Below, piece by piece: positions 1-64,000 of a stretch of 64,000 nt of DNA. The notes beneath the pieces are model-generated. The model worked only from the letters and a program-made list of their open reading frames with translations. It was not told the DNA's origin and ran no database searches. The stretch is from Candidatus Woesearchaeota archaeon (GTDB lineage: Archaea; Nanobdellota; Nanobdellia; SCGC-AAA011-G17; JACPIM01). The translations under genes were made by a program, and so were the position numbers. Positions within the stretch are counted from its first letter, which is position 1, and each line of letters opens with the position of its first letter. The stretch is taken from assembly GCA_043817645.1 (NCBI GenBank), contig JBDRGP010000029.1, forward strand, positions 58,226 through 122,225, read 5' to 3'.

Positions 1-342
1 AACCTCAAAACCCTTACCTCCAAGATACCTACAAGTCTCTAAAATACAAGGATGTTCAACTTTTGTTGTTATAATATGCCCCTTTCCTTTTGAAAGAGCC
101 AATCCTTTCAAGACAGTATTATTTGACTCAGAACCGCAACTAGTAAAAACAATTTCCTCTGGCTTTGCACCAATAGCCTTAGCAACAATCTTTCTTGAAC
201 TATCTAGAGCCTCTTTTGCCTCTGATCCAAAATCATGAACAGAAGAAGGATTACCATACTTTTCAGTAAGATAAACATCCATTACTTTAGCAACTTCAGG
301 ATCTACCTTAGTTGTTGCTCCATTATCCAAATAAACTTTCAT
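1..342 (-). CDS. iscS: Cysteine desulfurase (IscS/NifS family), N-terminal part; the 3' end runs off the window edge
   Basis: The reverse-strand translation starts MKVYLDNGATTKVDPEVAKVMDVYLTEKYGNPSSVHDFGSEAKEALDSSRKIVAKAIGA...FTSCGSESNN, the classic class-V aminotransferase/NifS N-terminus. Its ATG overlaps the stop of the upstream regulator ORF (ATGA at 339-342). Confidence 0.85.
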   Translation of the reverse strand, partial: MKVYLDNGATTKVDPEVAKVMDVYLTEKYGNPSSVHDFGSEAKEALDSSRKIVAKAIGAKPEEIVFTSCGSESNNTVLKGLALSKGKGHIITTKVEHPCILETCRYLGGKGFEV

Positions 343-728
343 TTCCTATCCTCGCAACAATTAACCAATACCGGCCTACATTGCTCAGTCACATTACAGA
401 ACTGTCTATGAATCCTACATAGCTCTCCTGAATCCTTTACAACCCTCAACAATCTCTGAATTTCTCTCAAAACTGAAAACTTATCATCTATATTTGAAGC
501 AGATTTGGAAATTTCTTCCAAAATGGACTTATTAAACTTTACTTTTGCCCCTCTTTTTTTACTGATATATTGACTCACAGCAGCCCTATCTATCTGCAGT
601 AATTCAGCTATCCTGCTCTGTTTTAACCCACCAGATTTCATATAAACAGCCAAATACCTCCTGATGGTAGGTATTACATAAAATACTTCAATCTCCTGAG
701 GCAATAAAAATCCATTTTTGTTAACCAT
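339..728 (-). CDS. HTH transcriptional regulator (sigma-70 region-4 / DUF134-like helix-turn-helix) with a C-terminal Cys-rich tail; translationally coupled to iscS
   Basis: 129 aa. The HTH segment is GLKQSRIAELLQIDRAAVSQYISKKRG. The C-terminus is CRIHRQFCNVTEQCRPVLVNCC, with 5 Cys. The 4-nt overlap is with the iscS start. Confidence 0.55.
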   Translation of the reverse strand: MVNKNGFLLPQEIEVFYVIPTIRRYLAVYMKSGGLKQSRIAELLQIDRAAVSQYISKKRGAKVKFNKSILEEISKSASNIDDKFSVLREIQRLLRVVKDSGELCRIHRQFCNVTEQCRPVLVNCCEDRK

Positions 729-781
729 AGTTAAAAGTAACGATAGTTAACATTTATAAATATTTCTATCAACTAAAATTC

Positions 782-1795
782 TCAAGTTTCAACTTCAATT
801 AGACCATCTTTAACCTTAAACTTAACATCCAAGAACTTCTTAATAATCTCAATATTGGTTTTAGCATGCTCTGTCATCTCTAAAAACTTAAACTTTCCAC
901 CTTTACCAAAAGCCAAAAAAGGCAATAACTGATCTAACATAAACCCATCCACCGTTGCTTTACCATCTACATACCTTAACAATCCCTCGGCACATTCCCT
1001 ACCAATAACCTCGCTTTGTTTACCTCTCTCGCCTACAACATCATAACCAACCAAACTATCTTCAAAATCAAACTTACACAAAATACCAGAACCAGGACAA
1101 ACAGAATCAACATACTCTACTTTCCGTCTAATAGGAATATCAGAGAACTTTCTTCCAATTAAACCCACAGCAGATTGAGATTGTCTTTCAGCAACATTAG
1201 CTTTTTTTAAATGTGAAGATGCAATAGAAAATAAACCAATGCTATTTAACTCTCTTCTCTCAATCAAATCCAAATATTCTAATTTAGTTTTTTTAATTTT
1301 AGAATCAACAATAGCACCGCCCTTAGGATAAAATCCATTTCTTAAAACCTCTATATTATTTTTTAATCCAATTTTTTCTAATAAAGGTAAAAAAACTTCT
1401 TGTAAGTATAAGATGCTCGGAGCATACAAATTCCAAGTACCACCACCAATTATTCTTACATTTAAATCACTATTCAAACTAGCTAAAAAAAGAGTTTGCA
1501 ATATCAATGCTGTAGAGCCAGCAGTTCTAACCTGAATTTTTAATTTCTTTTTTGTTATCTTGCCAGGGATAAATTTCAATTCTTTGCTATACAACTCGTC
1601 CCCAGAAACCTCAGCATCGCACAATTTTTTAACAGATTTAATAGCCTGTAAATGTTGTTCCCTTAATCCGGGATTCTCTCTTTTTGCTCTGATATTTTTA
1701 ATTGTAAAAGATTGTTGAGTTAAGGCTGAGAGGCCTAAGGATGTCCTAAGTATTTGTCCTCCACCTTCCAAAACGCTTCCATCAATAGTTATCAT
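782..1795 (-). CDS. rtcA: RNA 3'-terminal phosphate cyclase
   Basis: 337 aa. The N-terminus MITIDGSVLEGGGQILRTSLGLSALTQQSFTIKNIRAKRENPGLREQHLQAIK matches the RtcA signature. Confidence 0.9.
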   Translation of the reverse strand: MITIDGSVLEGGGQILRTSLGLSALTQQSFTIKNIRAKRENPGLREQHLQAIKSVKKLCDAEVSGDELYSKELKFIPGKITKKKLKIQVRTAGSTALILQTLFLASLNSDLNVRIIGGGTWNLYAPSILYLQEVFLPLLEKIGLKNNIEVLRNGFYPKGGAIVDSKIKKTKLEYLDLIERRELNSIGLFSIASSHLKKANVAERQSQSAVGLIGRKFSDIPIRRKVEYVDSVCPGSGILCKFDFEDSLVGYDVVGERGKQSEVIGRECAEGLLRYVDGKATVDGFMLDQLLPFLAFGKGGKFKFLEMTEHAKTNIEIIKKFLDVKFKVKDGLIEVET

Positions 1796-1874
1796 CTCTC
1801 AAAATAAGGGTTTTCTCACTTTTAATAGTTTACCAAAAGCAACTCTTAAATATACATAAAAACTAATAAAATCT

Positions 1875-2231
1875 ATGTCTCTAAAGTTCATTATAGGAAT
1901 TATTCAAATAGTTTTATCCTTAATTCTTATCGCAGGGATGGTAATAGGCTTAACAACAATAAGATCGACAGTTAAAGAAGGTATTCAAGCAGGCTCACCA
2001 AGGATCCCAGAAAATTTAAGATCTCAAATAGATCTTTCAACCATAAACAAAATAGTCATAAGTTCGAGTGTTTTATTTGGAGTAATAGGAATTTTATTTT
2101 TACTACAAGGCCTCATAAACCTAAAAAAAGAAACTCCTAAAATAGAACCTCCTAAAACCAGTTCGAATAAAAAAGAAATTAAACCAACAACTCAAGTAGA
2201 TGTAAAAGAAGATATTCCTGATGAATATTGA
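1875..2231 (+). CDS. Small membrane protein, hypothetical
   Basis: 118 aa with two hydrophobic helices and a Lys/Pro-rich C-terminus. No recognisable family. Confidence 0.4.
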   Translation: MSLKFIIGIIQIVLSLILIAGMVIGLTTIRSTVKEGIQAGSPRIPENLRSQIDLSTINKIVISSSVLFGVIGILFLLQGLINLKKETPKIEPPKTSSNKKEIKPTTQVDVKEDIPDEY

Positions 2232-2921
2232 TCATTTTTTCATATAAAACTTTCTTTTATCTTCGTCAAACCTTTCTATAGCATACCTTAACATTGTTCT
2301 TGGCATTTTTTTATAATATTTTTTCAAAAACCTTTCTTCTTCCTTTTGATCTTTTTTTCCAACCTCTCTTAACATCCACCCAACAGCCTTATGAATTAAA
2401 TCATGCTTATCTTTCAATAAAATCTCAGAAATCTTAAAAGTATCCTCAAATTCTCCATTTCTTATAAAAACAAAAGTTGAAATTACAGATATTCTTTTTT
2501 CCCATAAATCACTAGAATTAGCTAATTTGTAAAGTACCGAACGGTCTTTATCAAGTAAGTAAGGACCTAAAAGCTTAGGCGCAGTTAAATCCACCAGATC
2601 CCAATTATTCACGTACTTTGTATGAGATAAATAAAAGTCAATAATTTTTTTATCAAATGTTTTTTGGTAATTATCAACAAGAATTAAAAGTGCTACTAAT
2701 CTTTCTTCATGAATCCTACTCAAAAGCAATTTTTTTATATCGCTAAATTGAATATCTTTATATTTTTTAGTAATAGCTCTTGAATCTCCAACTGGGATCC
2801 CAAGAAAAATATCCCCTTCTCCATACTGACCTTTTCCTGTTTTAAAAAAATTTGAAAGAATTTTTGCTTTTTCTGGGTTTTTTAATTGTTGGAGTTCTTT
2901 TTTGAGATTTGATAAAGTCAT
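2232..2921 (-). CDS. DNA alkylation repair protein (AlkD-like HEAT-repeat glycosylase family)
   Basis: 229 aa. The N-terminus ELQQLKNPEKAKILSNFFKTGKGQYGEGDIFLGIPV matches the conserved start of the DNA alkylation repair enzyme family. Confidence 0.7.
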   Translation of the reverse strand: MTLSNLKKELQQLKNPEKAKILSNFFKTGKGQYGEGDIFLGIPVGDSRAITKKYKDIQFSDIKKLLLSRIHEERLVALLILVDNYQKTFDKKIIDFYLSHTKYVNNWDLVDLTAPKLLGPYLLDKDRSVLYKLANSSDLWEKRISVISTFVFIRNGEFEDTFKISEILLKDKHDLIHKAVGWMLREVGKKDQKEEERFLKKYYKKMPRTMLRYAIERFDEDKRKFYMKK

Positions 2922-3063
2922 AGTAAAATCTACTCTTTAAATGTTCTATTTAATATTATGCATACCTGAACGTAGTGAAGGCGAAGAGCAAAGCGACGCA
3001 GAGTTTTAGGCAACCAAAAGATTTATAGATAAGTTAAACTTAGTTAAAATAAGGTGAAATAAA

Positions 3064-3297
3064 ATGGTACAAGCATTAGTTCAAATCAATGAAAATACGA
3101 ATCGGGTATTAAACGTGGTAAAGGCGAAATATGGGCTGAGAGATAAAGGCGAGGCCATACAATTTGTAGTAACTAAGTATATTGAAGATGAGAATGAACC
3201 CGAGTTAAGACCGGAGTTTATAGAAAAGATGAAGAGGGTAGAGAAGCAAAAGAGTATTCGGGTGAAGGGTTTTGCTAAAAAATATGGGTCTACGTAA
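3064..3297 (+). CDS. Small ribbon-helix-helix-like (CopG/antitoxin-like) protein
   Basis: 77 aa. A predicted beta-strand QALVQI is followed by two helices (NRVLNVVKAKYGL / DKGEAIQFVVTKYI). The stop codon is embedded in a perfect 19-nt palindrome at 3288-3306. Confidence 0.4.
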   Translation: MVQALVQINENTNRVLNVVKAKYGLRDKGEAIQFVVTKYIEDENEPELRPEFIEKMKRVEKQKSIRVKGFAKKYGST

Positions 3298-3381
3298 TAC
3301 GTAGACTAGAAATCTTTGATTTCGTTAATAAATAATTTGATTTTCAATTAATCTTCTATTAAAATTAATTCATTCAAAATA

Positions 3382-3792
3382 TTAGACACGACGTCCACGC
3401 CTAAAGTGCTTTTTTCTGCAACCATCAGTAGGAGTAGCAGTAACATCCTCAATAACACCAATTCTTAAACCCATTCTAGATAAAGCTCTTATAGCGGCTT
3501 GTGCACCAGGACCAGGATTATTAGGCCCATTATGCCCGCCAGGAGCTCTAATTTTAATATGAATAGCATTCACACCTTTCTCAAGAGCAGCCTCTCCTGC
3601 AATTTTAGCAGCATTTGTTGCAGCAGTAGGAGAACTTTCTAATCTATGTGCTTTAACAACCATGCCGCCAGAGGCTTTCGCTATTGTTTCAGAACCTGTA
3701 ATATCCGTAATATGGATTATACTATTATTATAACTGGCATAGATATGACAAACTCCCCATCTCATTGGTCTTTGCTCTTTTTGAAATACCAT
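3382..3792 (-). CDS. rps11: 30S ribosomal protein S11 (uS11)
   Basis: [110 protein letters not shown] is the canonical uS11. Confidence 0.9.
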
Positions 3793-3865
3793 ATCAAAAA
3801 TCTGCGAATATTTGTTTATAAACTTTATGAAAACCTTTAAAAATGAATTTATCTTTATTCAGAGA

Positions 3866-3964
3866 AGCAGAGTAGAACAGAATTGCCTTAAAGGTAGTGT
3901 TCAATCAGGAGTGTTCGCTGGGCTCATAACCCAGAGGTCGTTGGTTCAAATCCAACCTCTGCTA
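3866..3964 (+). tRNA. Initiator tRNA-Met (anticodon CAT, 3925-3927) with an apparent ~24-nt insertion in the D-loop (non-canonical intron)
   Basis: Folded by hand. The acceptor is agcagag/ctctgct with an A1:U72 pair. The D-stem is gaac(3875-78)/gttc(3913-16). The anticodon arm is ctggg-CTCATAA-cccag, with the GGG:CCC pairs typical of archaeal initiator tRNA. The T-arm is gttgg-TTCAAAT-ccaac and the discriminator is A. 34 nt lie between the D-stem halves, where 8-11 are expected. Confidence 0.65.
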
Positions 3965-3970
3965 GCGAAT

Positions 3971-4002
3971 CCAGGAGTTTTACTACTCTTGGATTTTTTT
4001 TA
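3971..4002 (+). terminator. Hairpin (ccaggag...ctcttgg) followed by a T9 tract immediately 3' of the tRNA
   Basis: The hairpin has a 7-bp stem with one G:U. A T-run follows, as is typical of archaeal termination signals. Confidence 0.45.
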
Positions 4003-4078
4003 TTTACTTTTTGCCATTCTCTAAATTTTTTAATGTGCTTCGACTGCCTAAATTTAATAATTCTTATTGTGATACTTT

Positions 4079-4276
4079 TTAACCCTTATTTTTAATCTTC
4101 AAATAGCGTCCAACAGACAATTTACAAGCCCTAGCATTCCTTATTTGACTATCAATAATTACCTTCTGTTGTTCACTCCAAACTTCATCAGGATTATTTT
4201 TAACATAATTAGCCCAGTAGTCTACAAAGTTCATCCTATCTTCTTTATTATCCCTACCAGGTTTAAGTTTTTTCAT
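4079..4276 (-). CDS. Hypothetical small protein
   Basis: 65 aa. It overlaps the upstream nucleotidyltransferase ORF by 14 nt. No recognisable family. Confidence 0.35.
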   Translation of the reverse strand: MKKLKPGRDNKEDRMNFVDYWANYVKNNPDEVWSEQQKVIIDSQIRNARACKLSVGRYLKIKNKG

Positions 4277-4889
4277 TTTCTATAAGTCTCTTATAATCAT
4301 CAATCTTTTTAAAATCTATCTTTTCTCCAAACACTTCTTCAATATGCTTCGCATCTTCTAAATCCTTATCAGATTTTAAATAATACTTCTTGAAGGCTAT
4401 TTGCTTCTCCAATGAAGAAACATAAACCTCACTAAGTTTAGTTATAACAGTAATCCTATCGCTGAACGTTTCTTTTGCTAACCTATCTTTCGCAACTTTA
4501 ACTTCAAAATTTGGAATAGTTTCATTTTTTAAAGCAAAGCGTATTGCCAGATCATCCATTAGATATTTATACATTTCATCAACATTACTCGTATTTAAAC
4601 ACCAGAATCCATTTTCTATTAAATCACTACAAAGAAGATTAAACTTCTCTTTATTTACTTCCTTAATAAAAACGTCTACGTCCTCAGTAGACCTGGACCT
4701 CCCAAACAAAATAGAAACATATCCGCTAACAATAACGTAATCTGTATGCTTTTCCAGTATTTTTGTAAACTTGACCACAAATCTATCTAATTCATTTATG
4801 ACCTTGTCTAACCTTATAGTGCTCTTGTCAATAAATTCCATAGAATAAATAAAGTCTTTAATTTTATAAACCCTGCGCGTGTTTGTCAC
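4263..4889 (-). CDS. Nucleotidyltransferase-fold protein (Pol-beta-like NTase domain)
   Basis: 208 aa. VIVSGYVSILFGRSRSTEDVDVFI fits the hG[GS]x9-13Dh[DE]h NTase signature. Confidence 0.55.
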   Translation of the reverse strand: MTNTRRVYKIKDFIYSMEFIDKSTIRLDKVINELDRFVVKFTKILEKHTDYVIVSGYVSILFGRSRSTEDVDVFIKEVNKEKFNLLCSDLIENGFWCLNTSNVDEMYKYLMDDLAIRFALKNETIPNFEVKVAKDRLAKETFSDRITVITKLSEVYVSSLEKQIAFKKYYLKSDKDLEDAKHIEEVFGEKIDFKKIDDYKRLIENEKT

Positions 4890-4962
4890 GTATGCGTCGT
4901 TCAGAAAATATATATTGAAGAATACATAACAAAATAATACCAGTAAGGCCTAACTAAAACAA

Positions 4963-5223
4963 ATGGAAATCAAAAAGAAAGCCTGGCCAGAATTATTCCA
5001 AGCTGTTTTAGAAGGAAAAAAGAAATTTGATCTTAGATTGGCAGATTTTGAATGCGCTCCAGGAGATACACTAATTCTTGAAGAATGGGATCCAGATACT
5101 AAATCCTACACAGGAAGAAAAATAGAAAAGAAAATAACCTATATCCTTAAAACAAAAGACCTAAAATTTTGGCCTAAGGAAGATATAGAAAAACACGGAT
5201 TTCAGGTCATGTCTTTTGAATAA
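4963..5223 (+). CDS. DUF3850 / ASCH-PUA-like small RNA-binding-fold protein
   Basis: 86 aa. WPELFQAVLEGKKKFDLRLADFECAPGDTLILEEWDPDTKSYTGRKIEKKITYIL matches the conserved DUF3850 pattern (WPEYFEAV..GKKTFE.R..D..F.VGD.L.L.EY). Confidence 0.6.
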   Translation: MEIKKKAWPELFQAVLEGKKKFDLRLADFECAPGDTLILEEWDPDTKSYTGRKIEKKITYILKTKDLKFWPKEDIEKHGFQVMSFE

Positions 5224-5227
5224 TATT

Positions 5228-5370
5228 CAAGTCTTACCAGCAATACAATTAGCACATAAACTTCTTTCTCTACTAAAGCACAAATCACACACTAAAGACC
5301 CACAGCGTATACAACTATTCTCACCTATATTCTTACCACACGCAATACAGATTTTAACCTGCTCGACCAT
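5228..5370 (-). CDS. Small zinc-ribbon protein (four CxxC pairs), not in the ORF track
   Basis: The reverse-strand translation is MVEQVKICIACGKNIGENSCIRCGSLVCDLCFSRERSLCANCIAGKT (47 aa). Confidence 0.4.
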
Positions 5371-5414
5371 ATAATTTCATAACAGTTATATACTATTTAA
5401 TCCTTTCTTTTCGT

Positions 5415-6263
5415 ATGTCTCAGGACGTAATATTTTACTATGTAAAGGTATTTCCAAAACTAAAGAAATTCCTAAAAAACAGGGAAATAGCCACCATTAT
5501 GAAGCTAAAAGACACTGAAATAGTAAGAAGAGGCTCAAATCACCCTCCTTTATACATAAAAGACCTAAAAAAAATCAACAAAAAGTTCCAGGAACTAAGA
5601 AAAGGCAACATCCACCTAAAAGACATAGAATCCCAATTGTCCAATATCCAAATAAAAATTTGGCAATATTTCGTTCCTAGAAAACTCATAGAGCTACATT
5701 ACGCAGTCAATCAAGAACACCCAAATAAACCCTTAGAAAGAGTATATTTTGACATAGACAGAAAAGACATTCCAGCAGAAAAAGCACAATTAGTAGCCCT
5801 AAAATTAATAGAAACCATAAAAAAAGATAAAACCTTCAGATTAGAGTATAAAATATTTCCTATGTGGACAGGAAACTCCTTCCATATATACCTTTTATTA
5901 AAAAAGAAAATTCCTCATTCTTTTTATGAAAAAAACTTCCATGTAGATATAAACCACCAAAAAGACTCCTTTACTGGAAGATGGGCTCTTAAAATAAACA
6001 AAGAACTAAAAAACATTAAAGTAGTAGCAGGCCATCAGAAAAAACAAGGCTATATCAACATAGATCCTTCACAATCACCATCAGGTAAAATTTCTCGTTC
6101 TCCCCTTTCCTTATACATAAAAAATTATTCTTCAATAAGGGGTATTGCCCTCCCCTTAACCATAGAAGACTTAAAAAATAAAAACCTAATAAAAGAATTA
6201 AGGGGTTACACTATAGAAAAAGTTATAAAAAATCTCAATAAACTAGCTAAAAAATTACCATGA
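5415..6263 (+). CDS. Archaeo-eukaryotic primase (AEP) catalytic-subunit-like protein (PriS-like)
   Basis: 282 aa. It has a motif I DxD (RVYFDIDRKD), a motif II SGxxxH-like (MWTGNSFHIY) about 40 residues later, and a motif III hD (YINIDPS). The spacing is consistent with PriS. Confidence 0.5.
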   Translation: MSQDVIFYYVKVFPKLKKFLKNREIATIMKLKDTEIVRRGSNHPPLYIKDLKKINKKFQELRKGNIHLKDIESQLSNIQIKIWQYFVPRKLIELHYAVNQEHPNKPLERVYFDIDRKDIPAEKAQLVALKLIETIKKDKTFRLEYKIFPMWTGNSFHIYLLLKKKIPHSFYEKNFHVDINHQKDSFTGRWALKINKELKNIKVVAGHQKKQGYINIDPSQSPSGKISRSPLSLYIKNYSSIRGIALPLTIEDLKNKNLIKELRGYTIEKVIKNLNKLAKKLP

Positions 6264-6652
6264 CCACCTTAACAATAAAACACATCAATGTAACTAATTT
6301 CAAACCAAAAGAGATTAGAGCACAATTAGAGATAGGATTTGATAAGGGAGACAAACCCCAAACCATAAATAAAGAATATCTCTTAAAAAATCCAGAAGAA
6401 CTTCTAACACAAATATTTTTAGACATAAAATCAAAAGACAGAGTAATAATCGATGATCCAACTTTAGACCCGGTAGAAAAATTAGAGATCTATTCTCCGA
6501 TTATTATAAAAGATGAAGAGCAAGTAGAAGCAAAAATCTATCAGTTCATAAAACAATTATGTGAAAAAGCAGCGCATATAAAAAACACAAGAGACGCTAA
6601 AGTACATATGAAATTATTTGATGAGTTTAAGACTGCTTCTTTGCAGATATAA
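6260..6652 (+). CDS. Hypothetical protein translationally coupled to the AEP primase (possible small primase partner)
   Basis: 130 aa, overlapping the primase by ATGA. No recognisable family. Confidence 0.4.
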   Translation: MTTLTIKHINVTNFKPKEIRAQLEIGFDKGDKPQTINKEYLLKNPEELLTQIFLDIKSKDRVIIDDPTLDPVEKLEIYSPIIIKDEEQVEAKIYQFIKQLCEKAAHIKNTRDAKVHMKLFDEFKTASLQI

Positions 6653-6691
6653 CAAAAAAAGTTTAAATACACTAAAAGCTAAAAATAAAAG

Positions 6692-7660
6692 ATGATATGC
6701 CTATCTTTAGAAGGGACCGCCCATACGGCAGGGTGTGCAATAGTAACAAGTAAAGGAAATATCCTATCAGATATTAGGGATATGTACACTAAAGAAACAG
6801 GAGGAATAATCCCATCAGAAGCAGCACAGCATCATAAAAAAGTATTCCCCGGATTAATTAAAAAAGCAATAAAAGAAGCAAATATTAAAAAAATAGACTT
6901 AGTGGCTTATTCAAAATCACCAGGACTTCCACCATCACTAAAAGAAACCCTAAATGCAGCAAAAGATATAGCAAAAGATCTAAATGCACCATTAATCGGT
7001 GTAAATCATTGTATCTCTCACCTTTCATCTGCGCATTTCTTCACAAAAACAAAAAATCCCATATACGTTTTTGTTTCCGGCGCCAATACACAAATAATTT
7101 CTTTAGAGGGTGAAAGATTTAGGCTACTAGGAGAATGTATTGACATGGGTTTAGGAAACGCCTTAGATAAGTTTGGTAGATCTATAAACCTAGGTTTTCC
7201 AGCAGGCCTAAAAATAGAAGAATTGGCAAAAAAAGGAAAATACATAGAACTACCTTATACAATAAAAGGAATGGACTTATCTTTCTCAGGCATAATCACA
7301 TCAGCAATTGACAAATTTAAAAAAGGAGCTAAAAAAGAAGATCTCTGTTTTTCAATACAAGAAACATTATTTGCAATGCTAACAGAAGTTACAGAAAGAG
7401 CATTAGCGCATACAAGAAAAAATGAAGCGGTTATAATCGGAGGAGTGGCGGCAAATAAAAGACTTTCAGAAATGCTTTCAATAATGTGTAGAGAAAGAAA
7501 TGCTAAGTTTTATGCAGTTCCTTTAAAATATTCTGGAGATAATGCTGCGATGATCGCTATACAAGGAATCTTAGAATACAAAGCAGGAAACCGAACAAAA
7601 CATCCGGACATAGAACCATATCAAAGAATAGATGAAATAAAAGTTAGTTGGAAATACTAA
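6692..7660 (+). CDS. kae1: tRNA N6-adenosine threonylcarbamoyltransferase Kae1 (TsaD family), not fused to Bud32
   Basis: 322 aa. It starts MICLSLEGTAHTAGCAIV and includes NAPLIGVNHCISH; the fold is ASKHA, Kae1-type. Confidence 0.9.
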   Translation: MICLSLEGTAHTAGCAIVTSKGNILSDIRDMYTKETGGIIPSEAAQHHKKVFPGLIKKAIKEANIKKIDLVAYSKSPGLPPSLKETLNAAKDIAKDLNAPLIGVNHCISHLSSAHFFTKTKNPIYVFVSGANTQIISLEGERFRLLGECIDMGLGNALDKFGRSINLGFPAGLKIEELAKKGKYIELPYTIKGMDLSFSGIITSAIDKFKKGAKKEDLCFSIQETLFAMLTEVTERALAHTRKNEAVIIGGVAANKRLSEMLSIMCRERNAKFYAVPLKYSGDNAAMIAIQGILEYKAGNRTKHPDIEPYQRIDEIKVSWKY

Positions 7661-8268
7661 TAACTAGGACCAGTTTGTCCTTGATAAAAAGTTGTACTTC
7701 TTTCTACATCTCCAGGAGATGATTTCACAACCAGAATTTTATCAGAATAGACTCTATTATTTACGCAGTTATTAGTTGGTACACTGCTAGGACAAGCTGT
7801 TATCACATATAAAGCTGGCCTTCTGTCGTAAGGTACCCTAAAAGATGCTTTTCTGGGTGTATAACAATTAGAACCAGAATCACTCTCTCCAGGATTTAAC
7901 TCAAAACCAATTTTACATATATCTCCTATACTATCAACTTTAAGACCACTAATCGCATTCCTAAAGTCTACCTTATCATCCCATATACCATCCTTGTTAG
8001 GATAAATTTCAAAATGTACAACCTGGCCTTGCCTCACAACATATCTGCCGTTCTCATTCACAATATCAGGAGAATCAGGAGAAACAATTTCTATTCGAGT
8101 AGTTTCCTCTTCAGATCTTTCAGCAAAAAATCTCCCACTAGAATAACCACTACCGCTATAACCATAAGCAGTAGCACCAGTATACTGACTAATAAAAGAA
8201 AACACAACTAGCCCAACAACTAATACTAATAAAATTCCCACACCCCTTTTCATAGCATCATAGTCCAT
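7657..8268 (-). CDS. Secreted or membrane-anchored hypothetical protein
   Basis: 203 aa with an N-terminal TM/signal segment and a Gly/Ser/Tyr-rich linker. No recognisable family. Confidence 0.45.
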   Translation of the reverse strand: MDYDAMKRGVGILLVLVVGLVVFSFISQYTGATAYGYSGSGYSSGRFFAERSEEETTRIEIVSPDSPDIVNENGRYVVRQGQVVHFEIYPNKDGIWDDKVDFRNAISGLKVDSIGDICKIGFELNPGESDSGSNCYTPRKASFRVPYDRRPALYVITACPSSVPTNNCVNNRVYSDKILVVKSSPGDVERSTTFYQGQTGPSY

Positions 8269-8293
8269 TTTTTCTTATATAAACCTTATTATT

Positions 8294-8722
8294 TTAACAT
8301 TCTCCTGGTTTATATTTGTTTACATTTTGACAAGCCACACAACTATTGCTATAGGTCTTCCCATCATCACCACAAACCGGGTCATATTCCTGAGTACAAA
8401 ATTCCCCAACTTCCTCAGGACAATCTATATCTTCCACAATTAACCCAGTACACCTCCAATTAATACTAACCTCTCCAGTTTCAGTTTTCACAACACAAGC
8501 AGGATTACACCCCTGTTTTTCAATATCTAAATCTATCCACCAGGTTTTTGTACCTTCATTACAAAGAGCCTTCCCCAAATTTCCTTGATTACATTCACTA
8601 TCCAAAGCAATTTTTCTAGCATCGCTCAAACTCATACCAGCACATAGCTCCGTTCCTAACTCACACCCAACTATCAAAAAAAGAACTCCAACTATTAGTA
8701 AACTAATTAATATTTTTTTCAT
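8294..8722 (-). CDS. Lipoprotein with a C-terminal Kazal-type protease-inhibitor domain
   Basis: It has a signal peptide plus LIVGC lipobox. The C-terminus CTQEYDPVCGDDGKTYSNSCVACQ matches the Kazal signature (C-x-PVCG-x-DGKTY-x-N-x-C-x-x-C). Confidence 0.6.
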   Translation of the reverse strand: MKKILISLLIVGVLFLIVGCELGTELCAGMSLSDARKIALDSECNQGNLGKALCNEGTKTWWIDLDIEKQGCNPACVVKTETGEVSINWRCTGLIVEDIDCPEEVGEFCTQEYDPVCGDDGKTYSNSCVACQNVNKYKPGEC

Positions 8723-9015
8723 TTTCCAATTGTAGACCCTTTCTCACACCTATTATCTATACACACACAACCAAAATCCTCGCATTGTTCCACACAATCA
8801 AATTCCTCACAGATATCCGTCTCAAGTATATCATAATATTCTCCATTCATACACCGACAAATATCCGGTTGAGCTAAACAATCGTCTTTAGTCTCACAGA
8901 ATTCATAACCCGCTATCATTTCAGGAGGAGGCCTAAAAATATGGTCTAACCATAAACGCCCTCCAAAAACAACTAAAACAACTACAACAACCAAAACAAA
9001 AAATACTTTCTTCAT
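8719..9015 (-). CDS. Small secreted Cys-rich protein (14 Cys in 98 aa)
   Basis: It has an N-terminal signal/TM, then CETKDDCLAQPDICRCMNGEYYDILETDICEEFDCVEQCEDFGCVCIDNRC. It has 4-nt overlaps with both neighbouring genes. Confidence 0.5.
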   Translation of the reverse strand: MKKVFFVLVVVVVLVVFGGRLWLDHIFRPPPEMIAGYEFCETKDDCLAQPDICRCMNGEYYDILETDICEEFDCVEQCEDFGCVCIDNRCEKGSTIGK

Positions 9016-9989
9016 CCCCGCCTCACACTAAACTTAGGATTCTCCAAATTTTCTCCAGCATCTAAAAAGAACGTAAATCCTCTAAGACTTCCTTCAGCAC
9101 TTGTATTTTTTTTATCTAACTTCACACCGATTTTCTCAGCAACACCAGATAAATATTCTTTCAATTCTTCCTTACTTGCAAACTTGATATTTGTCTCAAG
9201 TTTTTTTCCTTGAAATTCCACTTCAATAGGTTTGTTATATTCATCACAAATTATACCAGTTATTTGATGGTCATGCAAAAAAGGTTCTATCCTACCCAAC
9301 CCGAACACATCATTCACTAAATAATATTTAACATTAGTATCGTGTCCTTCCTGTAAATTAAATTTCTTTCCATACTTCTGAATAAGCTCCCATCCTTTTT
9401 CCATATTCTTAATTTTTCTTTTCTTCTTAATCTTATTCAAAACTTGTAAATCAATACCATCTAAGTTAGGCTCATCAACTATATATTTATCAGCAACATT
9501 CACTGATGCAAGAACTCTTTTAGTTATTTTATCCTTAATTAAATCCTTATGACCAATGAGTGTTTCATCTCCTTCCAATAACCTTCTCCTTCTTTTTTTA
9601 AACCTATCCGGCTTTCTAGGTTTCTTAAATCTATCTGAAACATTAACTACTTTTTCAACATACTGCGGAACATCCTTATATTCATGAATACCCACCTCGC
9701 CAATAGGTTTTGGAACAGGCTCTACAGAAACCCCAACAGGAATCTTAAACAATTTTCGTTTTATATTGTCCTTTAAGTTTGTCCTAGCACTTAAATTCTG
9801 CCTCAAACGCTCAAGAGACAAAGGACCATATTTTTTCTTTACAAAAGTATAAGCGCAGCCCCTCATAAAAGTTTCTAAAACAAAAACATTTTTCACAACT
9901 TCTGGATTTTCAATTTTACTTAGAATATTTTGCAAATCTTTCTTCTGCTCTTCCCACTCTTCATCATACAAAAAAACAGTCTCATTCAT
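9012..9989 (-). CDS. Hypothetical 325-aa protein (basic KR-rich centre), member of the coupled operon
   Basis: Long ORF with no recognisable family. It overlaps the downstream gene by 4 nt and the upstream gene by 1 nt. Confidence 0.5.
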   Translation of the reverse strand: MNETVFLYDEEWEEQKKDLQNILSKIENPEVVKNVFVLETFMRGCAYTFVKKKYGPLSLERLRQNLSARTNLKDNIKRKLFKIPVGVSVEPVPKPIGEVGIHEYKDVPQYVEKVVNVSDRFKKPRKPDRFKKRRRRLLEGDETLIGHKDLIKDKITKRVLASVNVADKYIVDEPNLDGIDLQVLNKIKKKRKIKNMEKGWELIQKYGKKFNLQEGHDTNVKYYLVNDVFGLGRIEPFLHDHQITGIICDEYNKPIEVEFQGKKLETNIKFASKEELKEYLSGVAEKIGVKLDKKNTSAEGSLRGFTFFLDAGENLENPKFSVRRG

Positions 9990-10333
9990 TAAAACATACT
10001 CCCAAAATCTTCTTTCTCATTTGTATTCAAAGGTATGTTCTCTTTACTTCTCACAAACCTCTCTAAAAGTAACAAACCATGTGCAATCTTCTTATTTTGT
10101 TCCAAAAGATCGGTTAATTTTCTAGCTAAAGGTTCTTTGATCTCGCCTTTTTCAATATGTTCTGCAGCTTTTTGAAAAATTTCTACCAAACCATCAACTT
10201 TTTTTGTCAAAATATTCATAGAAATTAACAAATCTGCAGTTTTTTTCTGCAATTCTATATTATTTTTTACTAAATGATCTATAATATCTTGTTTAGTAAT
10301 ACGTGAAGAAGATTTTCTTACCAAAAATTTCAC
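9989..10333 (-). CDS. Hypothetical helical protein, first gene of the coupled operon
   Basis: 114 aa with predicted coiled-coil/helical character. Confidence 0.45.
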   Translation of the reverse strand: MKFLVRKSSSRITKQDIIDHLVKNNIELQKKTADLLISMNILTKKVDGLVEIFQKAAEHIEKGEIKEPLARKLTDLLEQNKKIAHGLLLLERFVRSKENIPLNTNEKEDFGSMF

Positions 10334-10477
10334 CTCTTAATACAAAATTTTATAATATACATACAAAAAACTACTATAAAAAGCTTTTTATTGCATATTT
10401 AGCACAAAAATCCACTAAAAAAACCAAAAATTGCAAAAATCACAACTTTTTTAAACACTTAATCCTCAGTTTTACCT

Positions 10478-10645
10478 ATGGCAGATAATAAAATACAAAT
10501 GCCCCAATCTGGTGGGGGGATAGTAAGGTATTTTGATGATTTTAAGAGTAAAATAGAATTTAGCCCCTGGGTTATCATCGGGGTAATAATATTTATTATT
10601 ATTTTAGAGCTACTTTTACACAAAATTAACCTTTTAGGTTTTTAA
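10478..10645 (+). CDS. Preprotein translocase subunit Sec61-beta (archaeal SecG), not in the ORF track
   Basis: The translation MADNKIQMPQSGGGIVRYFDDFKSKIEFSPWVIIGVIIFIIILELLLHKINLLGF (55 aa) has the conserved GxxRYF(D/E)(D/E) motif and a C-terminal TM helix. Confidence 0.65.
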   Translation: MADNKIQMPQSGGGIVRYFDDFKSKIEFSPWVIIGVIIFIIILELLLHKINLLGF

Positions 10646-10691
10646 ATATCTCAGAAGTTTTATATACTCAGAAGATTCTGATATTTATAGC

Positions 10692-11021
10692 ATGATTCCT
10701 AATATTAATCCCAAACAAATGCAGCAGATGATGAAGAAGCTAGGTATGAAACAAGAGGAAATTGAGGCATCAGAAGTAATAGTAAAATGCATAGATAAAC
10801 AAATCCGTGTTGTAAACCCTCATGTAACTAAAGTCCATATGGCAGGTCAAGAAAGTTTGCAGATCACAGGAGAGTTTGTAGAAGAAGACCTAGAAAGCTT
10901 CTCAGAAGATGACCTTAAAACAATCATAGACCAAACAGGTTGCACTGAAGAAGAAGCAAAAAAGGAATTAGAAAAAACAGGAGATCTCGCTGAGGCGATA
11001 TTGAAACTAAAAAAAGAATAG
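10692..11021 (+). CDS. nac: Nascent polypeptide-associated complex protein alpha (NAC domain plus C-terminal UBA)
   Basis: N-terminal NPKQMQQMMKKLGMKQEEI and the NAC domain are present. The C-terminus DQTGCTEEEAKKELEKTGDLAEAIL is UBA-like. Confidence 0.85.
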   Translation: MIPNINPKQMQQMMKKLGMKQEEIEASEVIVKCIDKQIRVVNPHVTKVHMAGQESLQITGEFVEEDLESFSEDDLKTIIDQTGCTEEEAKKELEKTGDLAEAILKLKKE

Positions 11022-11040
11022 ACCATATCTAATTTTTTAA

Positions 11041-11505
11041 ATGGAGACATATCACAATTCAATGAAAGACGCTAGTATGAGATTTAGGAATGCAGACCAC
11101 ATGGCTTATGTTACCTATCCCTTAATAAACGACCCTAAACTTATAGTAGTAATCACTGAGAATCTCTATCACGCCTTACTAAATGCAATAAATGCCTTAT
11201 TAGAATATGAGCATTACCATAAAAGAATAGAGTTTATACCAGAAAGTCTAAATGAAAAAATAAAAACTTTTAGAGACCAAATCTCAAAAACATACGGATT
11301 TCCAAGAGAAATAAGCGTAATCTTCGAAGACCTTCACAAAATAATTGAATTCAAAGAGAAAAGTCCGATTGAGTTTATCAGAAAAAGCAATTACATAATC
11401 TGCGATAACGCATACAGCACAAAAATGATCAATTTTCAAAAAATAAAAGGTCAGGTTATTATAATAAAACCATTCATACAAAAAGTTCAAAATATTTTAA
11501 ATTAA
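11041..11505 (+). CDS. Hypothetical protein, paralog A (shared ADHxxYVT N-terminal motif)
   Basis: 154 aa. RFRNADHMAYVTYPLINDPKLIVVITENLYHALLNAINALLEY aligns with paralog B. Confidence 0.5.
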   Translation: METYHNSMKDASMRFRNADHMAYVTYPLINDPKLIVVITENLYHALLNAINALLEYEHYHKRIEFIPESLNEKIKTFRDQISKTYGFPREISVIFEDLHKIIEFKEKSPIEFIRKSNYIICDNAYSTKMINFQKIKGQVIIIKPFIQKVQNILN

Positions 11506-11507
11506 AA

Positions 11508-11936
11508 ATGGATTTTGGAGATTATGAGGACAGTGCGGAACAGGAATTAAAAAGAGCAGACCATCTGCTTTATGTTACTTTGAAGTACACCAGAAATGTT
11601 GATGTAATCAAAAATATAATTAAAAGATTAATCAACGCGTATGATTTCACAGTACTTGAAGCATTAAATTACTTAAAAGTCAAAAAAATTCCTGATGTTC
11701 CTAGAATGAGAATGAAACTTTTAGCAGAAAAACTGCCAAAATTAGGAAAGGAAGCAAAGTTCTACTTAGTTTTAAAAGAAATAGACGCTGCACCATTCAA
11801 AAGAACAGAAGAATTCAGAAAAAACGTAACTCTACTTACTAAAGTGATGAATGTGAATATTGAAAAAGTAAAAGCTTATTTTGAAAGAACTATGCTTTTT
11901 GTAAAGACCATTGAAGAGATGGTTAAGAAAAAATGA
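11508..11936 (+). CDS. Hypothetical protein, paralog B of the upstream gene
   Basis: 142 aa. LKRADHLLYVTLKYTRNVDVIKNIIKRLINAYDFTVLEALNY aligns with paralog A. The gene is separated from the neighbouring genes by 2-4 nt. Confidence 0.5.
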   Translation: MDFGDYEDSAEQELKRADHLLYVTLKYTRNVDVIKNIIKRLINAYDFTVLEALNYLKVKKIPDVPRMRMKLLAEKLPKLGKEAKFYLVLKEIDAAPFKRTEEFRKNVTLLTKVMNVNIEKVKAYFERTMLFVKTIEEMVKKK

Positions 11937-12466
11937 CTAATTTCAAAGAAGTAGCAATGGCAGTTGGTATTGCAGTACTTTCTGCTTTATTTATTATTTT
12001 ATTAGTTGATGCTTTTTATGAGTCTCCCAAATACCTGGATTTTTGTGAAGAAAGATTTGAAAGGCCAGTAAGGCTTGTTTCTCCAGAAGAATGCGATCTC
12101 ACACAAACTGAAGAAGAAATTCAATGCCTTAATGATGATGGAATGCCAAGATACGACTTTGACGATAAAGGCTGCCAGGTATTTTCTTCATGCGATCTTT
12201 GTAGTAAGGAATATAGAGCTGTTAGCGAAAAATATAATAAAAATATCTTCTTGATTATGGCCCCCTTAGGAATATTATTAATCCTATTCGGAGTTCTGTA
12301 CAAAGTAGCCTTTTTAGGCAGCGGTTTTATGTTTGGCGGTATTATCGTACTAGCCTACGGCACTATAAGGTTTTTTGCAGATATGAACAAGTATGTAAGA
12401 GTTATAGTCATTTTTATTGAATTAATTCTCTTATTATTGATAGGTATTAAAAAGGTGAAAAAGTAA
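11933..12466 (+). CDS. Membrane protein with a Cys-rich extracytoplasmic segment
   Basis: 177 aa with an N-terminal TM, a loop carrying 7 Cys (CEERFERP...CDLTQTEEEIQCLNDDG...CQVFSSCDLC), then 2-3 TM helices. Confidence 0.5.
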   Translation: MTNFKEVAMAVGIAVLSALFIILLVDAFYESPKYLDFCEERFERPVRLVSPEECDLTQTEEEIQCLNDDGMPRYDFDDKGCQVFSSCDLCSKEYRAVSEKYNKNIFLIMAPLGILLILFGVLYKVAFLGSGFMFGGIIVLAYGTIRFFADMNKYVRVIVIFIELILLLLIGIKKVKK

Positions 12467-12593
12467 ATTTTCTAAAAAGGCTCTATTTCTAGACACTATT
12501 TATTATTTAGCAGTGGTTAAAAACAAAAAGATTTAAATACTAGTGAATAGATAGTAATAGTATCAAAATATCATAATTATGAGGTATTAAAAA

Positions 12594-12926
12594 ATGGAAA
12601 ATAAATATACACCACTGACTTTTATTAAAAATGTTAGAAAAATGGGTTTACCTATGGCTTTTGCGGAAGATTTAAGAGCGACTGCTAGGAGTGAATATGC
12701 AATTGAGAGAAAAACTGAGAGTTTAGCTTCTAAAGTAGGGTTCTCCGAAGAAAATGCAAAGGGGTTAGGAAGCCTTGCTGCCACAGGACATGCTTTAGCG
12801 ACACTCCCTGCCTTAGTTGCAGGTCTTGCAGTTGTTGTTCCATGTGCTTTAGTTTCTAATGTTTATAAAATATCAAGGATGACAAACCGAGCTATGAAAA
12901 ATCCTTCAGCACAACCATCTGTATAA
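12594..12926 (+). CDS. Hypothetical protein, compositionally GC-richer than its surroundings
   Basis: 110 aa, Ala/Leu-rich C-terminus. Local GC is visibly higher. Confidence 0.3.
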   Translation: MENKYTPLTFIKNVRKMGLPMAFAEDLRATARSEYAIERKTESLASKVGFSEENAKGLGSLAATGHALATLPALVAGLAVVVPCALVSNVYKISRMTNRAMKNPSAQPSV

Positions 12927-12992
12927 GGATAATTATAAGGCAAGATTTTTCTCTCTTTCTTATTTTTTTATATTGTTTATATCCAAAAGACC

Positions 12993-13010
12993 TTACAGCT
13001 CACAAAAAAC
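12993..13010. repeat. 18-bp direct repeat TTACAGCTCACAAAAAAC, left copy (right copy at 15218-15235)
   Basis: The 18-mer is identical at both sites. The left copy is part of an 8-bp-stem hairpin (acagctca...tgagctgt). Confidence 0.6.
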
Positions 13011-13085
13011 TGAGCTGTAAACTTAGCGTCATCTGTTCTTATTAGATTTCGACAGATTTTTAAACTTCGGGTTCCTAATAATTTT

Positions 13086-13244
13086 ATGAAAGTTATGAAA
13101 GTGGTTGATAAAAAAGTGGGAAATACGACTTATTTCAAATATAGGATCAATCTACCGAAAGAGGCAGTTGAGAAACTAAATCTCCTCGATAAAAATCTAA
13201 AAGTGAAAGTTGAGAAAGGCAAGATTATAATAGAGAAGGAGTAG
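13086..13244 (+). CDS. AbrB/SpoVT (swapped-hairpin) family small DNA-binding protein, not in the ORF track
   Basis: The translation is MKVMKVVDKKVGNTTYFKYRINLPKEAVEKLNLLDKNLKVKVEKGKIIIEKE (52 aa). This resembles AbrB/MazE-type looped-hinge-helix domains. Confidence 0.45.
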   Translation: MKVMKVVDKKVGNTTYFKYRINLPKEAVEKLNLLDKNLKVKVEKGKIIIEKE

Positions 13245-13277
13245 CAATTCGGGTACCGATAAGTTTATATAGTTCGG

Positions 13278-14156
13278 GTGCCTAATTATAGCATGAAAGA
13301 TGCTATAAAATGTAAACATTGTTCAAGTTCGAACTTTTGCAAGAAAGGATTTAGAAAGACAGATTATCGAGGGAAAATTCAAAAATATTATTGTAAAAAC
13401 TGTAAGAGATTCTTTACAAATGATGAGGGGTTTTATAGAATGAGATTTAATCCTAAAACGATAACCATGTCTGTTGATATGTATTTATCAAATCTATCAT
13501 CAAGAAAGATGAGAAACCAATTAACAAGGCACTTCTCGATAAAAGCCAGTCACATGACTATACTAGACTGGGTTAGAAGATATAGCTTGAAAGTTCATAA
13601 GTTTGTTGAGAACTTAGGTTACAATCTTGGAAATCATTTTTATGCAGATGAAACGGAGATTAATAGATTAGGACACAGAGATAATTTCTGGGCTTGTGTT
13701 GATTGGGACACAAGAATGATAACAGGAATACATTACTCTGTTGCTACAAATATAAAAGAAGCAACAGTTTTCATACAGAAATCAGTTAGCAAAGGAAAAC
13801 CAAAATACATTCAAACAGATTCGGCTCAGTTTTACCCGAAAGCGTTCAAGAAATTATTTTATTCAAATAAAATTGGTGGCTTGGTAGTAGAGCATAAAAT
13901 ACAAAATGTTAGAAAAACTAAGATACATAACTATAAGATAGAAACCGTTTTCATGAAAATAAAAGATAGAGTCCATGATTTTAGGGGACTAAAGGCCTTA
14001 TGGTCTGCTCCAATAATCATGACTGGTTTAACAATACAGCATAATTTCATAGAACCTCATTGTAATAAACAAGAGTTTCCTTGTAACCTTGCTGGAGTTG
14101 ATTTAGGTTTAAAAGAAAACAGATGGTTGGATTTAATAAGGATGAGTTCACGATGA
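13278..14156 (+). CDS. IS6-family transposase (archaeal type with N-terminal zinc finger)
   Basis: 292 aa. The N-terminal CKHCSSSNFC...CKNCKRF is a Zn finger. The DDE region includes ADETEI, and length and organisation are typical of archaeal IS6. Confidence 0.7.
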   Translation: MPNYSMKDAIKCKHCSSSNFCKKGFRKTDYRGKIQKYYCKNCKRFFTNDEGFYRMRFNPKTITMSVDMYLSNLSSRKMRNQLTRHFSIKASHMTILDWVRRYSLKVHKFVENLGYNLGNHFYADETEINRLGHRDNFWACVDWDTRMITGIHYSVATNIKEATVFIQKSVSKGKPKYIQTDSAQFYPKAFKKLFYSNKIGGLVVEHKIQNVRKTKIHNYKIETVFMKIKDRVHDFRGLKALWSAPIIMTGLTIQHNFIEPHCNKQEFPCNLAGVDLGLKENRWLDLIRMSSR

Positions 14157-14170
14157 TAAACAGTTATTCA

Positions 14171-15103
14171 TTAAACTTTTCGCCACACATCCCTGTATAA
14201 TTTAGTGGGAGTTCCTTTGCCCTCCCAATCTCTGAATTGTTTCATCCACGCCTGGGATACGAATAGATCATCTAGAAATCCTATTGTCTGTTTAGGGCTC
14301 TTTACAAATTTACCTGCCAAAACTGCCCATGCCTTTGGATTAACCATAGATGTCCTTTTTCCATCATTAAGCCACGTCTCAGAAGTTATATGATAGTCTT
14401 CGGTTCCATCTTCTCTACTTTCAAGCTCAAAGTAACCTCTTGCACACTCCCCAAGTTGATTCGTAGTAGGATACCACCCTCCAAAATCTCTAGCTATTTG
14501 AGCGCAATGATAATCCAAGGTCCCTCTTTTAAAATTGCTTGGCCCCTTCACAATCTCCTTTGGATCAAAAGAGAATCCATCATTAAAGTGGACTATCGTG
14601 GTTGCAAATTTTCCTTTTGGCTTGAGAATCATGTGAACTAATTTAAACATTTCTTGATATATTTGATCTTGCTTACCTTCTACAGCATCTTGAACTTGTA
14701 CAAAGTGTTCAGCAGATCCATTAGCAATAACTCCATCAAAAGAATTAGCCCAAGAATCCGGCATATTTCTGTAATTCATTAACCTAACATCCAAACCATT
14801 CTTAACACACCTTCTAGCTTGTTTTTCTGATACGGTGATACCAACTGCAATGGTCCCCCGGTTCTCTGCGGTTTTTAAAACTCTTCCATATCCACATCCA
14901 ATATCCAGAATTCTAGCTCCGCTACCACAACCTATCTGATCAAGTAACCAATTAGCTTGGTTTTCTTGAGCTTTCTGGTATGATTGCTCAGGATCTCCGT
15001 TGTAAACCCCATCCGTAAAATCTGAAATCCCGCAAGAGGCAAATGCATCTAAGAAATCATAGCAACTCATAACTGCCTGAGAGGTATTTTCTATATCTTC
15101 CAT
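14171..15103 (-). CDS. SAM-dependent methyltransferase of the cyclopropane-fatty-acyl-phospholipid synthase / mycolic-acid cyclopropane synthase family
   Basis: 310 aa. The SAM motif ARILDIGCGYGRV is followed by TIAVGITVSEKQ and later SFDGVIANGSAEHF. The arrangement is collinear with CmaA/Cfa enzymes. Confidence 0.65.
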   Translation of the reverse strand: MEDIENTSQAVMSCYDFLDAFASCGISDFTDGVYNGDPEQSYQKAQENQANWLLDQIGCGSGARILDIGCGYGRVLKTAENRGTIAVGITVSEKQARRCVKNGLDVRLMNYRNMPDSWANSFDGVIANGSAEHFVQVQDAVEGKQDQIYQEMFKLVHMILKPKGKFATTIVHFNDGFSFDPKEIVKGPSNFKRGTLDYHCAQIARDFGGWYPTTNQLGECARGYFELESREDGTEDYHITSETWLNDGKRTSMVNPKAWAVLAGKFVKSPKQTIGFLDDLFVSQAWMKQFRDWEGKGTPTKLYRDVWRKV

Positions 15104-15217
15104 CTTAAAGATTGAATTTTATAAATACTTATAAACATTTATCTGATGGAATGATATAAAATTTTAACTAAGATATATCATCTAAAGATCATCTTACCAG
15201 TCTAGATGACGTTTACT

Positions 15218-15235
15218 TTACAGCTCACAAAAAAC
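15218..15235. repeat. 18-bp direct repeat TTACAGCTCACAAAAAAC, right copy
   Basis: It is identical to 12993-13010. An adjacent 7-bp inverted repeat tcatcta/tagatga lies at 15178-15209. Confidence 0.6.
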
Positions 15236-15283
15236 ATATATTTAAATACCCAAATTCCCATATTCTTAGTACAATGAAACGAG

Positions 15284-16471
15284 TTGATTGTTTTCATAAA
15301 TTCGTATTCTAGAGATTTTAATAGTTATAACTTTATTAAAAATCCCAAAAATAGTTTCCCCAAAAGTGGTCTAACCGTCAGAACGAAAACATTTAAATAT
15401 GCCAAAGTCTTTTATGAGTTTATGGAAAAAAGAGTGGTATTCCCAAAAGGGAAACAAAGGGAGTTTTTAGTCTCTTCAAGAAAAGAACTAAAACTAACCT
15501 GGCCGGAATTTGCTGAAAAAGTCGATACAAAAAGAAAAACTCTAGAAAAGGCCTATAGATATGAATATTGTTCGATGCCATATGGGGTTTTTTCTAAAAT
15601 AGTTAATGAAAGAAACATCAATAAAAAGAGACTTATTAGAGATTATAATATCAAAATAGTAAAAGGAAGTAGATATGGTGCAATTGGAAGGAAGGTGTTA
15701 GGAGAAAAAAGAGCGAAATTAGGCAATATCAACCTTTTATTTGAAAATTCTATACATCCATTTAACACTAGCGTTATAAAATTAAGCAAATATGATGAAA
15801 TTAAGAGAATAAAATTTCCAAATAAATTAACTCCAGAATTAGCTGAAGAAATCGGCATGCATATAGGAGACGGTTTTTTATCCAAAAGAAGGAACGAATA
15901 TCGTTTAAAGGGGAATAAAAATAACGAAAAAGATTACTACAAATACTTCATCAAAAAGCTTTACAAGACTTTGTTTAATTTAGATATTAATCTAAAAGAA
16001 TATGAATCGACATATGGATTTGAAATAAGCTCAAAAGGTCTCTGGACATTTAAAAATAAAATTTTGGGTATTCCATCAGGGAAAAAAGATGATATAGATT
16101 TGCCCGCAATTATAAAAGTGAATGACAAAGATATCCTAACTTCATTTATCCGAGGAGTTTTTGACACAGATGGTTGTGTTAACTTCAAAAGTGGATACGG
16201 TCTAAAGGGATATTACCCAAGAATAGAGATAACAATGCTCTCAAAAGATTTAATAGGGAGCATATCGGAGATATTATATGCATTGGGATTAAAACCATAT
16301 AAGCATCAAGATAAACTAGGATATTGGCATATTACTTTAAATGGCTATGAAAGATTTGAAAGATATAATAAATTAATAGGATGGCATAATCCCAAACACT
16401 TAAGAAAGATAAAAAAATGGAAAAAACAATATCCAAAATTAGGAAAGGATGTAATGGTAGGGGTAGTGTAG
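15284..16471 (+). CDS. Free-standing LAGLIDADG homing endonuclease (two LAGLIDADG motifs) with a ~180-aa N-terminal extension
   Basis: The motifs are IGMHIGDGFL and IRGVFDTDGCV. The last ~5 codons and the stop run into the 5' end of the tRNA-His gene. Confidence 0.7.
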   Translation: MIVFINSYSRDFNSYNFIKNPKNSFPKSGLTVRTKTFKYAKVFYEFMEKRVVFPKGKQREFLVSSRKELKLTWPEFAEKVDTKRKTLEKAYRYEYCSMPYGVFSKIVNERNINKKRLIRDYNIKIVKGSRYGAIGRKVLGEKRAKLGNINLLFENSIHPFNTSVIKLSKYDEIKRIKFPNKLTPELAEEIGMHIGDGFLSKRRNEYRLKGNKNNEKDYYKYFIKKLYKTLFNLDINLKEYESTYGFEISSKGLWTFKNKILGIPSGKKDDIDLPAIIKVNDKDILTSFIRGVFDTDGCVNFKSGYGLKGYYPRIEITMLSKDLIGSISEILYALGLKPYKHQDKLGYWHITLNGYERFERYNKLIGWHNPKHLRKIKKWKKQYPKLGKDVMVGVV

Positions 16472-16546
16472 CCTGGTTAGTTTTTACCCAGAAAACACGC
16501 AAGTCTGTGGAGCTTGAGATCGCGGGTTCAAGTCCCGCCCCTTACC
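16456..16546 (+). tRNA. tRNA-His (anticodon GTG, 16507-16509) with encoded G-1 and an apparent ~14-nt insertion in the D-loop
   Basis: Folded by hand. G-1 pairs with C73. The acceptor is gtagggg/cccttac, and the D-stem is gtgt(16466-69)/acac(16495-98). The anticodon arm is caagt-CTGTGGA-gcttg, and the T-arm is gcggg-TTCAAGT-cccgc. 25 nt lie between the D-stem halves, and the insert can form a gtttt/aaaac hairpin. Confidence 0.6.
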
Positions 16547-16568
16547 CGTTTTCAAAAAAGAGGTCAAA

Positions 16569-17825
16569 ATGAAACTTGAAAGATGTAAAGGAACAGTAGA
16601 TTTTCCACCAGAACAAAAAATAGCAAGAGAAGAAATAGTAAGTACCCTAACAAAAGTATTCAAAAAATACGGTTTTGACCCTTTAGAAACCCCAATTTTA
16701 GAGAGATATGATACCTTATCAGCAAATTACGCAGGAGGCGCAGAAATCCTTAAAGAAACCTTCCGATTGAAAGACCAGGGTAATAGAAGTTTAGGATTAA
16801 GATATGACCTAACAGTTCCTTTAGCGAGATTTATTGCAATGAATCCTCAAATTGCATTCCCATTTAAAAGATATCAAATAGAAAAAGTATTCAGAGATGG
16901 CCCAATAACAAGAGCAAGAATAAGGGAATTCTATCAATGTGACGTAGATGTAGTAGGAAGCAGATCTCTATCATACGATGCTGAACTAATCCAACTTTCT
17001 CTAGATGCCTTAAAAGCTCTAAAATTAAAATGCATCATAAAAGTAAATAATAGAAAATTACTAAATGAAATTGTAGATTACGCAGGAATAAAAAAGGATC
17101 CCAATTCAGTAATCTTAGTCATAGACAAATTATACAAAATTGGCAAAGAGGGCGTTGAAAAAGAATTAAAAGAACTAGGGCTAAAAGAAGAGCAAATTAA
17201 AAAAATCACAAAAACTATCTCAGTAAAAGGCACTAACAAAGAAAAACTAGAAAAAATCTCAAAAATAATAAACAAAGAGGGCATAAAAGAACTCAAAGAA
17301 GTTTTAAAATATTTCGAAAAAGATGTTGAATTTGATCCAACATTGGCAAGAGGCCTAGCTTACTACACAGGAACGGTTTTTGAAATTGTCTTAAAAAATA
17401 AAGACTTGGGCTGCAGTGTTGGCGGCGGTGGAAGATATGACAAAATGATTGGAAGTTTTGTTGGAAAAGGAGAAATTCCTGCTACAGGCATCTCATTTGG
17501 ATTAGAACCTCTAAGTTACTGCATAAGCAAATTAAGAAAAGGAAAAAAGACAAATACAGAATTATTCATAATACCTATAAAAACCACAGAAAAGTCCTTA
17601 AAAATTGCTAAGAAATTAAGAGATTCCAATATCAACACAGACATAGACCTAAATAATAGAAACATCTCAAAAAACCTAAATTATGCAAATAAAAAAGATA
17701 TCCCTTATGTTCTATTCATAGGAGAAAAAGAACTAAAACAAAAGAAATTCAAATTAAGAAACATGATCACAGGAAAAGAACAATTATTCACATTAGAAAA
17801 ACTAACAAAATATCTAAAAAACTAG
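16569..17825 (+). CDS. hisS: Histidine--tRNA ligase
   Basis: 418 aa. It has the class II aaRS motifs and RGLAYYTGTVFE; GGGRYD is present, plus a C-terminal anticodon-binding domain. Confidence 0.9.
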   Translation: MKLERCKGTVDFPPEQKIAREEIVSTLTKVFKKYGFDPLETPILERYDTLSANYAGGAEILKETFRLKDQGNRSLGLRYDLTVPLARFIAMNPQIAFPFKRYQIEKVFRDGPITRARIREFYQCDVDVVGSRSLSYDAELIQLSLDALKALKLKCIIKVNNRKLLNEIVDYAGIKKDPNSVILVIDKLYKIGKEGVEKELKELGLKEEQIKKITKTISVKGTNKEKLEKISKIINKEGIKELKEVLKYFEKDVEFDPTLARGLAYYTGTVFEIVLKNKDLGCSVGGGGRYDKMIGSFVGKGEIPATGISFGLEPLSYCISKLRKGKKTNTELFIIPIKTTEKSLKIAKKLRDSNINTDIDLNNRNISKNLNYANKKDIPYVLFIGEKELKQKKFKLRNMITGKEQLFTLEKLTKYLKN

Positions 17826-18151
17826 ACTGGAATTTCCACCATACTTTCTTTCAACCCTTCTTCTACTTCTTGTTTTAAACAAATATTATATAACTCTATT
17901 AATTTTTTTACTGCAGGATTCTCAGTATTTAATCTATATAGCTTAGCTCTTCCAATTGCTCTGTCATAGTCCAAAAAACCTCTTTTAATCATTTCGTCCC
18001 ATATTCTAATAACCGTAACCTTAGACACATTACTATTTCTTATAACGTCTGATTGGTGTACAGGAAGACCTCTACAAGTTATCAAGTACTTTACCACTCT
18101 AGCCATACTTGAATTACCCATAGTTTTAACAAAAATTGAAGTTTCCATCAT
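17822..18151 (-). CDS. Winged-helix transcriptional regulator (small, MarR/TrmB-like wHTH)
   Basis: 109 aa. ARVVKYLITCRGLPVHQSDVIRNSNVSKVTVIRIWDEMIKRGFL is a typical wHTH. Confidence 0.5.
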   Translation of the reverse strand: MMETSIFVKTMGNSSMARVVKYLITCRGLPVHQSDVIRNSNVSKVTVIRIWDEMIKRGFLDYDRAIGRAKLYRLNTENPAVKKLIELYNICLKQEVEEGLKESMVEIPV

Positions 18152-18243
18152 AATTTTTCAATGCATACCCAGTATATAAATGTTTCGTTATTATACCACA
18201 TGGTATAGAATAAGTATTTAAATAAACTAATAATATTAATTTT

Positions 18244-18510
18244 ATGAAAGACCTAATTAAAAAAGAGGTACTAAGATCTCTGATATTATCAAGAAGGTGG
18301 GGCGCTAAACATACAGAAATCAAAAACCTAGAAAAAGGAATCTCCACTTATCTTCTCGATACCAAATCAGGCAAGAAAGCTTTTCAAAAAGCCATTAAAG
18401 AATTAATAAAGGATAATTTGTTATTAACTAAAAAATCTACTGGAGAGATTCATGCCTCTCTAAATCCAAGAAAAAAACAGGAAATTATGAACCTTGTAGA
18501 ATCATCATAA
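18244..18510 (+). CDS. Hypothetical small protein (possible wHTH)
   Basis: 88 aa, basic. Weak HTH-like pattern. Confidence 0.35.
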   Translation: MKDLIKKEVLRSLILSRRWGAKHTEIKNLEKGISTYLLDTKSGKKAFQKAIKELIKDNLLLTKKSTGEIHASLNPRKKQEIMNLVESS

Positions 18511-18515
18511 AATAT

Positions 18516-19091
18516 CTAAAAAGTCTCCACCCCAGTACCTAAGAGAATAGTCATAACTAACAAAGCTACAATTACTACCAAAAGCAGTATAACTGCCCAA
18601 GGTACAATATAAATCAAAGTTGCTTTTAAATTGCTAAATTTATACATCTTATTTGTTCCGATAATAATCAAAACCAAAGAATAAATCCAAACAAAAAGAT
18701 TAACAATAGGAATCCATCCAAAAACTAGTTTAGGAGTTACACTATACGCATACAATTTATACGCATCAGAATAAGTTCTTCTTCCACGAAACACTCTAAG
18801 CCAAATAAACAAAAACCAAGCTATCAAAAAACTAGCCCCTAACAAAAGAGCATAATTTATCAAAGAAGTTTGAATTAATGGGATAAGACCAAGTTTGGGA
18901 ATAGGAAATGGAAGAAACCAAGTATATGCCCTTGACCAAAACGAAGATATAATCACACTAAGCACAGCAGAAATTAAACTCAATATAAAGAAAAACCTAA
19001 AAGCCTTACCAAGACCTTTTTCCTTATCTACAGCAGAAAAGAACTTTCCAGGATGAAATAGAATATCTCTTACCTTTTCAATTATATTCAT
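18516..19091 (-). CDS. Yip1-like integral membrane protein
   Basis: 191 aa with 5 TM helices. The N-terminus MNIIEKVRDILFHPGKFF is typical of Yip1/DUF1282. Confidence 0.45.
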   Translation of the reverse strand: MNIIEKVRDILFHPGKFFSAVDKEKGLGKAFRFFFILSLISAVLSVIISSFWSRAYTWFLPFPIPKLGLIPLIQTSLINYALLLGASFLIAWFLFIWLRVFRGRRTYSDAYKLYAYSVTPKLVFGWIPIVNLFVWIYSLVLIIIGTNKMYKFSNLKATLIYIVPWAVILLLVVIVALLVMTILLGTGVETF

Positions 19092-19128
19092 AAATAAAAA
19101 AGAAATTTAGAAGTTTATAAAGTTAATC

Positions 19129-21288
19129 TCAAGGCAAAAGATCCATCCTGTAAGACCACAACCAAACCTCGCAATTTTCCACTTGATGGGCTCTAGAAGT
19201 TATACAAAGTCCTAAAACTTCTTGATTTTCATCAAACTCCGCATATAAACCATAAAAATCATCAAAAGTAGTACCCCATCTCCTATGTCCTCCCTCATAA
19301 TCATACATAACACTCTCGCCACATTCAACTGATTCAGGATATGCTCTAAGAAAATCCTCTAAGTTATCTCCTATACCAATTCTTCTATTCGTCTCACCTG
19401 TCCACCCCGGACCTACAAAGACATGTCCCAAATTGTTATAGGACCAAAGTAAATGAACACCACCATTAATACTTCTCATCTCTAAAGTATCTCCGTAACC
19501 TCCATCATGTCCTTCAAAAATATCAAAATCAGGACAATCATCAGCCAGGTGGTTTCTATCAGTAGTTCGAAGCCTTAAACCACCAAAACCAGCATAATTC
19601 ACTTCGAGAAAAATATTAGAATCCTGACTTAAACAATCGCTATAGCCGACCGGGGGTGGAGGAGTAAAACCAAAAATAAACATCTTTTTTTCTCCTGTAG
19701 AAGTATGCAAACCCCAATAAGGCTCAACAGGCGCCCAGTCTTTCCAAGGTTGATCAAATGCCTCAAAAAAGGAAAAGGCTATTCCAGCATGATTCTCATT
19801 GTATAATAACTCATAAAAAAATTCCAACTGCGTTAACTCACTAACTTCAGGATCACCACTAGTAGGCATTCCCGTTTCTTTAATCAAGATTTGTTTCTCA
19901 CCAGCAATGTTTTCCAATTGCCCATATACTTCAGCAACTCTAGCAGCCGCTTGTATAGGATCCTTTATATTCAACCAATAAGGATGGACATTTGGCAATA
20001 AAAATTCTCCAAACCCTACTAAATCCGGATTCTCAAAATAATCTTCAAATTGCTCTGTTGTTGAAACAGGCTTTTTAGTTCCGTTTCTTAAAGTTCTCCC
20101 AGCAGCAAGCAAATCTTCCAAAGTGTATCCACCATTTTGACCCAATAACTCATTTCCAATACAATAGCCATTAGAATATTCTCCCACATCGATAGCATCC
20201 TGTATCAAACCACCATTATTAGTAAACCAAACACCTGTAATCACACTCGCAAACCCAACTTCTTTTGCTATTCTTGGCACTTCTTTTAATGTACTCTCAA
20301 CATCATAAGTTATCAAACCAGTAAATCCTTCTTCTCTCAAAAGTTCTAAATCATCTCGTATACTCTCAACACTTGGAAATATTCCCTGCGTGGGATCAAA
20401 GTTTCTGGGAGCATAAGTTACCCACATACGACTACTTAGACTATTAGTTAAATTACGAACATTCCACTCATAACCCCAATCAAGCCTAACATCAAACGTT
20501 ATCTGCAAAGATTCACTAAGAGCAATCCCATCGCTTGCTTTAAAAGAAACCGTATCCATACCAACAAAATCAACATCAACTAATTGATATGTCAATTTAT
20601 TAGTATCAGTTATAACCGCAGTCCCATATTGCGGTTCATTAACAACCAAAAAAGTCAGGTCATCTCTATCTACATCACTCCCATACATATACACAGCCTT
20701 AGGATCTGTTCCACGAACAATGGCTTCTAAAGTATTGGCGCTAACAATAGGTGGATCATTCACATTTGCAACATTAATTGTAACCTTAGAACTGTTACTA
20801 TCAAATTCCCCGTCATTAGTCCTAAACCAGAAACCATCTTCCCCAAAAAAATCAATTTCAGGAGTATATGTCGCAACATTGCCATCCAATACAACCTCAC
20901 CATGGCTAGAACTACTAGTAACTCTAAAAGTCAAATCATCACCATCCTCATCAGTACCATTTAATACAATACCTAAAGGCGTTTCTTCCAGTACATTTAC
21001 ATTCATATCCCCAGTTTTAGGAGCATGATTAATATCCTCACCCTGCTGTGAATCTCCATCGCCAGAGCCCCCATCACCCACTGGAGGATCTGGAGTAGTA
21101 TTACCATCTCCTAAAAAAGGATCTTGAGGAGTTTCATCAATTATTGGATCATCTACTGGATATTCAGTCACAGGAGGCTCAGTAAGAGGAACAGCAGAAG
21201 GCGTAGGCGGTATACACCCCCATCCAGCAACTCCAACAACACCACCAATTAAATATTTTTTTAAAGACCTCATTTTCGCACCTCCCAA
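19129..21288 (-). CDS. Secreted protein: signal peptide, Thr/Pro/Asp-rich linker, two cadherin-like/VCBS-type repeats, and a GH17-like (beta-1,3-glucanase-like) TIM-barrel domain
   Basis: 719 aa. The repeats are NHAPKTGDMNVNVLEETP...TYTP and NDPPIVSANTLEAI...TYQL. The glycosidase motifs are CIGNELLG (acid/base region) and LIKETGMPTSGD, which matches the GH17 nucleophile motif TETGWPS. Confidence 0.55.
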   Translation of the reverse strand: MGGAKMRSLKKYLIGGVVGVAGWGCIPPTPSAVPLTEPPVTEYPVDDPIIDETPQDPFLGDGNTTPDPPVGDGGSGDGDSQQGEDINHAPKTGDMNVNVLEETPLGIVLNGTDEDGDDLTFRVTSSSSHGEVVLDGNVATYTPEIDFFGEDGFWFRTNDGEFDSNSSKVTINVANVNDPPIVSANTLEAIVRGTDPKAVYMYGSDVDRDDLTFLVVNEPQYGTAVITDTNKLTYQLVDVDFVGMDTVSFKASDGIALSESLQITFDVRLDWGYEWNVRNLTNSLSSRMWVTYAPRNFDPTQGIFPSVESIRDDLELLREEGFTGLITYDVESTLKEVPRIAKEVGFASVITGVWFTNNGGLIQDAIDVGEYSNGYCIGNELLGQNGGYTLEDLLAAGRTLRNGTKKPVSTTEQFEDYFENPDLVGFGEFLLPNVHPYWLNIKDPIQAAARVAEVYGQLENIAGEKQILIKETGMPTSGDPEVSELTQLEFFYELLYNENHAGIAFSFFEAFDQPWKDWAPVEPYWGLHTSTGEKKMFIFGFTPPPPVGYSDCLSQDSNIFLEVNYAGFGGLRLRTTDRNHLADDCPDFDIFEGHDGGYGDTLEMRSINGGVHLLWSYNNLGHVFVGPGWTGETNRRIGIGDNLEDFLRAYPESVECGESVMYDYEGGHRRWGTTFDDFYGLYAEFDENQEVLGLCITSRAHQVENCEVWLWSYRMDLLP

Positions 21289-21334
21289 CAGGATTATATC
21301 CCTAAAATAAAGAAAAACACTATTTATTCTTTAC

Positions 21335-21404
21335 CAATATTGAATATATTTCACAATATTGAATATATTTAAGTAAGCTTTATATATTTTAAAATATTCA
21401 ATAT
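21335..21404. promoter_or_regulatory. Repeated operator-like motif CAATATTGAATATATTT (two direct copies plus one inverted half-site) in the divergent promoter immediately upstream of the AbrB-PhoU regulator gene
   Basis: Copies lie at 21335-21351 and 21354-21370. An inverted copy aatattcaatat lies at 21393-21404, 4 nt before the ATG at 21409. Confidence 0.4.
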
Positions 21405-21408
21405 CCAT

Positions 21409-22407
21409 ATGAAAAGAAAACTAATCAAACAGGGACATAATACAACAACAGTAACCTTACCAATAAATTGGGTCAAAAAATTAAATCTAAAAAGCGGTGA
21501 TGAAGTTGATGTTGAAGAACAGGGGAATTCATTAATAATAAATGGAAAAGAAAGCAATCAACATAAGAGCACAACCCTAGATATTTCTGATTTTACTGTA
21601 CCTATGATTTGGAGATTTTTCCAACCAGCGTATAGACAAGGTTATGATGAAATAAAAGTAGCATTCAATCCTGATAAAAAAAATTTTGAAAGTGTTTATC
21701 ATTATTACACAACACAATTTGCCTATACAAAACTTGGAGAAAAACGTCCTGCAAAACCAGCCGTAGATATGATCCAAGAACTTATAGATAGGTTCATAGG
21801 AATAGAAATAATGGATATAGGAAAAAATTATTGCATAATAAAAGATATGACTGAACCAACCACAAAAGAATACCCAAATTCACTAAGAAGAATATTTATG
21901 ATCATTTCAAACATATTTGATAGAGTAATAACAGCAATAGAAAACAATGAAATAGGTGATATAAAAATCTGTAAAGAGCTTCATACAATGGACCTAAATG
22001 CTGATAGATTTATAGACTATTGCTGCAGGATACTAAACAAAATAAATGACTCCGCACCTCAAAGAAAAAAAGCTTCTATATTCGCTAGTTTATTTATTCT
22101 TGAGTTACTTTCTGACGAATTTAAATATATAGGTGTTCACTTAGCCAAAGCAAATAAAAAAGTAAGCGATATTCTACCTTTTGGAGAAAAAGTTAGGGAA
22201 CATTTCAAACTTTATGAAAACCTATTTTATAATTTTGACAGAGACTTAGCCATAAAATTCGGAAAAAATGATTTCTCTATTTATGATGAACACTCTAGTT
22301 GGAAGAAAAAGATAGCAGGAGAAAATAAAAGTATAGCCGGACATTTAATGCAAATTAGCAAATATTTACTCTGCTTAGTAGAACTCAGAATAGAAATGGA
22401 ATCATAG
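21409..22407 (+). CDS. PhoU-family regulator with an N-terminal AbrB/SpoVT DNA-binding domain
   Basis: 332 aa. The N-terminus KRKLIKQGHNTTTVTLPINWVKKLNLKSGDEVDVEEQGNSLIING is an AbrB swapped-hairpin. The helical remainder is consistent with the archaeal PhoU-like architecture. Confidence 0.5.
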   Translation: MKRKLIKQGHNTTTVTLPINWVKKLNLKSGDEVDVEEQGNSLIINGKESNQHKSTTLDISDFTVPMIWRFFQPAYRQGYDEIKVAFNPDKKNFESVYHYYTTQFAYTKLGEKRPAKPAVDMIQELIDRFIGIEIMDIGKNYCIIKDMTEPTTKEYPNSLRRIFMIISNIFDRVITAIENNEIGDIKICKELHTMDLNADRFIDYCCRILNKINDSAPQRKKASIFASLFILELLSDEFKYIGVHLAKANKKVSDILPFGEKVREHFKLYENLFYNFDRDLAIKFGKNDFSIYDEHSSWKKKIAGENKSIAGHLMQISKYLLCLVELRIEMES

Positions 22408-22457
22408 ACAGATAACCTTAAATAATAATTTCAACTCCATTTAATAGAGGTGATACC

Positions 22458-23603
22458 TTGAAAGATATTTCTGAAAGAGAACTGGAACTCCCGGATGCTG
22501 TAATTGGAAAACTCTTACAAATAGCAGCAGAACACAAAGAAATAATCTCTCTAAGCGTAGGAGAACCAGATTTTATAGCACCAAAACCAATAAGAGACTA
22601 CACTAAAAAGATAGTAGACAAAGCAACACATTATTCACCAACAGAAGGCAGATCTGATTTAAGAGAAGCTATTGCAAAAAAGCTAAAAAAAGATAATAAA
22701 CTAAAATGTACACCAGATAACATACTAGTTACAGTAGGAAGCCAAGAAGGTATGATATCGGCATTAGCAACAACTTTAGATGTTTCTGAACAAGTTATCC
22801 TGCCAAGTCCTTCTTACTTAGCATACATCCCTCAAATAGAACTCTTAAACGGCGTTCCAATTTTATTCCCATTAAAAGAAGAAGATAATTGGAGTATTAA
22901 TCCAGACAATCTAAAAAAAGTAATAGACAAGAAGAAATCAAGAATAATCCTAATTAACACTCCAAGTAACCCAACAGGCAATGTTCTAAGTAAAAAAATT
23001 TTAGAAGAAATAGCAGACATCGCAGTAGAATATGACTTATGGATATTCTCAGATGAGGCCTATGAAAAATTAGTTTATGATAAAAAACATATCTCGATAG
23101 GAAGCTTAAACGGAATGGAAGACTATGTTGCAACCTTCCAAACCTTCTCAAAAAGCTATGCAATGTGCGGTTATAGACTAGGATATGTGTGCGCTCCAGA
23201 AGACTTAATAAAACCCATGACAAAAGTAAGCCACTACCTAACTTTATCAGCACCAACAATATCACAATTAGTAGCAATAAAAGCATTACAACTACCAAAC
23301 AAGCATATAGAAGTAATGAGAAAAGAATACGACAGAAGAAGAAAATTTCTAATAAAAAGGTTAAACGATTTAGGCTTAAACACGCCAACACCTCACGGAG
23401 CATTTTATGCATTCTCAAATATTAAACATCTAAGCAAAGATAGCTACAAATTCGCTAAAACCTTGCTAAATAAAGCAAAAATTGCAGTTGTCCCAGGCAG
23501 AGAATTCGGAAGATTTGGTGAAGGCTATATCAGATTTAGTTATGCAACAGACCTAAGTAAAATAAAAATTGCAATGAGTAGATTAGAAAATTTTATCAAA
23601 TAA
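22458..23603 (+). CDS. Class I/II aminotransferase (aspartate aminotransferase family)
   Basis: 381 aa. It has SPTEGRSDLREAIAKK, NPSNPTGNVLS and FSKSYAMCGYRLGY (the PLP-lysine region). Confidence 0.85.
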   Translation: MKDISERELELPDAVIGKLLQIAAEHKEIISLSVGEPDFIAPKPIRDYTKKIVDKATHYSPTEGRSDLREAIAKKLKKDNKLKCTPDNILVTVGSQEGMISALATTLDVSEQVILPSPSYLAYIPQIELLNGVPILFPLKEEDNWSINPDNLKKVIDKKKSRIILINTPSNPTGNVLSKKILEEIADIAVEYDLWIFSDEAYEKLVYDKKHISIGSLNGMEDYVATFQTFSKSYAMCGYRLGYVCAPEDLIKPMTKVSHYLTLSAPTISQLVAIKALQLPNKHIEVMRKEYDRRRKFLIKRLNDLGLNTPTPHGAFYAFSNIKHLSKDSYKFAKTLLNKAKIAVVPGREFGRFGEGYIRFSYATDLSKIKIAMSRLENFIK

Positions 23604-23607
23604 TAAA

Positions 23608-24054
23608 ATGCTAGGATTCGGAAAAGGGAAGATTGAAATTCAAATTAATAAGTACCAATACTCTCCTGGCGAAACTATCCAGGGAAACATAGCTTTAACT
23701 TTAAAAAAAGCACTAACAGGAAAAGAACTTAGCATAAGAATTCTTGGAGAACAAAAAATCTCCCAAGTTTATGGTGCAAGAAGATCCTATAGAATAGTAA
23801 AAATCTTTGACTTTAAGCAACCGCTCCAAGTCCAAAAAGATTATATAGCAAATCAACAGTTAATATTCCCTTTCAAAATAAAAATCCCTCTAAATATCAA
23901 CAGCCAAACACAAATGGAAGGAAAATTAGGAACTGTTTTAAAAGTTGCTCAAACATTTTCAGGAACAAGAACCAGAACAAAATGGTATCTAATAGCAAGA
24001 TTAAGTGTTAAAGGTTTTGACATAACTAAAAAAGTTCAAATCACCGTAACTTAA
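23608..24054 (+). CDS. Spo0M/arrestin-N-like beta-sandwich protein, hypothetical
   Basis: 148 aa. The N-terminus GKIEIQINKYQYSPGETIQGNIALTLKK resembles Spo0M-family starts. Confidence 0.35.
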   Translation: MLGFGKGKIEIQINKYQYSPGETIQGNIALTLKKALTGKELSIRILGEQKISQVYGARRSYRIVKIFDFKQPLQVQKDYIANQQLIFPFKIKIPLNINSQTQMEGKLGTVLKVAQTFSGTRTRTKWYLIARLSVKGFDITKKVQITVT

Positions 24055-24293
24055 AGTTGATCTTCTAATTCAAGCAAAGCATCTAAAGGTCCCCAAACCT
24101 TCACCCCTTTTCTATTTTCTACATCTCCCATACGCTTCCTTTGTTGTTCTCTGTATTCATCATCCCTACGAAGAACATCTTTAACATCTTTAGAAGCCCA
24201 AGGGAAAGCATGAGATATCCTAACCATAAATCTTTCGTAAGGACCAAGGGGCTTATACTTTCCATCTAAATCCGACATTTTAACCACAATCAA
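24051..24293 (-). CDS. Hypothetical small protein coupled to the M42 peptidase
   Basis: 80 aa, with an ATGA overlap with the upstream gene. Confidence 0.35.
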   Translation of the reverse strand: MIVVKMSDLDGKYKPLGPYERFMVRISHAFPWASKDVKDVLRRDDEYREQQRKRMGDVENRKGVKVWGPLDALLELEDQL

Positions 24294-25342
24294 CCAGCAC
24301 TGATATCTGGAGGATTCTTAAGGAACTCTACTAATAAACTAACTGCATTGTCGATATCATCTAAATGAGCAAGTCCTGAAGGGCTGTGCAAACCTCTTAC
24401 AGGCACTCCTACAACAGCAGAGGGTACTCCCCCCTTAGAAATAGAGATATTTATTGCATCTGTAGTTCCTCCTTCAGAGACATCAGGCTGTATTGGAATC
24501 TTTTTTTTCTTAGCTATTTTCAAAATTTGATCATCTATACAAGGACTTGAAATCATCTCCTCATCTTTGATAGTCAATGTAGGACCAGCACCCAATGTTT
24601 TTGAAGGATGTTCCAACCAATCATCACAATCAGTAACATCCACAGCTATCGCCATATCCGGTTCTATTATATAACTTGAAGTTTTAGCACCATATAATCC
24701 GACTTCCTCTTGCACTGTAAACACAAAAAACACTTCATTTTGGGGATTCTTTAATCTTTTAATAACCTCCATCAAAATATAACAACCAATCCTATCATCA
24801 AGGGCCTTACCCAATACCACCTTTCCATTACCAATTATTTCTGCATTGGGATAAAGAGAAATAAAAGAACCAATGTGCGCTTTTTCTTTTTCTAACTCGC
24901 TCTTTGATAAACCAGTATCAACAAACATATCGCGAATACCTACCTTATCACCAGCATCTAATGAACAAGAAATATTATCCGTAGTTATCACTCCCGGAAT
25001 ATCCCCTTTTCTTGTTTTGATCACAACCTCTTCATTTAATAAAACAACAGGATCCATACCACCGACAGTAGCAATCCTCACTTTCCCATCTTTCTCTATA
25101 TTTTTAATTATTAAACCAATTTCATCCATATGTGCAGCGATCATAATTTTATAGGGATTTCTTGATTTTGTTTTTTTATGAGCAATCAAGTTACCCATCT
25201 TATCAGTATTAACACTGCTAACGTGTTGCCTTATCTCTTTAGTTATGATATCTCTAACTTCCATCTCCTTTCCAGAAACCCCAAAAGCATTAATTAATTT
25301 TAATAAAGAATCATATTTTTTCATGTTGATCGCTCTCCACAT
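24290..25342 (-). CDS. M42-family aminopeptidase (TET/FrvX-like)
   Basis: 350 aa. It has MIAAHMDEIGLIIKNIEKDG and conserved Asp/Glu/His metal ligands. The reading frame overlaps the upstream gene end. Confidence 0.85.
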   Translation of the reverse strand: MWRAINMKKYDSLLKLINAFGVSGKEMEVRDIITKEIRQHVSSVNTDKMGNLIAHKKTKSRNPYKIMIAAHMDEIGLIIKNIEKDGKVRIATVGGMDPVVLLNEEVVIKTRKGDIPGVITTDNISCSLDAGDKVGIRDMFVDTGLSKSELEKEKAHIGSFISLYPNAEIIGNGKVVLGKALDDRIGCYILMEVIKRLKNPQNEVFFVFTVQEEVGLYGAKTSSYIIEPDMAIAVDVTDCDDWLEHPSKTLGAGPTLTIKDEEMISSPCIDDQILKIAKKKKIPIQPDVSEGGTTDAINISISKGGVPSAVVGVPVRGLHSPSGLAHLDDIDNAVSLLVEFLKNPPDISAG

Positions 25343-26616
25343 GTTAAATAATTACATATCTGCCCAGTATGCCTCGCTCTATCTGACTTAAACCTCTTTA
25401 TAGCCTTCTCCAAAATATTCATACCCTCATCAATTTCCTTTCTAGACACAATATAAGGAGGAATAACTCTTATTCCCTTCTCAGCACACCCTAATAAAAC
25501 CAACCCGTGCTTCAAACATTCAATAATAACATTGTTTTTCATTTTTCTTGAACTTAAATCAAATGCAACCATCAACCCTAAACCTCTCACCATAGATACT
25601 GAAGGATTACGTTCCTGTATCTCATCTAACCTCTTTTTTATATAAACTCCTTGTCGATTAATATTATTTAATAGTTTTCTTTTTTTAATTATTCTTATTG
25701 TTTTTGCTCCTACTGCCAAATCAATCAAATGCCCTCCCCCCCAAGTAGAAGAAAGAGATCCCGTTTCAACAGGAAATAATTTTTTATTAGTTACCGCAGC
25801 ACCAACTTGCAAAGCCTTACCAGAACTCATTATATCAGGTTTTAAATTAAAATTTTGAAAAGCCCACCATTTACCAGTTCTTCCCATACCAGCCTGAATC
25901 TCATCAAGAATCAATGGAATATCGTATTGTTTTGTAAAGTTTCTCAGCCCCTTCATCAATTCCTTAGGAGCAACATTATAACCACCTTCTCCTTGCACAG
26001 CCTCAACAATAATAAACCCAATCTCCTTCGCACTTAATTCTTGCGCCAATAATCTATTTAACTCATCCAAGGCCCTAGTTGTATAAGGCAATCTTTTCAC
26101 AGGGATACTAAAAAAATTCTTTTTCTGCACAGCTTTTGAATTTGTACATGACAACGCTCCAAGAGTTCGTCCATGGAAACCTGCATGAAAAGAAATTCCA
26201 AACTTGGCTTGTTTTTGTTTTCTTAAAGCAATTTTAATACAATTCTCAACAGCTTCAGCTCCAGAATTTATTAAAAAACCGGCATTCAAACCAGGGGGAG
26301 TGATTGACAAAAGTTCTTCTAATAATCTTAAGTGCTCCTCAACAACAAAATCCTGTCCAGCATACTTCACAGGCTGTTTTCTATACCTTCTAATAACCTC
26401 ATTTAATTCTTTGTTGCCATAACCCAAAGGATTCGAAGCTATCTGGCATGCAAAATCTAAAAAGGTGTTTCCATCAATGTCCTTAAAGTAACATCCCAAG
26501 CCCTCACTAGAACAGACTATAGGATAAGCACTAAAACCACCGTTTAATCTTTTTAATTTACTCAATATCTTAGACGACTTTGATCCAGGTATCTTTGTAT
26601 TTATTTGGATTTTCAT
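25321..26616 (-). CDS. Class III aminotransferase (acetylornithine/GABA aminotransferase family)
   Basis: 431 aa. It has LILDEIQAGMGRTGKWWAFQ, the PLP motif, and SSGKAL (Schiff-base Lys region). Confidence 0.85.
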   Translation of the reverse strand: MKIQINTKIPGSKSSKILSKLKRLNGGFSAYPIVCSSEGLGCYFKDIDGNTFLDFACQIASNPLGYGNKELNEVIRRYRKQPVKYAGQDFVVEEHLRLLEELLSITPPGLNAGFLINSGAEAVENCIKIALRKQKQAKFGISFHAGFHGRTLGALSCTNSKAVQKKNFFSIPVKRLPYTTRALDELNRLLAQELSAKEIGFIIVEAVQGEGGYNVAPKELMKGLRNFTKQYDIPLILDEIQAGMGRTGKWWAFQNFNLKPDIMSSGKALQVGAAVTNKKLFPVETGSLSSTWGGGHLIDLAVGAKTIRIIKKRKLLNNINRQGVYIKKRLDEIQERNPSVSMVRGLGLMVAFDLSSRKMKNNVIIECLKHGLVLLGCAEKGIRVIPPYIVSRKEIDEGMNILEKAIKRFKSDRARHTGQICNYLTCGERST

Positions 26617-26912
26617 CTCCTTTCTTTAGTCTTCTTAACCTCCAAAATTATCAACCTAATTGCCTTCACAACCATGGCAAGAGTATAAGGCACAATTATA
26701 GCAAATATTAAATTTAACAAGAATAATCCGGCACCAGTAATGTTGGGTATCAGTACATTAGGACCTAAAAGAAAAAACAACGCCTGAGCAATAATCAAAA
26801 AAATAATCAATGCAACTAAATCAGGAGCAAGTTCCCTAGCAATCCCTTTAACTACCCCCGTATGAAACGACTCTTCCTCTCTATAAACTTTTTTTACTTG
26901 TCTCTTCTTCAT
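26613..26912 (-). CDS. Small membrane protein
   Basis: 99 aa with 2 TM helices, overlapping the aminotransferase by 4 nt. Confidence 0.4.
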   Translation of the reverse strand: MKKRQVKKVYREEESFHTGVVKGIARELAPDLVALIIFLIIAQALFFLLGPNVLIPNITGAGLFLLNLIFAIIVPYTLAMVVKAIRLIILEVKKTKERR

Positions 26913-27078
26913 CTCTCTTCCTCTTTTTAATTAAAAAAAATTATCCTTTTATATTAGTTGATCTAAAATGTCCGCCCTTTTTGTATTTATTATATCTAGC
27001 TTTAGCTTTCTTGTCCTTCTTAGACTTCCTTTTCCCACCAGTGTAATCGTAATCTCCCATGTTTTAAAATAAAAAAAT

Positions 27079-27477
27079 TTATTTAAAAAGTTTTCTTGTA
27101 TCTTTATTTATGAGCAAAACCCATAACATAAACACACCGATCACAGTTCCGATTGGAAAACTAAACAATCCCAATATTGCTAGTATTATCTGTACAACCT
27201 GCGCCCACTTCTTGTACTGTAGTATTGCTTTACCTAAGTAAACATAGACTATACCCAAAACCAACATAATCACTGCGCCAAGGATCAATGCACCTCCAGT
27301 AATCTCACCAACTATGCCACTAGGTAAAATTTTAGATAAAATCCCTAAAGATGCCAATAAAGTTCCGCCTAGAAACAATAAAAGCGCACCAACTATCAAC
27401 AATGCACCATAGACATAATCTATTGTAGAAACTGCTTTAATAATTCCTGGAACTTTTTTTGTTGTAACTTTAGCCAT
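27079..27477 (-). CDS. Small polytopic membrane protein
   Basis: 132 aa with 4 predicted TM helices. Confidence 0.4.
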   Translation of the reverse strand: MAKVTTKKVPGIIKAVSTIDYVYGALLIVGALLLFLGGTLLASLGILSKILPSGIVGEITGGALILGAVIMLVLGIVYVYLGKAILQYKKWAQVVQIILAILGLFSFPIGTVIGVFMLWVLLINKDTRKLFK

Positions 27478-27496
27478 TTTTTCCTCCCTCTAATTT

Positions 27497-28951
27497 TTAA
27501 TCTATCTGAGCCTTCTGTAACTTACCACTATAATCAATATAAATAACTTTTGTCTCAGAAAACTCATGAATTCCTTCTATGCCAGCTTCTCTTCCATTCC
27601 CAGTATCCTTAACACCTCCAAAAGGCAAATGAACCTCAGATCCTATAGTTGAAGAGTTAATATAAGTAAGTCCAGTTTCAATTTCTTGAGCAGCTATCAT
27701 CGCATTCTTAATATCTTTAGTATAAATAGCAGAACTTAAACCATAACTTACACCATTACAAACTCTTATAGCCTGACCTATACCTGAAACAGGAATTAAA
27801 GAAACAACAGGACCAAAAATTTCTTCTTGGGCAATCCTCATTTTAGGTTTTACATTTGTAAATAAAGTAGGTTTAAAGAAAAATCCTTTCATATCAGCTC
27901 TTTCACCACCACATAATAACTTAGCTCTTTGTTTTTTACCAACTTGAGTGTAATATTCAGATTTTTCAACAGCTTTTTCATTAATCAAAGGACCAACATC
28001 AGTGCTTCTTTTCAAACCACTTCCCAATCTCAATCTTTTAACTCTTCTAAGTAACCTTTCTTCTAACTCTTTCTTAACTTTTTTATGAACAATAACTCTA
28101 GAAGCAGCAGTACATCTTTGCCCAGTTGTACCAAAACCTCCCCAGACAATACCATCAACAGCTAAATTTAAATCAGCATCCTCCATAACAATAATAGCAT
28201 TTTTTCCACCCAGTTCTAAACCAACTTTCTTTAGACCAGCATTAGCAACTATAAATTTCCCAGTTTCAACAGAACCAGTAAAAGACAAACCTTGTATTCC
28301 AGAATGTTTCACAATAGGCTCACCAACATCTTTAGCAGAACCAGTAACTAAATTAACAACACCTTTGGGCAAACCAGCCTCTTCTAAAATCTTAATTAAC
28401 TCAATGGCATTTCCAGGAGTATCTGAACTTGGTTTAAGCACACAAGTATTCCCGCAAATTAAAGCAGGAGCCAATTTCCACGCAGGAATGGCTATAGGAA
28501 AATTCCAAGGAGTTATCAATCCAACAACACCCAAAGGAATCCTAATGGTCATACAAAATTTATTCTTTAATTCACTTGGAGTAGTATACCCAAATAATCT
28601 TCTACCTTCCCCAGCCATGTACTCAAAAACATCAATAGCTTCCTGGACATCACCCGTAGCCTCGCTATAAACCTTGCCCATTTCAAGAACTTCAAGCTTA
28701 GCCAGTCTTTCTTTATGTTTCTTTAATAAACGAACAACCTCAAATAAAATCTCAGCTCTTTTAGGCGCAGGGGTTTTCTTCCATAATGGCAAGGCTTTCT
28801 TAGCAGCCTGAACAGCCTTATCTACATCATTTTTATTCCCCAATTGATATCTCCCAAAAGGTCTTTCATTAGCAGGATTCAGACTAATAAACTTTTTTCT
28901 AGAAGAAGAATTGACAAACTTACCACCGATATATAATTTTCCTTCTCTCAA
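27497..28951 (-). CDS. NAD(P)-dependent aldehyde dehydrogenase
   Basis: 484 aa. It has LELGGKNAIIV (catalytic Glu region), FTGSVETGKFI, and the catalytic Cys in GQRCTAASR. Confidence 0.9.
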   Translation of the reverse strand: MREGKLYIGGKFVNSSSRKKFISLNPANERPFGRYQLGNKNDVDKAVQAAKKALPLWKKTPAPKRAEILFEVVRLLKKHKERLAKLEVLEMGKVYSEATGDVQEAIDVFEYMAGEGRRLFGYTTPSELKNKFCMTIRIPLGVVGLITPWNFPIAIPAWKLAPALICGNTCVLKPSSDTPGNAIELIKILEEAGLPKGVVNLVTGSAKDVGEPIVKHSGIQGLSFTGSVETGKFIVANAGLKKVGLELGGKNAIIVMEDADLNLAVDGIVWGGFGTTGQRCTAASRVIVHKKVKKELEERLLRRVKRLRLGSGLKRSTDVGPLINEKAVEKSEYYTQVGKKQRAKLLCGGERADMKGFFFKPTLFTNVKPKMRIAQEEIFGPVVSLIPVSGIGQAIRVCNGVSYGLSSAIYTKDIKNAMIAAQEIETGLTYINSSTIGSEVHLPFGGVKDTGNGREAGIEGIHEFSETKVIYIDYSGKLQKAQID

Positions 28952-29043
28952 AAAACCACCCCTTTATACAACTAGATTACAACTTCATTCTTTATAAGTT
29001 TTATTACTAAAGGTATAAATAGGATTAAATATTCAAGGGAGAT

Positions 29044-29484
29044 ATGGAAATAGTTAGAGAGTTCCTATCTACAGTCTTCATAGTAAAAGACAGAAAAGTG
29101 TTGCTAAATCTGAATGCAAACTGCAATGTTTGGGTTCCAGTAGGTGGCCATATAAAACCAAATGAATTGCCCTGCGAATCAGTAATTAGAGAGGCAAAAG
29201 AAGAATCTGGATTGGATATCGAACTAATTTCGCCTTATGACAAATCAAAGACAAGAAATCTAATCCAACCTGTACACATACACTTGGACCATATTAAAGA
29301 GGATCATAAACATATTAACTTAGTTTATTTTGGGATTATAAAAGGAGGAGATTTCAAAGAAATAAGCGATGACAAAGCTCCTTCAAGATGGTTCTCCAAA
29401 GAAGAATTAGAAAAAGAGGGATTACTACCGAATATAAAAGAATGGGCTCTTGAAGCTCTTAATCAACTAGGGGATAAATATTAG
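29044..29484 (+). CDS. NUDIX hydrolase
   Basis: The Nudix box is GGHIKPNELPCESVIREAKEESGL. Confidence 0.75.
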   Translation: MEIVREFLSTVFIVKDRKVLLNLNANCNVWVPVGGHIKPNELPCESVIREAKEESGLDIELISPYDKSKTRNLIQPVHIHLDHIKEDHKHINLVYFGIIKGGDFKEISDDKAPSRWFSKEELEKEGLLPNIKEWALEALNQLGDKY

Positions 29485-30161
29485 TTTTCCCCAAGAATAA
29501 CCACACTCTCGAGTTCTGAATTTAATCTCTCAACATGAGAACCAAACTCAGTACGTACTTCTTCATATCTTGCCGTTGCACTTTCTAGCTCCCCATTCAA
29601 CTCACCAAGTCTTGTCTCTGCTACCCTTTTCTTAATAACATTCCCATTTGACACATAACCTTCCAACTCACCTTGACAGTTTCTAATATCTTGATTTATC
29701 CCATCAAGTGTCCTACCAGTCCCATCAAAAACAGTGTCCTCACCAAAGGTCAAAACATATTTTCCTGTTTCCTGAGAAAATGAAATCGGCGGAAGACAAT
29801 TTCTACCATTATAAGCAGTTAAGCTCTCATCTCCCTCACTAACTTTTGTTTTGCTTGTTACTCCAGTAGGATCAAGATAAAATGTTAAAGGTGAAGATAC
29901 ACCTTCTAGGAAACGTAACCAATTAGACTCTTTTAAATTCGAGTAACTCGCTATATTTGGAGAATCGCCAATTGTAACTAATTTAATTGCAGGACTTCCT
30001 GGAAGAGTCACTCCGAGGCTTAAACATAGTCCCATTATGCCTCCAAAAAGGCGTTTTTCTCCAGTTTTCCCGAACAAAGCCAATCCAACAGGCGGCACTG
30101 CTACAGCCACAGCTACTTTTCCAGCATTTTTAAGCACTTTATTTCTTGTGTCTTTTTTCAT
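29481..30161 (-). CDS. Hypothetical protein with N-terminal TM and C-terminal coiled-coil; GC-richer
   Basis: 226 aa. No recognisable family. Composition differs from its neighbours. Confidence 0.4.
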   Translation of the reverse strand: MKKDTRNKVLKNAGKVAVAVAVPPVGLALFGKTGEKRLFGGIMGLCLSLGVTLPGSPAIKLVTIGDSPNIASYSNLKESNWLRFLEGVSSPLTFYLDPTGVTSKTKVSEGDESLTAYNGRNCLPPISFSQETGKYVLTFGEDTVFDGTGRTLDGINQDIRNCQGELEGYVSNGNVIKKRVAETRLGELNGELESATARYEEVRTEFGSHVERLNSELESVVILGEN

Positions 30162-30197
30162 ACAAACCTACATAAAATAAGTTATGTAAAAAGAACT

Positions 30198-30911
30198 TTA
30201 CTCTTCAATATGCTCAGTAACCTTAATCTCACCAAACTGCTTTTCCTGAGTTAAATCTATTTTACCCTGATTTTCTAAATGCAATAAAGGAACAAAAGTA
30301 TCAATCTTATCTATTTTGTTTCCAGAAGGAGTTAATTCAGTAAAAGTAACTATAGGCCGTTTACTAAAAAATTCTTTAATTTTAGCATAAAGATTCTTAA
30401 TCAAAATAGAAATATCGGCTTTGTTTAAAGGAATCTGCGCTTCTCTTATAACTCTTTCGTCTCTTCTTCTCAAGCCTCTCTTATTCTCAACATCTAGAGC
30501 TTTTTGTAAAGCCTCCATCAAATCATTCAGATTAACCTTTCTTTTTCTTGTTTGAGGAGTCTTAACTAATAACTTAGGCACTTTCTCATCAGAATAAAAA
30601 CGCTCATCGCTATCATCGCCCAACAAATCTTCCTCAGATTGGAACAATAAACTATCAAATTCAGCTAAATTCTCATCCACCAATTTCACAGATTTTATCT
30701 TCAATAAAATAGAAGAAGCCAACACAACTTTCCCAGAAATAAAGAAATTATGCACTTCTAATTCTTTTATTTTTTTCAAATATCTTTCAGATAATAATGA
30801 GATATTTATGTCCCAGGGATCCAGTTCTTCACTTTTCACTAATTCATAAATAATAGACTGCCAAGTAATCTCATCCTCATCCATAAGCATTTCATAGATC
30901 TTATCTTGCAT
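30198..30911 (-). CDS. scpA: Segregation and condensation protein A (kleisin)
   Basis: EITWQSIIYELVKSEELDPWDINISLLSERYLKKIKELEVHNFFISGKVVLASSILLKIKS matches the ScpA N-terminal domain. It has a C-terminal winged helix. Confidence 0.75.
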   Translation of the reverse strand: MQDKIYEMLMDEDEITWQSIIYELVKSEELDPWDINISLLSERYLKKIKELEVHNFFISGKVVLASSILLKIKSVKLVDENLAEFDSLLFQSEEDLLGDDSDERFYSDEKVPKLLVKTPQTRKRKVNLNDLMEALQKALDVENKRGLRRRDERVIREAQIPLNKADISILIKNLYAKIKEFFSKRPIVTFTELTPSGNKIDKIDTFVPLLHLENQGKIDLTQEKQFGEIKVTEHIEE

Positions 30912-31126
30912 AAATCTGAAATCTAAACTTTCTTTATATATGTTATTATATATATGTTATCATCTATAAGTGGTTATCACGGAAATGTTTATAAATTGTT
31001 CCAATATCTCTAAGAGCCATATCACCTCTTTTTTCCCAGGGGATATTAGCTCAGGTTAATTTCCCCCGGGTTTTATACTCCTTAGCAGAATAATACATAT
31101 AAACTCATAAATAATCTCTCCCTAAA

Positions 31127-31408
31127 ATGGACAAAAAAACAACAATAATTTACATCCTTATAGCAATAATAATATTCTTAATCGCTTTTATAATAGCAAG
31201 CAAGTACCACCAAATCCAATTAGAAAAACAGCAATTAGCTTTCCAAGAGGGTATTAGACAAGGACAATTAAGTGAACAAAGAAACGCTTTAACTCAAATA
31301 CAAACAACAGGAACCTATACAATACCCATAATAGACGAAACCAATCAAACACAATTAATCAAATTAGGAATAATTCAACAAGCAGCCTTACCAGAAAACG
31401 AAGAGTAA
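31127..31408 (+). CDS. Small membrane protein, hypothetical
   Basis: 93 aa with an N-terminal TM and a Gln-rich tail. Confidence 0.35.
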   Translation: MDKKTTIIYILIAIIIFLIAFIIASKYHQIQLEKQQLAFQEGIRQGQLSEQRNALTQIQTTGTYTIPIIDETNQTQLIKLGIIQQAALPENEE

Positions 31409-31440
31409 TGCTTATATAATAAAGAAGGGTACTAAATAAT

Positions 31441-32307
31441 ATGGTGAATATCGGTCTTCTTGCTAACAAAACTAGACACTATAGTACCAGAAGGTTAATT
31501 GAAGAAGGAAAAACTCTAAATCAAAACATAATAAGTATAGGAACAGGAAACATATGCCTTTTTGTTGATAATCAATTAAGATACACCATCCACAGAAAAA
31601 AATCACCAATAGACGTGATATTGCCGAGATTTGGAGACAGACATTGGAATTTCTTTATGACAGTACTAAAACATTTTGAAAGAACAGGCATTCCATGCAT
31701 TAACACAAGCGAAACGATAGATATATGCAAAAATAAATACCTAACAAGTCTAGCTTTAAAAAAGAAAAGAGTCCCACAACCAAAATGCGCACTTGCTTTC
31801 TCAGAAAAAGATATGTTGACCTATATTAAAAAAATGGAAAAACCTCTAGTACTTAAATTAATAGATCAATCATTTGGCCAGGGCGTTTCAAGGATTAATG
31901 ATGACATAGAAGCAGAAGATTGGCTCGAAACAGTCCTAAGTTTCAAATCCCCAATTTACATTCAAGAATACATCCCGCATCCTGGAGAAGATTATAGAAT
32001 ATTAGTTATAAATCATCAAGTTGTTGGTGCCATGAAGAGAAAAGCAAAACCAGGTGAATGGAAAGCAAATATTGCTCTAGGAGGAACTCCTTGCCCTTAC
32101 AGACCAACTGAAGAAGTAAAAGAAATTGCAATTAAGAGCAGTGAAGCTGTTAAAGCAGGTGTATGTGGAGTAGATTTAATGATTCATGAAGGAATTCCAA
32201 AAGTCATAGAAGTCAACCACAACCCGCAATTTAAAGGTCTTGAACAAGTTTCTAAGAACATAGCCAAAGAAATAATGAAATACACCGTTAGGAAAGCAAA
32301 AAGATGA
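31441..32307 (+). CDS. RimK-family ATP-grasp ligase
   Basis: 288 aa with an ATP-grasp fold. The C-terminal motif is MIHEGIPKVIEVNHNPQFKG. Confidence 0.65.
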   Translation: MVNIGLLANKTRHYSTRRLIEEGKTLNQNIISIGTGNICLFVDNQLRYTIHRKKSPIDVILPRFGDRHWNFFMTVLKHFERTGIPCINTSETIDICKNKYLTSLALKKKRVPQPKCALAFSEKDMLTYIKKMEKPLVLKLIDQSFGQGVSRINDDIEAEDWLETVLSFKSPIYIQEYIPHPGEDYRILVINHQVVGAMKRKAKPGEWKANIALGGTPCPYRPTEEVKEIAIKSSEAVKAGVCGVDLMIHEGIPKVIEVNHNPQFKGLEQVSKNIAKEIMKYTVRKAKR

Positions 32308-32861
32308 CAAAACGGGTTTTTATGGTTCACGGTTGGGAAGGTTATCCGGAAAATCATTGGTTTCCATGGTTAAAAAAAGAACTAGAAACAAAAGGATTTG
32401 AAGTTTTTGTTCCAGCTATGCCAGATACAGATCACCCAAAAATGGGAGCATGGTTAGAACACTTAACAAAAATTACTAGAGCCCCAGATAAAGACTGTTA
32501 TTTTATTGGCCATAGCTTGGGTTGCATAACAATTCTTAGATACCTTGAAACTTTACAAGAAAATCAAAAAATTGGTGGCGTTATTTTTGTTGCTGGTTTT
32601 ACTTCCAATTTAGGGTATGAAGAACTAGAAAGTTTCTTTACAAAACCAATCAATTGGGAAGAAATAGAATCTCATTGTAGAAAGTTTGTTGCTATCCATT
32701 CTGATAACGACCCTTATGTTTCATTACATTATAGAGATTTTTTCAAAGAAAAGCTGAATGCTAAAATCTTTACCGAGCATAAAAAAGGTCACTTTAGCGG
32801 AAGTGAGGGCATTAAAGAACTCCCAGTAGTCTTAGATGAATTATTAAAGATGGCTAAGTAA
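32304..32861 (+). CDS. YdeN/RBBP9-family alpha/beta serine hydrolase
   Basis: It has VFMVHGWEGYPENHWFPWL and the nucleophile GHSLGC. 185 aa, with an ATGA overlap with the ligase. Confidence 0.65.
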   Translation: MTKRVFMVHGWEGYPENHWFPWLKKELETKGFEVFVPAMPDTDHPKMGAWLEHLTKITRAPDKDCYFIGHSLGCITILRYLETLQENQKIGGVIFVAGFTSNLGYEELESFFTKPINWEEIESHCRKFVAIHSDNDPYVSLHYRDFFKEKLNAKIFTEHKKGHFSGSEGIKELPVVLDELLKMAK

Positions 32862-32864
32862 TAC

Positions 32865-33911
32865 TCAAACCAATGAATCCCTTATCTTCACATTCCTGCC
32901 TTCTTTATTTTTTATAACCTTAAACTGGTCAGGTATAATCCTATGCTTCTTGCATCCTTTTATGCTAAGAATTGACAAAATCCGTTCACCTTTTTCCACC
33001 TTAGCCTGTATTTTTTTACTGAAGATTATACCACAAGCCTTAGCAACAATTTTATCAGTTCTCTCATCCAAAGGATTATGAACCTCTCCAAGAATCTCTC
33101 CCTTATGAACGTAACTTCCTAATTTTTTATCCATCTTAAGAATCCCCTCAACATCCGCTATATACGCATCTCTCTCAACATCTGGTACATGATACTGAAA
33201 TCTAGGCAAGATTAATTTTCCATCCGTCATATGGTGGTGCATCAATAGATTATTAATTCCCATTAAACCTACCTGAATAAACTTCTTAAACAAAACCAAA
33301 CCACCGCCTAGTTCCACTGTTAAAATAGGCACATTTAATTTCTTAAAGGATTCAATAGCCATCATTCCAGGTTTTCCTTCCCTTTCCATAATGACCTCAG
33401 TACCAAATAAAGCACCAATATCAACTGTACATCCACCAGTGCAAATCCTCTTTTTATTGATATGCACTCTTGTATGGGGGAACAAGGCACTTTCAGTACC
33501 AGAACCATGACAATCTATACCAAAACTGCACTGGGTTATTACATCTTTAAAAATCTTATTAGCAACATTATTTGACAAACTTCCATACCCCTTGCTAAAA
33601 CTTCTATTCAAATCCTGATTACCTACAATGTTTCTTCTTTCAGCACGGTATCCCAAAATATTCAAAACAGGCAGTATCACAATAGTTCCTTTTAATTTAG
33701 ATACATCCAAAGAATGAAAAAACTGTTGAACCAAGTCTATACCATTTAATTCGTCTCCGTGCATACCCCCAGAAATAAAAATCGTCTTCCCACTGCTTCT
33801 TCCAGCAGCAATATACACAGGAAGCTTAACAGGGTTTCTTTTGTATGTACCAACCCTCAAACTTCCTCTGGTTATCCTCCCTCTTTTTTCAATACAGGTT
33901 CCAACTTTCAT
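32865..33911 (-). CDS. Succinylglutamate desuccinylase/aspartoacylase (AstE/AspA, M14-like) family protein
   Basis: 348 aa. ISGGMHGDELNGIDLVQQF contains the zinc-binding HxxE-type motif of the AstE_AspA family. Confidence 0.65.
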   Translation of the reverse strand: MKVGTCIEKRGRITRGSLRVGTYKRNPVKLPVYIAAGRSSGKTIFISGGMHGDELNGIDLVQQFFHSLDVSKLKGTIVILPVLNILGYRAERRNIVGNQDLNRSFSKGYGSLSNNVANKIFKDVITQCSFGIDCHGSGTESALFPHTRVHINKKRICTGGCTVDIGALFGTEVIMEREGKPGMMAIESFKKLNVPILTVELGGGLVLFKKFIQVGLMGINNLLMHHHMTDGKLILPRFQYHVPDVERDAYIADVEGILKMDKKLGSYVHKGEILGEVHNPLDERTDKIVAKACGIIFSKKIQAKVEKGERILSILSIKGCKKHRIIPDQFKVIKNKEGRNVKIRDSLV

Positions 33912-34308
33912 TTACAAATCCGAAACTATTAAAAAGGATTATAAACCTTTATTTTCTTATAATATTTAAAGAGGTGTGTATTTTGGAACATATATTTAAA
34001 GATAACCGGGTAGAATTGTTCTTTGGAGTACTCATACTATTCCTAAGTTTTGCAGGAGTGTTAGGATATATTCCAAGGGAATTTATACTGAACGTCTATC
34101 TTCTAGTAATATTCTTTCTAGGGATCATGTTGGGGAGTATGTTAATTTTATATGCACTTCAAGATTATTTTAAAGGTGCTCCGGCCCAGAGAAACATTAG
34201 AAGAACTAGACCAAGAAGAAGGCGCCGTTAAACCCAACTAAAGGAAAAGCTTAAAAAGTACCATTTATTGAGTATCTAAATCTTCAGTAAAACATATAGG
34301 GGGTTAGT

Positions 34309-34881
34309 TTGATGGAAGAAAATCAAAGCGAAAAAGGCGCAATTACAGTCAAAAAAAGTATATTGTGGAAATCTGGCACATTTGTGTTTGCAGTATTATT
34401 CATAATAAGCTTATTTACTGGTGGATTTGGACTAAGAAATGATGAATCTGACGCAACTGGAAATGTTATAGCAAACGACCAAGCACCCAATCCAAATATA
34501 GTATCTGAAGACTGGACTGTTTTCGAAAATGAACTTCCAGCAGAAATCAAATCACAAATATTAGCATTTGATAAAGAAAATCCAGAACCTTACGAAGGGA
34601 GGATAACGGAATTTAAAAATTATGATTCCATCCCAAAGACATTAACGGTATTCTACAGTGCAGGCTGCGGATGGTGTAAGCGCTATTATCCAGTTCTTCT
34701 CGAAGCAATGGACAAATATCCTGAAATTGAGATTTATACCCTAGACCTGGGTAGCAATAGTGACGTAGGAAGCATATATGCTGTAAGAGGAACACCAGCA
34801 AATATAATTAATGGTAAATACCTAGTTAGCGGATATATGCCAATAGAGGATTTATCAGAAGTTTTAGACAAACTAAATTAA
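34309..34881 (+). CDS. Membrane-anchored thioredoxin-fold thiol-disulfide oxidoreductase
   Basis: 190 aa with an N-terminal TM. The active site is AGCGWCKRYYP (CxxC). Confidence 0.65.
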   Translation: MMEENQSEKGAITVKKSILWKSGTFVFAVLFIISLFTGGFGLRNDESDATGNVIANDQAPNPNIVSEDWTVFENELPAEIKSQILAFDKENPEPYEGRITEFKNYDSIPKTLTVFYSAGCGWCKRYYPVLLEAMDKYPEIEIYTLDLGSNSDVGSIYAVRGTPANIINGKYLVSGYMPIEDLSEVLDKLN

Positions 34882-35085
34882 TATCAATTTTTTCTTTTTT
34901 TATTCCCTTAAATATATAAGTATCATGGGAGTCTTACTGCTAAACCCGCTCATACTAGTACTGAAACTCATCACAATGTTAATGCGAAAATTGAGAAAAA
35001 ACTGGCTAAGGCTCGGGCAAAAGCGATGAAGAAATCTAGTAAGTAGAAGGAAAATTTAAAAAGAAGTATATTCCTTTATTATTTA

Positions 35086-35447
35086 ATGAAAAGGGGTTAT
35101 GCTAAGATCTACTTTATTGTTCTTATTCTTTTAGTTAGTTTTAGTTTCTTTTTTAATTTTGATGGTTTGAAAGATATTACTGGTAGGATTTCTAGAGAAG
35201 AGTTATGCAAATCTGATATTTGTGATACTGATCTTTTTGTGGGTGGTGAAGTTGTTGGACGTGCGAATGTTTGTGAGAAGGAAGGAAAGATTGAGATTAG
35301 AGAACATTACGCTGGAGAAGAATATTATCCAGACACTTATGGTGGGCTAGAGAATTCTAATGGTGAATATCACTTTACTTTATATGATGGTAGAGATGCG
35401 ATGGTTTATTTTGCTTTTACTGAAGATAGAAGGAGAAAATGTTCTGA
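35086..35447 (+). repeat. Mosaic ~360-bp duplication shared with 41020-41393 (5' ends of two secreted-protein genes)
   Basis: The first ~125 bp and the last ~125 bp are near-identical, including a 100%-identical block tattatccagacacttatggtgggctagagaattc...gaaaatgttctga. The middle ~90 bp is divergent. Confidence 0.7.
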
Positions 35448-37374
35448 TAAGAGTGTTGTAGAGGTGGATGAGGAAGAGGTTTAGGGAATAATTGGAGTCA
35501 ATTGTGAGAGTCTATCAATTGAGGAGTGTACAGCAAATTCGGAGAGATGTGAAATTGCAAATGTAGAAGTAGCTTCTTCTGGAGGATGTGGACGGGAGAC
35601 AACTTCCTTTAGAGATAGGTGCATTGATAAACGAACCGAAGAAGCGTGTGAGCTTAATGGTGGGGAAATTTGTAGTGGTTGTTGTGAAAATATACTTTTT
35701 TCTACAGATGAATTTGTTTGTTGCAGACAGAATAATTGCTTTGTTGACGAACTTACAAGAGACTATACTGGATTAAGATGGGTGTGGACAAACGAATATA
35801 AGTTTATACCGATTGATAATGCGAAAATTACAAGAACATTTCCTGATGGGGAGTATGTGGTTGTTGCTAAAGATATTTATGGCACAACATATAGTGCGAT
35901 ACTTGATAAAGATATAGAAGGGCGTCCCTTAGAAGGAATATCGTCTTATAAATTTAATCTAGGCCCCTATGATCCTCTGAGGGAGGTAGATTTACTTGAA
36001 AGTGAGTGTCTTTTTAGTATAACTTCAATTAGAGATGGTAAACTCTATCCTACTATTAATCCAAGGACGGGTTTGCGAGGAACAATATTTTCTTTTGCTT
36101 TTTCTGTTGATTCCACTGGAATAGAATATATGCCTGCTTCTAGCGATTCTGCTGGAATAGAAAGTGTGTTTGTTTCTACTGTTTCTTCTGGTTTTTCATA
36201 TAGAGTAAATACGGTGGAAAGGGAAGTAGAGAGGGCATATTTTGTACTTTCTGATTTAGGGGGTAATGAACTTTTAGTAGCGGATATGTATGACGATGGA
36301 TTACACGGAGATGGTGAAAACGGTGATTATATGTTTGGTGCAATATTTGACTCTTCATCACTTCCAGTTGGACTATACAAACTTCGATTTTATGTTATAG
36401 ATAATTTTGGCATGGATAATAGTCGAGATTTTTCTTTGAAAATTGAGGATGAATCGGCATTTCAATCTAATTGTATTGAGGTTTATCGAGGTCATAATAG
36501 AGTTGAGGCTCATAACAGAGCAAATGCAATCTTTATCGGGTATGGTTATGATTCCATAACTGATGTAGCAGAGATAAGTAGATGGCAGATGGATAAGCTT
36601 TTGGAGTTAACGCCTTTTAATGAGAATCGAAATAAAATTAATTTTTGGGTGGTCAATGAGATAGGAAGTTTAGACTTATGTCATGATGTAGACTACATTT
36701 TTTATGAATCTGTGGATTGTATTTCGGATTTAAAACAAAGATGCCCCTTTTCAAATGCATTTGTAAATCATCTTGTAAATAGGGATTTTAGATCGCATGC
36801 ATACCCCGCTGTTGAAGAAACTCATAACTCCTTTCCTCTAGAGAGATTGGGTCGCGATTATTTGCTCGCTCATGAGTTTGGGGGGCATACTTTTGGCAAA
36901 CTGTTAGATGAGTATGTAGAACCTGATAATCCAGACAATGTTTTGAATAGTCTCTTCCATGATATACCGTATGTGCTTCCGCAATATGGACCTAATTGTT
37001 ATTCTACTATCGAAGACACTACTTATGATCAATGTTGGCAAAATGCCCCTTGGAAGGAGTTTTTTGGTAGAGGTTGTGGTGATGAAGGCGTAATTGATTG
37101 TGAAAACCTTGTTTTAGAGAGGCAAAGATGCATACTCGCGTGTATAGATCTGTATGAAGATTTGAATGAAAGAACGTCTTGTGTGGATTCTTGTCCAGTA
37201 TACCCAGAAGGTGCTGAAAGAGAAATTACTTGTGTTGAGGGTTGCCAATTATTTGAGCATGGTACCTTCAGACCGAATCACTGTAGTCTTATGATGGCTC
37301 CTGAATTTTGCCTATATTTCGGCTTGTGGAATGAGCATTTATTACAGCAAAAATTAAATCAGTATTCGGAATAA
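35086..37374 (+). pseudogene. Secreted Cys-rich protein: one continuous reading frame (~762 codons) interrupted by a single in-frame TAG at 35482-35484; the C-terminal part carries an HEFGGHT...DEY zincin-like motif
   Basis: ORFs 35086..35484 and 35782..37374 are in the same frame, with no other stop between them. The first ~120 codons are near-identical to the start of gene 41020..43314. Confidence 0.5.
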
Positions 37375-37410
37375 AAACATTTATAAGGTATATTTTTCAG
37401 TATACAGATT

Positions 37411-37890
37411 ATGAGACTTAATCAGAGAATACTAAAAACAGGCCTTGCACTAGGTGCATTATCCCTGGGTGGATGTATATGGGATCTTGAGTCACTTCTA
37501 AAAACAGAACCTGCAACTCCTCTTGTTGGTATGTGGCGTGAACAGGCTGCTTATTCGTGTAGTGGTCAGAGAATCAATAGTAGAGAACCATTTAGAGAGT
37601 TAGTATTTGGAGATAGTTCTTTTACTTTTACCTGGGCCCCTTTTGAGAGTTATGTTGATTATTGGGGTACTTATTCATATAATTCGGAAAGTGGAGAAGT
37701 TGTTATGAGTATCACAGGAGGGAACCAGATTCCGGAAGTATATGATCTTAGGGGTAATGTTTCTTTTAATGAAGATGGAACACTTCACCTTGAGGATATG
37801 TTCTTTGGTTTTCCAGGAGTTCCTTGGAATGATTCTACAGAAAGACTGGATGAAAGACCATGTAGCTATGTTATTGAAGAATTTTTCTAG
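37411..37890 (+). CDS. Lipoprotein, hypothetical
   Basis: 159 aa. It has a signal peptide and lipobox LSLGGC. Confidence 0.45.
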   Translation: MRLNQRILKTGLALGALSLGGCIWDLESLLKTEPATPLVGMWREQAAYSCSGQRINSREPFRELVFGDSSFTFTWAPFESYVDYWGTYSYNSESGEVVMSITGGNQIPEVYDLRGNVSFNEDGTLHLEDMFFGFPGVPWNDSTERLDERPCSYVIEEFF

Positions 37891-37943
37891 GAATAGTTAA
37901 AATAAAAACATATTTAAATAAAACCTTATTCTGTTAATTAGAA

Positions 37944-38507
37944 ATGAAAAAGAGGTTAATCTTATTATCTGTTATCCTGTTCTCTATAGTTGTTTTTCCT
38001 GTTGTAATTTCTGGTTCTTTGGAAAAGGTATTTGTTTTAAAATTATCTTATGATTCTGGAGTTATAAAACAAGAAAGTGTTTATGTTACTCCCATGTATT
38101 TTTCTGAAAAAAAAGATCAACCAGAGGGTGGCTATTTAGCGAAGTTGCTATCCGTGGACAAAGAAGAGTTATATTCCGTGGGGTTTGAGTTTCCGCTTGA
38201 AGTAACAGATTTGCCAGTGCAGAGATTAGAAAAGGGAGAAATTGATCTTTATTTACCCTATAACTCTAATGCAGAAAGAATAGAGATATTCTCTCCAGAA
38301 GGAGATAAAGTATTGGACATTGATGTAAGAGGGTTTATTGAGAATGTTTGTGGTGATGGTGTTTGCGATAAATTAGAAAGTTATGAGTCCTGTAGTTTAG
38401 ATTGCGGGAAAGCTGTTTTTAGTTTTGTAAAAGATTTTGGTGTGTTTATTGCGGGAGGGGTAATCCTTATAATTTTGTTAGTTTATTTAATAAGAAAAAA
38501 ACATTGA
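37944..38507 (+). CDS. Secreted protein with C-terminal TM anchor and a Cys-rich module
   Basis: 187 aa with a signal peptide. It has NVCGDGVCDKLESYESCSLDCG and a terminal TM plus KKH. Confidence 0.45.
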   Translation: MKKRLILLSVILFSIVVFPVVISGSLEKVFVLKLSYDSGVIKQESVYVTPMYFSEKKDQPEGGYLAKLLSVDKEELYSVGFEFPLEVTDLPVQRLEKGEIDLYLPYNSNAERIEIFSPEGDKVLDIDVRGFIENVCGDGVCDKLESYESCSLDCGKAVFSFVKDFGVFIAGGVILIILLVYLIRKKH

Positions 38508-38592
38508 CTGTTATTAAACCCCTACCGGAGATCTAAACTCCAAAAACTAAAATAGCACTGAAGCTTAGTTCTCCGGCGGGTAAAAGAGGTGA

Positions 38593-39399
38593 TTATTTTT
38601 TAATGTTTGCATTTGTCCATGTAAAGTTAAACATGGTTTCCATTGCTTGTGAAAAGAACTTGGAATTTACCCAAATTCCTGTATCATATGTTTCGTGAGT
38701 GCTTTTATCATCTGTTGCAATGAACATTAATTCTCTTCCATCAATTAAAGCAAATCTTGCTCTGATTGGATTTATTGATCTTAACTCTGCAAATTGTTTT
38801 ATTTCAGATGCTTTTTTTTGAACCTCTTCATTAAAGGGTGTTGCGATTCTTATTTTGATACCTTTATCCTTTAATTTCTTTAATCTAAACTTTAACTTAT
38901 CAAATTTTCTTAAAAGACCTTCAGGAGTTGTAACTATAATAACGGACTTTTTAGCATTTTGAAGCATTGCGTCTAAATGGTCATAGATATTTTCTCTTCC
39001 TTTTATTGTACCAGCAAGAGATTCTGGATCTATTTTTTCAATACCTTGTTTGAATAAAAGCTCTATATCTCTAAACATTTTGTCTTCTTTTACATCGCCT
39101 AAATGTTTAAGTTTCGCATCAGCACGCTCTTTTACATTTTTTCTTACTCTTTTTATGACTTCTTCTGGTGTGATTGCAATGTATTTTATTGGTTTTCCTA
39201 GCTTCAATATGGTAAATCCTTTCTTTTCTAGGCTTTCTAGAACGTCATAGGATCTTGATCTAGGAACATTTGAGATATCTGATAATTCTCCAGCTGTAGC
39301 TATTCCTCTTGAGAGTAATGCTGTCCAGATCTTGACTTCATAAATATTTAAATCAAATGCAGATCTCAACTTCTTTAGGAAACTTTCTTGAACTATCAT
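38593..39399 (-). CDS. TrmB-family transcriptional regulator
   Basis: 268 aa. The N-terminal wHTH LNIYEVKIWTALLSRGIATAGELSDISNVPRSRSYDVLESLEKKGF and the C-terminal sensor domain match TrmB. Confidence 0.8.
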   Translation of the reverse strand: MIVQESFLKKLRSAFDLNIYEVKIWTALLSRGIATAGELSDISNVPRSRSYDVLESLEKKGFTILKLGKPIKYIAITPEEVIKRVRKNVKERADAKLKHLGDVKEDKMFRDIELLFKQGIEKIDPESLAGTIKGRENIYDHLDAMLQNAKKSVIIVTTPEGLLRKFDKLKFRLKKLKDKGIKIRIATPFNEEVQKKASEIKQFAELRSINPIRARFALIDGRELMFIATDDKSTHETYDTGIWVNSKFFSQAMETMFNFTWTNANIKK

Positions 39400-39469
39400 T
39401 TTTTACTACTCTAGGATGAGCAACGAGGTATATAAACCTTTCGGTTATGACCTTACCCTACAGTAGTTA

Positions 39470-39844
39470 ATGGAAGGGTTTATAAAGGAGTTATTTGCCG
39501 TATATTCTATGGCAAATCAAAGAGAAGTACCAGGACCTCTAGATGTGAGGGTTACAGGGGGTGGACTAGTAAGGGCTCCGTCTCTTAATATGGAAGTGGT
39601 ATTAACTCCAAGAGTGCCAGGCCTTACAGAGTATATTGCTGAAGCAGGTGCAGATGAATTGATGAGGATGGTAGAGCAATTGTGTGGAGATTCAGCTGTT
39701 CGATATCGGGGCTGTTCTCTTTATAGGGATGGAGTAAAAGCACAGTTTGCAGATATGAGTGAAGCTCGAAGGCTTGCTGACTATGTTAATGGGAGAGGGT
39801 TCTTGATTTTTAAAGCTGATGTTGCTCCAATTCCAAGAGGCTAG
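39470..39844 (+). CDS. Hypothetical protein with strongly atypical (GC-rich) composition
   Basis: 124 aa. Gly/Ala/Arg/Val-rich codons (ggg, gcc, cgg) are otherwise rare in this window. Confidence 0.35.
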   Translation: MEGFIKELFAVYSMANQREVPGPLDVRVTGGGLVRAPSLNMEVVLTPRVPGLTEYIAEAGADELMRMVEQLCGDSAVRYRGCSLYRDGVKAQFADMSEARRLADYVNGRGFLIFKADVAPIPRG

Positions 39845-39913
39845 ATGCTATTTTCTATCGAGTATTAGTATTAAACAATATTTTTTTAAATAGGTGAATC
39901 TTTCTATTTTTGT

Positions 39914-40849
39914 ATGAAAGAGTTTGATATTGCTATTCTTGGAGGTGGGGTTACTGGGTTAGCTGCTGCTGTGTATTCTGCCAGATTCAATATGAAAACT
40001 ATTGTTTTTGGCGGTAGATTAGGTGGTTTGATTCAAGATACACATTTGGTTGAAAATTATCCTGGTTTTAAGAGTATTTCTGGATTTGATCTTTCTCAAA
40101 ATATTTTAAATCATGCTAAAGCTTATCCTGAGCAGGTTACGATTAATGAAGAACTTGTTAAGGATGTTGAGAAAACTAAAGATGGTTTTTTAGTTAAAGG
40201 TGCTAAAACTAATGTTAAAGCTAAAACTATATTGTTTGCTACTGGAACTAGAAGAAGAAAGTTAAATGTTCCTGGTGAAAAAGAATTTGCCAATAAGGGT
40301 GTAAGTTATTGTGTAACCTGCGATGGACCATTATTTAAAGGGAAAAAATGCATTATAATTGGTGGGAGTGATAGTGCTGTAAAAGAATCTTTATTACTTG
40401 CTGAATATGCTTCTAAAGTTTATATTGTTTATAGAAAAGAAAAAGTACACCCTGAGCCAATAAATATGAAAAGGGCTGAAGAATTAATTAAAAAAGGAAA
40501 AATTGAGATTATTGGTAATACTAATGTTGTTGAGGTTAAAGGTGATAAGTTTGTTAGTTCTGTTATTTTTGATAAAGCCTATAAGGGAAGTAAAGAGTTT
40601 AAGTGTGAAAGTGTTTTTATTGAGATTGGTCATATAGTTGAGAGTGAGTTGGCTAAAAAATTGGGTGTTAAGTTGGATGAAAAAGGAGAAATAATTATTA
40701 ATTTTGATTCTAAGACTAATGTTGCTGGTGTTTATGCTGGTGGTGATGTTGTTGCAAGAGCTTGGAAACAGGCTATTGTTGGTGTTGCTGAAGGTGTTTT
40801 AGGAGTTAATTCTGCTTATGAGTATATACAAGAGCAGAAAGTTAAATGA
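39914..40849 (+). CDS. trxB: Thioredoxin-disulfide reductase
   Basis: 311 aa. It has FAD motif ILGGGVTGLAAAVY, redox CVTCDG and NADPH motif IIGGSDSAV. Confidence 0.85.
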   Translation: MKEFDIAILGGGVTGLAAAVYSARFNMKTIVFGGRLGGLIQDTHLVENYPGFKSISGFDLSQNILNHAKAYPEQVTINEELVKDVEKTKDGFLVKGAKTNVKAKTILFATGTRRRKLNVPGEKEFANKGVSYCVTCDGPLFKGKKCIIIGGSDSAVKESLLLAEYASKVYIVYRKEKVHPEPINMKRAEELIKKGKIEIIGNTNVVEVKGDKFVSSVIFDKAYKGSKEFKCESVFIEIGHIVESELAKKLGVKLDEKGEIIINFDSKTNVAGVYAGGDVVARAWKQAIVGVAEGVLGVNSAYEYIQEQKVK

Positions 40850-41001
40850 AAAAAGTAGTATTTTGTCCTATGTGTAGATCTACAAATGTGAGTTTTGATG
40901 CTAGATTAGAAATTGTTTATCCTGTTTGTAAAAATTGCGGATTTAGAAGTATTGGCATGGATTTTCCTCACAAAATTGTTAAGAAATCCTTAAAAAGGTA
41001 G
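40846..41001 (+). CDS. Small C4 zinc-ribbon protein coupled to trxB (ATGA overlap), not in the ORF track
   Basis: The translation is MKKVVFCPMCRSTNVSFDARLEIVYPVCKNCGFRSIGMDFPHKIVKKSLKR (51 aa). Confidence 0.4.
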   Translation: MKKVVFCPMCRSTNVSFDARLEIVYPVCKNCGFRSIGMDFPHKIVKKSLKR

Positions 41002-41019
41002 AAAGTTTGTTCTTTTTGT

Positions 41020-43314
41020 ATGAGAAGAGGTTATGCTAAGATCTACTTTATTGTTCTTATTCTTTTAGTGAGTTTTAGTTTCTTTTTTAATTTTGATGGT
41101 TTGAAAGATATTACTGGAAGGATTACTAGAGAAGAGTTATGTACTGATGATATTTGTGATACTGATCTTTATGTAGGTGGCGAGATTCTTGAAGATGCGC
41201 GTGCAAATGTCTGTAAAGAGGAGGGAATAGTTGGTGTGAGAGAGCGCATTTCTGAGTTTCCTAGAGAATATTATCCAGACACTTATGGTGGGCTAGAGAA
41301 TTCTAATGGTGAATATCACTTTACTTTATATGATGGTAGAGATGCGATGGTTTATTTTGCTTTTACTGAAGATAGAAGGAGAAAATGTTCTGACGAAAAT
41401 ATTATAGAGGAACCTTCTGTTTCGAAGGAAGGGACTTTTACTGTTTCAAATCCTTGTATGGGACTGCCAGAAGATGAATGTGGACTAACAGAAGGATGTG
41501 TTGTAGATTATAGGGAACAGGGTCAATCAGGTGGAATTGGAAATTGTTTTGGTAAACAAACGCAAATAGTACCTGTGTGTCTTGATGGCGGAGAAGAATG
41601 TGTTCCTATTTTACCTACTACGCCTGAAAAAACCTTAACTTTTGTGGATGAAAAAGATGTTCCTATTGAAGTTACTGTAACAAAAACTAATTCTGGATTT
41701 TCTTTTCGTAGGAGTTCTGGAGGCGAGTATTCAACAAACACACTAGCAACTGGAGAGTATTGTACGGTTGTAGGAGTGAATTTTCTCACAGGTATTGAAA
41801 ATTATAACTATCAAATGCAGATCGAAAGTTGTAGTGGAGAGGGAGAAAATAGGATTTGTACATATGTCCCAAATGATCTGACCTGGAATCTTGTTGATAC
41901 AGAAGGAGAATATGTTTACAACCAGGCGTTGAGTGGTGAAAATCAAGAAGAAAATTGCCCTCCTCTTCTTCCTGCCACCTTTTCTTGCCCTGAAGAAGGC
42001 TGCCCAAATCCCTATCCTGGATTGTGCAATATCTGGGCTCTTCCTGTTCAGATTCCTGTTTTAATAGGTGCATATTGTGATGGGTGGGATGCACGAGAGT
42101 TAGCTACTGGAGCAAATGCACAACAAGAAGTAGCTGATTGTGATCAGCGGGTGAGGGATGCTATTGAAGGCAGTGGAGAATGTAATAATAATCCGCCAAC
42201 CGTTTCATCTAGTGGGAAGTCAACGCCCAACTTTAAGGAAGGAGATAAATGCGAGCTAATGTGGGCTGTTAATGATATTGAAGATTCTTCAAATCAAAAA
42301 GAAACAGACCTTTTTGTCCCGCGCATTATAGATGAACCCTCCATTAATGATCTTTTTTCTAAAAACCCTCCTTATGAACAGATTATGCCTTATGTTATAT
42401 ATGATAAAGAAGGCAAACTCTATTCTCAAGGGACCAATTTATTTAGGAGGGTGGTAGGAAGAGCTATTGATTCTGGGACTGATCAGGATGGTAAGCTTTG
42501 TCAAGAAAAAGGAGAGGCAGAAACCTCAAAAGAAATAATAATCCCAACGGTTGAATTTCGAGGGAAGAAGGCCGTCCAGTTACCGACGCTTAAATTTGAG
42601 ATTACCAAAACCACCTACAAGGATAGTTGTGATCCTAAGGGGATACTTGATGCGGGGTTTGTTATTGAGACAACCATTGAAAGATGGCTTATACTTGAGG
42701 ATTGTCAGATTGCGGGAAAGACTACTCTTAATTTTAAGTATAGAAATATGTTCTTAGGATCTCCATCAAATTATTCTGTGAGAACGGGACTTTTTGAAGC
42801 AGTTGAGAAGGCTTTGGAGGGGGGTATAAGTGAAGCCAATCTTGAAAAGGTCAAAGGATTTATCTTTAGGTATTATACTCCGCCACCCCACAAGGAATGG
42901 CAATATGCTCCTTTAATTGTTGAGTCTGTCGATGGAAAAGTATACTTAAGCACTATTGATCACGAGATGACTGAAGGGCTTGCCTTGCTTCCGAATAAAC
43001 AGAAAGATTTATTATTGACTCCGCCAGGGAGTTTGAACTTTAAAAGTATAGAAAATGATGAAGGTGAGGAGGCACTTAGATCAATTGAGATTAATGTGGA
43101 AGAAGGTGCTAATGGTGCGGCTAAAAGATGTTTCAATAATCTAAAAGAAGATGATCAAGATGGGGGATTTTGGGGAAAAAGGAGTATAAGACAAGAGAAC
43201 CAAGCTAAAAAATTTGCTGAAATAGAGGCTTTCTATACTGGATATATTAAAGGACACTATGATAAACTAGGAGAATATTTTGAAAACGCAAGGTCTTGTC
43301 TTTGTAAGGAATAA
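41020..43314 (+). CDS. Large secreted Cys-rich protein, paralog of 35086..37374 (shared N-terminal module)
   Basis: 764 aa with a signal/TM, then many Cys pairs. The first ~125 codons are near-identical at the DNA level to 35086-35447. Confidence 0.6.
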   Translation: MRRGYAKIYFIVLILLVSFSFFFNFDGLKDITGRITREELCTDDICDTDLYVGGEILEDARANVCKEEGIVGVRERISEFPREYYPDTYGGLENSNGEYHFTLYDGRDAMVYFAFTEDRRRKCSDENIIEEPSVSKEGTFTVSNPCMGLPEDECGLTEGCVVDYREQGQSGGIGNCFGKQTQIVPVCLDGGEECVPILPTTPEKTLTFVDEKDVPIEVTVTKTNSGFSFRRSSGGEYSTNTLATGEYCTVVGVNFLTGIENYNYQMQIESCSGEGENRICTYVPNDLTWNLVDTEGEYVYNQALSGENQEENCPPLLPATFSCPEEGCPNPYPGLCNIWALPVQIPVLIGAYCDGWDARELATGANAQQEVADCDQRVRDAIEGSGECNNNPPTVSSSGKSTPNFKEGDKCELMWAVNDIEDSSNQKETDLFVPRIIDEPSINDLFSKNPPYEQIMPYVIYDKEGKLYSQGTNLFRRVVGRAIDSGTDQDGKLCQEKGEAETSKEIIIPTVEFRGKKAVQLPTLKFEITKTTYKDSCDPKGILDAGFVIETTIERWLILEDCQIAGKTTLNFKYRNMFLGSPSNYSVRTGLFEAVEKALEGGISEANLEKVKGFIFRYYTPPPHKEWQYAPLIVESVDGKVYLSTIDHEMTEGLALLPNKQKDLLLTPPGSLNFKSIENDEGEEALRSIEINVEEGANGAAKRCFNNLKEDDQDGGFWGKRSIRQENQAKKFAEIEAFYTGYIKGHYDKLGEYFENARSCLCKE

Positions 43315-43323
43315 ATGTAGGTG

Positions 43324-43566
43324 TTATAAACCTGCAGGGAAATCTACTGAAAGATTCTTTAAGGGTTCTAGTGCTTGGTACAACCTACATCCTCCATAGA
43401 TTGCACCTAAAAGAACCGCTATTGCTGCACCAATTATTAATGGTTTAATGTATGGGCTTTTATTATTTGTGTCAGTTGTAGCATAATTTAGAGTAGGAAC
43501 TGGTTGTTGACTTGTTTGCGCTTCTCTTTCAAGTGGATTTCCTTCTGGGATTTTTTTGTCTATCAT
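43324..43566 (-). CDS. Small membrane protein
   Basis: 80 aa with a C-terminal TM. Confidence 0.35.
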   Translation of the reverse strand: MIDKKIPEGNPLEREAQTSQQPVPTLNYATTDTNNKSPYIKPLIIGAAIAVLLGAIYGGCRLYQALEPLKNLSVDFPAGL

Positions 43567-43705
43567 ATTTATTAGAAGATTTTCTTCTTTTTAAATCTTT
43601 CTATTTTTACCACTTTTTAGAGACAATATTACTAAATTTATTTTTGAAGAAATCTTTATATACCAGTCATTTGGTCATTTGTATATTTAACAAGGGGGAA
43701 TTATT

Positions 43706-44812
43706 ATGGAAATGTTTGATGAATTTGGTCCTGAAAAGATATTAGAAGTTTATAATCCTAAAGTTGGAATGAGGGGTTTTGTTGTGATCGATAATACGAG
43801 CTTAGGCCCTGGAAAAGGAGGAACAAGAATGACTCCTTCTGTTTCTAAAGAAGAAGTGTTTAGATTAGCAAGAACAATGACATGGAAGAATGCTTTAGCG
43901 GATTTGCCGTTTGGTGGTGCAAAATCTGGAATTATAGCTGATTCTAAGAAGATTGATAGGGAAAAGAAAAAGACTATTGTAGAGGCTTTTGCTGAAGGGT
44001 TGAAAGTTGTTTCTCCTAGCCAGTATATTGCCGCTCCTGATATGAATATGGCTGAAGAAGAAATGAAGTGGTATGCTGAAAAAAATGGTGATATGAAGAG
44101 TTGTACTGGAAAGCCTAAGGATTTAGGGGGATTGCCTCATGAATTAGGAAGTACTGGATTTGGAGTTTATCATTCTTTGTTAGTTGCTGCTCCTTATGCT
44201 GGATTAGATATTGACAAGGCTACAGTTGCTATTGAAGGATTTGGTAATGTTGGGTGGTTTGTTGCTAAGTTTTTGAAAGAGCATAAATGTAAATTGGTTG
44301 CTGTTTCTGATTCTTCTGGTGTGATTTATAATAAAAAAGGATTAGATTTTAAGAAATTAGCTAAAGTTAAGAAAGAGAAAGGTAAAGTAACTGCTTATGG
44401 TGAAGGCGAAGTTATGCCAAGTAATGATATTTTAGATGTTGATGCGGATATTTTAGTTACTGCAGCAATTCCTGATTTAGTTAAGGGAAGTGATGTTGAT
44501 AGATTAAAATTTAAGATGATTGTTGAAGGGAGCAACATTCCTATGATTGAAGCTGTTGAAAGAGAGTGTTTTAAGAAAGGCATATTAATGGTTCCTGATT
44601 TCTTAGCAAATGCTGGTGGTGTAATTAGCAGTTATGTTGAGTATACAGGTGGTGGTGAAGAAGAGATGTTTAAGATGGTTGAAGAAAAAATAAAGAAAAA
44701 TACAGAGATGGTTATGAAGGCTGCTAAAGAAAAAGGAGTTTTGCCTAGAGATGCTGGTATGGAGATTGCTGTTGAAAGAGTAATGGAGAAATGTAAGGTT
44801 TGTAGAGTATGA
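43706..44812 (+). CDS. Glu/Leu/Phe/Val dehydrogenase family protein (short glutamate-dehydrogenase-like)
   Basis: 368 aa. GPGKGGTRMTPSVSKEEVFRLARTMTWKNALADLPFGGAKSGI is the catalytic-Lys region of the GDH family. It has a C-terminal Rossmann fold. Confidence 0.85.
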   Translation: MEMFDEFGPEKILEVYNPKVGMRGFVVIDNTSLGPGKGGTRMTPSVSKEEVFRLARTMTWKNALADLPFGGAKSGIIADSKKIDREKKKTIVEAFAEGLKVVSPSQYIAAPDMNMAEEEMKWYAEKNGDMKSCTGKPKDLGGLPHELGSTGFGVYHSLLVAAPYAGLDIDKATVAIEGFGNVGWFVAKFLKEHKCKLVAVSDSSGVIYNKKGLDFKKLAKVKKEKGKVTAYGEGEVMPSNDILDVDADILVTAAIPDLVKGSDVDRLKFKMIVEGSNIPMIEAVERECFKKGILMVPDFLANAGGVISSYVEYTGGGEEEMFKMVEEKIKKNTEMVMKAAKEKGVLPRDAGMEIAVERVMEKCKVCRV

Positions 44813-45351
44813 ATTCGGTATTAATACTATCAATTATTCTTTTTATTTGGATTGTTCTTACTTTTTTAATTCCTATTTTAACGTTTCCCAGAATGCCTTT
44901 AATTGATTTTAGTTTGCCTGTTAAGTTGCCAAAAGAATTGAAAAAAGAGATTAGTAAACTAAGAAAAATTAAAGCTAAGAAAAAAGTTATTCTTGAAAGT
45001 TTAAATTTTATTAAGAAAAATTTTGAGAGTAATTCTCTTTTATTATTTTTAAAGTTGCATAGACATTATTATAAGGATTTAAGCTCAATTTTAAAGAAGA
45101 GGGGATTTTTTCCCTGCCATATTCTGGCTTTTATTTTGAGGGTGTTATTGATTGAGAGCGGGAGATTCAAGGAAGAAGATATTAAGGTTCATTATACTTT
45201 TTATAGTGGGATTATTCATGAGTATTTGAAAGTTTTTGTTAAAAATAACTGGGTTAATGTTGATCCTTGGGCGTATAATCAAGGTGTTCCTTTTGGGAAG
45301 TTTGGTATGGGACCGGTAATTGATTGGTTTAGGTTTAAAAAAAGAATATAA
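44809..45351 (+). CDS. Hypothetical membrane-associated protein coupled to the dehydrogenase gene
   Basis: 180 aa with an ATGA overlap with the upstream stop. It overlaps, on the opposite strand, the putative continuation of the dph2 remnant. Confidence 0.4.
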   Translation: MNSVLILSIILFIWIVLTFLIPILTFPRMPLIDFSLPVKLPKELKKEISKLRKIKAKKKVILESLNFIKKNFESNSLLLFLKLHRHYYKDLSSILKKRGFFPCHILAFILRVLLIESGRFKEEDIKVHYTFYSGIIHEYLKVFVKNNWVNVDPWAYNQGVPFGKFGMGPVIDWFRFKKRI

Positions 45352-45353
45352 TT

Positions 45354-45617
45354 TTATCCTGGTTTCGGAGTTAATTCTTTTGGAGAGGCATGACCGAATT
45401 GTATTAGTAAATCTATGTTTTTTATATTTGGATAATCGCAAGCTCCCCAGCAGGATTGTAGCCAGATGAAGATGTTTGCTTTTGTTTGTTTTTTTAGATA
45501 TTTTGTTATTTCTGTTGCTTTTGGTTTTAGGCCGTCTGGTAATTGGATTAAAACATTTTTTGCTTTTGTTTTTTTTATTTCTTTTACTGCCTTTCCTAGT
45601 TCTAGATTGTATTCCAT
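45354..45617 (-). pseudogene. dph2: Truncated N-terminal fragment of diphthamide synthase Dph2 (radical-SAM 3-amino-3-carboxypropyl transferase)
   Basis: 87 aa. KNVLIQLPDGLKPKATEITKYLKK...WGACDYPNIKNIDLLIQFGHAS matches the Dph2 N-terminal third (VLIQxPEGLK...YGACD...DALIHLGHS), then stops. The full protein is about 330 aa. Confidence 0.5.
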
Positions 45618-45672
45618 ATTTTAGTAAAAAAGAGATATTTTTATAAAGATTATGGAAGTGGTACTTCTTGTG

Positions 45673-46101
45673 CTAGATAAAGAGGAGTTTATTTTCCAGA
45701 AGGATCTCTATATCTCTACTTCTTTCCCTACTCCCTACAATTATGAGTGTGCTATGTCTTGGGTACTCCGTTAGGTTTTGAATAAAGCCTTTATAATCTT
45801 TCTTAGGAGTGATTATACGGTAATTTCTTGAAGTGTCGCTATGGAATTTTACTCCTCTAAAACCCACTCCGCAGGGTATTAATAAATTACTGTCTGGCTC
45901 TGGAGCATATTCAATGAAGAGATTATTCCCTACTTCCTGATTAGGCATTATTTCTACATATTCGGCTTTAACAACATTTGGATCCATATGTCTTGCTTTG
46001 TCTATGGCTGGAGCTAGTATATCTGTACTCATTGATAGTCTACGGAGCAATCTACTAAATTCAATATTGATGGCTTCTTCTATGATTATTGTTGGTAGCA
46101 T
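45673..46101 (-). CDS. Hypothetical protein
   Basis: 142 aa. No recognisable family. Confidence 0.4.
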   Translation of the reverse strand: MLPTIIIEEAINIEFSRLLRRLSMSTDILAPAIDKARHMDPNVVKAEYVEIMPNQEVGNNLFIEYAPEPDSNLLIPCGVGFRGVKFHSDTSRNYRIITPKKDYKGFIQNLTEYPRHSTLIIVGSRERSRDIEILLENKLLFI

Positions 46102-46193
46102 GCTTTTGAGCGTGAATAAGCAAGTAATTTAAAGCTTTTGCTCTGATTGGTTAGGTAAATTTTAAAAACATCAAAGGCTCTATTGAGTCTAAA

Positions 46194-46892
46194 ATGCGGT
46201 TATTTTGGGTTTTAATTGTGGTTTTTGTAGTTATTATGATTAACGGTTGCGGTCCTAATCAAAAATCAGATACTGGGGGTGGAGAGAATATGATACACGA
46301 GGATGTTTCTTTTGAGACTGAAGATGGAGTTAAGATAGTTGGAGATTTGTATAAAGGTGGAGAGAAATGGATAATTTTATTGCATATGTATACTGTTACT
46401 AAGAAAAGTTGGGAAGACTTTGCTGAAGAGTTACAAGAAAAAGGCTATAGTGTTTTAGCTATAGACTTTAGAGGGCATGGTGAGAGTGATTTGGAGTATG
46501 ATGACTTTAATGAGCAAGATTTTAATAATATGCTTTTAGATGCTAAGGGAGCTAAAGATTTTTTAGGAAAAAGTAAAAATGTTGTGATGGGTGCTAGTAT
46601 TGGCGCTAATATTGCTATTAAGTTTGCTAATGATGTTGATGGTGCTGTTGCATTAAGTCCTGCTTTTAATTATAAAGGGATTTCAACTAGAGATGATGCC
46701 TCAGGTGTTAGTAAACCTGTTTTGATTGTTGTGAGTGATGAAGATACGCAAAGCGTTGGGGATTCTAGAGAGTTAAATGGTTTAATTTCTGGAAGTAAGC
46801 TAGAGGTTTATAGTGGAAAAGGACATGGGACTAATATGTTAGATAGAGAAACTAAAGATATGGTATTGAGCTGGTTGGATGAAAACTTTTAG
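46194..46892 (+). CDS. Alpha/beta-hydrolase lipoprotein (dienelactone-hydrolase/esterase-like)
   Basis: Lipobox INGC. It has DFRGHGESD and the nucleophile elbow GASIGA. Confidence 0.65.
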   Translation: MRLFWVLIVVFVVIMINGCGPNQKSDTGGGENMIHEDVSFETEDGVKIVGDLYKGGEKWIILLHMYTVTKKSWEDFAEELQEKGYSVLAIDFRGHGESDLEYDDFNEQDFNNMLLDAKGAKDFLGKSKNVVMGASIGANIAIKFANDVDGAVALSPAFNYKGISTRDDASGVSKPVLIVVSDEDTQSVGDSRELNGLISGSKLEVYSGKGHGTNMLDRETKDMVLSWLDENF

Positions 46893-47184
46893 TGAGAAAG
46901 TTTATGATAAACTGAGAACGGTTCCTAAAGGGAAGGTTACAACTTATAGAGACTTAGCACGTTCTGTAAATTCAAAAGCTTATAGAGCTGTTGGTAGAGC
47001 AATGAAGAGTAATAAAAATCCTGTTAAAATTCCTTGTTTTAGGGTTGTTAAAAGTTCTGGAGAGGTTGGGGAGTATAGTGGTAGAGGCGGTGTTAAAGAG
47101 AAAATAAGAAAATTAAGGAGAGAAGGTATTTGTGTTAAAGGGAATAAGATAATTGATTTTGAGAAGTTTGTTTATAGGTTTTAA
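46879..47184 (+). CDS. ogt: Methylated-DNA-protein-cysteine methyltransferase-like protein (short, DNA-binding/active-site domain only)
   Basis: 101 aa. It has VTTYRDLARSVNSKAYRAVGRAM and an active-site-like IPCFRVV, where the canonical motif is PCHRV. Confidence 0.6.
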   Translation: MKTFSEKVYDKLRTVPKGKVTTYRDLARSVNSKAYRAVGRAMKSNKNPVKIPCFRVVKSSGEVGEYSGRGGVKEKIRKLRREGICVKGNKIIDFEKFVYRF

Positions 47185-47621
47185 TTTATAGTTTTCCTTT
47201 CTTCTTTTACTATTTGTGTTGCTAAAGGAATAATTTTTGGAAATTCAACACCTCTGTTGTTTAAATATTTATCAACTTTTTTTGCTTCAAGTGCTTCTAC
47301 AATAACCTTTTCTGCGTGTTCCATATCAAAATTTTTGCAAGAGAAGATATCAACAAAGGCATGTTCTTGTTCAACAAATGTATGGATTACAATATGACTT
47401 TCTGCAATAAGAACAAATGCTGATATACCTCCTTTATCAAAGCTAGTTTCTTTTCCAGGATAGGAAGTAATTTGAGGTGGTGCAATTTTAGTCATACCGA
47501 TTTCAGAAGGCAATTTATCTAAGAAATTATAAATGAACTGGAGATCGTTTAGTTTCTCTTTGTTGCACCCGTATAGATCTAACATTAGATGGGGCCCAAA
47601 TCCGAAAGTTGTCTGATTCAT
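47181..47621 (-). CDS. speH: S-adenosylmethionine decarboxylase proenzyme (class 1b)
   Basis: 146 aa. It has the LIAESHIVIHTFVEQEHAFVDIFSC motif, with self-cleavage Ser in ESH. Confidence 0.8.
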   Translation of the reverse strand: MNQTTFGFGPHLMLDLYGCNKEKLNDLQFIYNFLDKLPSEIGMTKIAPPQITSYPGKETSFDKGGISAFVLIAESHIVIHTFVEQEHAFVDIFSCKNFDMEHAEKVIVEALEAKKVDKYLNNRGVEFPKIIPLATQIVKEERKTIN

Positions 47622-47754
47622 CTTGCATAAATATCATCCCAATTAATAGAAGAATTATGAGAATTTTTGCTTAAAAAGCTTTCTGTTTCCTGTTTGTAGC
47701 ATTTTTGGAATGGTAAATAAATTTATATATCCTGTAAGAGGTTGAATTAGTTAT

Positions 47755-50304
47755 ATGTATTATAACTTGGGGAAAGAAGAGGTTTTACGTAAATTAGATA
47801 CTTCTGAGAAAGGTCTGTCTGATAGAGAGGTTAGTGCCAGATTAAGGAAATATGGGAAGAACGTTATAAAGAGAAAACATAAGATAAATCCTGTAGTTTT
47901 ATTTTTGAAGCAATTTCTGGATCCTTTGGTTATTATTTTACTTATTGTTACTATTGTGAGCTTTTTTTTAGGGGAGTATTTGGATTCCGTTGTTATACTG
48001 GCTATACTCCTTATAAATGCTATAATTGGATTTGCTAATGAGTATAAAGCTGAAAAGTCAATTGAATTATTACAAAAATTAACTGCTTTACACTCTAGGG
48101 TGCTAAGGGATGGAAAAGAGAAAATAATTCCTGCCTCTAATTTAGTTCCTGGGGATATTATTGTTTTTGAGAGCGGGGACAGGATTGGAGCTGATGTGAG
48201 GGTAATTCAGCAGAGTAATTTGGGTTTGGATGAAGCAATTTTGACAGGTGAGAGTACTCCAGTAAACAAACAATTACACGCTATTGGGCATCATTGTGAA
48301 AAAATCATTGTTGCTGAGCAAAGCAATATGGTGTTTAAAGGAACTACTGTTGTTTCTGGAAGAGGCAAGGGCGTGGTTGTTAGTACTGGCATGAATACTG
48401 AGATGGGAAAGATTGCAGAGTTGGTTCAAGAAGTTGTGAGTGTTAAAACTCCTTTGCAGAAAAGATTGAAAAAATTAGGGCATAAGTTGACTGTTGGTGC
48501 TGTGTTTATTTCTGTTTTAGTTTTTAGTATTGGGATCTTTAGAGAAATGGGGATTTTTAATATGTTTAAGACTGCTATTGCTTTGGCTGTTGCTGTTGTG
48601 CCTGAAGGTTTGCCTGCTGTTGTTACTGTAAGTTTAGCTATTGGTGTGAGAAGGATGTCTAAAAGGCATGCTCTAGTTAGAAAATTGAGGGCTGTAGAAA
48701 CTTTAGGAAGTACTCGTGTTATTTGCAGTGATAAGACAGGGACGATAACCAAGAACGAGATGACTGTTAGAAAAATATTTGCTCATGGCAAAATGTTTGG
48801 TGTTACTGGGGTTGGTTATGGTGTGAGAGGAAGTTTTCTTTATAAGGGAAAAGAGGTTAATTCCCATAGTTTGCACAATATGTTTAATGTTGCTGCTAGT
48901 TGTAATAATTCTGCTCTTCCAAATATAGGGGATCCTACTGAGTTGGCTTTATTGGTTTTAGCTAAAAAAGGAGGAGTAAATAAAATTGAAGAAAGGGTTC
49001 GTGAATTTCCTTTTGATGCTAAAGAGAAGTATATGTCTACTACGCACAGGATTCATGGGGAGGAAGTTACTTTTTTGAAAGGTGCTCCTGAGAAAATTCT
49101 TGGTTTTTGCGATTATATTGAGATTGGTGAGAAGATAATTAAATTAGATAAAAAAGGCAAGGAGAAGGTTTTGGATAAGAATCATGAGATGACTTTAGAG
49201 GCTCTGAGGGTTCTAGGGTTGGCTTATAAAAAGCACGACAAAGCTGTTTTTTTGGGCTTGGCTGGGATGATTGATCCTCCTAGAAAAGAGATTAAGAATG
49301 CAATAAAAGTTGCTCATAAAGCAGGTATTAGAGTTATAATGATTACTGGAGACCATCAAAACACAGCTAAAGCTATTGCTAATAAAGTTGGTATTGCTGG
49401 GGATGTGATGGAAGGAAAGGACCTGACTAAGGAAAAATTGGGAAGAGTAATAAATAAAGTGAATATTTTTGCCAGGGTTGATCCTGAGCATAAAGTTATG
49501 ATTCTAGATGTTTTACAGAAGAAAGGTGAAGTTGTAGCTATGACTGGAGATGGTGTTAATGATGCTCCTGCTTTGAAAAAAGCCGATGTTGGTATTGCTA
49601 TGGGGATTAAAGGCACTGATGTTGCTAGAGATACAAGCGATATTGTTTTAGCAGATGATAATTTTGCTTCTATTGTTAAGGCTGTGAAAGAAGGAAGAAT
49701 TATTTATGATAATATCAAGAAGTTTGTGAAGTTTTTGTTAAGTGCCAACATGGGTGAAGTTGGGATTATAGTAGTTAGTCTGTTATTAGGAATGCCTTTG
49801 CCATTACTGCCTTTGCAACTGTTGTGGATTAATTTGGTTACAGATGGGCTGCCTGCTTTAGCTTTGGGTGTAGATAATTCTAATGTCGATGTTATGAAGA
49901 GAAAACCTAGAGAGAAGAAAGAAACTATTTTGAAAGGAACTTATGGGTTTATCTTTATTGCTGCTATAATAGCTACTGTGGTTATGTTGGGTCTATTTAA
50001 GTACAATCTGAAAGATGGGGTGATGGAGGCCAGAACCGTTGTATTAACTGCCCTGATTTTGTTTGAGCTATTTTTGGCTTTTAGTTGTAGAAGTGAGACT
50101 AGTGTATTTAAATTGAAAGTCAATAAATGGTTGTGGGGCGGTGTTATTTTAAGTGTTCTATTGCACTTGACTATTATGTATACTCCCTTGAATGCTGCTT
50201 TTCAACTAGTGCCTTTGGGTATTGCGGACTGGTTTTGGATAGTTTTATTTAGTAGTTTAGGGTTTGTATTCTTTGAGGTGAAAAAATTAATATGGCACTC
50301 TTAG
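47755..50304 (+). CDS. P-type cation-transporting ATPase (type II, Ca2+-ATPase-like)
   Basis: 849 aa. It has phosphorylation motif CSDKTGTIT and TGDGVNDAPALKKADVGIAMG. The fold is 10 TM. Confidence 0.9.
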   Translation: MYYNLGKEEVLRKLDTSEKGLSDREVSARLRKYGKNVIKRKHKINPVVLFLKQFLDPLVIILLIVTIVSFFLGEYLDSVVILAILLINAIIGFANEYKAEKSIELLQKLTALHSRVLRDGKEKIIPASNLVPGDIIVFESGDRIGADVRVIQQSNLGLDEAILTGESTPVNKQLHAIGHHCEKIIVAEQSNMVFKGTTVVSGRGKGVVVSTGMNTEMGKIAELVQEVVSVKTPLQKRLKKLGHKLTVGAVFISVLVFSIGIFREMGIFNMFKTAIALAVAVVPEGLPAVVTVSLAIGVRRMSKRHALVRKLRAVETLGSTRVICSDKTGTITKNEMTVRKIFAHGKMFGVTGVGYGVRGSFLYKGKEVNSHSLHNMFNVAASCNNSALPNIGDPTELALLVLAKKGGVNKIEERVREFPFDAKEKYMSTTHRIHGEEVTFLKGAPEKILGFCDYIEIGEKIIKLDKKGKEKVLDKNHEMTLEALRVLGLAYKKHDKAVFLGLAGMIDPPRKEIKNAIKVAHKAGIRVIMITGDHQNTAKAIANKVGIAGDVMEGKDLTKEKLGRVINKVNIFARVDPEHKVMILDVLQKKGEVVAMTGDGVNDAPALKKADVGIAMGIKGTDVARDTSDIVLADDNFASIVKAVKEGRIIYDNIKKFVKFLLSANMGEVGIIVVSLLLGMPLPLLPLQLLWINLVTDGLPALALGVDNSNVDVMKRKPREKKETILKGTYGFIFIAAIIATVVMLGLFKYNLKDGVMEARTVVLTALILFELFLAFSCRSETSVFKLKVNKWLWGGVILSVLLHLTIMYTPLNAAFQLVPLGIADWFWIVLFSSLGFVFFEVKKLIWHS

Positions 50305-51239
50305 TTGATTTTATACTCTTTTTTATATTCGCTTTTGTATTAGCAAGGAGTAGTATTTGGGTGATTAGAAGTTTAGGAAGAATTTCTTCTTTTATGAGAA
50401 TTAGTGAATTCACTGCAGGTTTTGTTATTTTGGCGTTAGCTACTACGCTTCCTGAACTATTTGTTGGTATCAATGCCGCTCTTAATAAAGCGCCTGCCTT
50501 AAGTTTAGGAAATGTTATTGGAAGTAATATTGTTAATTTAACTTTAGTGCTAGGTATTGCAATTTTAGTTGGTAGAGGTATCTTAGTTGAAAGCAAGATT
50601 ATCAGACGAGATGCTTTTTACATGCTTTTGATTGCCAGCTTGCCTGTATTATTAATGTTGGATGGAAGGGTGAGCAGGTTTGATGGATTTATTTTACTTT
50701 TTGCTTTTTTGGTTTATATGCTGAAAATGCTTAAGGAAAGAAAGATGTTTGAAAAACCTGTAAACCACTATAAGCCTTATGGTATGTTCAATAGTTTTGG
50801 ATTGTTCGTTATTAGTATGATTTTGTTGATAATAAGTTCAAATTTTCTAGTTAAATTTGCAGTGAATATTTCTAGAGATCTTAATGTTGCTCCAATATTG
50901 ATTGGATTATTTTTGGTAGCTATTGGAACTTCTCTTCCTGAATTGGTTTTGGGTATAAGGGGGGTCTTGGCAGATCATAAAGATTTGGTTATGGGAGATA
51001 TTATTGGGAGCGTGGTTGTGAACTCTACATTAGTTTTGGGGGTTACTGCATTGATTTTTCCTATAATCGCTAACTATACCTTGTTTATAACCAGTGCTTT
51101 TTTTATGATGGTTGCTTGTTTATTGTTCTTAGCATTTGTAAATACTGATACGAAACTTACTATACGTGAAGGAGTAATACTTCTTATGCTCTATGTGGGT
51201 TTTATTATTGTAGAAATAGGGTTGAATGTATTCAAGTAA
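50292..51239 (+). CDS. Na+/Ca2+ exchanger (CaCA family, YrbG-like)
   Basis: 315 aa. The two alpha-repeats are GNVIGSNIVNLTLVLG and GDIIGSVVVNSTLVLG. Confidence 0.8.
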   Translation: MALLVDFILFFIFAFVLARSSIWVIRSLGRISSFMRISEFTAGFVILALATTLPELFVGINAALNKAPALSLGNVIGSNIVNLTLVLGIAILVGRGILVESKIIRRDAFYMLLIASLPVLLMLDGRVSRFDGFILLFAFLVYMLKMLKERKMFEKPVNHYKPYGMFNSFGLFVISMILLIISSNFLVKFAVNISRDLNVAPILIGLFLVAIGTSLPELVLGIRGVLADHKDLVMGDIIGSVVVNSTLVLGVTALIFPIIANYTLFITSAFFMMVACLLFLAFVNTDTKLTIREGVILLMLYVGFIIVEIGLNVFK

Positions 51240-51254
51240 AAAAAGAAAAGAAAA

Positions 51255-51524
51255 TTATTTCTTAAGCATCCATATTCCAAATAGGATGAATAAGATAGTC
51301 CACCATTGAACTGTCCACCAGGCGAATCCACCTAGGTCTCTTATTAAATAAAGAACTCCTAAAATCAATAATATCCATCCTAAACCTTTTGAATGACAAC
51401 AGCATGGATTAAATCCACAAACCCTGCATACGGTTCCTGATGGAACACTTAAGGCTTTTGATAAAGTTGCCTTACTGCCCCTTTTAGATGATGATCTTTT
51501 TCGTGAAGCTTTTCTTTTAGCCAT
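51255..51524 (-). CDS. Small membrane protein with basic N-terminus and Cys cluster
   Basis: 89 aa. It has CRVCGFNPCCCH, then 2 TM helices. Confidence 0.4.
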   Translation of the reverse strand: MAKRKASRKRSSSKRGSKATLSKALSVPSGTVCRVCGFNPCCCHSKGLGWILLILGVLYLIRDLGGFAWWTVQWWTILFILFGIWMLKK

Positions 51525-51608
51525 TAAATTAACACCCCCTATTTTTAAAGAAATACTGTGTTTCTATTTATAAATTAATGTAACTATCCTGAAGTGTTGT
51601 TTTTGTTT

Positions 51609-51893
51609 TTACTTTTCTGTGAGCTCTTCAACTTCCTTTTTTCCTTTTTCTAACTCTTTTTCTTGCTCTTTGTCTTCTTTTAGTAAAAGAGCTTGAAATT
51701 CTCCTACGTGTGTTTTTTCTTCTTGTGCTATCTCTAAGAGAATTTTTTTTAGATTATTGTTTTCTGTCATTGCAGCCATTTGTTCATAGAGATTTATGGC
51801 GTCTAATTCTGCTATTATTCCTGCTCTTAATATTTCTGTGTCTAATACTTCTTTTTTTACTTTTTCAAGTCTAATTGGTAATTGTGATAACAT
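51609..51893 (-). CDS. Ferritin-like (rubrerythrin-type diiron motif) small protein
   Basis: 94 aa. ELDAINLYEQMA...EEKTHVGEF shows E...E-x-x-H diiron-ligand spacing. Confidence 0.4.
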   Translation of the reverse strand: MLSQLPIRLEKVKKEVLDTEILRAGIIAELDAINLYEQMAAMTENNNLKKILLEIAQEEKTHVGEFQALLLKEDKEQEKELEKGKKEVEELTEK

Positions 51894-51991
51894 TTTTTAC
51901 CTCCTGTCTTTTGCGATATCTCTAGGTTTTTATACTTTTTCTAGATTTTGGTTCCCTTCAGAAAAAATTCCTATAACGGGAGGGGAGAAAC

Positions 51992-52654
51992 TTAACTTCT
52001 ACTTAGACTCCTTACCTTAGTCTTTAAAGCATTATGCAACTCAGCAATTCTATCTACATATCCCAAAACCTTTTTTACGTCATTTAGATCAATTGAGTTT
52101 CTTGGTGCAACTATATACCCTTCCATAGCTTTAATTGCTTCTATAAAATAGTTTTCAGAATCGCTAGCAGTTTGCGTTTCAAGAACAGTTTGCGCCTTCA
52201 ACCTCTCAACCAAGTAACCGGGGACTAAACCTAATGTTCTACTAAGTGCTCCTATAGTTTTTAAGGTAGGATCAATTATTCTTCCTGTTTCATAGGATGA
52301 AATTTGTGGCGAGGTAGTTCCTGTCATTTCAGAAACTTCTCTTTGAAGCAATCTTCTTGCTTTCCTTTGTTTAGCAAAAACTCTTCTAACATAATTATCA
52401 ATTTGTTCTCCATGTAATAAACCTTCATTTCCTAGATCTTCAACTTGCCCATTGTCCGTCCTATAAAGAACAATAGGGATTAAACCAAGTCCATGAGCAA
52501 TTTTTTCAATAGAAGATAGACGAGAGTTTCCTCTCTCAAGGATATGACGTAAAGTTGTCTCGGGTATTCCTACAGTTCTTGCTATACCATGCACATTCAT
52601 TCCTAAGTCTGCCAAAAGTTCTTCCAGTCTCCTATGAATCAATTTTCTTTGCAT
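51992..52654 (-). CDS. XRE-family transcriptional regulator with two HTH domains; GC-richer
   Basis: 220 aa with two Cro/C1-type HTH segments (GIARTVGIPETTLRHILERG and LLQREVSEMTGTTSPQISSYETG). Confidence 0.55.
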   Translation of the reverse strand: MQRKLIHRRLEELLADLGMNVHGIARTVGIPETTLRHILERGNSRLSSIEKIAHGLGLIPIVLYRTDNGQVEDLGNEGLLHGEQIDNYVRRVFAKQRKARRLLQREVSEMTGTTSPQISSYETGRIIDPTLKTIGALSRTLGLVPGYLVERLKAQTVLETQTASDSENYFIEAIKAMEGYIVAPRNSIDLNDVKKVLGYVDRIAELHNALKTKVRSLSRS

Positions 52655-52766
52655 GTCTAAGTACGATTTAGCAGACTATTTATAAAAGTTTCCATCATTT
52701 TACCACCTTGGAGGGTTAACATTAAAAATAGATAATAAATTTTGGGGGTGGAATTTTCTTTAAGGT

Positions 52767-55700
52767 TTATAGCTTTAAAGAAGTAATTTTAGAAATTCCG
52801 TTTTGCTGCATTGAAACACCATAGATATAATCTGCTTCTGTTATTACATGGTCGTTGTGGGATATCATGACTACTTGAGAGGATTTTGCATATTGACAGA
52901 CTAAATTTGATAATAATTGTGAGTTTGTTTTGTCTAATGCTGCGTCTACCTCGTCTAGTAAGTAAAAAGGAGCTGGTTCATATTCTTGGATTGCGAAAAT
53001 TAAAGCTAGAGCTGTTAATGTTTTTTCTCCTCCTGATAAAGAGTGTAGGTCAAGGAATTTTGTTCCTGCTAATCTTACTCTTATGTTTATACCGCCGTCT
53101 AAAGGATTTTCCTTGTTTTCTAATTCCAGGTATGCATCACCTTTCGAGGATAAAGTTAAAAAGATTCTTTTGAAGTTTTCTGCTATTTCTTTATAGGTTT
53201 TTAAGAAAACACGCTTCTTTTTTCCTTCTATTTGAGTCATCATGCCTAAGACGTCGTCTTTTTCTTTTTGCAATGAGCCTTTTTTTGTGTTTAGTTCTTC
53301 AAATTCTTTTAATATTATCTCATAAACTTCCAGGGCTTTTAAATTAACATTTCCGATGTTTTTTAGCATTCTTTCAAAGTCAGTTATTTCTCTTTTTAGA
53401 TCTTCAGCAGATATGTTTCTTCTTAATTTTGTTCCTATATAAGGTTCATACTCTTGTTGTAGTGCTTCTAGCTCTGCAACGATTTTTGCTCTTTGCAAGG
53501 AGATTTCATTCATCTTTTTTTCAACTTCTCTTTGCTTAAAGTCCTCTTGAGATATGAAGGATTCGTATTTTCTTATTTCTTCTGTTATTTTATTTCTTTT
53601 ATTGAAAAGCGCTTTGTAGTTTTCTCTGAATTTCTGCTCTGATTTTTCTGCTTCTTTTAATTTTTGTTGTTGTAGTTTTGAGGTTTCTTTTAATGATTTT
53701 TCTTCTTCTGAGAACTTTTTGATTTCTTTATTGTGTTGTGTTATGATTTCTTGTATTTTTTCAATTTCTGGATTGTGTATGGAAGATATTTGGCTTTGGA
53801 AGTTTTTTATTTGTGTGTTGATTTGTGTTAGTGATTCTCTTTGTTGTTTGTGTTTTTCATGGAAGTCTTCAATCTTAGATTGCTTTTCAGATGGTTTTCT
53901 TTCTGCTTTTAGTCTTTCAATCTCTCTTGATAGATTTATTTCATCTGCTTGTAAAGATTTTATTCTTTTTTCTGATTGTTTAATTAAGGAGGATAATTCT
54001 GTTCTTTTGTTCTTTAATTTTGATAGGTCTGCTATTTTTGACGAGTGCTGGAGTTTTGTCATTTCTGCTTCTAAAATTGCTTTATCTTTTGATAAGGTTT
54101 GTATAGAAAGCTGTTCTTTTTGTTTGTGTGTTAATAATTCAGTTAAATCAGTTTTTAAGGTTGATATTTCGCTTTCTTTTTGTGAGATTTTAAGGTCTAT
54201 GTCTTTTTGTTCGAAAATCCCTAATGTTCTTTTTCTAAAACCGCCTATCATTGCTCCAGACGGTTCTACTAAGTCTCCATCTAAAGTAACCATTCTTACT
54301 CTTCCAATACCCACTTTTCTTGCTGTTTGCAGGTCTTCTATAACTAAAGTTGAGCCAAAGACATATGAAAAGGCTTTTTCGAATTTTTTGTCGTATTTTA
54401 TTAAGTTTTTTGCTGCGTCTATAACACCTGTGAAATTCTTTAATTGCTCCAGTTCTTTTTCTCTTGAGCTTATTTGCAGTTTATTCAAAGGCAAGAACAT
54501 GGCTATGCCTGCTTTTTTTTCTTTTAAGGTTTTAATGCAATCGCTTGCAGTTAAGTCTGTGTCTGTTATTATACTATTTATTCTTCCTGAAGCTGTCACT
54601 TCTAAGGCTGTTGAGTACTTATTGTCAACCTTTCCTAAGGCGGCTATTGTTCCGAATACTCCTTTTGTTTTTGAATTTAATATTGTGCTTATGGCTTGAT
54701 TTCCTGAGAGAGATTGGGCAATTCTTATTTTAGTTCCTTGTAATGTGGATAATTCTTCTTTTAATTGAGAGGTTTTTTGATGATTTTTTTCTATTAAAGT
54801 AGTTGTCACATTGGATCTATCTACTAGCTTTGATAGAAAATCTTCTGCTTTTTTTAATTCTAGGAATTTTTTCTTTAATAACGGAGAGGATAATTTATCC
54901 AAGGTTTCTTCTATATGCGCTAATTCTTGGGAATTTTGGTTTTTCTGGATTGTTTCACTTGAGATCTCATGTTTTATTTTGAAGAATTTATTTTGGAAGG
55001 AATCTAATCGGGATTCTAATTTTTCTAATGAAGAAATATCTTGTTTTTTTCTTAAATTTTGGATATCTGAGGTGGTTTGTTTTTCTTCTTGTTCTAGAGT
55101 TTTTGATTTTGTTTTTAATTCTTGGAGTTCTTTTTCTAAGGAGCTTATTTTTTCATGGATTTCTTTTTCATCTGTGTTTAGAGAAGAGATTCTTTGTTTT
55201 ATATGAAAAATTTCATTTGTTACTGTTTCTAGTCTCGCTGAGTCTTTTATGATTCTTTCTCTTAAAGCTTCTGTGTTTTTTTGTAGGCTGATTTGCTCTA
55301 CTTCGCCTTTTTCCTCGATTTCATTGTTTGTGTTTTCTAATTCTGATTTCTTTTGTTCTATTTTTTCTCTAAATTCTTGTATTTTTTTAACTGTAGAGCT
55401 TATGTTTGATTGGCGTTTTTTTATCTTTGATTCTATTTCATCTTTTTTGAATTCCTTATCTTTTATTTGTAAGTATAAGTGTGTTGCCTTACTTTCCTTA
55501 ATCCTTGATTCTAATTCTTTGAATTTTAAGGCTTGATCTCTCTCTTTTTTTAATTCTCTTAAATGGACTTCTCTTTCTTTTAAGATTAGGGCTGCGTCAT
55601 TTAATTTTTGTTCTACTTTTTCTAATTCTAGAAATGCTTTATGTTTTTTATCTTCGTATACTGATATTCCTGATATGTCTTCTATTAAGACCCTTCTTTC

Positions 55701-56168
55701 ATCCGGTTTCATTTCTGTAAATAATACTATGTCTCCTTGCAGGACTATGTTAAAACCGTCTGGGTTTATTCTTGCTTTTGAAAGTAGGTCTACTGCTTGC
55801 TGTCTTGTTCTTTTTTCATCATTAATTTTGTAGATTGAGTTTCCTGATTGTTTTACTACTCTTGATATTTTTACTGAGTTTGTAGCTAAAGGAAATTCTT
55901 TTTCTTTGTTTGTAAAGAAGATTGCTACTTCTGCTTCTCTCATTGGAGAGCCTTTTTTTCCTCCATTGAAAATTAAAGATGCTGCGTTTTCTGCACGCAT
56001 TTGTTTTGCTGAAGTTTTACCTAAGACGAACGTGAAAGCATCCATTATGTTTGATTTCCCAACTCCATTACTGCCTATAACTGCCGAGAATCCATTACTA
56101 AATTCTAGATCGATTTGTTTTGCAAAGGACTTAAACCCCTTAATTTGTATCTTTTCTATGTAACTCAT
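52767..56168 (-). CDS. smc: Chromosome segregation protein SMC
   Basis: 1133 aa. It has N-terminal Walker A GSNGVGKSN, long coiled coils, a hinge, a C-terminal signature LSGGEKTLTALALIFAI, and Walker B LLDEVDAALD. Confidence 0.9.
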   Translation of the reverse strand: MSYIEKIQIKGFKSFAKQIDLEFSNGFSAVIGSNGVGKSNIMDAFTFVLGKTSAKQMRAENAASLIFNGGKKGSPMREAEVAIFFTNKEKEFPLATNSVKISRVVKQSGNSIYKINDEKRTRQQAVDLLSKARINPDGFNIVLQGDIVLFTEMKPDERRVLIEDISGISVYEDKKHKAFLELEKVEQKLNDAALILKEREVHLRELKKERDQALKFKELESRIKESKATHLYLQIKDKEFKKDEIESKIKKRQSNISSTVKKIQEFREKIEQKKSELENTNNEIEEKGEVEQISLQKNTEALRERIIKDSARLETVTNEIFHIKQRISSLNTDEKEIHEKISSLEKELQELKTKSKTLEQEEKQTTSDIQNLRKKQDISSLEKLESRLDSFQNKFFKIKHEISSETIQKNQNSQELAHIEETLDKLSSPLLKKKFLELKKAEDFLSKLVDRSNVTTTLIEKNHQKTSQLKEELSTLQGTKIRIAQSLSGNQAISTILNSKTKGVFGTIAALGKVDNKYSTALEVTASGRINSIITDTDLTASDCIKTLKEKKAGIAMFLPLNKLQISSREKELEQLKNFTGVIDAAKNLIKYDKKFEKAFSYVFGSTLVIEDLQTARKVGIGRVRMVTLDGDLVEPSGAMIGGFRKRTLGIFEQKDIDLKISQKESEISTLKTDLTELLTHKQKEQLSIQTLSKDKAILEAEMTKLQHSSKIADLSKLKNKRTELSSLIKQSEKRIKSLQADEINLSREIERLKAERKPSEKQSKIEDFHEKHKQQRESLTQINTQIKNFQSQISSIHNPEIEKIQEIITQHNKEIKKFSEEEKSLKETSKLQQQKLKEAEKSEQKFRENYKALFNKRNKITEEIRKYESFISQEDFKQREVEKKMNEISLQRAKIVAELEALQQEYEPYIGTKLRRNISAEDLKREITDFERMLKNIGNVNLKALEVYEIILKEFEELNTKKGSLQKEKDDVLGMMTQIEGKKKRVFLKTYKEIAENFKRIFLTLSSKGDAYLELENKENPLDGGINIRVRLAGTKFLDLHSLSGGEKTLTALALIFAIQEYEPAPFYLLDEVDAALDKTNSQLLSNLVCQYAKSSQVVMISHNDHVITEADYIYGVSMQQNGISKITSLKL

Positions 56169-56191
56169 ATTTAAATAAGGTCAATTTTTGG

Positions 56192-56217
56192 TTTATATAG
56201 GTTTTTATAAATGAAAA
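56192..56217. promoter_or_regulatory. 26-bp promoter-containing direct repeat, copy 1 (TATA-like TTTATAAA on the minus strand, 24 nt upstream of the smc ATG)
   Basis: TTTATATAGGTTTTTATAAATGAAAA is identical to 56920-56945. The spacing to the downstream ATG is the same. Confidence 0.55.
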
Positions 56218-56245
56218 AACTACTGATTTGAGTTGTTTTATTTTT

Positions 56246-56896
56246 CTAACAAACTCTCTGGCCCAAATATATGAAATGTATTGTAAGACCTCCTCCCCAC
56301 TGCCTTACAACTTTAGGAATAGCTAATTTTGTGTTAAATCCCGCCTGATCCATCAGTCCTAAGCAGTCTTCTAAACCGAGGCGTGTGTGTATTTTATGGG
56401 CTTGTTTATCACCTAATAAACGGCGCTCTCTGAATTCACTTTTAAGTTGACCCCATCGAGAAAAGAATTCGCCAATATCCATCCCTTTCATAGCGTAATC
56501 TATTATTCTAACGTACCCGCCTACTTTAGCATAGGATGCAATTTCTCTGCTAATTGATAGTGTATCTTCATGAATAACTGCTAATCCAAGCACTACATCA
56601 AATGTTCTATTGGGTTTTTTATCTGAGTATTCTACGTGCATATGTTGTAAACCCCTATTCCTTGCTAGCCTGATTTTCTCTTTATTTCTATCATATGCCT
56701 GAACAGTACATTGCGGGAAATAAACTGCAGTTACATAAGGTGAGCTGCTGGTTCCGCAACCGAATATTAGTATAGAAGCAGGGTCCATCAAACTTCTAAT
56801 ATTCATAAAAAGACGGCCTGGGGTGGTACGATTGAAAGCGCTTCTTTGGTCTGGGGTGAGTACGCGAGTATCCAGTTGTATGGTTGGTGTATACAT
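56246..56896 (-). CDS. Class I SAM-dependent methyltransferase; GC-richer, flanked by the duplicated promoter repeat
   Basis: 216 aa. The SAM motif is ILIFGCGTSS. Confidence 0.55.
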   Translation of the reverse strand: MYTPTIQLDTRVLTPDQRSAFNRTTPGRLFMNIRSLMDPASILIFGCGTSSSPYVTAVYFPQCTVQAYDRNKEKIRLARNRGLQHMHVEYSDKKPNRTFDVVLGLAVIHEDTLSISREIASYAKVGGYVRIIDYAMKGMDIGEFFSRWGQLKSEFRERRLLGDKQAHKIHTRLGLEDCLGLMDQAGFNTKLAIPKVVRQWGGGLTIHFIYLGQRVC

Positions 56897-56919
56897 AAAT
56901 ATAAAGGATTTCTGAGGAA

Positions 56920-56945
56920 TTTATATAGGTTTTTATAAATGAAAA
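56920..56945. promoter_or_regulatory. 26-bp promoter-containing direct repeat, copy 2 (24 nt upstream of the methyltransferase ATG)
   Basis: It is identical to copy 1. The 24 nt between the repeat and the ATG are also similar in the two copies. Confidence 0.55.
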
Positions 56946-57088
56946 TTGCCCATATTCTTCGTGGTGGAAAGATTTATAAAGCCCAATTAACAAGTTGAAT
57001 AGTAGAGCATTAAAGTTGAAGAGAAAGCACTTGCATAAACATGGGCTATTTCGCTTTTTCTATTGTGGTGCTATATATGAGGTAAAAA

Positions 57089-58276
57089 ATGAATTTATTT
57101 GAAGAATTTGGCTTAAGCCATGAGTTATTAACATCAATTAAAGAATTGGGGATTACTACTCCAACTCAAATCCAAGGATTATCAATTAAGGATATAATCT
57201 CAGGAAAGGATATTATAGGAGAATCAGCTACTGGTTCTGGTAAAACACTAGCTTTTGGCTGCGGTATAGTGGAACAAATTATGCCTAAAGAGGGATTACA
57301 GGCTATGATTTTGACTCCTACAAGAGAACTTGCTGAGCAGGTTAAGGGATCATTGAGACAACTTTCGAATAAGAAAGGTTTGAATGTTACTTCTGTTTGT
57401 GGAGGGGCTGCGATAAACCCACAGGTTAAAGATTTGTTAAGGGCTGAGGTTGTAGTTGCTACTCCTGGCAGACTATTAGACCATCTTAGGAGAGGGTCTG
57501 TTAATTTATCAAAGATTAAGTTGCTTGTTTTAGATGAGGCTGATAGAATGTTTGATATGGGATTTATTGAGGATGTGGAAAAAATTATTCATGCTTGTCC
57601 TAAAAAGAGACAAACTTTATTTTTTTCTGCTACGATTTCAATGAGAGTGAGAGATCTTGCTAAAATGTACATGGTTGATCCAAAAAAAGTTTCGGCAGTG
57701 AATCAGGTTGATCCCAGTAAATTGAAACAGGTTTATTATGACTTGCAAAGGAATATGAAACTTTCTTTACTTGCACACTTATTGCAACAGGAAAAATCAG
57801 GGCTGGTTATGGTTTTTTGTAATACTAGAAGAAACACTGATTTTGTTACTAAAACTCTTAGAGCAAATAGGATTAATGCAATATCAGTTCACGGTGGTTT
57901 ATCTCAAAATAAGAGAAATCGGACTATTGAATTGTTTAATGGTGCGAAAGTGGGTGTTTTAGTTTGTACTGATGTTGCTGCCAGAGGTTTGCATATTGAT
58001 AATGTGTCTCACGTGTATAATTATGATCTTCCAAAGGATGCAAAGGACTATGTTCATAGGATAGGAAGAACAGCCAGGGCTGGTGAAGAAGGAAAGGCAG
58101 TCAGCCTTTTATGTGATTTTGACTATCCCAATTTTTCTAGGATACAAGAAGAATACCCGGGATTTGTGATTGATAAGATGGAAAGGCCTTATATTCAGAA
58201 ATTGGCAGTAATGCGGATGGATAATCAGAGAAGACCTCCTTTTAGAAGGGGTAATTCTGGGTTTAGACGTAGGTGA
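57089..58276 (+). CDS. DEAD-box ATP-dependent RNA helicase
   Basis: 395 aa. It has Q-motif, GSGKT, PTRELA, DEAD (VLDEADRM), SAT, and HRIGRTARAG. Confidence 0.85.
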   Translation: MNLFEEFGLSHELLTSIKELGITTPTQIQGLSIKDIISGKDIIGESATGSGKTLAFGCGIVEQIMPKEGLQAMILTPTRELAEQVKGSLRQLSNKKGLNVTSVCGGAAINPQVKDLLRAEVVVATPGRLLDHLRRGSVNLSKIKLLVLDEADRMFDMGFIEDVEKIIHACPKKRQTLFFSATISMRVRDLAKMYMVDPKKVSAVNQVDPSKLKQVYYDLQRNMKLSLLAHLLQQEKSGLVMVFCNTRRNTDFVTKTLRANRINAISVHGGLSQNKRNRTIELFNGAKVGVLVCTDVAARGLHIDNVSHVYNYDLPKDAKDYVHRIGRTARAGEEGKAVSLLCDFDYPNFSRIQEEYPGFVIDKMERPYIQKLAVMRMDNQRRPPFRRGNSGFRRR

Positions 58277-58500
58277 TTATTTGTTTATATTACTACTATT
58301 AGAATAATGGCCAACAGTAGTTGAGAAAGTAAATTATTTTTAATAGAAAACTAAGTTTACTCTACAAATTTATCCTTCACTATCCATTGATTTCTAAAGA
58401 AAATCTACAAAAAACCTAAATTTTTGTTACAATTTTACAGAAACAACAATAAAAAATATACCACCAACTAGAACCTTTCTATAATAAATAGAAAGAACCA

Positions 58501-60066
58501 TCACGTTGGAGGATCTTCATAAACAACACGATAAAGAATAACAGAAAACAGCTTAGCAGTAATGATAGGTTTATCACTAATTCTTCCATATACAACCAAA
58601 GAAACACAAATATTCACTAAAACCCACAAATTATACAAACACACTGAAAATAAGAAATAAAACAACCTTATCAAGTAATTCTTACTAGTAGTTCTGGCCT
58701 TAAAATCATGATCTAATTGCCTATATCCAGTTTCAATACCCCATCTTTTAGAATACCAATAATAAAGATAATGAGCTAATTGTTCTGGAACATGAAAATT
58801 AGTGATAAAGGCTCTTTGAATACCTTCCTCATCATCTACTAGAATTAGATTAACTTTGGCTTTCTCCTTCTTACCAAACTCAAAATCTTTAATTATTCTA
58901 GCTCTACAATCCAAACTTTTATCCATCCAAGCCTTAACTCTATCACTCCTTACTTTAGGCATTACAAACTTAATTCTATTGGCCTTAAGAACATTAATCA
59001 CCTTTGGCTTATCAAAACCCCTATCTAAATAAGCCTTATCAATATTTATTTTATCTTTAACTCTTTTAATTATTTTATCAACTAAGTCCTCTAAATTATC
59101 CAATTTATGCATTAATATGGCATCAATCGTAAACCTTCTTCCAGCAACCACAATAGCACATGTAATAAATTGATGAAAATGTGTTGTACCTCTATCTAAT
59201 TTCCCTTCAATTACATAATCATCGTTCTTATCACCATAATAAGGAATATTATGAATGTCTATAGCTATATCTAACTGTCTTCTTCTTAATCCTCTATAAT
59301 TTCTCTTAGCAAAGTTAAAAATAGTGTTAAATACATTATCAAACATCTCTTGTATTATTGTTTTATTACTAAATTTATTAAAGTGATATAACATAGTCCA
59401 GCCACTAGGACATTTCGATTCTGAATTTAATTCTTTAAAAGTTTCAGTACCATTATGGGCAAAATCATGTGTTTGTGCAACATGTACCAAGACATCTAAC
59501 AAATCTTTAGTAGTAAACTTACCATTATTTTTAATCTTAATATCAATTTGCGGATAAATTAATTTCTTTACTAATTTTATAGTTTCTTTTTTTATTTTTC
59601 TTTGTTCTTTAATCTCTTTATTTTTTTGATTAACTGCATTTTTTACTAATTCTAAATCTAAAATAACTCCTTTTTTAGTTGCAGTTTTAAGAATTAATTT
59701 TACTATATTATTTAATTCAAAAAATAAATCTTCATCAACTTTATTCTGGAAAAATCTATTATACCAACTTTTAGCAGGTAAAACTAATTTATTACTCTCT
59801 TTATGAAATCCTAAATGTAACGCTTCTTCCTCCGTTATTTGATCTAATGCTTTATGAAAGAACCTTATTGCTTTGATTTTCTTCCAAAGATAGAATTTCA
59901 GTAAAGATTCAGGAGAGAATTTAGATTGTCTTTGATTGATTACATTGGTAGTATTAGAGAGATCTAACTTGGATAAAATAAAAGAAACCTTAATACAACT
60001 TGTAGTATCAAGGCTTTCAAAAATTTTATTAAGTTCAGATTCCAAATAGCCAATAGAGTTTTTCAT
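58501..60066 (-). CDS. DDE transposase (IS4/ISH3-like family)
   Basis: 521 aa. It has DRGFDKPKV..., a typical DDE-IS4 C-terminal region. Confidence 0.6.
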   Translation of the reverse strand: MKNSIGYLESELNKIFESLDTTSCIKVSFILSKLDLSNTTNVINQRQSKFSPESLLKFYLWKKIKAIRFFHKALDQITEEEALHLGFHKESNKLVLPAKSWYNRFFQNKVDEDLFFELNNIVKLILKTATKKGVILDLELVKNAVNQKNKEIKEQRKIKKETIKLVKKLIYPQIDIKIKNNGKFTTKDLLDVLVHVAQTHDFAHNGTETFKELNSESKCPSGWTMLYHFNKFSNKTIIQEMFDNVFNTIFNFAKRNYRGLRRRQLDIAIDIHNIPYYGDKNDDYVIEGKLDRGTTHFHQFITCAIVVAGRRFTIDAILMHKLDNLEDLVDKIIKRVKDKINIDKAYLDRGFDKPKVINVLKANRIKFVMPKVRSDRVKAWMDKSLDCRARIIKDFEFGKKEKAKVNLILVDDEEGIQRAFITNFHVPEQLAHYLYYWYSKRWGIETGYRQLDHDFKARTTSKNYLIRLFYFLFSVCLYNLWVLVNICVSLVVYGRISDKPIITAKLFSVILYRVVYEDPPT

Positions 60067-60096
60067 TAGTCTGGGAAACTCTGTTCTAAGGGTGGG

Positions 60097-60267
60097 CTAG
60101 TACTTGCCCTTAGGACTTAATTGTAGATCAACTATCGCTTGCCACATACTTCTAAATTGCATATCCATTTCCTGATGTTCATCACAAAGCACTCTTCTTA
60201 GTATTGGATTGAACTTTCCAGGTTTTTTGCAATACTTGCAAGGCCTGTAGGTTCTAATGAGTTTCAT
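60097..60267 (-). CDS. Small zinc-finger ORF upstream of the transposase (orfA-like), not in the ORF track
   Basis: The translation is MKLIRTYRPCKYCKKPGKFNPILRRVLCDEHQEMDMQFRSMWQAIVDLQLSPKGKY (56 aa). Confidence 0.4.
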   Translation of the reverse strand: MKLIRTYRPCKYCKKPGKFNPILRRVLCDEHQEMDMQFRSMWQAIVDLQLSPKGKY

Positions 60268-60380
60268 TGAATCACCTCCTTTTCTAGTAGTATTATAGTA
60301 GTATGTAATACTTATATTTAAAGATTATTGTAATACAATAAATATATCTTTATATAATACTTTAAAGACATAATACCTTT

Positions 60381-60512
60381 ATGACAAGAAAAACCACTAG
60401 TATAAAGATAGACCCAGAGCTCTGGAAGAGGGTAAAGAAGCATTGCATAGATAGAGATATGGATATTTCTGATTTTATAGAGCAATTATTAAAGAAGAAT
60501 TTACCAAAATAG
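60381..60512 (+). CDS. Small ribbon-helix-helix (CopG-like) protein, not in the ORF track
   Basis: The translation is MTRKTTSIKIDPELWKRVKKHCIDRDMDISDFIEQLLKKNLPK (43 aa), a typical RHH strand plus two helices. Confidence 0.45.
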   Translation: MTRKTTSIKIDPELWKRVKKHCIDRDMDISDFIEQLLKKNLPK

Positions 60513-60605
60513 TCAAATGGATGCATTTAATGAAAACATTATTTATCAGTGGTAAACAAGCTATTTATATCCAATTGATTACTTATTTTTAGAAAAGGGG
60601 GGATT

Positions 60606-63600
60606 TTGATAAAAAAGAATATTCTTTTGCCGATATTCATTTTATTAATAATTATAAGTTTCTCTGCTATTGTTATCTCTCAAAAAACTTCTCTTCAAAA
60701 AGCAAATTCTATAAAGAACATAGATGATTCTGATATGCTTTATAAGTTTACACATTTAAAAGGATATAAATCTATCAGTTTTGATATCTCCTCTTCTAAG
60801 GACTTTAATATTAATAAAGTTGAAAAAATTGATACTTTTTCTGATAAAAAAGTTGGGAATATATTTAAATTGAATAATTTAGCTGTAGAAACGGAGTATA
60901 AAGAGGTAGACACAAGTTTTTTTAATACAGATACAAGACCTGTAAAGCAGACTTATATCATAAAAAATTTATTAGATAAATCTAGAGATATAAAGTTAAA
61001 TATAAAATACGAAATTGACTCTTCTACTATAACATGGAATGGTACAGAATATGAAATCACTGAAACTCCTAAACATTTTGAGGCCTTTTATGTTGAAGAT
61101 GAATTTTTTCCCGATAATGAACTTTCTCCTGAAATTGCTATTAAATCTTTAACAGGGCATACTTTATATTTTGGTAATAATTATTATGATTTTAAAGATG
61201 TAGTTGATTTGGATTATAAAGTTTTAATATATTCTAAAGAAAATAAAAATTATATTGGTTTAGAAATAAAATCCGATATTGATTCTTTAGAAGAATTTGT
61301 GATAGATCCTGAAATTGGGTGGACAACCAGGATTGTAGATAATTCAGCAAAGGGAGCAAGGGATGTGTTTGCAATAGATATGGATAATGATAATGACATA
61401 GATGTAGTTGGCGCATCTTTTGCAGGATTGGTTAATAAGATTGCCTGGTATGAAAATGATGGAAACTCTCCTCCAAGTTGGACCACTAGAAACATAAGTA
61501 CAATCATTGTTTGGAGTGAACCACGTTCAGTCTATGCAATAGACATAGATAATGATAATGACATTGATGTGTTGACTGCATCTTCTCAAGACAATAGGGT
61601 TGCCTGGTATGAAAATGATGGGGGTTCTCCTCCAAGTTGGACTACAAGAAACATAACTACTTCTGTTGATGCAGCACAGGATGTTTTTGCAATAGACATA
61701 GATAACGATAATGACATTGATGTGTTGAGTGCATCTTATTATGATAATAAGATAGCATGGTATGAGAATGATGGATCTACACCACCATCCTGGACCACTA
61801 GAAACATAACTACTTCAGCAAATGGAGCTCGCTCTGTTTTTGCAATAGATATGGATAATGACAATGATATAGATGTGTTAAGCGCTTCGGGAAGTAAGGT
61901 CGCTTGGTATGAGAATGATGGAAGTACTCCTCCTAGTTGGACTGCTAGAACTATAACTACTTCAGCAAATGCACCAAGGCGTGTGTTTGCAATAGATATG
62001 GATAATGATAATGACATAGATGTGTTAAGCGCTAATTATGATAAGATAGCTTGGTATGAGAATGATGGAAGTACTCCTCCCAGTTGGACTGCTAGAACTA
62101 TAACAACTTCAGTAGGTGCAGCAAGGGATGTGTTTGCAATAGACATAGATAATGATAAGGATATAGATGTGTTGAGTGCATCTTCTCATGATGATAAGAT
62201 AGCATGGTATGAGAATGATGGAAGTACTCCTCCCAGTTGGACTACTAGAATTATAACAACTTCAGCAGATGCAGCATATTCAGTCTATGCTATAGATATA
62301 GATAATGATGGAGATGTGGACGCTTTAAGTGCATCTACTACAGATGGTAAGATTGCTTGGTATGAAAGTCGTTTAGACCCTTCTTCTATTTATAAGTATT
62401 TGTGGGTCCCATTTGGAAATTGGAACTCTCAACAGGAATTTGAAAATGATGCTAAAAAAAGAGCAGACTTTTTCCTAGAAATTTCTCCTTTACAATCCTG
62501 TAAAAGTAAAGCACAGAATATTTATATTGATATTGACTGGGTAGAAGTTAATTGCCCCTATGTGACATCAGACATTCCTGAAAAAAAATTATTACAATTT
62601 ACAGAAAAGTGCGCAAAGGCTTATATATTAGACACTGGTATAGGACCTTATGAAAAAGCAATAAGCTTTTCTAAAGATGATTTTTGTGATAGTTGTGCTG
62701 GAAAGGCTACTCTAGGTGGAAAATATGCTTATGCTGAAACTGAGTGGAGTGGGGTTGAGCATCTAGAAATCGCCGCACACGAATTAGGGCATACTTATTT
62801 TGTATGTGATGAATATAAATATCTTGGAACTTCAGGATGGTCTAATGAGAATAATGAGTTGTTATTAAAGCACGGGTTTGGTTGCCCGAATCCTTGGACT
62901 GATACATATGATGAGTATAATGAAACACACTCTAACCATCCATGTTTAGAGGATGATAGTGGAAGATGTATTCGCGAGGGAAAATGTTGTGGTGCCTTTA
63001 ATGACCCAATTAGCCATTACGATGGAATTTATTCTGCTGCTGGCAATGATTGTACTGATGAGACTACCTATAATGTTGTTGGGTGGGGTGGCACAGAGAG
63101 AAGATGTGGATATAGTACCGATTCTTACAACAAATTAGCAGAATTTTTAACTTGTTCAGATAATCTACGATCCAACGGAAATGGAAATATCACAAATGTT
63201 TCATATTTAGGTTTGCTATTTAATATAACTAATCCAACACAGGAAAATGTCACTTTGGGTGACAGCTTTGTTCATAGAGGATTGTTGCCTAAGAAATTAG
63301 GCGTCAATGATAGTCTTTATGAACTAAAGATCACTAATGCCAATAATCAAACTATAGATTCAGATCCATTACCAGTATTCTACTTTGAACTAGTGCAATA
63401 TGACAATGCAACTATAAATGTAAGCGATGATAAAAATGAAAGTTTTATTGTTAGTGAGTTAGAATACACATCAAATTGGGAAATGTTGCAGGTTTATAAA
63501 AACGATTCTTTAATTTATGAAGTCAATATTTCTCATTTATTATGCAATGAAAATGATATTTGTGATGAAAAAGAGAACTTCTTTAGCTGTCCACAAGATT

Positions 63601-63977
63601 GTAGTTCTGGAAGTAGCGACAATATATGCGATGGACAAGATGATGGAATATGCGATCCAGATTGTTATTATAGTGCAGATGCTAATTGTGCATTAGATTT
63701 AACTAATCTTACAATAGTATCGCAAAATGGGACAGAATTCATTTTTAGATTCGTTATTAATAACTTTTGGAATAATACTATCTCAAATATAAGTTGGATA
63801 TTAGATCCAGAGATTAATGATATTATGTCAGAATTAACTCTTAATCTTGAGACTAATGAAACAGCTTTTGTCTATGTGGAATATGATTATACTAACACAG
63901 GCAATTATACTGTATTAGCAGCTGTTGAAACTAGTGAATTATCTGATACTGAAACAGTTTCTGTGGAGGTCATATGA
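60606..63977 (+). CDS. Giant secreted protein: N-terminal signal, 8 tandem FG-GAP/VCBS-like beta-propeller repeats, HExxH zincin-like domain (HELGHT...DEY), Cys-rich C-terminal domains
   Basis: 1123 aa. The repeat unit V(F/Y)AID(I/M)DNDNDIDVLSAS..DKIAWYENDGSTPPSWTxRxITTS occurs 8 times with Ca-binding DxDxDxD loops. HELGH is at 62778-62792. Confidence 0.65.
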   Translation: MIKKNILLPIFILLIIISFSAIVISQKTSLQKANSIKNIDDSDMLYKFTHLKGYKSISFDISSSKDFNINKVEKIDTFSDKKVGNIFKLNNLAVETEYKEVDTSFFNTDTRPVKQTYIIKNLLDKSRDIKLNIKYEIDSSTITWNGTEYEITETPKHFEAFYVEDEFFPDNELSPEIAIKSLTGHTLYFGNNYYDFKDVVDLDYKVLIYSKENKNYIGLEIKSDIDSLEEFVIDPEIGWTTRIVDNSAKGARDVFAIDMDNDNDIDVVGASFAGLVNKIAWYENDGNSPPSWTTRNISTIIVWSEPRSVYAIDIDNDNDIDVLTASSQDNRVAWYENDGGSPPSWTTRNITTSVDAAQDVFAIDIDNDNDIDVLSASYYDNKIAWYENDGSTPPSWTTRNITTSANGARSVFAIDMDNDNDIDVLSASGSKVAWYENDGSTPPSWTARTITTSANAPRRVFAIDMDNDNDIDVLSANYDKIAWYENDGSTPPSWTARTITTSVGAARDVFAIDIDNDKDIDVLSASSHDDKIAWYENDGSTPPSWTTRIITTSADAAYSVYAIDIDNDGDVDALSASTTDGKIAWYESRLDPSSIYKYLWVPFGNWNSQQEFENDAKKRADFFLEISPLQSCKSKAQNIYIDIDWVEVNCPYVTSDIPEKKLLQFTEKCAKAYILDTGIGPYEKAISFSKDDFCDSCAGKATLGGKYAYAETEWSGVEHLEIAAHELGHTYFVCDEYKYLGTSGWSNENNELLLKHGFGCPNPWTDTYDEYNETHSNHPCLEDDSGRCIREGKCCGAFNDPISHYDGIYSAAGNDCTDETTYNVVGWGGTERRCGYSTDSYNKLAEFLTCSDNLRSNGNGNITNVSYLGLLFNITNPTQENVTLGDSFVHRGLLPKKLGVNDSLYELKITNANNQTIDSDPLPVFYFELVQYDNATINVSDDKNESFIVSELEYTSNWEMLQVYKNDSLIYEVNISHLLCNENDICDEKENFFSCPQDCSSGSSDNICDGQDDGICDPDCYYSADANCALDLTNLTIVSQNGTEFIFRFVINNFWNNTISNISWILDPEINDIMSELTLNLETNETAFVYVEYDYTNTGNYTVLAAVETSELSDTETVSVEVI
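61340..62345 (+). repeat. Eight ~120-bp tandem coding repeats (beta-propeller blades) inside the 60606..63977 gene
   Basis: The strings gatggaagtactcctcccagttggac and gcaatagatatggataatgataatgacatagatgtg recur at ~120-bp period. Confidence 0.7.
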
Positions 63978-64000
63978 GAATGAAAAAATTATTAATTGCC

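Follow-up and report, generated by a model that had tools for sequence, protein, structure and literature searches.

A CMAS-fold methyltransferase as cargo of an IS6-like insertion sequence of DPANN archaea

The window analyzed here, a stretch of archaeal DNA of 64,000 nt, contains an IS6-like element with 3 genes, one of which encodes a SAM-dependent methyltransferase. The element and its parts are as follows:

13011-15227: whole element, IS6-like, 2,217 bp, three genes
12993..13002, + strand: TTACAGCTCA, copy of the final 10 nt of the right inverted repeat, directly left of the left target duplication
13003..13010, no strand: left 8-bp target-site duplication CAAAAAAC (octamer repeated at 15228-15235)
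13011..13047, + strand: left terminal inverted repeat (IRL) TGAGCTGTAAACTTAGCGTCATCT..., from the repeat search
13086..13244, + strand: AbrB/MazE-like ORF of 52 aa, called as a gene in contigs L001-L004 and conserved upstream of the transposase in sibling elements
13293..14156, + strand: IS6-like DDE transposase bearing an N-terminal zinc finger; 287 aa when read from the ATG at 13293, 292 aa from a GTG at 13278
14171..15103, - strand: CMAS-fold SAM-dependent methyltransferase, passenger gene of the element, 310 aa from ATG to stop, identified by motifs, Pfam, and fold
15119..15134, - strand: two A/T-rich TATA-like boxes, TTTATAAG and TTTATAAA, read from the sequence, 16-31 nt upstream of the methyltransferase ATG
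15191..15227, - strand: right terminal inverted repeat (IRR), from the repeat search
15228..15235, no strand: right 8-bp target-site duplication CAAAAAAC

The IRL is 37 nt long and 76% complementary to the IRR, the first 11 nt being perfect, and the number of IRL/IRR matches expected by chance is 0. The 10-nt copy TTACAGCTCA outside the element forms a perfect hairpin with the start of the IRL and possibly represents a solo end or a target preference. The transposase matches the Pfam family DDE_Tnp_IS240 (47.8 bits, cut-off 27), and its best NCBIfam match is transpos_IS6 (91 bits, under the cut-off of 125). It has at least 708 homologues, of which the named ones are from Pacearchaeota, Nanoarchaeota, or "archaeon," and the element lineage is IS6-like and DPANN-specific. 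The 52-aa protein, a presumed regulator of transposition, has no Pfam match of its own; it is 90%, 56%, and 31% identical to the ORFs in L148, L153, and L152, respectively, and the L152 counterpart matches Pfam MazE_antitoxin.

Four public contigs are 100% identical to the element, with the identity ending exactly at one or both of its boundaries: it stops at 13011 precisely in the four contigs and at 15227 in L003 and L004, the latter consisting of exactly the 2,217 bp. A second insertion of the element is flanked by TTATTTTA, with the left flank found in L001/L002 and the right flank in L003; its empty site was not found in the window, which holds neither of its flanks, B and C. The presence of identical copies at 2 or more sites shows recent activity of the element, with which the methyltransferase gene moves. 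The initial annotation described this gene as associated with an insertion sequence, and a transposase ORF does adjoin it, but the gene lies, with high confidence, within the element as cargo rather than beside it. The cargo slot extends from the transposase stop codon to the right end, and the methyltransferase gene resides there with an A/T-rich upstream region of its own, in which the TATA-like boxes could, judging from their sequence, constitute a putative archaeal promoter of a leaderless or near-leaderless mRNA.

Three sibling elements have the termini and the 52-aa ORF in common with this element, encode a transposase 72-92% identical to its own, and carry different cargo in the same slot:

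2,805 bp: TrmB and a UbiE-like methyltransferase; target-site duplication GTATTAGC
3,257 bp: MazE and unknown ORFs; target-site duplication GTATAAGG
3,625 bp: type II restriction-modification system; target-site duplication CTTTTTAG

Nucleotide homology to L148 is confined to element positions 1-1130 and 2193-2217, and the cargo segment is therefore unrelated.

The ORF at 14171..15103 is a real gene and not a chance ORF. Its translation contains the three motifs quoted in the initial annotation (LDIGCGYG, VGITVSEKQ, and NGSAEHF), in that order, as ARILDIGCGYGRV, IAVGITVSEKQARR, and VIANGSAEHFVQ. Residues 33-244 match positions 34-229 of the 273-position Pfam profile CMAS (PF02353) with 59.8 bits against a cut-off of 27, and the same family was recognized in 120 of 120 homologues among the matches listed; the protein database search returned 332 homologues at E ≤ 1e-3. 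An identical protein is deposited at NCBI as [quoted passage not shown] and this label, together with a NAC-domain protein encoded in the window, agrees with the archaeal provenance claimed earlier. The predicted structure (pLDDT 94) combines a class I Rossmann SAM fold with the CMAS helical cap, and the nearest solved structures, those of MmaA2, CmaA1, PcaA, E. coli CFAS, and UmaA, belong to the same family. The best 8 Foldseek matches are all lipid cyclopropane or mycolate enzymes, with generic RNA methyltransferases only far down the structural lists. Likewise, the best matches in the profile comparison with PDB sequences are cyclopropane and mycolic-acid synthases (1e-15 to 1e-13), and phospho-base and sarcosine methyltransferases went undetected at E ≤ 1e-3. 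Alignment with CmaA1/PcaA is collinear for almost the entire fold, profile positions 15-257 pairing with residues 10-246. The proposed membership in the CMAS/Cfa superfamily is thus upheld, and placement in a different SAM-methyltransferase family was not found.

The suggested kinship with Cfa and CmaA holds at the level of superfamily and collinearity but does not extend to orthology, which we rejected: every NCBIfam Cfa or mycolic-methyltransferase model scored 7-10 times under its cut-off (PRK11705, 56 bits against 400; CfaB, 38 against 650; CPFASynBruc, 30 against 600; mycolic_MTase, 41 against 390). Membership in a defense system was also rejected, the sole PADLOC match being an uninformative 48-bit hit to the generic SAM-binding region of mad2. 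The protein very probably represents a distinct subfamily with the CMAS fold. This small, tightly conserved subfamily is uncharacterised. The enzyme retains the CMAS fold in full, and its SAM-binding site is intact both in motif I (LDIGCGYG) and in the acidic residue that follows strand 2. Members of the subfamily come from DPANN archaea, CPR/Patescibacteria, Planctomycetota, and Verrucomicrobiota, share 45-55% identity across these host groups, and display 39 invariant columns in an alignment of 42 sequences. Our literature search turned up no characterised member, and no report of a cfa-like gene in either DPANN or CPR. The remoter relatives retrieved from 1.84 billion proteins, which score 130-200 bits and have 380-425 aa, are likewise unnamed CMAS-like proteins and therefore offer no functional anchor. 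A profile search of contigs based on the full-length alignment was dominated by hits to the generic LDIGCG pattern and returned only 2 true members, one from Minisyncoccia and one from Lacipirellula, and IMG/VR contained no family members and no matches to the inverted repeats of the element.

In E. coli Cfa, the side-chain ligands of bicarbonate are Glu239, His266, and Tyr317, whereas Cys139, which is strictly conserved in non-plant CPS, makes its contact through the backbone, the C139S variant retaining 31% efficiency (PMC3132707). Glu132 (in ANGSAEHF) and Tyr237 (in EDYHITSETW), both invariant in the 42 members, align with Glu239 and Tyr317. The position of His266 (His167 in CmaA1) is occupied by the invariant Thr169 in ungapped alignments (PcaA; MAFFT), and the HMMER alignment with CmaA1 brings the invariant His172 to the His167 position only via a 3-residue gap. 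The His266 equivalent is therefore ambiguous and probably Thr, and only 2 of the 3 side-chain ligands (Glu and Tyr) are clearly kept. The Y-S-C-A-Y-F/W loop is absent and replaced by the invariant, acidic D28-F-T30-D31/E-G32-x-Y34, written DFTDG(K)Y or DFTDGVY; Tyr33, Ser34, and Cys35 of CmaA1 correspond to Thr30, Asp31, and Gly32, with Gly32 invariant at the Cys139 position in the 42-member alignment. Given the backbone contact and the residual efficiency of C139S, loss of the cysteine alone does not rule out cyclopropane chemistry. The FPGGxLP-type motif is kept, and the invariant polar residues outside the SAM site are D28, N128, S130, T168, T169, H172, D236, E242, Q289, and R304.

Taken together, we tentatively explain the locus as a cargo element carrying a CMAS-subfamily enzyme that was acquired from an archaeal donor and methylates a C=C double bond in lipids. 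The lipid double bond is only our leading guess for the substrate, a polar small molecule being almost as likely. The SAM methyl group would be transferred to an electron-rich C=C of a membrane lipid, located in an unsaturated acyl chain obtained from the host or in an unsaturated isoprenoid chain. Glu132/His133 and Tyr237, which are conserved, would hold a base that deprotonates the resulting carbocation. Bicarbonate may play this part, as it does in Cfa, or the family-specific Asp28/Asp31 may serve instead, and the product would be a cyclopropane, a methylene, or a methyl branch. Such an enzyme would act on finished lipids and would therefore count among the few ways of tailoring lipids that could benefit symbionts unable to make them.

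The gene neighborhoods were surveyed for 87 family loci, 76 of them non-redundant, with 303 neighbors clustered and the 101 immediate ones scanned against Pfam. No partner conserved family-wide was found among the 101 immediate neighbors of the 76 non-redundant loci; the commonest is a GCS2/YbdK ligase (5 times), followed by rpL7Ae (3 times), the others being singletons. Two neighbors hint at lipids. In an Opitutaceae genome, the family gene begins 3 bp past a cardiolipin synthase gene on the same strand, the latter being bona fide (TIGR04265, 310.7 bits against a cut-off of 290), and in L007 the family gene is adjoined by a fatty-acid desaturase gene. In Pseudomonas putida, cfaB and cls may be linked, but our argument does not draw on this. 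Against a lipid substrate, no recurrent lipid genes were found, tblastn with the cardiolipin synthase and the desaturase retrieving only these proteins themselves, each once in about 0.5 Mb of flanks, and the L007 desaturase has host GC, whereas the L007 methyltransferase lies in a foreign low-GC island. Three features of the active site also count against it: the invariant, acidic D-F-T-D/E-G-x-Y replaces the YSCAYF loop that lines the active site of Cfa/CmaA, the His266/His167 position is most likely Thr169, and many of the invariant residues outside the SAM site are polar. Finally, the 45-55% identity spans organisms with acyl-ester and isoprenoid-ether lipids, which argues for a substrate common to both.

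The same fold could possibly perform other chemistry, namely, N-, O-, S-, or C-methylation of a polar soluble metabolite (an amine, thiol, or phospho-base) common to archaea and bacteria, an alternative to which we assign a substantial though minor share of the probability. The role would possibly be detoxification, with Glu132/His133 acting as an acid-base pair as in the plant N-methyltransferases of the Pfam CMAS family. The comparisons speak for the lipid enzymes, however, both at the level of sequence profiles, where phospho-base and sarcosine methyltransferases were not detected among PDB entries at E ≤ 1e-3, and in the top 8 Foldseek matches; in addition, the Glu and Tyr of the bicarbonate site are retained, as is the FPGGxLP-type motif, and there is the one operon-like link to cardiolipin synthase.

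It is very unlikely that the gene is a classical cyclopropane-fatty-acyl-phospholipid synthase received by recent direct transfer of a bacterial cfa/cmaA. The initial annotation had argued for bacterial acquisition from the association with an insertion sequence and the higher GC content; the latter is real (39.7% against 33.5% in the window), most family members are bacterial, and the archaeal clade groups with CPR. However, the GC excess resides in codon positions 1 and 2 (GC1 0.489, GC2 0.395), whereas GC3 is 0.305 (window mean 0.252, sd 0.036) and the synonymous-codon distance of 0.206 is under the window mean of 0.308. The codon usage is thus native-like, an outcome that the annotation had itself named as speaking against its proposal, although broad vertical conservation in archaea, named alongside, was not found. 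Among the closest homologues (64-68% identity) are chromosomal genes that lie beside rpL7Ae and rpS28e on archaeal contigs, but the best named bacterial match is only 53% identical, and the transposase lineage is DPANN-specific. Both "recent" and "classical" are largely refuted by the codon usage, the nearest relatives, and the NCBIfam equivalog scores (38-56 bits for Cfa, CfaB, and mycolic methyltransferase, against cut-offs of 390-650), and Cys139 is replaced by Gly with the YSCAYF motif gone. Native-like codons and chromosomal archaeal nearest homologues therefore point to an archaeal immediate donor, and the gene would have come from another DPANN archaeon and been captured into the insertion sequence. 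In neighbor-joining trees, the window protein clusters with the proteins of archaeal contigs carrying the gene next to rpL7Ae-rpS28e in 200 of 200 bootstraps, and the archaeal clade with the window protein joins CPR sequences, with the PVC sequences left outside, in 191 of 200. CPR-like bacteria are the probable source from which DPANN acquired the whole family, bacterial origin being only a deeper inference.

A function in translation, with rRNA, tRNA, or a ribosomal protein as the substrate, appears highly improbable. In related archaea the methyltransferase gene is directly upstream of rpL7Ae-rpS28e-rpL24e-ndk, a position that would indicate co-expression, and the order methyltransferase-rpL7Ae-rpS28e on one strand recurs in 3 independent archaeal contigs (L005, L006, and L091). 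A macromolecular substrate would also be common to archaea and bacteria, and generic RNA methyltransferases do appear, far down the structural lists. Yet we know of no RNA or protein methyltransferase with the CMAS cap architecture, the bacterial homologues have no link to translation genes, and the copy within the insertion sequence has an upstream region to itself, with no ribosomal protein neighbors. It is scarcely credible that the CMAS-fold protein is catalytically dead, has been repurposed (for example, as a SAM-binding cyclase of the SpnF kind), or is a passenger in decay without host function: the SAM motif I and the acidic residue after strand 2 are intact, 39 columns are invariant across archaea and 3 bacterial phyla, and all copies are full length, which indicates that a defined activity is under strong purifying selection.

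DPANN archaea and CPR bacteria are unable to make their own membrane lipids, and the methyltransferase, if its substrate is indeed a lipid double bond, would bear on the question of how scavenged membranes are adapted. It would then be a self-contained, post-synthetic lipid-modifying enzyme common to exactly DPANN and CPR and mobile in one of them. We consider it unlikely, albeit worth stating, that the DPANN-specific IS6-like "transporter" IS is a gene shuttle with an exchangeable slot whose CPR-to-DPANN methyltransferase cargo remodels host-stolen lipids, cyclopropanating or methyl-branching their unsaturated acyl or isoprenoid chains by a bicarbonate-independent, Asp-based mechanism. On this reading, lipid-auxotrophic episymbionts would have their first lipid-tailoring enzyme, and archaeal lipids their first modification of the CMAS type. 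If the substrate is a soluble metabolite, the finding would be of modest interest, its value lying in the annotation of an uncharacterised CMAS subfamily on a mobile element. Whatever the substrate, IS6-type insertion sequences in archaea can hold internal, exchangeable cargo, here ranging over methyltransferases, a regulator, an antitoxin, and a restriction-modification system. IS6 members have so far been known almost only as 0.8-kb single-gene elements, with genes moved by 2 copies as pseudo-compound transposons; a cargo-carrying IS is a route by which accessory genes spread in very small genomes.

Compared with known CMAS enzymes, the methyltransferase lacks the N-terminal lipid/dimerisation domain of about 100 aa present in E. 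coli Cfa (6bqc) and other bacterial CFAS (5z9o and 7qos): with 310 aa in total, its alignment with E. coli Cfa begins at about residue 120 of the latter. The mycobacterial enzymes likewise lack this domain. Further differences from E. coli Cfa are the change of YSCAYW to DFTDGVY (C139 to Gly), the probable Thr at the H266 position, an extra helix, and a conserved SQxWxxQFR...PTxLxRxxW C-terminus. Identity to the M. tuberculosis enzymes MmaA2 (1tpy), CmaA1 (1kpg), PcaA (1l1e), UmaA (7l9u), and Hma (2fk8) is only 18-22%, and mycolic acids are absent from the hosts considered here. Profile similarity is weaker (6e-12 to 3e-4) to other small-molecule enzymes that are in Pfam CMAS or resemble it, namely, the plant benzylisoquinoline N-methyltransferases TNMT (6p3m), PavNMT, and CNMT, together with TleD (a prenyl C-methyltransferase), MitM, SpnF, and the GPP/FPP C-methyltransferases; all of these act on lineage-specific secondary metabolites, whereas the present subfamily is conserved across domains.

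An 8-bp target duplication is a hallmark of IS6, and ISDsp3, whose passenger is a hypothetical gene, is the sole passenger-carrying member (tIS) of this family in ISfinder (PMC7986276). The element resembles IS6 (IS26, IS257, and the archaeal clades) in its DDE_Tnp_IS240 transposase, short terminal inverted repeats, and target duplications of 8 bp, seen in all the insertions examined (2 of the element and 3 of its siblings). It differs in size, the element and siblings measuring 2.2-3.6 kb instead of about 0.8 kb (typically 0.7-0.9 kb, with the transposase only), and in the additional conserved AbrB/MazE-like gene of 52 aa. Its inverted repeats are longer and imperfect and start with TGAGCTGTAAA (TGAGC...), whereas the ends of IS26 start with GG. 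The 2.2-kb length, these termini, and the NCBIfam IS6 score under the cut-off count against filing the element as IS6. The cargo lies within a single IS and not between 2 directly repeated copies, and with 2,217 bp and 3 genes the element is therefore a cargo-carrying "tIS" variant.

The CMAS-like methyltransferase (MTase) travels as a passenger in an active IS6-like transporter insertion sequence (IS) that is specific to DPANN and 2,217 bp long; its ends and passenger are as follows:

13011-13047, left terminal inverted repeat (IRL), 37 nt, from repeat search
14171-15103, minus strand, CMAS-like MTase ORF, an unbroken frame of 310 codons
15191-15227, right terminal inverted repeat (IRR), 37 nt, from repeat search

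The 24-nt core of the inverted repeats has no other occurrence in the window, where none is expected by chance. The exact MTase protein is present on other public contigs, whose match to the window is 100% at the nucleotide level and breaks off precisely at 13011, at 15227, or at both; a contig from JGI consists of just the 2,217 bp of the element, the signature of a collapsed repeat. The window copy is bordered on both sides by CAAAAAAC, an 8-bp target-site duplication (TSD), and 8-bp duplications are a hallmark of IS6 (PMC7986276). A second insertion of the element is reconstructed from three contigs with identical copies, TTATTTTA ending the left flank of L001 and L002 and beginning the right flank of L003. 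The plus-strand ORF adjoining the MTase encodes a DDE_Tnp_IS240/IS6-like transposase with at least 708 relatives, every named one of which comes from Pacearchaeota, Nanoarchaeota, or an "archaeon." The IS association proposed in the initial annotation thus stands, with the amendment that the MTase lies inside the element and not beside it.

Two irregularities accompany these insertions. L001 (GCA_018812805.1, JAHJCX010000020.1) couples the left-hand flank of the second insertion (TSD TTATTTTA) with the right-hand flank of the window insertion (LAGLIDADG gene), either because the assembly is chimeric across the 2.2-kb repeat or because two copies have recombined. Just outside the left TSD, positions 12993-13002 (TTACAGCTCA) are the same as the final 10 nt of IRR and form with IRL a perfect hairpin, ACAGCTCA-CAAAAAAC-TGAGCTGT; this copy could be a solo-end remnant or reflect target preference.

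All 3 sibling elements inspected share with the window element the termini (TGAGCTGTAAA...), an 8-bp duplication, and a 52-aa AbrB/MazE-like ORF, and the cargo differs in all four elements.

Cargo of the window element and its siblings (coordinates on the respective contigs)
Window element, 13011-15227: CMAS-like MTase
L148, 138-2942, 2,805 bp: TrmB-like regulator and UbiE-like MTase
L152, 2854-6110, 3,257 bp: MazE antitoxin and unknown ORFs
L153, 1772-5396, 3,625 bp: type II R-M, N6/N4 DNA methylase and MvaI/BcnI endonuclease

Homology to the closest sibling is confined to element positions 1-1130 (86%) and the final 25 nt, so the cargo slot lies between the stop codon of the transposase and IRR. 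The window element has nothing in this slot but the MTase ORF and 87 nt of upstream DNA, within which TATA-like boxes 16-31 nt upstream of the ATG would fit an archaeal leaderless transcript. The MazE/AbrB fold class of the 52-aa ORF recurs as a domain at the N terminus of a 332-aa window protein (21409-22407).

The surrounding DNA is archaeal, as initially assumed, because a NAC-domain protein is encoded amid ordinary housekeeping genes. Other features of the window include a free-standing LAGLIDADG_3 ORF (15284-16547, 395 aa), which overlaps by 15 nt the start of a 91-nt tRNA-Gly(CCC) gene, long enough for an intron; a further transposase, unrelated to that of the IS (DDE_Tnp_1, 521 aa, 58501-60066), in the most AT-rich part (26-28% GC, 59-61 kb); and large secreted-looking proteins with cadherin-like/Big_9 and FG-GAP repeats (19129-21288 and 60606-63977), candidates for adhesion at the cell surface of an episymbiont.

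The MTase gene is indeed GC-richer than the window (39.7% versus 33.5%), but the excess sits in codon positions 1 and 2. Its GC3 (0.305; window mean 0.252, sd 0.036) and its synonymous-codon distance (0.206, under the window mean of 0.308) are native-like, and nothing in the composition therefore points to a recent arrival from a bacterium of higher GC. Among the nearest homologues (64-68% identity) are genes on archaeal contigs that keep a conserved place immediately upstream of rpL7Ae-rpS28e(-rpL24e-ndk) and have no transposase close by, whereas the best named bacterial relatives among the matches listed are CPR/Patescibacteria (50-55%), followed by Pirellulales and Opitutaceae (~45%). In a neighbor-joining tree, unreliably rooted on E. 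coli Cfa with its very long branch, the window protein forms one clade with the rpL7Ae-linked archaeal genes (200/200 bootstraps), and this clade groups with CPR sequences to the exclusion of Planctomycetota/Verrucomicrobiota-side (PVC) sequences (191/200). The bacterial acquisition suggested initially is thus not borne out as a recent event, and we infer that the most recent source was another archaeon. The gene also moves the other way: on a 3.8-Mb bacterial contig of 54-60% GC (L007, ENA ERZ28763718 ctg125353, 6800-8000), one gene of the "archaeal" clade, whose product shares 65% identity with the window protein, forms a 37-39% GC island between two DDE_Tnp_1_4 transposase genes and was apparently acquired from that low-GC (archaeal) clade. 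It adjoins a fatty-acid desaturase gene of host-like GC. In our reading, the family arose in bacteria, and CPR-like bacteria and DPANN archaea probably exchanged it; one DPANN lineage would then have kept it as a resident gene, from which the IS captured it.

The MTase contains ILDIGCGYG, VGITVSEKQ, and ANGSAEHF in the order first reported and passes the Pfam CMAS model (59.8 bits, cut-off 27; profile positions 34-229 of 273). As to the kind of METHYLTRANSFERASE, the best PDB sequence match of the 42-member family profile is E. coli CFAS (1e-15), and profile positions 15-257 align to residues 10-246 of the 287-aa enzymes PcaA and CmaA1, so that the proposed collinearity with Cfa/CmaA is correct. 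The initial annotation is thus confirmed in what it observed and supported in part in how it read it. The MTase is a divergent CMAS superfamily member and not a Cfa/CmaA orthologue. Candidate orthologies tried with NCBIfam models and rejected were Cfa (56 bits, cut-off 400), CfaB (38, 650), Brucella CFAS (30, 600), and mycolic MTase (41, 390). An identical NCBI entry, from a Nanoarchaeota MAG, is named "class I SAM-dependent methyltransferase." The subfamily is small (176 cluster representatives at E<=1e-30 among 1.84 billion), and among the matches listed no member or near relative bears a curated name.

The bicarbonate site of E. coli Cfa (C139, E239, H266, I268, and Y317) defines the catalytic residues; two of its contacts run via backbone amides, and C139S retains 31% efficiency (PMC3132707). 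E132 and Y237 of the MTase, both invariant in the family, line up with E239 and Y317. The C139 position is an invariant Gly32, the Cfa/CmaA loop YSCAYF being replaced by D28-F-T30-D31-G32-x-Y34, and the H266 position is an invariant Thr169 in ungapped alignments and an invariant His172 only with a gap opened. Speculatively, the invariant Asp28/Asp31 might take the place of bicarbonate as base.

The enzyme may methylate or cyclopropanate lipid C=C bonds, a reading we favor tentatively, at somewhat below an even chance. Its nearest sequence and structure relatives are lipid olefin methyltransferases; it keeps both the Glu/Tyr pair and the GG-P motif and, like Cfa, is stand-alone. Post-synthetic modification is lipid chemistry within reach of lipid-auxotrophic DPANN and CPR cells, and the CMAS-like GPP/FPP C-MTs and TleD provide precedents for methylation of isoprenoid double bonds. 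In an Opitutaceae MAG (GCA_041395105.1, L065, 4631-6978), the family gene begins 3 bp past a bona fide cardiolipin synthase gene (TIGR04265, above cut-off) on the same strand, the sole operon-like tie to lipid metabolism found for this family; a PEMT-family gene lies 5 kb downstream. However, the active-site loop is both acidic and polar, the residue at the His position is uncertain, lipid neighbor genes do not recur among 76 family loci, and a single tightly conserved enzyme across ester-acyl and ether-isoprenoid membranes is awkward. A polar small-molecule acceptor, which we regard as a doubtful but serious candidate, is hinted at by GCS2, glutathione-synthetase, and peroxiredoxin neighbors in a PVC clade. 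At six loci (L103, L120, L121, L123, L144, and L146) of one high-GC clade, probably Planctomycetota, the MTase adjoins a YbdK/GCS2 carboxylate-amine ligase, the arrangement taking either of two orientations. A translation-linked macromolecule as substrate is very improbable, and the remaining likelihood falls to an inactive protein or other roles.

The analysis adds an IS6 lineage that carries cargo and an uncharacterised subfamily of CMAS proteins. Three motifs (HYD, G-x-x-EHF, and FPGGxLP-type) are kept as CYD, ANGSAEHF, and FGGWYP, and the C-terminal signature SQxWxxQFR...PTxLxRxxW is specific to the window MTase family. IS6 elements are typically ~800 bp, with a single passenger-carrying member listed in a review (PMC7986276), whereas the lineage described here spans 2,217-3,625 bp with internal cargo and is thus an unusual variant.

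Follow-up and report, generated by a model that had tools for sequence, protein, structure and literature searches.

Non-canonical bulge-helix-bulge (BHB) introns at tRNA position 20/21 have been described in archaea (Marck and Grosjean 2003; Sugahara et al. 2008), where this position is listed among the non-canonical tRNA intron sites (PMC4090602), and relaxed BHB motifs and introns in D- and T-loops are likewise known (PMC6379350). As summarized in these two reviews, the 20/21 introns are short D-loop introns with a 4-bp exon-intron central helix and 3-nt bulges, their removal yields a canonical cloverleaf, and the genes that carry them are overlooked or wrongly typed by standard tRNA finders; the hosts given there are Crenarchaeota or Nanoarchaeum. 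Relaxed substrates of the HBh' type, in which only one splice site lies in a fully closed bulge, have been treated together with the broad-specificity endonucleases, namely the (αβ)2 enzymes, the ε2 enzyme of ARMAN-2 and the α4 enzymes with an L3 loop found in DPANN (PMC3239211, PMC5829648). DPANN EndAs carrying the L3 loop accompany many disrupted tRNA genes, and DPANN lineages have been reported to possess incomplete predicted tRNA sets (PMC5829648). In the Thermoproteales, intron turnover and transposition have been described, with closely related genomes differing in the presence and position of introns (Fujishima et al. 2010, as reported in PMC4090602). Here we analyse a 64-kb stretch of DNA (64,000 nt, referred to as the window) from a tiny, uncultured Woesearchaeota (DPANN) archaeon. 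One of its loci is very probably a genuine, functional tRNA-His(GUG) gene that carries a protein-spliced 15-nt intron of the BHB type at position 20a/21 and forms a conserved unit with hisS.

The pre-tRNA-His(GUG) gene occupies 91 nt on the plus strand (16456..16546), from G-1 to the discriminator C73, as delineated by direct reading, ARAGORN, Rfam and comparison with orthologues. A G-1 opposite C73 is the archaeal and bacterial genome-encoded form of tRNA-His. Direct reading places G16456 opposite C16546, as the original prediction held, and the same pair is found in the closest tRNA-His orthologues. The acceptor stem (GTAGGGG 16457-63/CCCTTAC 16539-45) comprises 7 bp with one G.U. The anticodon arm CAAGT-CTGTGGA-GCTTG (16500..16516, +; reading and Rfam alignment) consists of a 5-bp stem and a 7-nt loop that contains U33 and the predicted GTG anticodon at 16507-16509, and it lacks a 37/38 intron. 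The T arm GCGGG-TTCAAGT-CCCGC lies at 16522..16538 (+; reading, Rfam and T-arm scan), and CCA is not encoded in the gene. In the D arm (16466..16498, +; reading and folding) the stem strands GTGT (16466-69) and ACAC (16495-98) enclose a loop of 25 nt (16470-94), the separation stated in the original prediction.

The scanning of the locus with tRNA finders that had been proposed was carried out using the ARAGORN intron options (-i, -i0,40, -ps). A tRNA was detected, but tRNA-His was never called on the native sequence, because ARAGORN models anticodon-loop introns only; the program instead reported a tRNA at 16457-16547, wrongly typed as a 91-nt tRNA-Gly(ccc). Once at least 12 nt were taken out of the D-loop the call became tRNA-His(gtg), and the spliced sequence was also typed as tRNA-His. 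The Rfam tRNA model returned a local match of 26.1 bits (E=0.0014) for the unspliced gene, under the gathering score of 29, and the locus is not reported at that threshold. Scanning the whole window for a T arm with an acceptor stem identified exactly two loci, tRNA-His and a tRNA-Met.

The low Rfam score and the ARAGORN mis-typing, together with the mobile LAGLIDADG gene that abuts the tRNA and the 64 kb that make up the visible genome, would fit a tRNA-His that is in decay or a pseudogene because an insertion has disrupted it, with a canonical copy working elsewhere. We consider this quite unlikely. All stems are intact, as is the G-1:C73 pair, the exons are almost the same as those of orthologues scoring 50.9-63.3 bits with the tRNA covariance model, and a conserved tRNA-His site beside hisS is found in nine distinct related loci. 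Neither ARAGORN nor the T-arm and acceptor scan found a second tRNA-His within the window; a canonical copy elsewhere had been named as evidence against the prediction. The sequence with its insert is identical in three assemblies (that of the window and two others).

For this tRNA-His, the D-loop insert is best explained as an archaeal BHB intron at 20a/21, with both splicing and the exact junction predicted from the sequence. On the evidence of the BHB search, the orthologue D-loops and a shuffle test, the intron AGTTTTTACCCAGAA is placed at 16479..16493 (+); excising 16480-16494 instead would give an identical tRNA-His product. Its size is therefore 15 nt by either register rather than the ~14 nt originally suggested. 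The central helix H is formed by CTGG (16473..16476, +), which corresponds to C17, U17a, G18 and G19 of the D-loop, and the intronic CCAG (16488..16491, +; BHB search and folding). At the 5' splice site the bulge TTA (16477..16479, +; BHB search; predicted cleavage at 16478/16479) is enclosed between H and a 2-bp inner helix, GT/AC (16480-81/16486-87), which carries a TTTT loop. The trinucleotide of the 3' splice site, AAA (16492..16494, +; BHB search and folding; predicted cleavage at 16493/16494), sits between H and the 3' strand of the D-stem, opposite the unpaired AGC at 16470-72, and thus lies in a 3x3 internal loop rather than in a true bulge. Cleavage was assigned after the second bulge nucleotide, a rule derived from canonical 37/38 control introns (L082, L084, L081, L126 and L131).

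The BHB search suggested at the outset thus located a motif at 16479-16493 in which the central 4-bp helix and a 3-nt bulge on each strand are present (CTGG/CCAG with TT|A and AA|A). In orthologues with canonical introns the same script recovered the strict hBHBh' motif, in which flanking helices contiguous with H close both bulges. This strict form is absent from the tRNA-His insert, where the outer helix has 0 bp contiguous with H and the inner helix only 2 bp, and the modelled intron accordingly classifies as a relaxed BHB motif only. Helix H with correct bulges was matched by shuffled inserts at p=0.05, and when an inner helix of at least 2 bp was included the match was found in 0.7% of shuffles (p=0.007). 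The unconstrained minimum free energy (MFE) structure (-32.1 kcal/mol) includes the D-stem and the CUGG/CCAG helix, and the explicit BHB conformer reaches -30.6 kcal/mol, compared with -24.5 kcal/mol for an open loop; at the 5' site the MFE favours a register with a 1x1 internal loop by ~1.5 kcal/mol. The gtttt/aaaac hairpin that had been taken to suggest a micro-intron does exist as complementarity (16480-84/16492-96), but as the relevant structure it was rejected: it overlaps and competes with the D-stem, and at -24.2 kcal/mol it is inferior to the folds containing CUGG/CCAG (-30.6 and -32.1 kcal/mol). We also discarded an alternative BHB-like register, 16474-16489 (H=GTAG/TTAC), which would remove G18G19 and conflicts with all orthologues.

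Excision of 16479-16493 generates a 76-nt cloverleaf. Its D-loop, AGCCTGGTTA, is identical in the intron-less orthologues L087 and L128 and differs by 1 nt in L131. With an orthologue-like D-loop restored on removal, the insert appears to behave as the micro-intron that the original prediction took it for. In the precursor, C17-U17a-G18-G19 of the D-loop would pair with the CCAG at the 3' end of the intron to form the 4-bp central helix, and the 5' splice site UU|A would be presented in a proper 3-nt bulge closed by the 2-bp inner helix. The 3' splice site AA|A would lie between the central helix and the D-stem, facing A14-G15-C16, and for this reason the motif would be of the relaxed BHB type; A14-G15-C16 are presumably engaged in tertiary pairs such as U8:A14 and G15:C48. 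EndA would then cleave both sites and an RtcB-type ligase would join the exons at the predicted junction ...GCCUGGUU|AACAC..., giving a mature 76-nt tRNA-His with the D-loop AGCCUGGUUA, the same as in the intron-less orthologues. RNase P would keep G-1, and CCA would be added post-transcriptionally. By analogy with other relaxed substrates, this intron is expected to need a broad-specificity EndA. The window also contains a gene for an RtcA cyclase (782-1795, minus strand), which is not diagnostic for excision and ligation.

There is only a slight chance that the 15 nt remain unspliced and that mature tRNA-His keeps a 25-nt D-loop with an extra mini-helix, as the lack of a strict BHB motif might suggest. 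The extra helix would tie up G18 and G19, on which the interaction between D-loop and T-loop in tRNA depends. In addition, at this locus the orthologues possess D-loops of the normal 10 nt and of identical sequence, the insert is in the exact register of the BHB cleavage rule, and the design recurs in tRNA-His genes with different bodies.

The predicted tRNA-His intron is of an already known archaeal type. The original prediction had pointed to a lineage-specific class, a view that is not supported because the 20/21 site has been published (PMC4090602) and the same 20/21 D-loop design recurs in metagenomic tRNA-His genes whose tRNA bodies are quite unlike this one; the closest orthologues, moreover, have the intron elsewhere or lack it, and that of the tRNA-Met in the window is at 15/16. 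An earlier metagenome pattern with near-exact exons gave 0 matches. Using a pattern that left the intron unspecified we recovered ten distinct tRNA-His genes in which the D-loop insert is genuine, nine of which share the same architecture, with the D-loop AGCCUGGU(U)|A. The CCAG complement recurs in other tRNA-His genes with D-loop introns, L113 having CCGG (U.G), and the 2-3 nt offset at the 3' site is present in all other 20/21 D-loop introns found. Relative to the 20/21 introns as the reviews present them, the intron studied here is unlike in its host, a Woesearchaeota (DPANN) MAG, and in the placement of its 3' site within a 3x3 internal loop closed by the D-stem, and its 15 nt place it toward the lower limit of the size range. 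It resembles the HBh'-type substrates in having only one splice site in a fully closed bulge.

In related Woesearchaeota the syntenic tRNA-His genes either have their mini-intron at 37/38, 59/60 or 32/33 or lack one, and in the closest orthologues the intron is at another position or absent. This resembles the differences between close genomes in the Thermoproteales. In contrast to that turnover, as far as the review relates it, five states (20a/21, 37/38, 59/60, 32/33 and none) are here found in one orthologous, syntenic tRNA-His gene. These tRNA-His introns show no evident sequence similarity beyond the BHB requirement, and transposition is therefore not demonstrated.

Downstream of the tRNA lies hisS (16569..17825, +; ORF and NCBIfam), which encodes a histidine--tRNA ligase of 418 aa. 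Its product scores 371.8 bits against NCBIfam TIGR00442 (cutoff 286.75) and shares 100% identity with P0001, a Woesearchaeota MAG protein from NCBI. As predicted, the tRNA ends 22 nt before the hisS start codon: the spacer CGTTTTCAAAAAAGAGGTCAAA (16547..16568, +; direct reading) holds a Shine-Dalgarno-like GAGGT (16560-64) ahead of the ATG at 16569 and contains neither a TATA-like sequence nor an oligo-T run of 5 or more. Spacers of 15-25 nt with (A)AGAGGT are also present in L081, L082, L084, L086 and L087, and in the nine distinct related loci, with HisRS identities of 49-76%, tRNA-His is directly upstream of hisS. In the distant HisRS relatives L001, L002, L003 and L006 from a genome-contig scan (47-56% identity), no tRNA lies upstream of hisS, and so not all DPANN share the linkage. 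The conserved arrangement and the lack of room for a separate promoter make co-transcription of tRNA-His and hisS the likeliest reading. The unit would run from the LAGLIDADG gene, where present, through tRNA-His and the 22 nt with the Shine-Dalgarno sequence into hisS, most likely as one transcript, and tRNA 3' processing would create a short hisS leader.

In the E. coli thrU-tyrU-glyT-thrT-tufB operon, tRNA genes are co-transcribed with a protein gene. The two arrangements are alike in that a tRNA stands right before an ORF, too close for a promoter to fit between them, and that tRNA 3' processing would yield the mRNA 5' end; here, in contrast, the partner is the cognate aminoacyl-tRNA synthetase and the host is an archaeon. 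In a full-text literature search, of incomplete coverage, no earlier account of a tRNA-His/hisS unit came up, which is a weak sign of novelty.

On the upstream side, a LAGLIDADG endonuclease gene (349 aa; 15422..16471, +; Pfam LAGLIDADG_3) overlaps the 5' end of tRNA-His with its last 16 nt, including the stop codon TAG at 16469-71, and is probably part of the same transcription unit. The protein is 100% identical to P0121. Its homologues occupy the same position beside tRNA-His/hisS, which the family nearly always abuts. With archaeal intron-encoded LAGLIDADG enzymes, such as the rRNA-intron enzyme of PDB 2dch, it shares the two motifs (..GMHIGDGFL.. and ..GVFDTDGCV..) and a patchy distribution among relatives; it differs in that the similarity to 2dch is weak (E=0.029) and in that the gene is free-standing, outside the mini-intron and abutting the tRNA-His 5' end. 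The literature, as far as our incomplete coverage extended, yielded no prior description of a LAGLIDADG family associated with tRNA-His, again a weak sign of novelty, and the tie of this family to tRNA-His/hisS may be more novel than the intron.

Long N-terminal extensions of the called LAGLIDADG ORFs were rejected as coding sequence: their 'conserved' ..KFKY.. represents a BRE/TATA box ~27 nt before the ATG, and NGVIVS in the extension corresponds to a D-arm-like DNA relic. TATA boxes are predicted at 15241-48 and 15392-99, and a putative micro-ORF lies at 15274-15312. This micro-ORF is conserved and leaderless, reads M-x-R-V-D-C/F/Y-I/F-H... with an invariant His codon, and is followed by a T-run; it might serve the tRNA-His/hisS unit as a histidine-sensing leader. 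All of these features can be joined in a single reading, which we put forward tentatively, as possible and on balance doubtful. In Woesearchaeota and allied DPANN, the tRNA-His/hisS locus would be the dedicated home of an undescribed mobile cassette, consisting of a free-standing LAGLIDADG gene that has a BRE/TATA of its own and starts without a leader. The cassette would have inserted in an old tRNA-His gene, leaving the D-arm relic upstream, and its 3' end would run into a fresh tRNA-His 5' end, while the same orthologous tRNA-His gene would swap mini-introns very quickly, with the possible His leader completing the picture.

A 'collaborative homing' pair, in which the D-loop intron interrupts the LAGLIDADG target and so protects the host allele, appears highly improbable. 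The LAGLIDADG gene does end 8 nt before the intron-bearing D-loop, and the closest HisRS relatives are without both elements. Other loci with the LAGLIDADG gene, however, have an intron-less tRNA-His (L128), a 37/38 intron (L126, L131) or no adjacent tRNA (L129); gene and D-loop intron therefore do not co-vary, and we rejected the proposal.

The only other tRNA in the window besides tRNA-His is an initiator-like tRNA-Met(CAT) with a D-loop intron (3866..3964, +), characterized by BHB search, shuffles, splicing in silico and T-arm scan. ARAGORN and Rfam place it at 3893-3964 with a poor acceptor, whereas the true gene at 3866-3964 has a perfect 7-bp acceptor, AGCAGAG/CTCTGCT. The intron of 24 nt (3881-3904, +) is assigned to position 15/16. 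Its helix H pairs GAAC (3875-78) with GTTC (3899-3902), flanked by the bulges AGA/AAT and a 7-bp inner helix, a motif encountered in 0 of 20000 shuffles, and splicing in silico gives a perfect 75-nt tRNA. As modelled, this is a relaxed BHB even clearer than that of tRNA-His. The two genes had been thought to carry their inserts at the same location; tRNA-Met does have a D-loop insert, but at 15/16 rather than 20a/21. Initiator tRNA-Met homologues were sought in the fetched loci of relatives, with nothing useful obtained.

The ARAGORN output for the tRNA-His locus, a 91-nt class-II-like tRNA-Gly(CCC) with the anticodon arm GTTTT-TACCCAG-AAAAC and the CAAGT...GCTTG hairpin as a long variable arm, is effectively refuted: position 33 would be A and not the near-universal U, the D-stem TGTG/GTTA would have two mismatches, the fold is ~8 kcal/mol worse than that of the tRNA-His precursor, it conflicts with G-1:C73, with the GUG loop and with the synteny to tRNA-His orthologues, and tRNA-Gly is not a long-variable-arm tRNA.

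The tRNA-His gene described here is a specific example of the 'missing tRNA' problem of DPANN genomes (PMC5829648). Both tRNA genes of the window carry D-loop introns, for which reason ARAGORN and Rfam mis-call them, His as Gly(CCC) and Met with a wrong 5' end. The syntenic tRNA-His orthologues constitute a clean natural series for the gain, loss and movement of introns, spanning strict and relaxed motifs, and this series shows what a DPANN splicing endonuclease must accept. Together, the tRNA-His/hisS unit and its LAGLIDADG family offer leads on the co-expression of a tRNA with its synthetase and on the targeting of archaeal tRNA genes by homing endonucleases.

The tRNA-His(GUG) gene occupies positions 16456-16546 (+), and direct reading of the sequence bore out all positions given for it in the original prediction. 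Its layout is G-1, GTAGGGG, TA, GTGT, AGCCTGGTTAGTTTTTACCCAGAAA, ACAC and G, then the anticodon arm CAAGT CTGTGGA GCTTG (anticodon GTG at 16507-09), followed by AGATC, GCGGG TTCAAGT CCCGC, CCCTTAC and C73. G16456 (G-1) lies opposite C16546 (C73), no CCA is encoded and the D-stem closes on 25 nt. A 22-nt spacer (CGTTTTCAAAAAAGAGGTCAAA), which holds the Shine-Dalgarno-like GAGGT, leads to the ATG of a 418-amino-acid ORF, the histidine--tRNA ligase gene hisS (TIGR00442, 371.8 bits against a cutoff of 286.75). The encoded HisRS is 100% identical to a protein on a 161-kb contig of an NCBI 'Candidatus Woesearchaeota archaeon' MAG. Two further assemblies, ENA ERZ27247128 and NCBI GCA_018812805.1, contain the tRNA-His DNA with its D-loop insert at 100% identity, so the insert is unlikely to be an assembly artefact.

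Rfam at its gathering threshold returned no match at the tRNA-His locus; a sensitive local search gave a partial tRNA match of 26.1 bits (E=0.0014, model positions 8-63; gathering score 29). Orthologous tRNA-His genes, either intron-less or with a canonical intron, score 43-63 bits. Under every intron option ARAGORN called a 91-nt tRNA-Gly(ccc), which was rejected: its D-stem contains mismatches, its variable arm is long and its nucleotide 33 is A. Once any stretch of at least 12 nt was cut from the D-loop region, the same program called tRNA-His(gtg). An independent scan of the whole 64-kb window (33.5% G+C), which required a perfect T arm and a 7-nt acceptor with complementary strands, found exactly two tRNA genes, tRNA-His and a tRNA-Met.

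The insert was analysed with a simple script of our own for the bulge-helix-bulge (BHB) motif, defined as a 4-bp helix (H) and 3-nt bulges on opposite strands, with cleavage after the second bulge nucleotide. As a control, the script found the textbook hBHBh' motif, with the 5-bp anticodon stem as outer helix, at the 37/38 introns of five related tRNA-His genes (L081, L082, L084, L126 and L131). In the window it delimited a 15-nt intron at 16479-16493 (+), with H formed by CTGG (16473-76) and CCAG (16488-91), a 5' bulge TT|A (16477-79), a GT/AC inner helix with a TTTT loop, and a 3' trinucleotide AA|A (16492-94). This motif is relaxed, not strict. The AAA is followed by the D-stem strand ACAC and faces the unpaired AGC (A14, G15 and C16), which places the 3' splice site in an internal loop (3x3) instead of a bulge. 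When the 15 nt were shuffled with composition kept, a correctly placed H with 3-nt bulges arose in 5% of cases, and in 0.7% if the inner helix was also required. ViennaRNA gave an unconstrained minimum of -32.1 kcal/mol for the pre-tRNA, a fold in which the D-stem, the CUGG/CCAG helix and the acceptor (with G-1:C73) are all formed; the explicit BHB conformer reached -30.6 kcal/mol and the open D-loop form -24.5 kcal/mol. A micro-intron organized by a gtttt/aaaac hairpin had been proposed; the intron stands, but its defining helix is CTGG/CCAG, the hairpin form reaching -24.2 kcal/mol against -30.6 for the BHB conformer.

HisRS relatives, in groups of 70-76% and 49-55% identity, were then placed on their contigs. 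In nine distinct related loci hisS is directly preceded by a tRNA-His(GUG) gene with G-1, the gap usually being 15-25 nt and containing (A)AGAGGT. No tRNA precedes hisS in HisRS loci that are more distantly related (47-56% identity; an Aenigmatarchaeota MAG is among them). The gene is intron-less in L087 (D arm GTGA-AGCCTGGTTA-TCAT) and L128 (ATGT-AGCCTGGTTA-ACAT), and removal of 16479-16493 turns the window D-loop into theirs in every letter. Comparison with orthologues thus fixes the predicted splice junction. L131 has nearly the same exons as the window (GTGT-AGCCTGGCTA-ACAC-G-CAAGC...); its D-loop is normal, and its intron, of 16 nt, is at 37/38. Five intron states occur among the loci compared: intron-less; 20a/21 in the window (15 nt, relaxed); 37/38 in L081, L082/83/88, L084/85, L126/127 and L131-134 (12-28 nt, strict); 59/60 in the T-loop of L086 (tRNA at 280-369; 13 nt, strict, the T stem serving as outer helix); and 32/33 in L129/130 (L129 tRNA at 2305-2407; 30 nt, relaxed, with an 8-bp inner helix in L129). 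We regard a spliced intron as the likely explanation of the D-loop insert.

Public metagenome contigs were scanned with the pattern TAGCCTGG-N22-45-CTGTGGA-N12-13-GGTTCRA, the insert being left unspecified, which yielded 37 loci (L089-L125). Ten distinct sequences whose D-stem closes round an enlarged loop, the window included, were compared. In nine, the insert pairs at its 3' end with D-loop CCTG/CTGG as a 4-bp helix, and exactly 3 nt separate this helix from the D-stem. Splicing of these 20/21-type genes is predicted to give AGCCTGGT|A or AGCCTGGTT|A, and their tRNA bodies are quite different (acceptors GCCACGA and GCCGAGG). Between L110 and L113 CCAG changes to CCGG with pairing kept as U.G, and members of the largest family have either CTTGT/ACAAG or CTTTTG/CAAAAG as inner helix, a change that keeps complementarity. 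All 20/21-type genes have two to three unpaired nucleotides facing the 3' site, namely A14, G15 and in some cases C16. An intron class specific to this lineage, as originally suggested, is contradicted by this recurrence in other metagenomic tRNA-His bodies and by the published listing of 20/21 as a non-canonical intron site (PMC4090602); the tRNA-His intron is therefore of an already known kind. Metagenomic families with 20/21 inserts are the L091 type, L106, L110 and L113; inserts at 26/27 were seen in L089, L097, L105, L108 and L109, and L090 and L093 apparently carry two each (26/27 and T-loop). DPANN lineages with L3-loop EndAs, a type of archaeal splicing endonuclease, are reported to have numerous disrupted tRNA genes and to yield incomplete sets of predicted tRNAs (PMC5829648).

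ARAGORN and Rfam (38.2 bits) placed the tRNA-Met at 3893-3964, where the acceptor would contain one G.U pair and one mismatch. The real start is 3866, and the gene (3866-3964, +) then has the perfect acceptor AGCAGAG/CTCTGCT (3957-63). Its D-stem, GAAC (3875-78) with GTTC (3913-16), encloses a 24-nt insert at 3881-3904 (+), site 15/16, with a relaxed BHB. A decoy GTTC within the insert (3899-3902) mimics the 3' strand of the D-stem and pairs with the 5' strand as H. The motif has AG|A and AA|T as bulges and an inner helix of 7 bp, and was matched by 0 of 20,000 shuffles. The predicted spliced product is a perfect 75-nt tRNA-Met(CAT), initiator-like in having A1:U72 and an anticodon stem with GGG/CCC. 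Both tRNAs thus have a D-loop insert as noted originally, but not at the same location (15/16 versus 20a/21). An RtcA gene (RNA 3'-terminal phosphate cyclase; Pfam RTC, E=1e-68) lies about 2 kb from the tRNA-Met at 782-1795 (-). RtcA is part of the RNA end-healing and ligation toolkit.

A LAGLIDADG_3 ORF (Pfam; 15422-16471, +) ends inside the tRNA-His. MAGs of Woesearchaeota, Pacearchaeota and Nanoarchaeota encode about 150 homologues of its product. Each of the five contexts examined (loci named: window, L126, L128, L129, L131, L135 and L136) has the gene directly on the 5' side of hisS, and in four of the five the tRNA-His lay between the two and overlapped the ORF end, the overlap usually covering the first ~16 nt of the tRNA. 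In L129 the tRNA-His is upstream of the LAGLIDADG gene, and the stop codon of that gene overlaps the start of hisS. Of the 120 homologues listed, many have a C-terminal tail that is a translated tRNA-His 5' end (MVGVV, MADVV, MAVVVQWLEYGPVA...). Loci of the closest HisRS relatives are without the gene, and its occurrence shows no covariation with the D-loop intron. Pairwise identities are incongruent with those of HisRS (55-62% where HisRS has 45-55%, and 67% where HisRS has 78%), which suggests mobility. The family probably consists of free-standing homing endonucleases that are specific for the tRNA-His locus. The micro-ORF/LAGLIDADG region is preceded, at about 1.1 kb, by an IS240-type DDE transposase ORF (13278-14156, +), and a similar transposase adjoins hisS in L086, which suggests a hotspot of mobile DNA in this neighbourhood.

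Upstream of the LAGLIDADG gene, a D-arm-like sequence (TGGTCTAACCGTCAGAACG, 15367-85, +; compare TGGTCTAACGGTTATGACG in the L086 tRNA-His) precedes a BRE/TATA element (AAAAC ATTTAAATA, TATA TTTAAATA; 15392-99, +) about 27 nt before the ATG. Both (15367-15399) are kept in all LAGLIDADG-bearing loci. The former may be what remains of the 5' half of an older tRNA-His that the cassette disrupted, and the predicted promoter after it may serve a leaderless LAGLIDADG mRNA. Long N-terminal extensions in some LAGLIDADG gene calls were rejected as coding sequence, being untranslated relic/BRE/TATA DNA. A second TATA (15241-48, +) stands about 25 nt ahead of a micro-ORF (MKRVDCFHKFVF*, 15274-15312, +). 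Its conserved form is M-x-R-V-D-(C/F/Y)-(I/F)-H plus 1-8 codons, and a T-run usually comes after it. The micro-ORF precedes tRNA-His/hisS with or without the LAGLIDADG gene (window, L081, L082, L084, L086, L087, L126, L128 and L131). Its Arg codon varies synonymously (CGA/CGG/AGA), its His codon is invariant, and it may encode a leader peptide. The relic, promoters and micro-ORF are offered as leads rather than conclusions.

The anatomy of the tRNA-His gene, its comparative junction and the recurrence of the design are established by these data; the processing pathway we propose would run as follows. EndA would cut the pre-tRNA at 16478/79 and 16493/94, and an RtcB-type ligase would join the exons. 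With A14 and G15 engaged in tertiary pairs the 3' AAA could act as a bulge, and an EndA of relaxed specificity would be needed. RNase P would leave G-1 in place because it is paired with C73, and CCA would be added afterwards. The TATA position required for a separate hisS promoter falls in the G+C-rich T arm of the tRNA-His; given this and the GAGGT in the spacer, hisS would most simply be expressed from the same transcript as tRNA-His. Processing of the tRNA 3' end would then make the hisS leader, and it is conceivable, as pure speculation, that HisRS binding to the precursor provides feedback.

Follow-up and report, generated by a model that had tools for sequence, protein, structure and literature searches.

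The endonuclease gene and its product

The locus analysed here raises the question of why a free-standing LAGLIDADG endonuclease gene should run into the 5' end of a tRNA-His gene in a DPANN archaeon. In archaea, most known LAGLIDADG enzymes come from rRNA introns and inteins. The ORF as first listed spans 15284..16471 and is present in the sequence of the window, by which we mean the whole 64-kb stretch of DNA that was analysed; the features of this locus described below lie on its + strand. The TTG at 15284 is very probably the wrong start and ATG 15422 the real one, since both the identical database protein P0001 and all homologues begin at the ATG. The gene proper (15422..16471) encodes 349 aa plus a TAG stop (16469-16471), and its product is 100% identical to P0001, a Woesearchaeota MAG protein that NCBI names "LAGLIDADG family homing endonuclease". 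TTG 15284 itself falls within an upstream mini-ORF in a different frame, and the stretch 15268-15368 is non-coding and common to loci without the endonuclease gene. The sequence-only reading had described an N-terminal extension of about 180 aa before motif 1; the extension is present, and with the start at ATG 15422 it is shortened to about 135 aa. Searches with the protein returned family members at E values down to 1e-231, far from chance, and the AlphaFold2 model of the 349-aa protein has a pLDDT of 91.

The two LAGLIDADG motifs first recognized from the sequence alone are borne out by a Pfam LAGLIDADG_3 match to the ORF (E 2e-10), and both can be read directly in the sequence. Motif 1, EEIGMHIGDGFL, carries the catalytic Asp D150 (codon GAC, 15869-15871) and motif 2, FIRGVFDTDGCV, carries the catalytic Asp D250 (codon GAT, 16169-16171). 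The sequence-only reading had asked whether these acidic residues are conserved, and both are: G149-D150-G151 and D248-T249-D250-G251 are invariant across 44 homologues of 44-64% identity, and the GDG of motif 1 is also found in the N-termini of the Arg(TCG) and Ile(GAT) clades introduced below. The core, at about aa 130-340 (15809..16441), is recognized from these motifs and from Foldseek matches in the PDB to the TliVMA intein endonuclease (E 4e-11), I-Tsp061I (1e-9), PI-PfuI, and I-DmoI, the matches spanning E 4e-11 to 1e-6. Judged by sequence and model, the ORF is taken to encode an intact, monomeric two-motif LAGLIDADG endonuclease, with both motifs in one chain of pseudo-symmetric alpha-beta-beta-alpha-beta-beta-alpha fold and with predicted nuclease activity. 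Homing endonucleases of this class cleave long DNA targets, of about 20 bp, in a site-specific manner.

The earlier reading had left the nature of the N-terminal domain to structural comparison. About aa 1-82 (15422..15667) appear to form an XRE/Cro-type helix-turn-helix (HTH) domain, with weak Pfam matches to HTH_19 and HTH_26. Foldseek aligns it with C.BclI, HipB, C.Esp1396I, and 434 Cro at a TM to target of 0.65-0.73 and an rmsd of about 2 Å, but at an E of only about 0.02. The Pfam model LAGLIDADG_WhiA gave a weak match in just one of the 44 family members. No paralogue of the protein was found by tblastn in the entire 64-kb window; a second ORF of 395 aa at 57089, considered as a paralogue, is unrelated to the endonuclease. 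Viral contigs were also scanned and gave nothing beyond partial matches of 25-27% identity, and a viral origin was rejected.

The overlapping tRNA-His gene

The tRNA-His(GTG) gene occupies 16456..16546, as assigned by hand reading, its MFE fold, and an ARAGORN call obtained without an internal insert, and the same junction recurs in 17 other His-clade loci. Read by hand, it has an encoded G-1 at 16456 followed by G1 at 16457, a G-1:C73 pair, the acceptor strands GTAGGGG/CCCTTAC, and the anticodon GTG at 16507-16509. Hand reading also upheld the proposal that the end of the ORF is built from the first 16 nt of the tRNA: the overlap is 16456-16471, and the start of the tRNA supplies the last codons and the stop codon of the ORF. 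The histidyl-tRNA synthetase gene hisS (16569..17825) forms the right flank and is linked to tRNA-His in both occupied and empty relatives.

Within the D-loop lies a 14-nt insert (16480..16493, with boundaries ambiguous by 1-2 nt) that the sequence-only reading had not mentioned. In the MFE fold it contributes a 4-bp helix, CTGG/CCAG, with 3-nt unpaired stretches on either side, a relaxed form of the bulge-helix-bulge. ARAGORN called the intact sequence "Gly-ccc, 91 nt", and an Rfam scan of 15000-17000 at E<=1 gave an 18-nt T-arm match and one chance-level match (E 0.78) with no full-length tRNA; both tools miss the tRNA-His because of the insert. Once the 14 nt are removed, ARAGORN calls a canonical tRNA-His(gtg). 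The insert is thus probably a non-canonical intron, with splicing predicted from this fold. The 3' end of the ORF was also considered as the site of a fixed-distance tRNA promoter; the spacing between its conserved YPxL-coding stretch and the start of the tRNA is variable, and TATA-like strings occur everywhere in this DNA of 33% G+C.

A family of endonuclease genes adjoining tRNA genes

All comparisons were built on metagenomic contigs. A scan of a genome collection with a single-protein query returned only 5 loci, and a metagenome scan with an alignment-based query returned 80. In about 78 of 84 related loci, the ORF has a tRNA gene directly at its 3' end, on the same strand in 53 by ARAGORN and in a further 14 by eye, and on the opposite strand in 11. 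The His clade comprises 18 loci in which tRNA-His follows flush downstream with an identical AT|GG junction. In an NJ tree the protein clades match the identity of the adjoining tRNA (His, Arg-GCG, Ile-GAT, and Arg-TCG). A literature search found no description of this endonuclease family or of its tRNA-adjoining arrangement, and a large LAGLIDADG family in which each branch stands against one particular tRNA gene is apparently new to the literature. Just one truncated version was seen, at L099, where a shorter protein without the HTH domain occupies the site, and the alignments contain no frameshifted copy. The conservation of the protein is unusually high for a selfish gene.

Empty sites and a decayed tRNA segment

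If the gene is mobile, relatives lacking it should show an uninterrupted site. The four closest hisS homologues (L094-L097, 69-76% identity) have tRNA-His-hisS and a conserved upstream block with no ORF between them, and three of four further hisS relatives are also empty, so that seven of the eight sampled relatives lack the endonuclease gene. Since the empty relatives, notably the four closest, share both flanks, the gene represents an insertion or deletion of about 1.1 kb. It is polymorphic in its presence at one conserved site, and its distribution is patchy. The upstream block is a mini-ORF, MKRVDCFHKFVF followed by a stop codon (15274..15312), whose core AACGAGTTGATTGTTTTCAT (15278-15297) occurs only once in the window; it is host sequence outside the inserted DNA. 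It lies about 80-100 nt 5' of tRNA-His at the empty sites L094-L097 and about 120-140 nt 5' of the ORF start in the occupied loci L005, L006, L009, and L010. Alignment of five occupied and four empty loci gives a common left flank at 15268..15368 and places the left boundary of the insertion at about 15369.

At this boundary, the 5' part of tRNA-His is present in a decayed copy, a D-arm remnant with the sequence GTGGTCTAACCGTCAGAACG (15366..15385), recognized by the position it shares with better-preserved remnants; the one in L013, ATGGCGGATGTAGTTTAATGGTAGAACG, is at the same position and is much better preserved than that of the window. When the 60 nt before the TATA box were compared with all tRNA-His 5' parts, the empirical p was 0.03 for the window, a marginal value, and <=0.0007 for L012, L013, and L016. 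An earlier search over 500 nt upstream was less informative: only L078, L013, and L009 stood out (z 2.2-7.4), L016 and L028 reached a z of about 2, and the remaining loci were lower. No remnant was found in the upstream regions of L001 and L008. The 3' limit of the remnant is near tRNA position 26, and the window's copy is without any acceptor strand. In the His clade, the Arg(GCG) clade, and one Arg(TCG) locus, the remnant sits directly 5' of a conserved TATA box at a fixed spacing. In the Arg(GCG) clade, the remnants are closer to each other than to the local tRNA, a comparison of highly diverged segments of about 25 nt, and this resemblance suggests that the remnant travels with the cassette. 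It is also conserved beyond neutral expectation, a hint that it may have an additional function.

The TATA box, TTTAAATA (15392..15399), is a putative promoter element 22 nt upstream of the ATG, and a TATA-like octamer with 21-22 nt spacing recurs in the His and Arg(GCG) clades. The mRNA would be leaderless at this spacing. With a TATA box of its own and a complete tRNA downstream, the gene is free-standing, as had been described.

The endonuclease and the adjacent HisRS do not share one history of divergence. The pair L006-L009 has 41% identity in HisRS and 64% in the endonuclease, while L009-L018 has 61% and 47%, respectively. Endonuclease similarity exceeds HisRS similarity in 45 of 55 pairs, and the disagreement runs in both directions. 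Lateral transfer of HisRS itself may also yield such discordance.

Origin of the locus

Taken together, the endonuclease is probably the sole gene of a selfish cassette of about 1.1 kb that sits in the 5' part of tRNA-His and spreads by homing. The cassette extends from about 15369 to 16455 plus a 5' segment of the tRNA. The suggestion that the enzyme homes to the tRNA or hisS region is well supported by the invariant Asp residues, the empty sites, the location of the whole family against tRNA genes, the tRNA-specific clades, and the HisRS discordance. With a decayed tRNA 5' copy upstream of its ORF, the cassette behaves like DNA inserted into the tRNA gene, and the position of that copy 5' of the TATA box means that the cassette seems to bring along a replacement for the 5' part of the tRNA. 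In the proposed mechanism, the cassette would bring its own TATA box and would end in a fresh 5' segment of tRNA-His spanning roughly nt -2 to 26, so that the last five codons and the stop codon are tRNA sequence and the tRNA is left whole. The displaced original 5' segment would persist as the D-arm-like remnant. The enzyme is predicted to cut cassette-free tRNA-His genes, and repair of the break from an occupied allele would copy the cassette, with left-hand homology provided by the remnant and upstream flank and right-hand homology by the tRNA body and hisS. The remnant and the live 5' segment could later recombine with each other, which would delete the cassette and restore an empty site. 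The sister clades would act likewise at other tRNAs, and the remnant beside the TATA box, together with the HTH domain, may also serve in autoregulation.

Several observations count against a homing cassette: the strong conservation of both the protein and the remnant, the marginal p of the remnant in the window, the short homology arms within the tRNA, and the complete live tRNA-His of the occupied allele, which would need protection from its own enzyme that introns do not provide. Collaborative homing, reportedly seen with the free-standing cyanophage endonuclease F-CphI at psbA, was considered as a general rule in which introns confer self-immunity, and was rejected: the occupied loci L012-L018 and L021 are intron-free, and the empty loci L094-L097 have anticodon-loop introns.

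Other readings of the locus share part of this evidence. A domesticated endonuclease, one of the options raised from the sequence, would be a host HTH-LAGLIDADG protein that regulates the adjacent tRNA (and hisS) and is no longer a mobile nuclease, much like WhiA or the controller proteins of restriction-modification systems. The resemblance of the N-terminal domain to XRE/Cro repressors and to those controllers, strong purifying selection across the whole protein, the operator-like conserved tRNA-like sequence beside the TATA box, and a semi-conserved NAC-ParA-hisS neighbourhood would all fit such a role. WhiA proteins have lost the catalytic acidic residues. Here, both catalytic Asp are invariant, and occupancy is patchy rather than reflecting universal vertical inheritance, with the gene missing from most sampled hisS relatives, including the four closest. 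Different clades stand at different tRNAs while most tRNAs have none, the similarities of endonuclease and HisRS are discordant, and a shorter version without the HTH domain can also occupy the site; a domesticated regulator is therefore not favoured and appears quite improbable. Alternatively, the gene could be a passenger or relic that arose once, by tRNA-targeted integration or local duplication, and was then inherited vertically with repeated precise loss through recombination of the two tRNA 5' copies, the endonuclease having ceased to drive movement or never having driven it. The order of 5' tRNA fragment, insert, and intact tRNA is the layout left by site-specific integration into a tRNA (PMC3293823), an integrase acting in trans could have been the source, as in archaeal elements that integrate into tRNA genes, direct repeats would permit clean deletion and thus empty sites without homing, and the hisS synteny is old and widespread. 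This history is unlikely, however, given an insert of only about 1.1 kb with a single gene and no integrase, a nuclease active site kept intact across deep divergence, the same design at several different tRNAs with clade-specific enzymes, and endonuclease and HisRS trees that conflict both ways, for which loss alone is insufficient.

The least probable arrangement, and one to which we give very little credence, is that the remnant is a live 5' exon and the ORF is encoded in a giant tRNA intron cut out by the splicing endonuclease. The nearest structural relatives of the protein are indeed archaeal intron and intein endonucleases, the host archaea have tRNA introns at unusual positions, including the D-loop of this same tRNA-His, and the remnant ends near tRNA position 26. 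In an archaeal bulge-helix-bulge intron, the ORF lies between exon halves that form this motif and are joined in the mature RNA. Here, the tRNA downstream has a 5' half of its own and is complete, and this 5' strand pairs with the 3' acceptor strand. The window's remnant has no acceptor strand left to pair, that of the Arg(GCG) remnant, GCCCCCA, is unable to pair with the 3' strand of the live tRNA, and a TATA box lies between remnant and ORF. The earlier idea of a remnant of an intron-containing tRNA allele therefore fails in the form proposed, as the tRNA is complete and the gene has its own TATA box, but a decayed tRNA 5' copy does lie upstream.

Comparison with known mobile elements

The closest parallel to the proposed homing cassette is found in fungal mitochondria, where mobile ORFs (mORFs) bring a substitute terminus for the target gene and the native one persists as a remnant, as in atp6 of Allomyces macrogynus and atp6, atp9, cox2, and nad3 of Glomus (PMC3630166). 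In both systems, a free-standing endonuclease gene is accompanied by a copy of the target end, the target is a functional hybrid, and the native duplicate decays; the linkage of the ORF to a duplicated target end and a remnant seen at Allomyces atp6 is mirrored here, at the 5' rather than the 3' end. The cassette differs in that its target is an archaeal tRNA whose 5' end is replaced, whereas mORFs replace the 3' end of a protein gene, and in that its ORF overlaps the replaced segment, with no in-frame fusion to the gene. Mobility, which we infer for the cassette, has been attributed biochemically to the endonuclease in Allomyces (PMC3630166).

Phage T4 encodes free-standing homing endonucleases beside their targets, SegB in the tRNA gene cluster (PMC2330249) being one case and MobE (PMC2790892) another of the phage type. 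Like the cassette, these are intergenic endonuclease genes adjacent to a target region, which for SegB is a tRNA gene region, and they spread by break repair with co-conversion of flanking markers. Unlike the cassette, they are GIY-YIG and HNH enzymes of phages, with neither a duplicated tRNA segment nor a clade-per-tRNA pattern. I-Tsp061I, I-DmoI, PI-PfuI, and TliVMA share with the protein its monomeric two-motif fold and the acidic residue ending each motif, but they reside inside spliced rRNA introns or inteins, while the cassette gene is free-standing with its own putative promoter and an extra XRE-type HTH domain.

Integration of the pNOB8 and SSV types places archaeal elements in tRNA genes and leaves tRNA fragments behind. 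At the Caldiarchaeum tRNA-Thr locus, a mobile insert is preceded by a 5' tRNA fragment and followed by an intact tRNA (PMC3293823), the same succession as in the cassette. Those inserts carry a recombinase or integrase and use site-specific recombination, whereas the cassette encodes only a LAGLIDADG endonuclease. I-TevI represses its own synthesis through a target-like sequence that overlaps or adjoins its promoter, for which binding and repression have been demonstrated (PMC2988022); the cassette likewise has a remnant resembling its predicted target by its own TATA box, and with the HTH domain this suggests possible autoregulation.

A free-standing, tRNA-adjoining family would, if confirmed, represent a lifestyle new to archaeal homing endonucleases, in which each tRNA has its own clade and a replacement tRNA segment travels with the gene, and would form an RNA-gene counterpart of the gene-end-replacing elements of fungal mitochondria. 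Its members would be a set of natural nucleases with tRNA gene sequences as their probable targets, and the availability of empty and occupied alleles allows direct tests of the target sites. The family also bears on the frequent interruption of tRNA genes in DPANN and other archaea. An old idea ties the disruption of tRNA genes to mobile elements that target them. A broader suggestion, which we regard as tentative and somewhat doubtful, is that a DPANN LAGLIDADG radiation uses tRNA genes as portable homing sites and contributes to tRNA introns at odd positions. Were it true, the replacement 5' segment and the tRNA-like left arm would let cassettes cross between very divergent genomes without other homology, and the older idea would gain direct support. 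At a practical level, the arrangement accounts for annotation problems such as ORFs that enter or cross tRNAs and a tRNA-His missed by standard tools.

The endonuclease gene and the overlapping tRNA-His

The open reading frame recognized in the sequence-only reading (15284..16471, + strand) is real, and the overlap claimed for it is borne out: the final five sense codons and the TAG stop (16469-16471) lie inside the first 16 nt of tRNA-His. The start at 15284 could not be upheld, as ATG 15422 is the start shared by all homologues and by the identical protein in the database (349 aa, named LAGLIDADG family homing endonuclease by NCBI, from a Woesearchaeota MAG). The 46 extra upstream codons consist of sequence also found in loci without the gene; almost certainly, they do not contribute to the translated endonuclease. 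A consensus archaeal TATA box, TTTAAATA (15392-15399), is located 22 nt 5' of ATG 15422, and this octamer recurs in relatives at a spacing of 21-22 nt.

Read from the sequence 3' of the ORF, the tRNA-His gene has G-1 at 16456, pairing to C73, an acceptor stem GTAGGGG/CCCTTAC, a T arm GCGGG/CCCGC and an anticodon loop CTGTGGA with the anticodon GTG at 16507-16509; hisS, encoding histidyl-tRNA synthetase (HisRS), follows at 16569. ARAGORN labels this gene "tRNA-Gly ccc, 91 nt" and an Rfam scan returns the T arm only, with no full tRNA, both because of a 14-nt insert in the D-loop at about 16480-16493. With these 14 nt deleted, ARAGORN calls a normal tRNA-His(gtg). The predicted fold of the insert, a 4-bp helix CTGG/CCAG between 3-nt unpaired stretches, is a relaxed bulge-helix-bulge, and the insert is probably a non-canonical intron. 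In the four closest relatives, tRNA-His instead carries an intron after the anticodon, which is absent from that of the window.

The endonuclease family

Pfam detects a LAGLIDADG_3 domain (E 2e-10) in the ORF and a weak helix-turn-helix (HTH) signal closer to the N-terminus; in the PDB, the only sequence matched is that of I-Tsp061I, an archaeal intron endonuclease. In an alignment of 44 members with 44-64% identity to the window protein, the acidic residue ending each LAGLIDADG motif is invariant (G-D150-G and D-T-D250-G), and conservation extends over much of the remaining protein, including the N-terminal part. With a pLDDT of 91, the AlphaFold2 model is confident; the best structural matches of its core are archaeal intein and intron homing endonucleases, led by the TliVMA intein endonuclease (E 4e-11) and I-Tsp061I (E 1e-9), then PI-PfuI and I-DmoI. 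A separate model of the N-terminal 80 residues (pLDDT 82) resembles XRE/Cro-type HTH domains such as those of restriction-modification controller proteins, HipB and 434 Cro, with TM to target of 0.65-0.73 and rmsd of about 2 A at an E of only about 0.02. An exhaustive profile search returned 274 clusters at E<=1e-30 and 2051 at E<=1e-10; among the best 150 matches listed, only about a dozen align from the N-terminal domain through the core, and most are core-only proteins or fragments.

Association with tRNA genes

We compared 5 genome loci, 80 metagenome loci and several contigs found by exact protein look-up, and scored tRNA proximity in the 84 loci having the ORF end on the contig. ARAGORN, run with introns allowed and accepting tRNA starts from about -40 to +100 nt from the end of the protein match, placed a same-strand tRNA in 53 of these. 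Inspection of the remaining 31 by eye, which gives less secure calls than ARAGORN, added 14 same-strand tRNAs, mostly intron-containing or cut by the contig end, and 11 opposite-strand tRNAs abutting the ORF end (L023, L025, L042, L044, L045, L046, L053, L059, L068, L081 and L087), in which the ORF end meets the 3' end of the tRNA. No adjoining tRNA was found in 6/84 loci. By our rough estimate for a 1-Mb genome with about 45 tRNAs, the chance of such proximity is about 1%.

In a neighbour-joining tree of the nuclease cores, clades correspond to tRNA identity: His (25 members, including the window), Arg(GCG) (18), Ile(GAT), Arg(TCG) and smaller groups. Within the His clade, tRNA-His lies flush 3' of the ORF in 18 loci with an identical AT|GG junction, and the C-terminal tails at these loci are translated tRNA (VMVGVV, VMAVVA, MADVV etc.); some ORFs of the clade run through the whole tRNA. 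Exceptions are L023, in which an inverted, intron-containing tRNA-His abuts the ORF end, its sister L025, with an opposite-strand tRNA in that position, and L001 and L019, in which tRNA-His is just 5' of the ORF instead. The L005 locus runs off its contig.

L001 is the nearest endonuclease relative of the window in the tree (58% identical). Its tRNA-His (3828-3901) is intact and intron-free and lies about 100 nt 5' of the ORF (4001-5020), with no tRNA 3' of the ORF; similarity to the window ends about where the tRNA of the window starts. This layout may represent an alternative resolution of a duplicated arrangement, the tRNA being roughly where a decayed upstream tRNA copy, described below, would be expected. 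In four loci of one endonuclease clade (L075, L076, L079 and L085), tRNAs called by no tool lie 150-200 nt after the ORF ends; they are broken by long inserts, apparently more than one, and are recognisable only by eye from their acceptor strands and T arm. Three Ile(GAT)-clade loci (L039, L049 and L050) have a conserved coding stretch (..VTKFGTSAKVDCPKxYLG..VYL) directly 5' of, or fused to, the endonuclease core, located about 140 nt upstream of it; this stretch may resemble the small AbrB-like "transposon-encoded" archaeal proteins.

A tRNA remnant upstream of the gene

Directly 5' of the TATA box, His-clade loci contain a match to the 5' part of tRNA-His. This remnant is almost intact in L013, from -3 to about position 26 (ATGGCGGATGTAGTTTAATGGTAGAACG), clearly recognisable in L012 and L016, and reduced to the D-arm part in L014, L015, L017, L018 and L021. 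It is more decayed in the subgroup of the window, whose copy is GTGGTCTAACCGTCAGAACG at 15366-15385. Against a background of random 60-nt segments drawn from the same loci, p is <=0.0007 for the match in L012, L013 and L016 and 0.009-0.03 for that in five other loci, the window included; the same test found no remnant in L001 and L008. The design recurs in the Arg(GCG) clade, with a tRNA-5'-like GCCCCCATAGTTTAGCCTGGATAGAA, a TATA box, 22 nt and the ATG, and a strong remnant (z 7.4) is present at one Arg(TCG) locus. Given these remnants in the His clade, the Arg(GCG) clade and the Arg(TCG) locus, the unit as read from sequence is ordered remnant, TATA box, ORF and live tRNA, the 5' part of the latter overlapping the ORF end. 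The simplest reading would be a cassette inserted within a tRNA gene, supplying a new 5' segment and leaving the old one behind.

Empty sites and discordance with HisRS

Empty sites were sought by a search with the HisRS of the window, followed by inspection of the contigs that encode its closest relatives (69-76% identical). On each of these four contigs, tRNA-His directly precedes hisS and the endonuclease gene is missing. By alignment and pattern search, occupied and empty loci share an upstream block (window 15274-15312) and roughly 60 nt after it; the tRNA then follows within about 20 nt at empty loci, versus about 1.1 kb of intervening sequence at occupied ones. Four more distant HisRS relatives yielded three further empty sites and one occupied site, L099.

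HisRS proteins at occupied loci are 36-54% identical to that of the window by tblastn (39-56% by pairwise alignment), and their endonucleases 42-67%. HisRS and endonuclease identities are 41% and 64% for the pair L006-L009, and 61% and 47% for L009-L018; across 11 loci compared, the endonuclease is the more similar protein in 45 of 55 pairs. Together, the empty sites and the discordance with HisRS show, by sequence comparison, that the endonuclease gene is gained and lost at a single exact site and has a history unlike that of the gene 100 nt away.

At the occupied tRNA-His site of L099, the endonuclease (1565-2419) is a 284-aa version without the HTH domain, starting just past a conserved mini-ORF and a TATA box, so either the HTH domain would be dispensable for site occupancy or this copy may be decaying.

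Proposed mechanism and alternatives

We propose that the putative enzyme cuts cassette-free tRNA-His genes and that repair templated by the occupied allele would copy the cassette, homology on the left coming from the remnant plus the upstream flank and on the right from the tRNA body plus hisS. If the two 5' copies recombined with each other, the result would be a clean deletion of the cassette. Introns yield no simple rule by which occupied alleles would be immune.

An ORF that is still intronic is excluded because the downstream tRNA is complete and the remnants are non-pairing. Domestication as a regulator would account for the HTH domain and the strong conservation, but the active site is intact, occupancy is patchy, and each clade keeps to its own tRNA. 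The direct repeats would also be expected of a relic of one ancient integration followed by repeated loss; discordance with HisRS that runs both ways, and a design recurring at several tRNAs, argue against this.

The protein class is not new, since NCBI already annotates it as a LAGLIDADG family homing endonuclease. Our literature search did not find this family or arrangement described, and what appears to be new is the lifestyle: a free-standing gene beside a tRNA, each clade having its own tRNA, that carries a replacement segment of the tRNA and retains a remnant. Mobile ORFs of fungal mitochondria replace the C-terminus of genes such as atp6 and cox2 with one that they carry (PMC3630166), an arrangement that the archaeal cassette mirrors at the 5' end of a tRNA. 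Its layout also matches the fragment-insert-tRNA order of a recombinase-bearing element at a Caldiarchaeum tRNA-Thr gene (PMC3293823). Conservation of the remnant exceeds that expected of dead sequence, perhaps because it serves as a homology arm; alternatively, the enzyme or its HTH domain may use it as an operator, possibly comparable in its place beside the TATA box to the operator of I-TevI, which resembles its own homing site and was shown experimentally to be an operator (PMC2988022).

The upstream neighborhood

The conserved mini-ORF precedes tRNA-His/hisS by about 80-100 nt. The window copy (15274-15312, +) reads MKRVDCFHKFVF up to its stop; others are at about 3779-3830, 3800, 47 and 122 in the empty sites L094, L095, L096 and L097, at about 1552 in L099, and about 100 nt upstream of tRNA-His in L098, L100 and L101. 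Variants include MNRVDFIH.., MKRVDCIH.., and MLSRVDYIH and MAQKSDLVHGQ, the last two ending at the stop. Synonymous variation at its Arg (CGA/AGA) and His (CAT/CAC) codons suggests translation. The conserved part ends at the His codon, with the stop 0-7 codons on, and the mini-ORF might act as a leader through which tRNA-His/hisS responds to histidine, although the single His codon makes this no more than a lead.

In the window, three ORFs separate the upstream block from the rest of the neighborhood: a 52-aa ORF (13086-13244), a 292-aa ORF (13278-14156) and, on the minus strand, a 310-aa ORF (14171-15103). The guess from sequence is an IS-type transposase for the 292-aa product and a methyltransferase for the 310-aa one. 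The related loci L006, L094 and L098 have NAC/ParA-type genes in this place, and the upstream side of the window locus may therefore have been rearranged.
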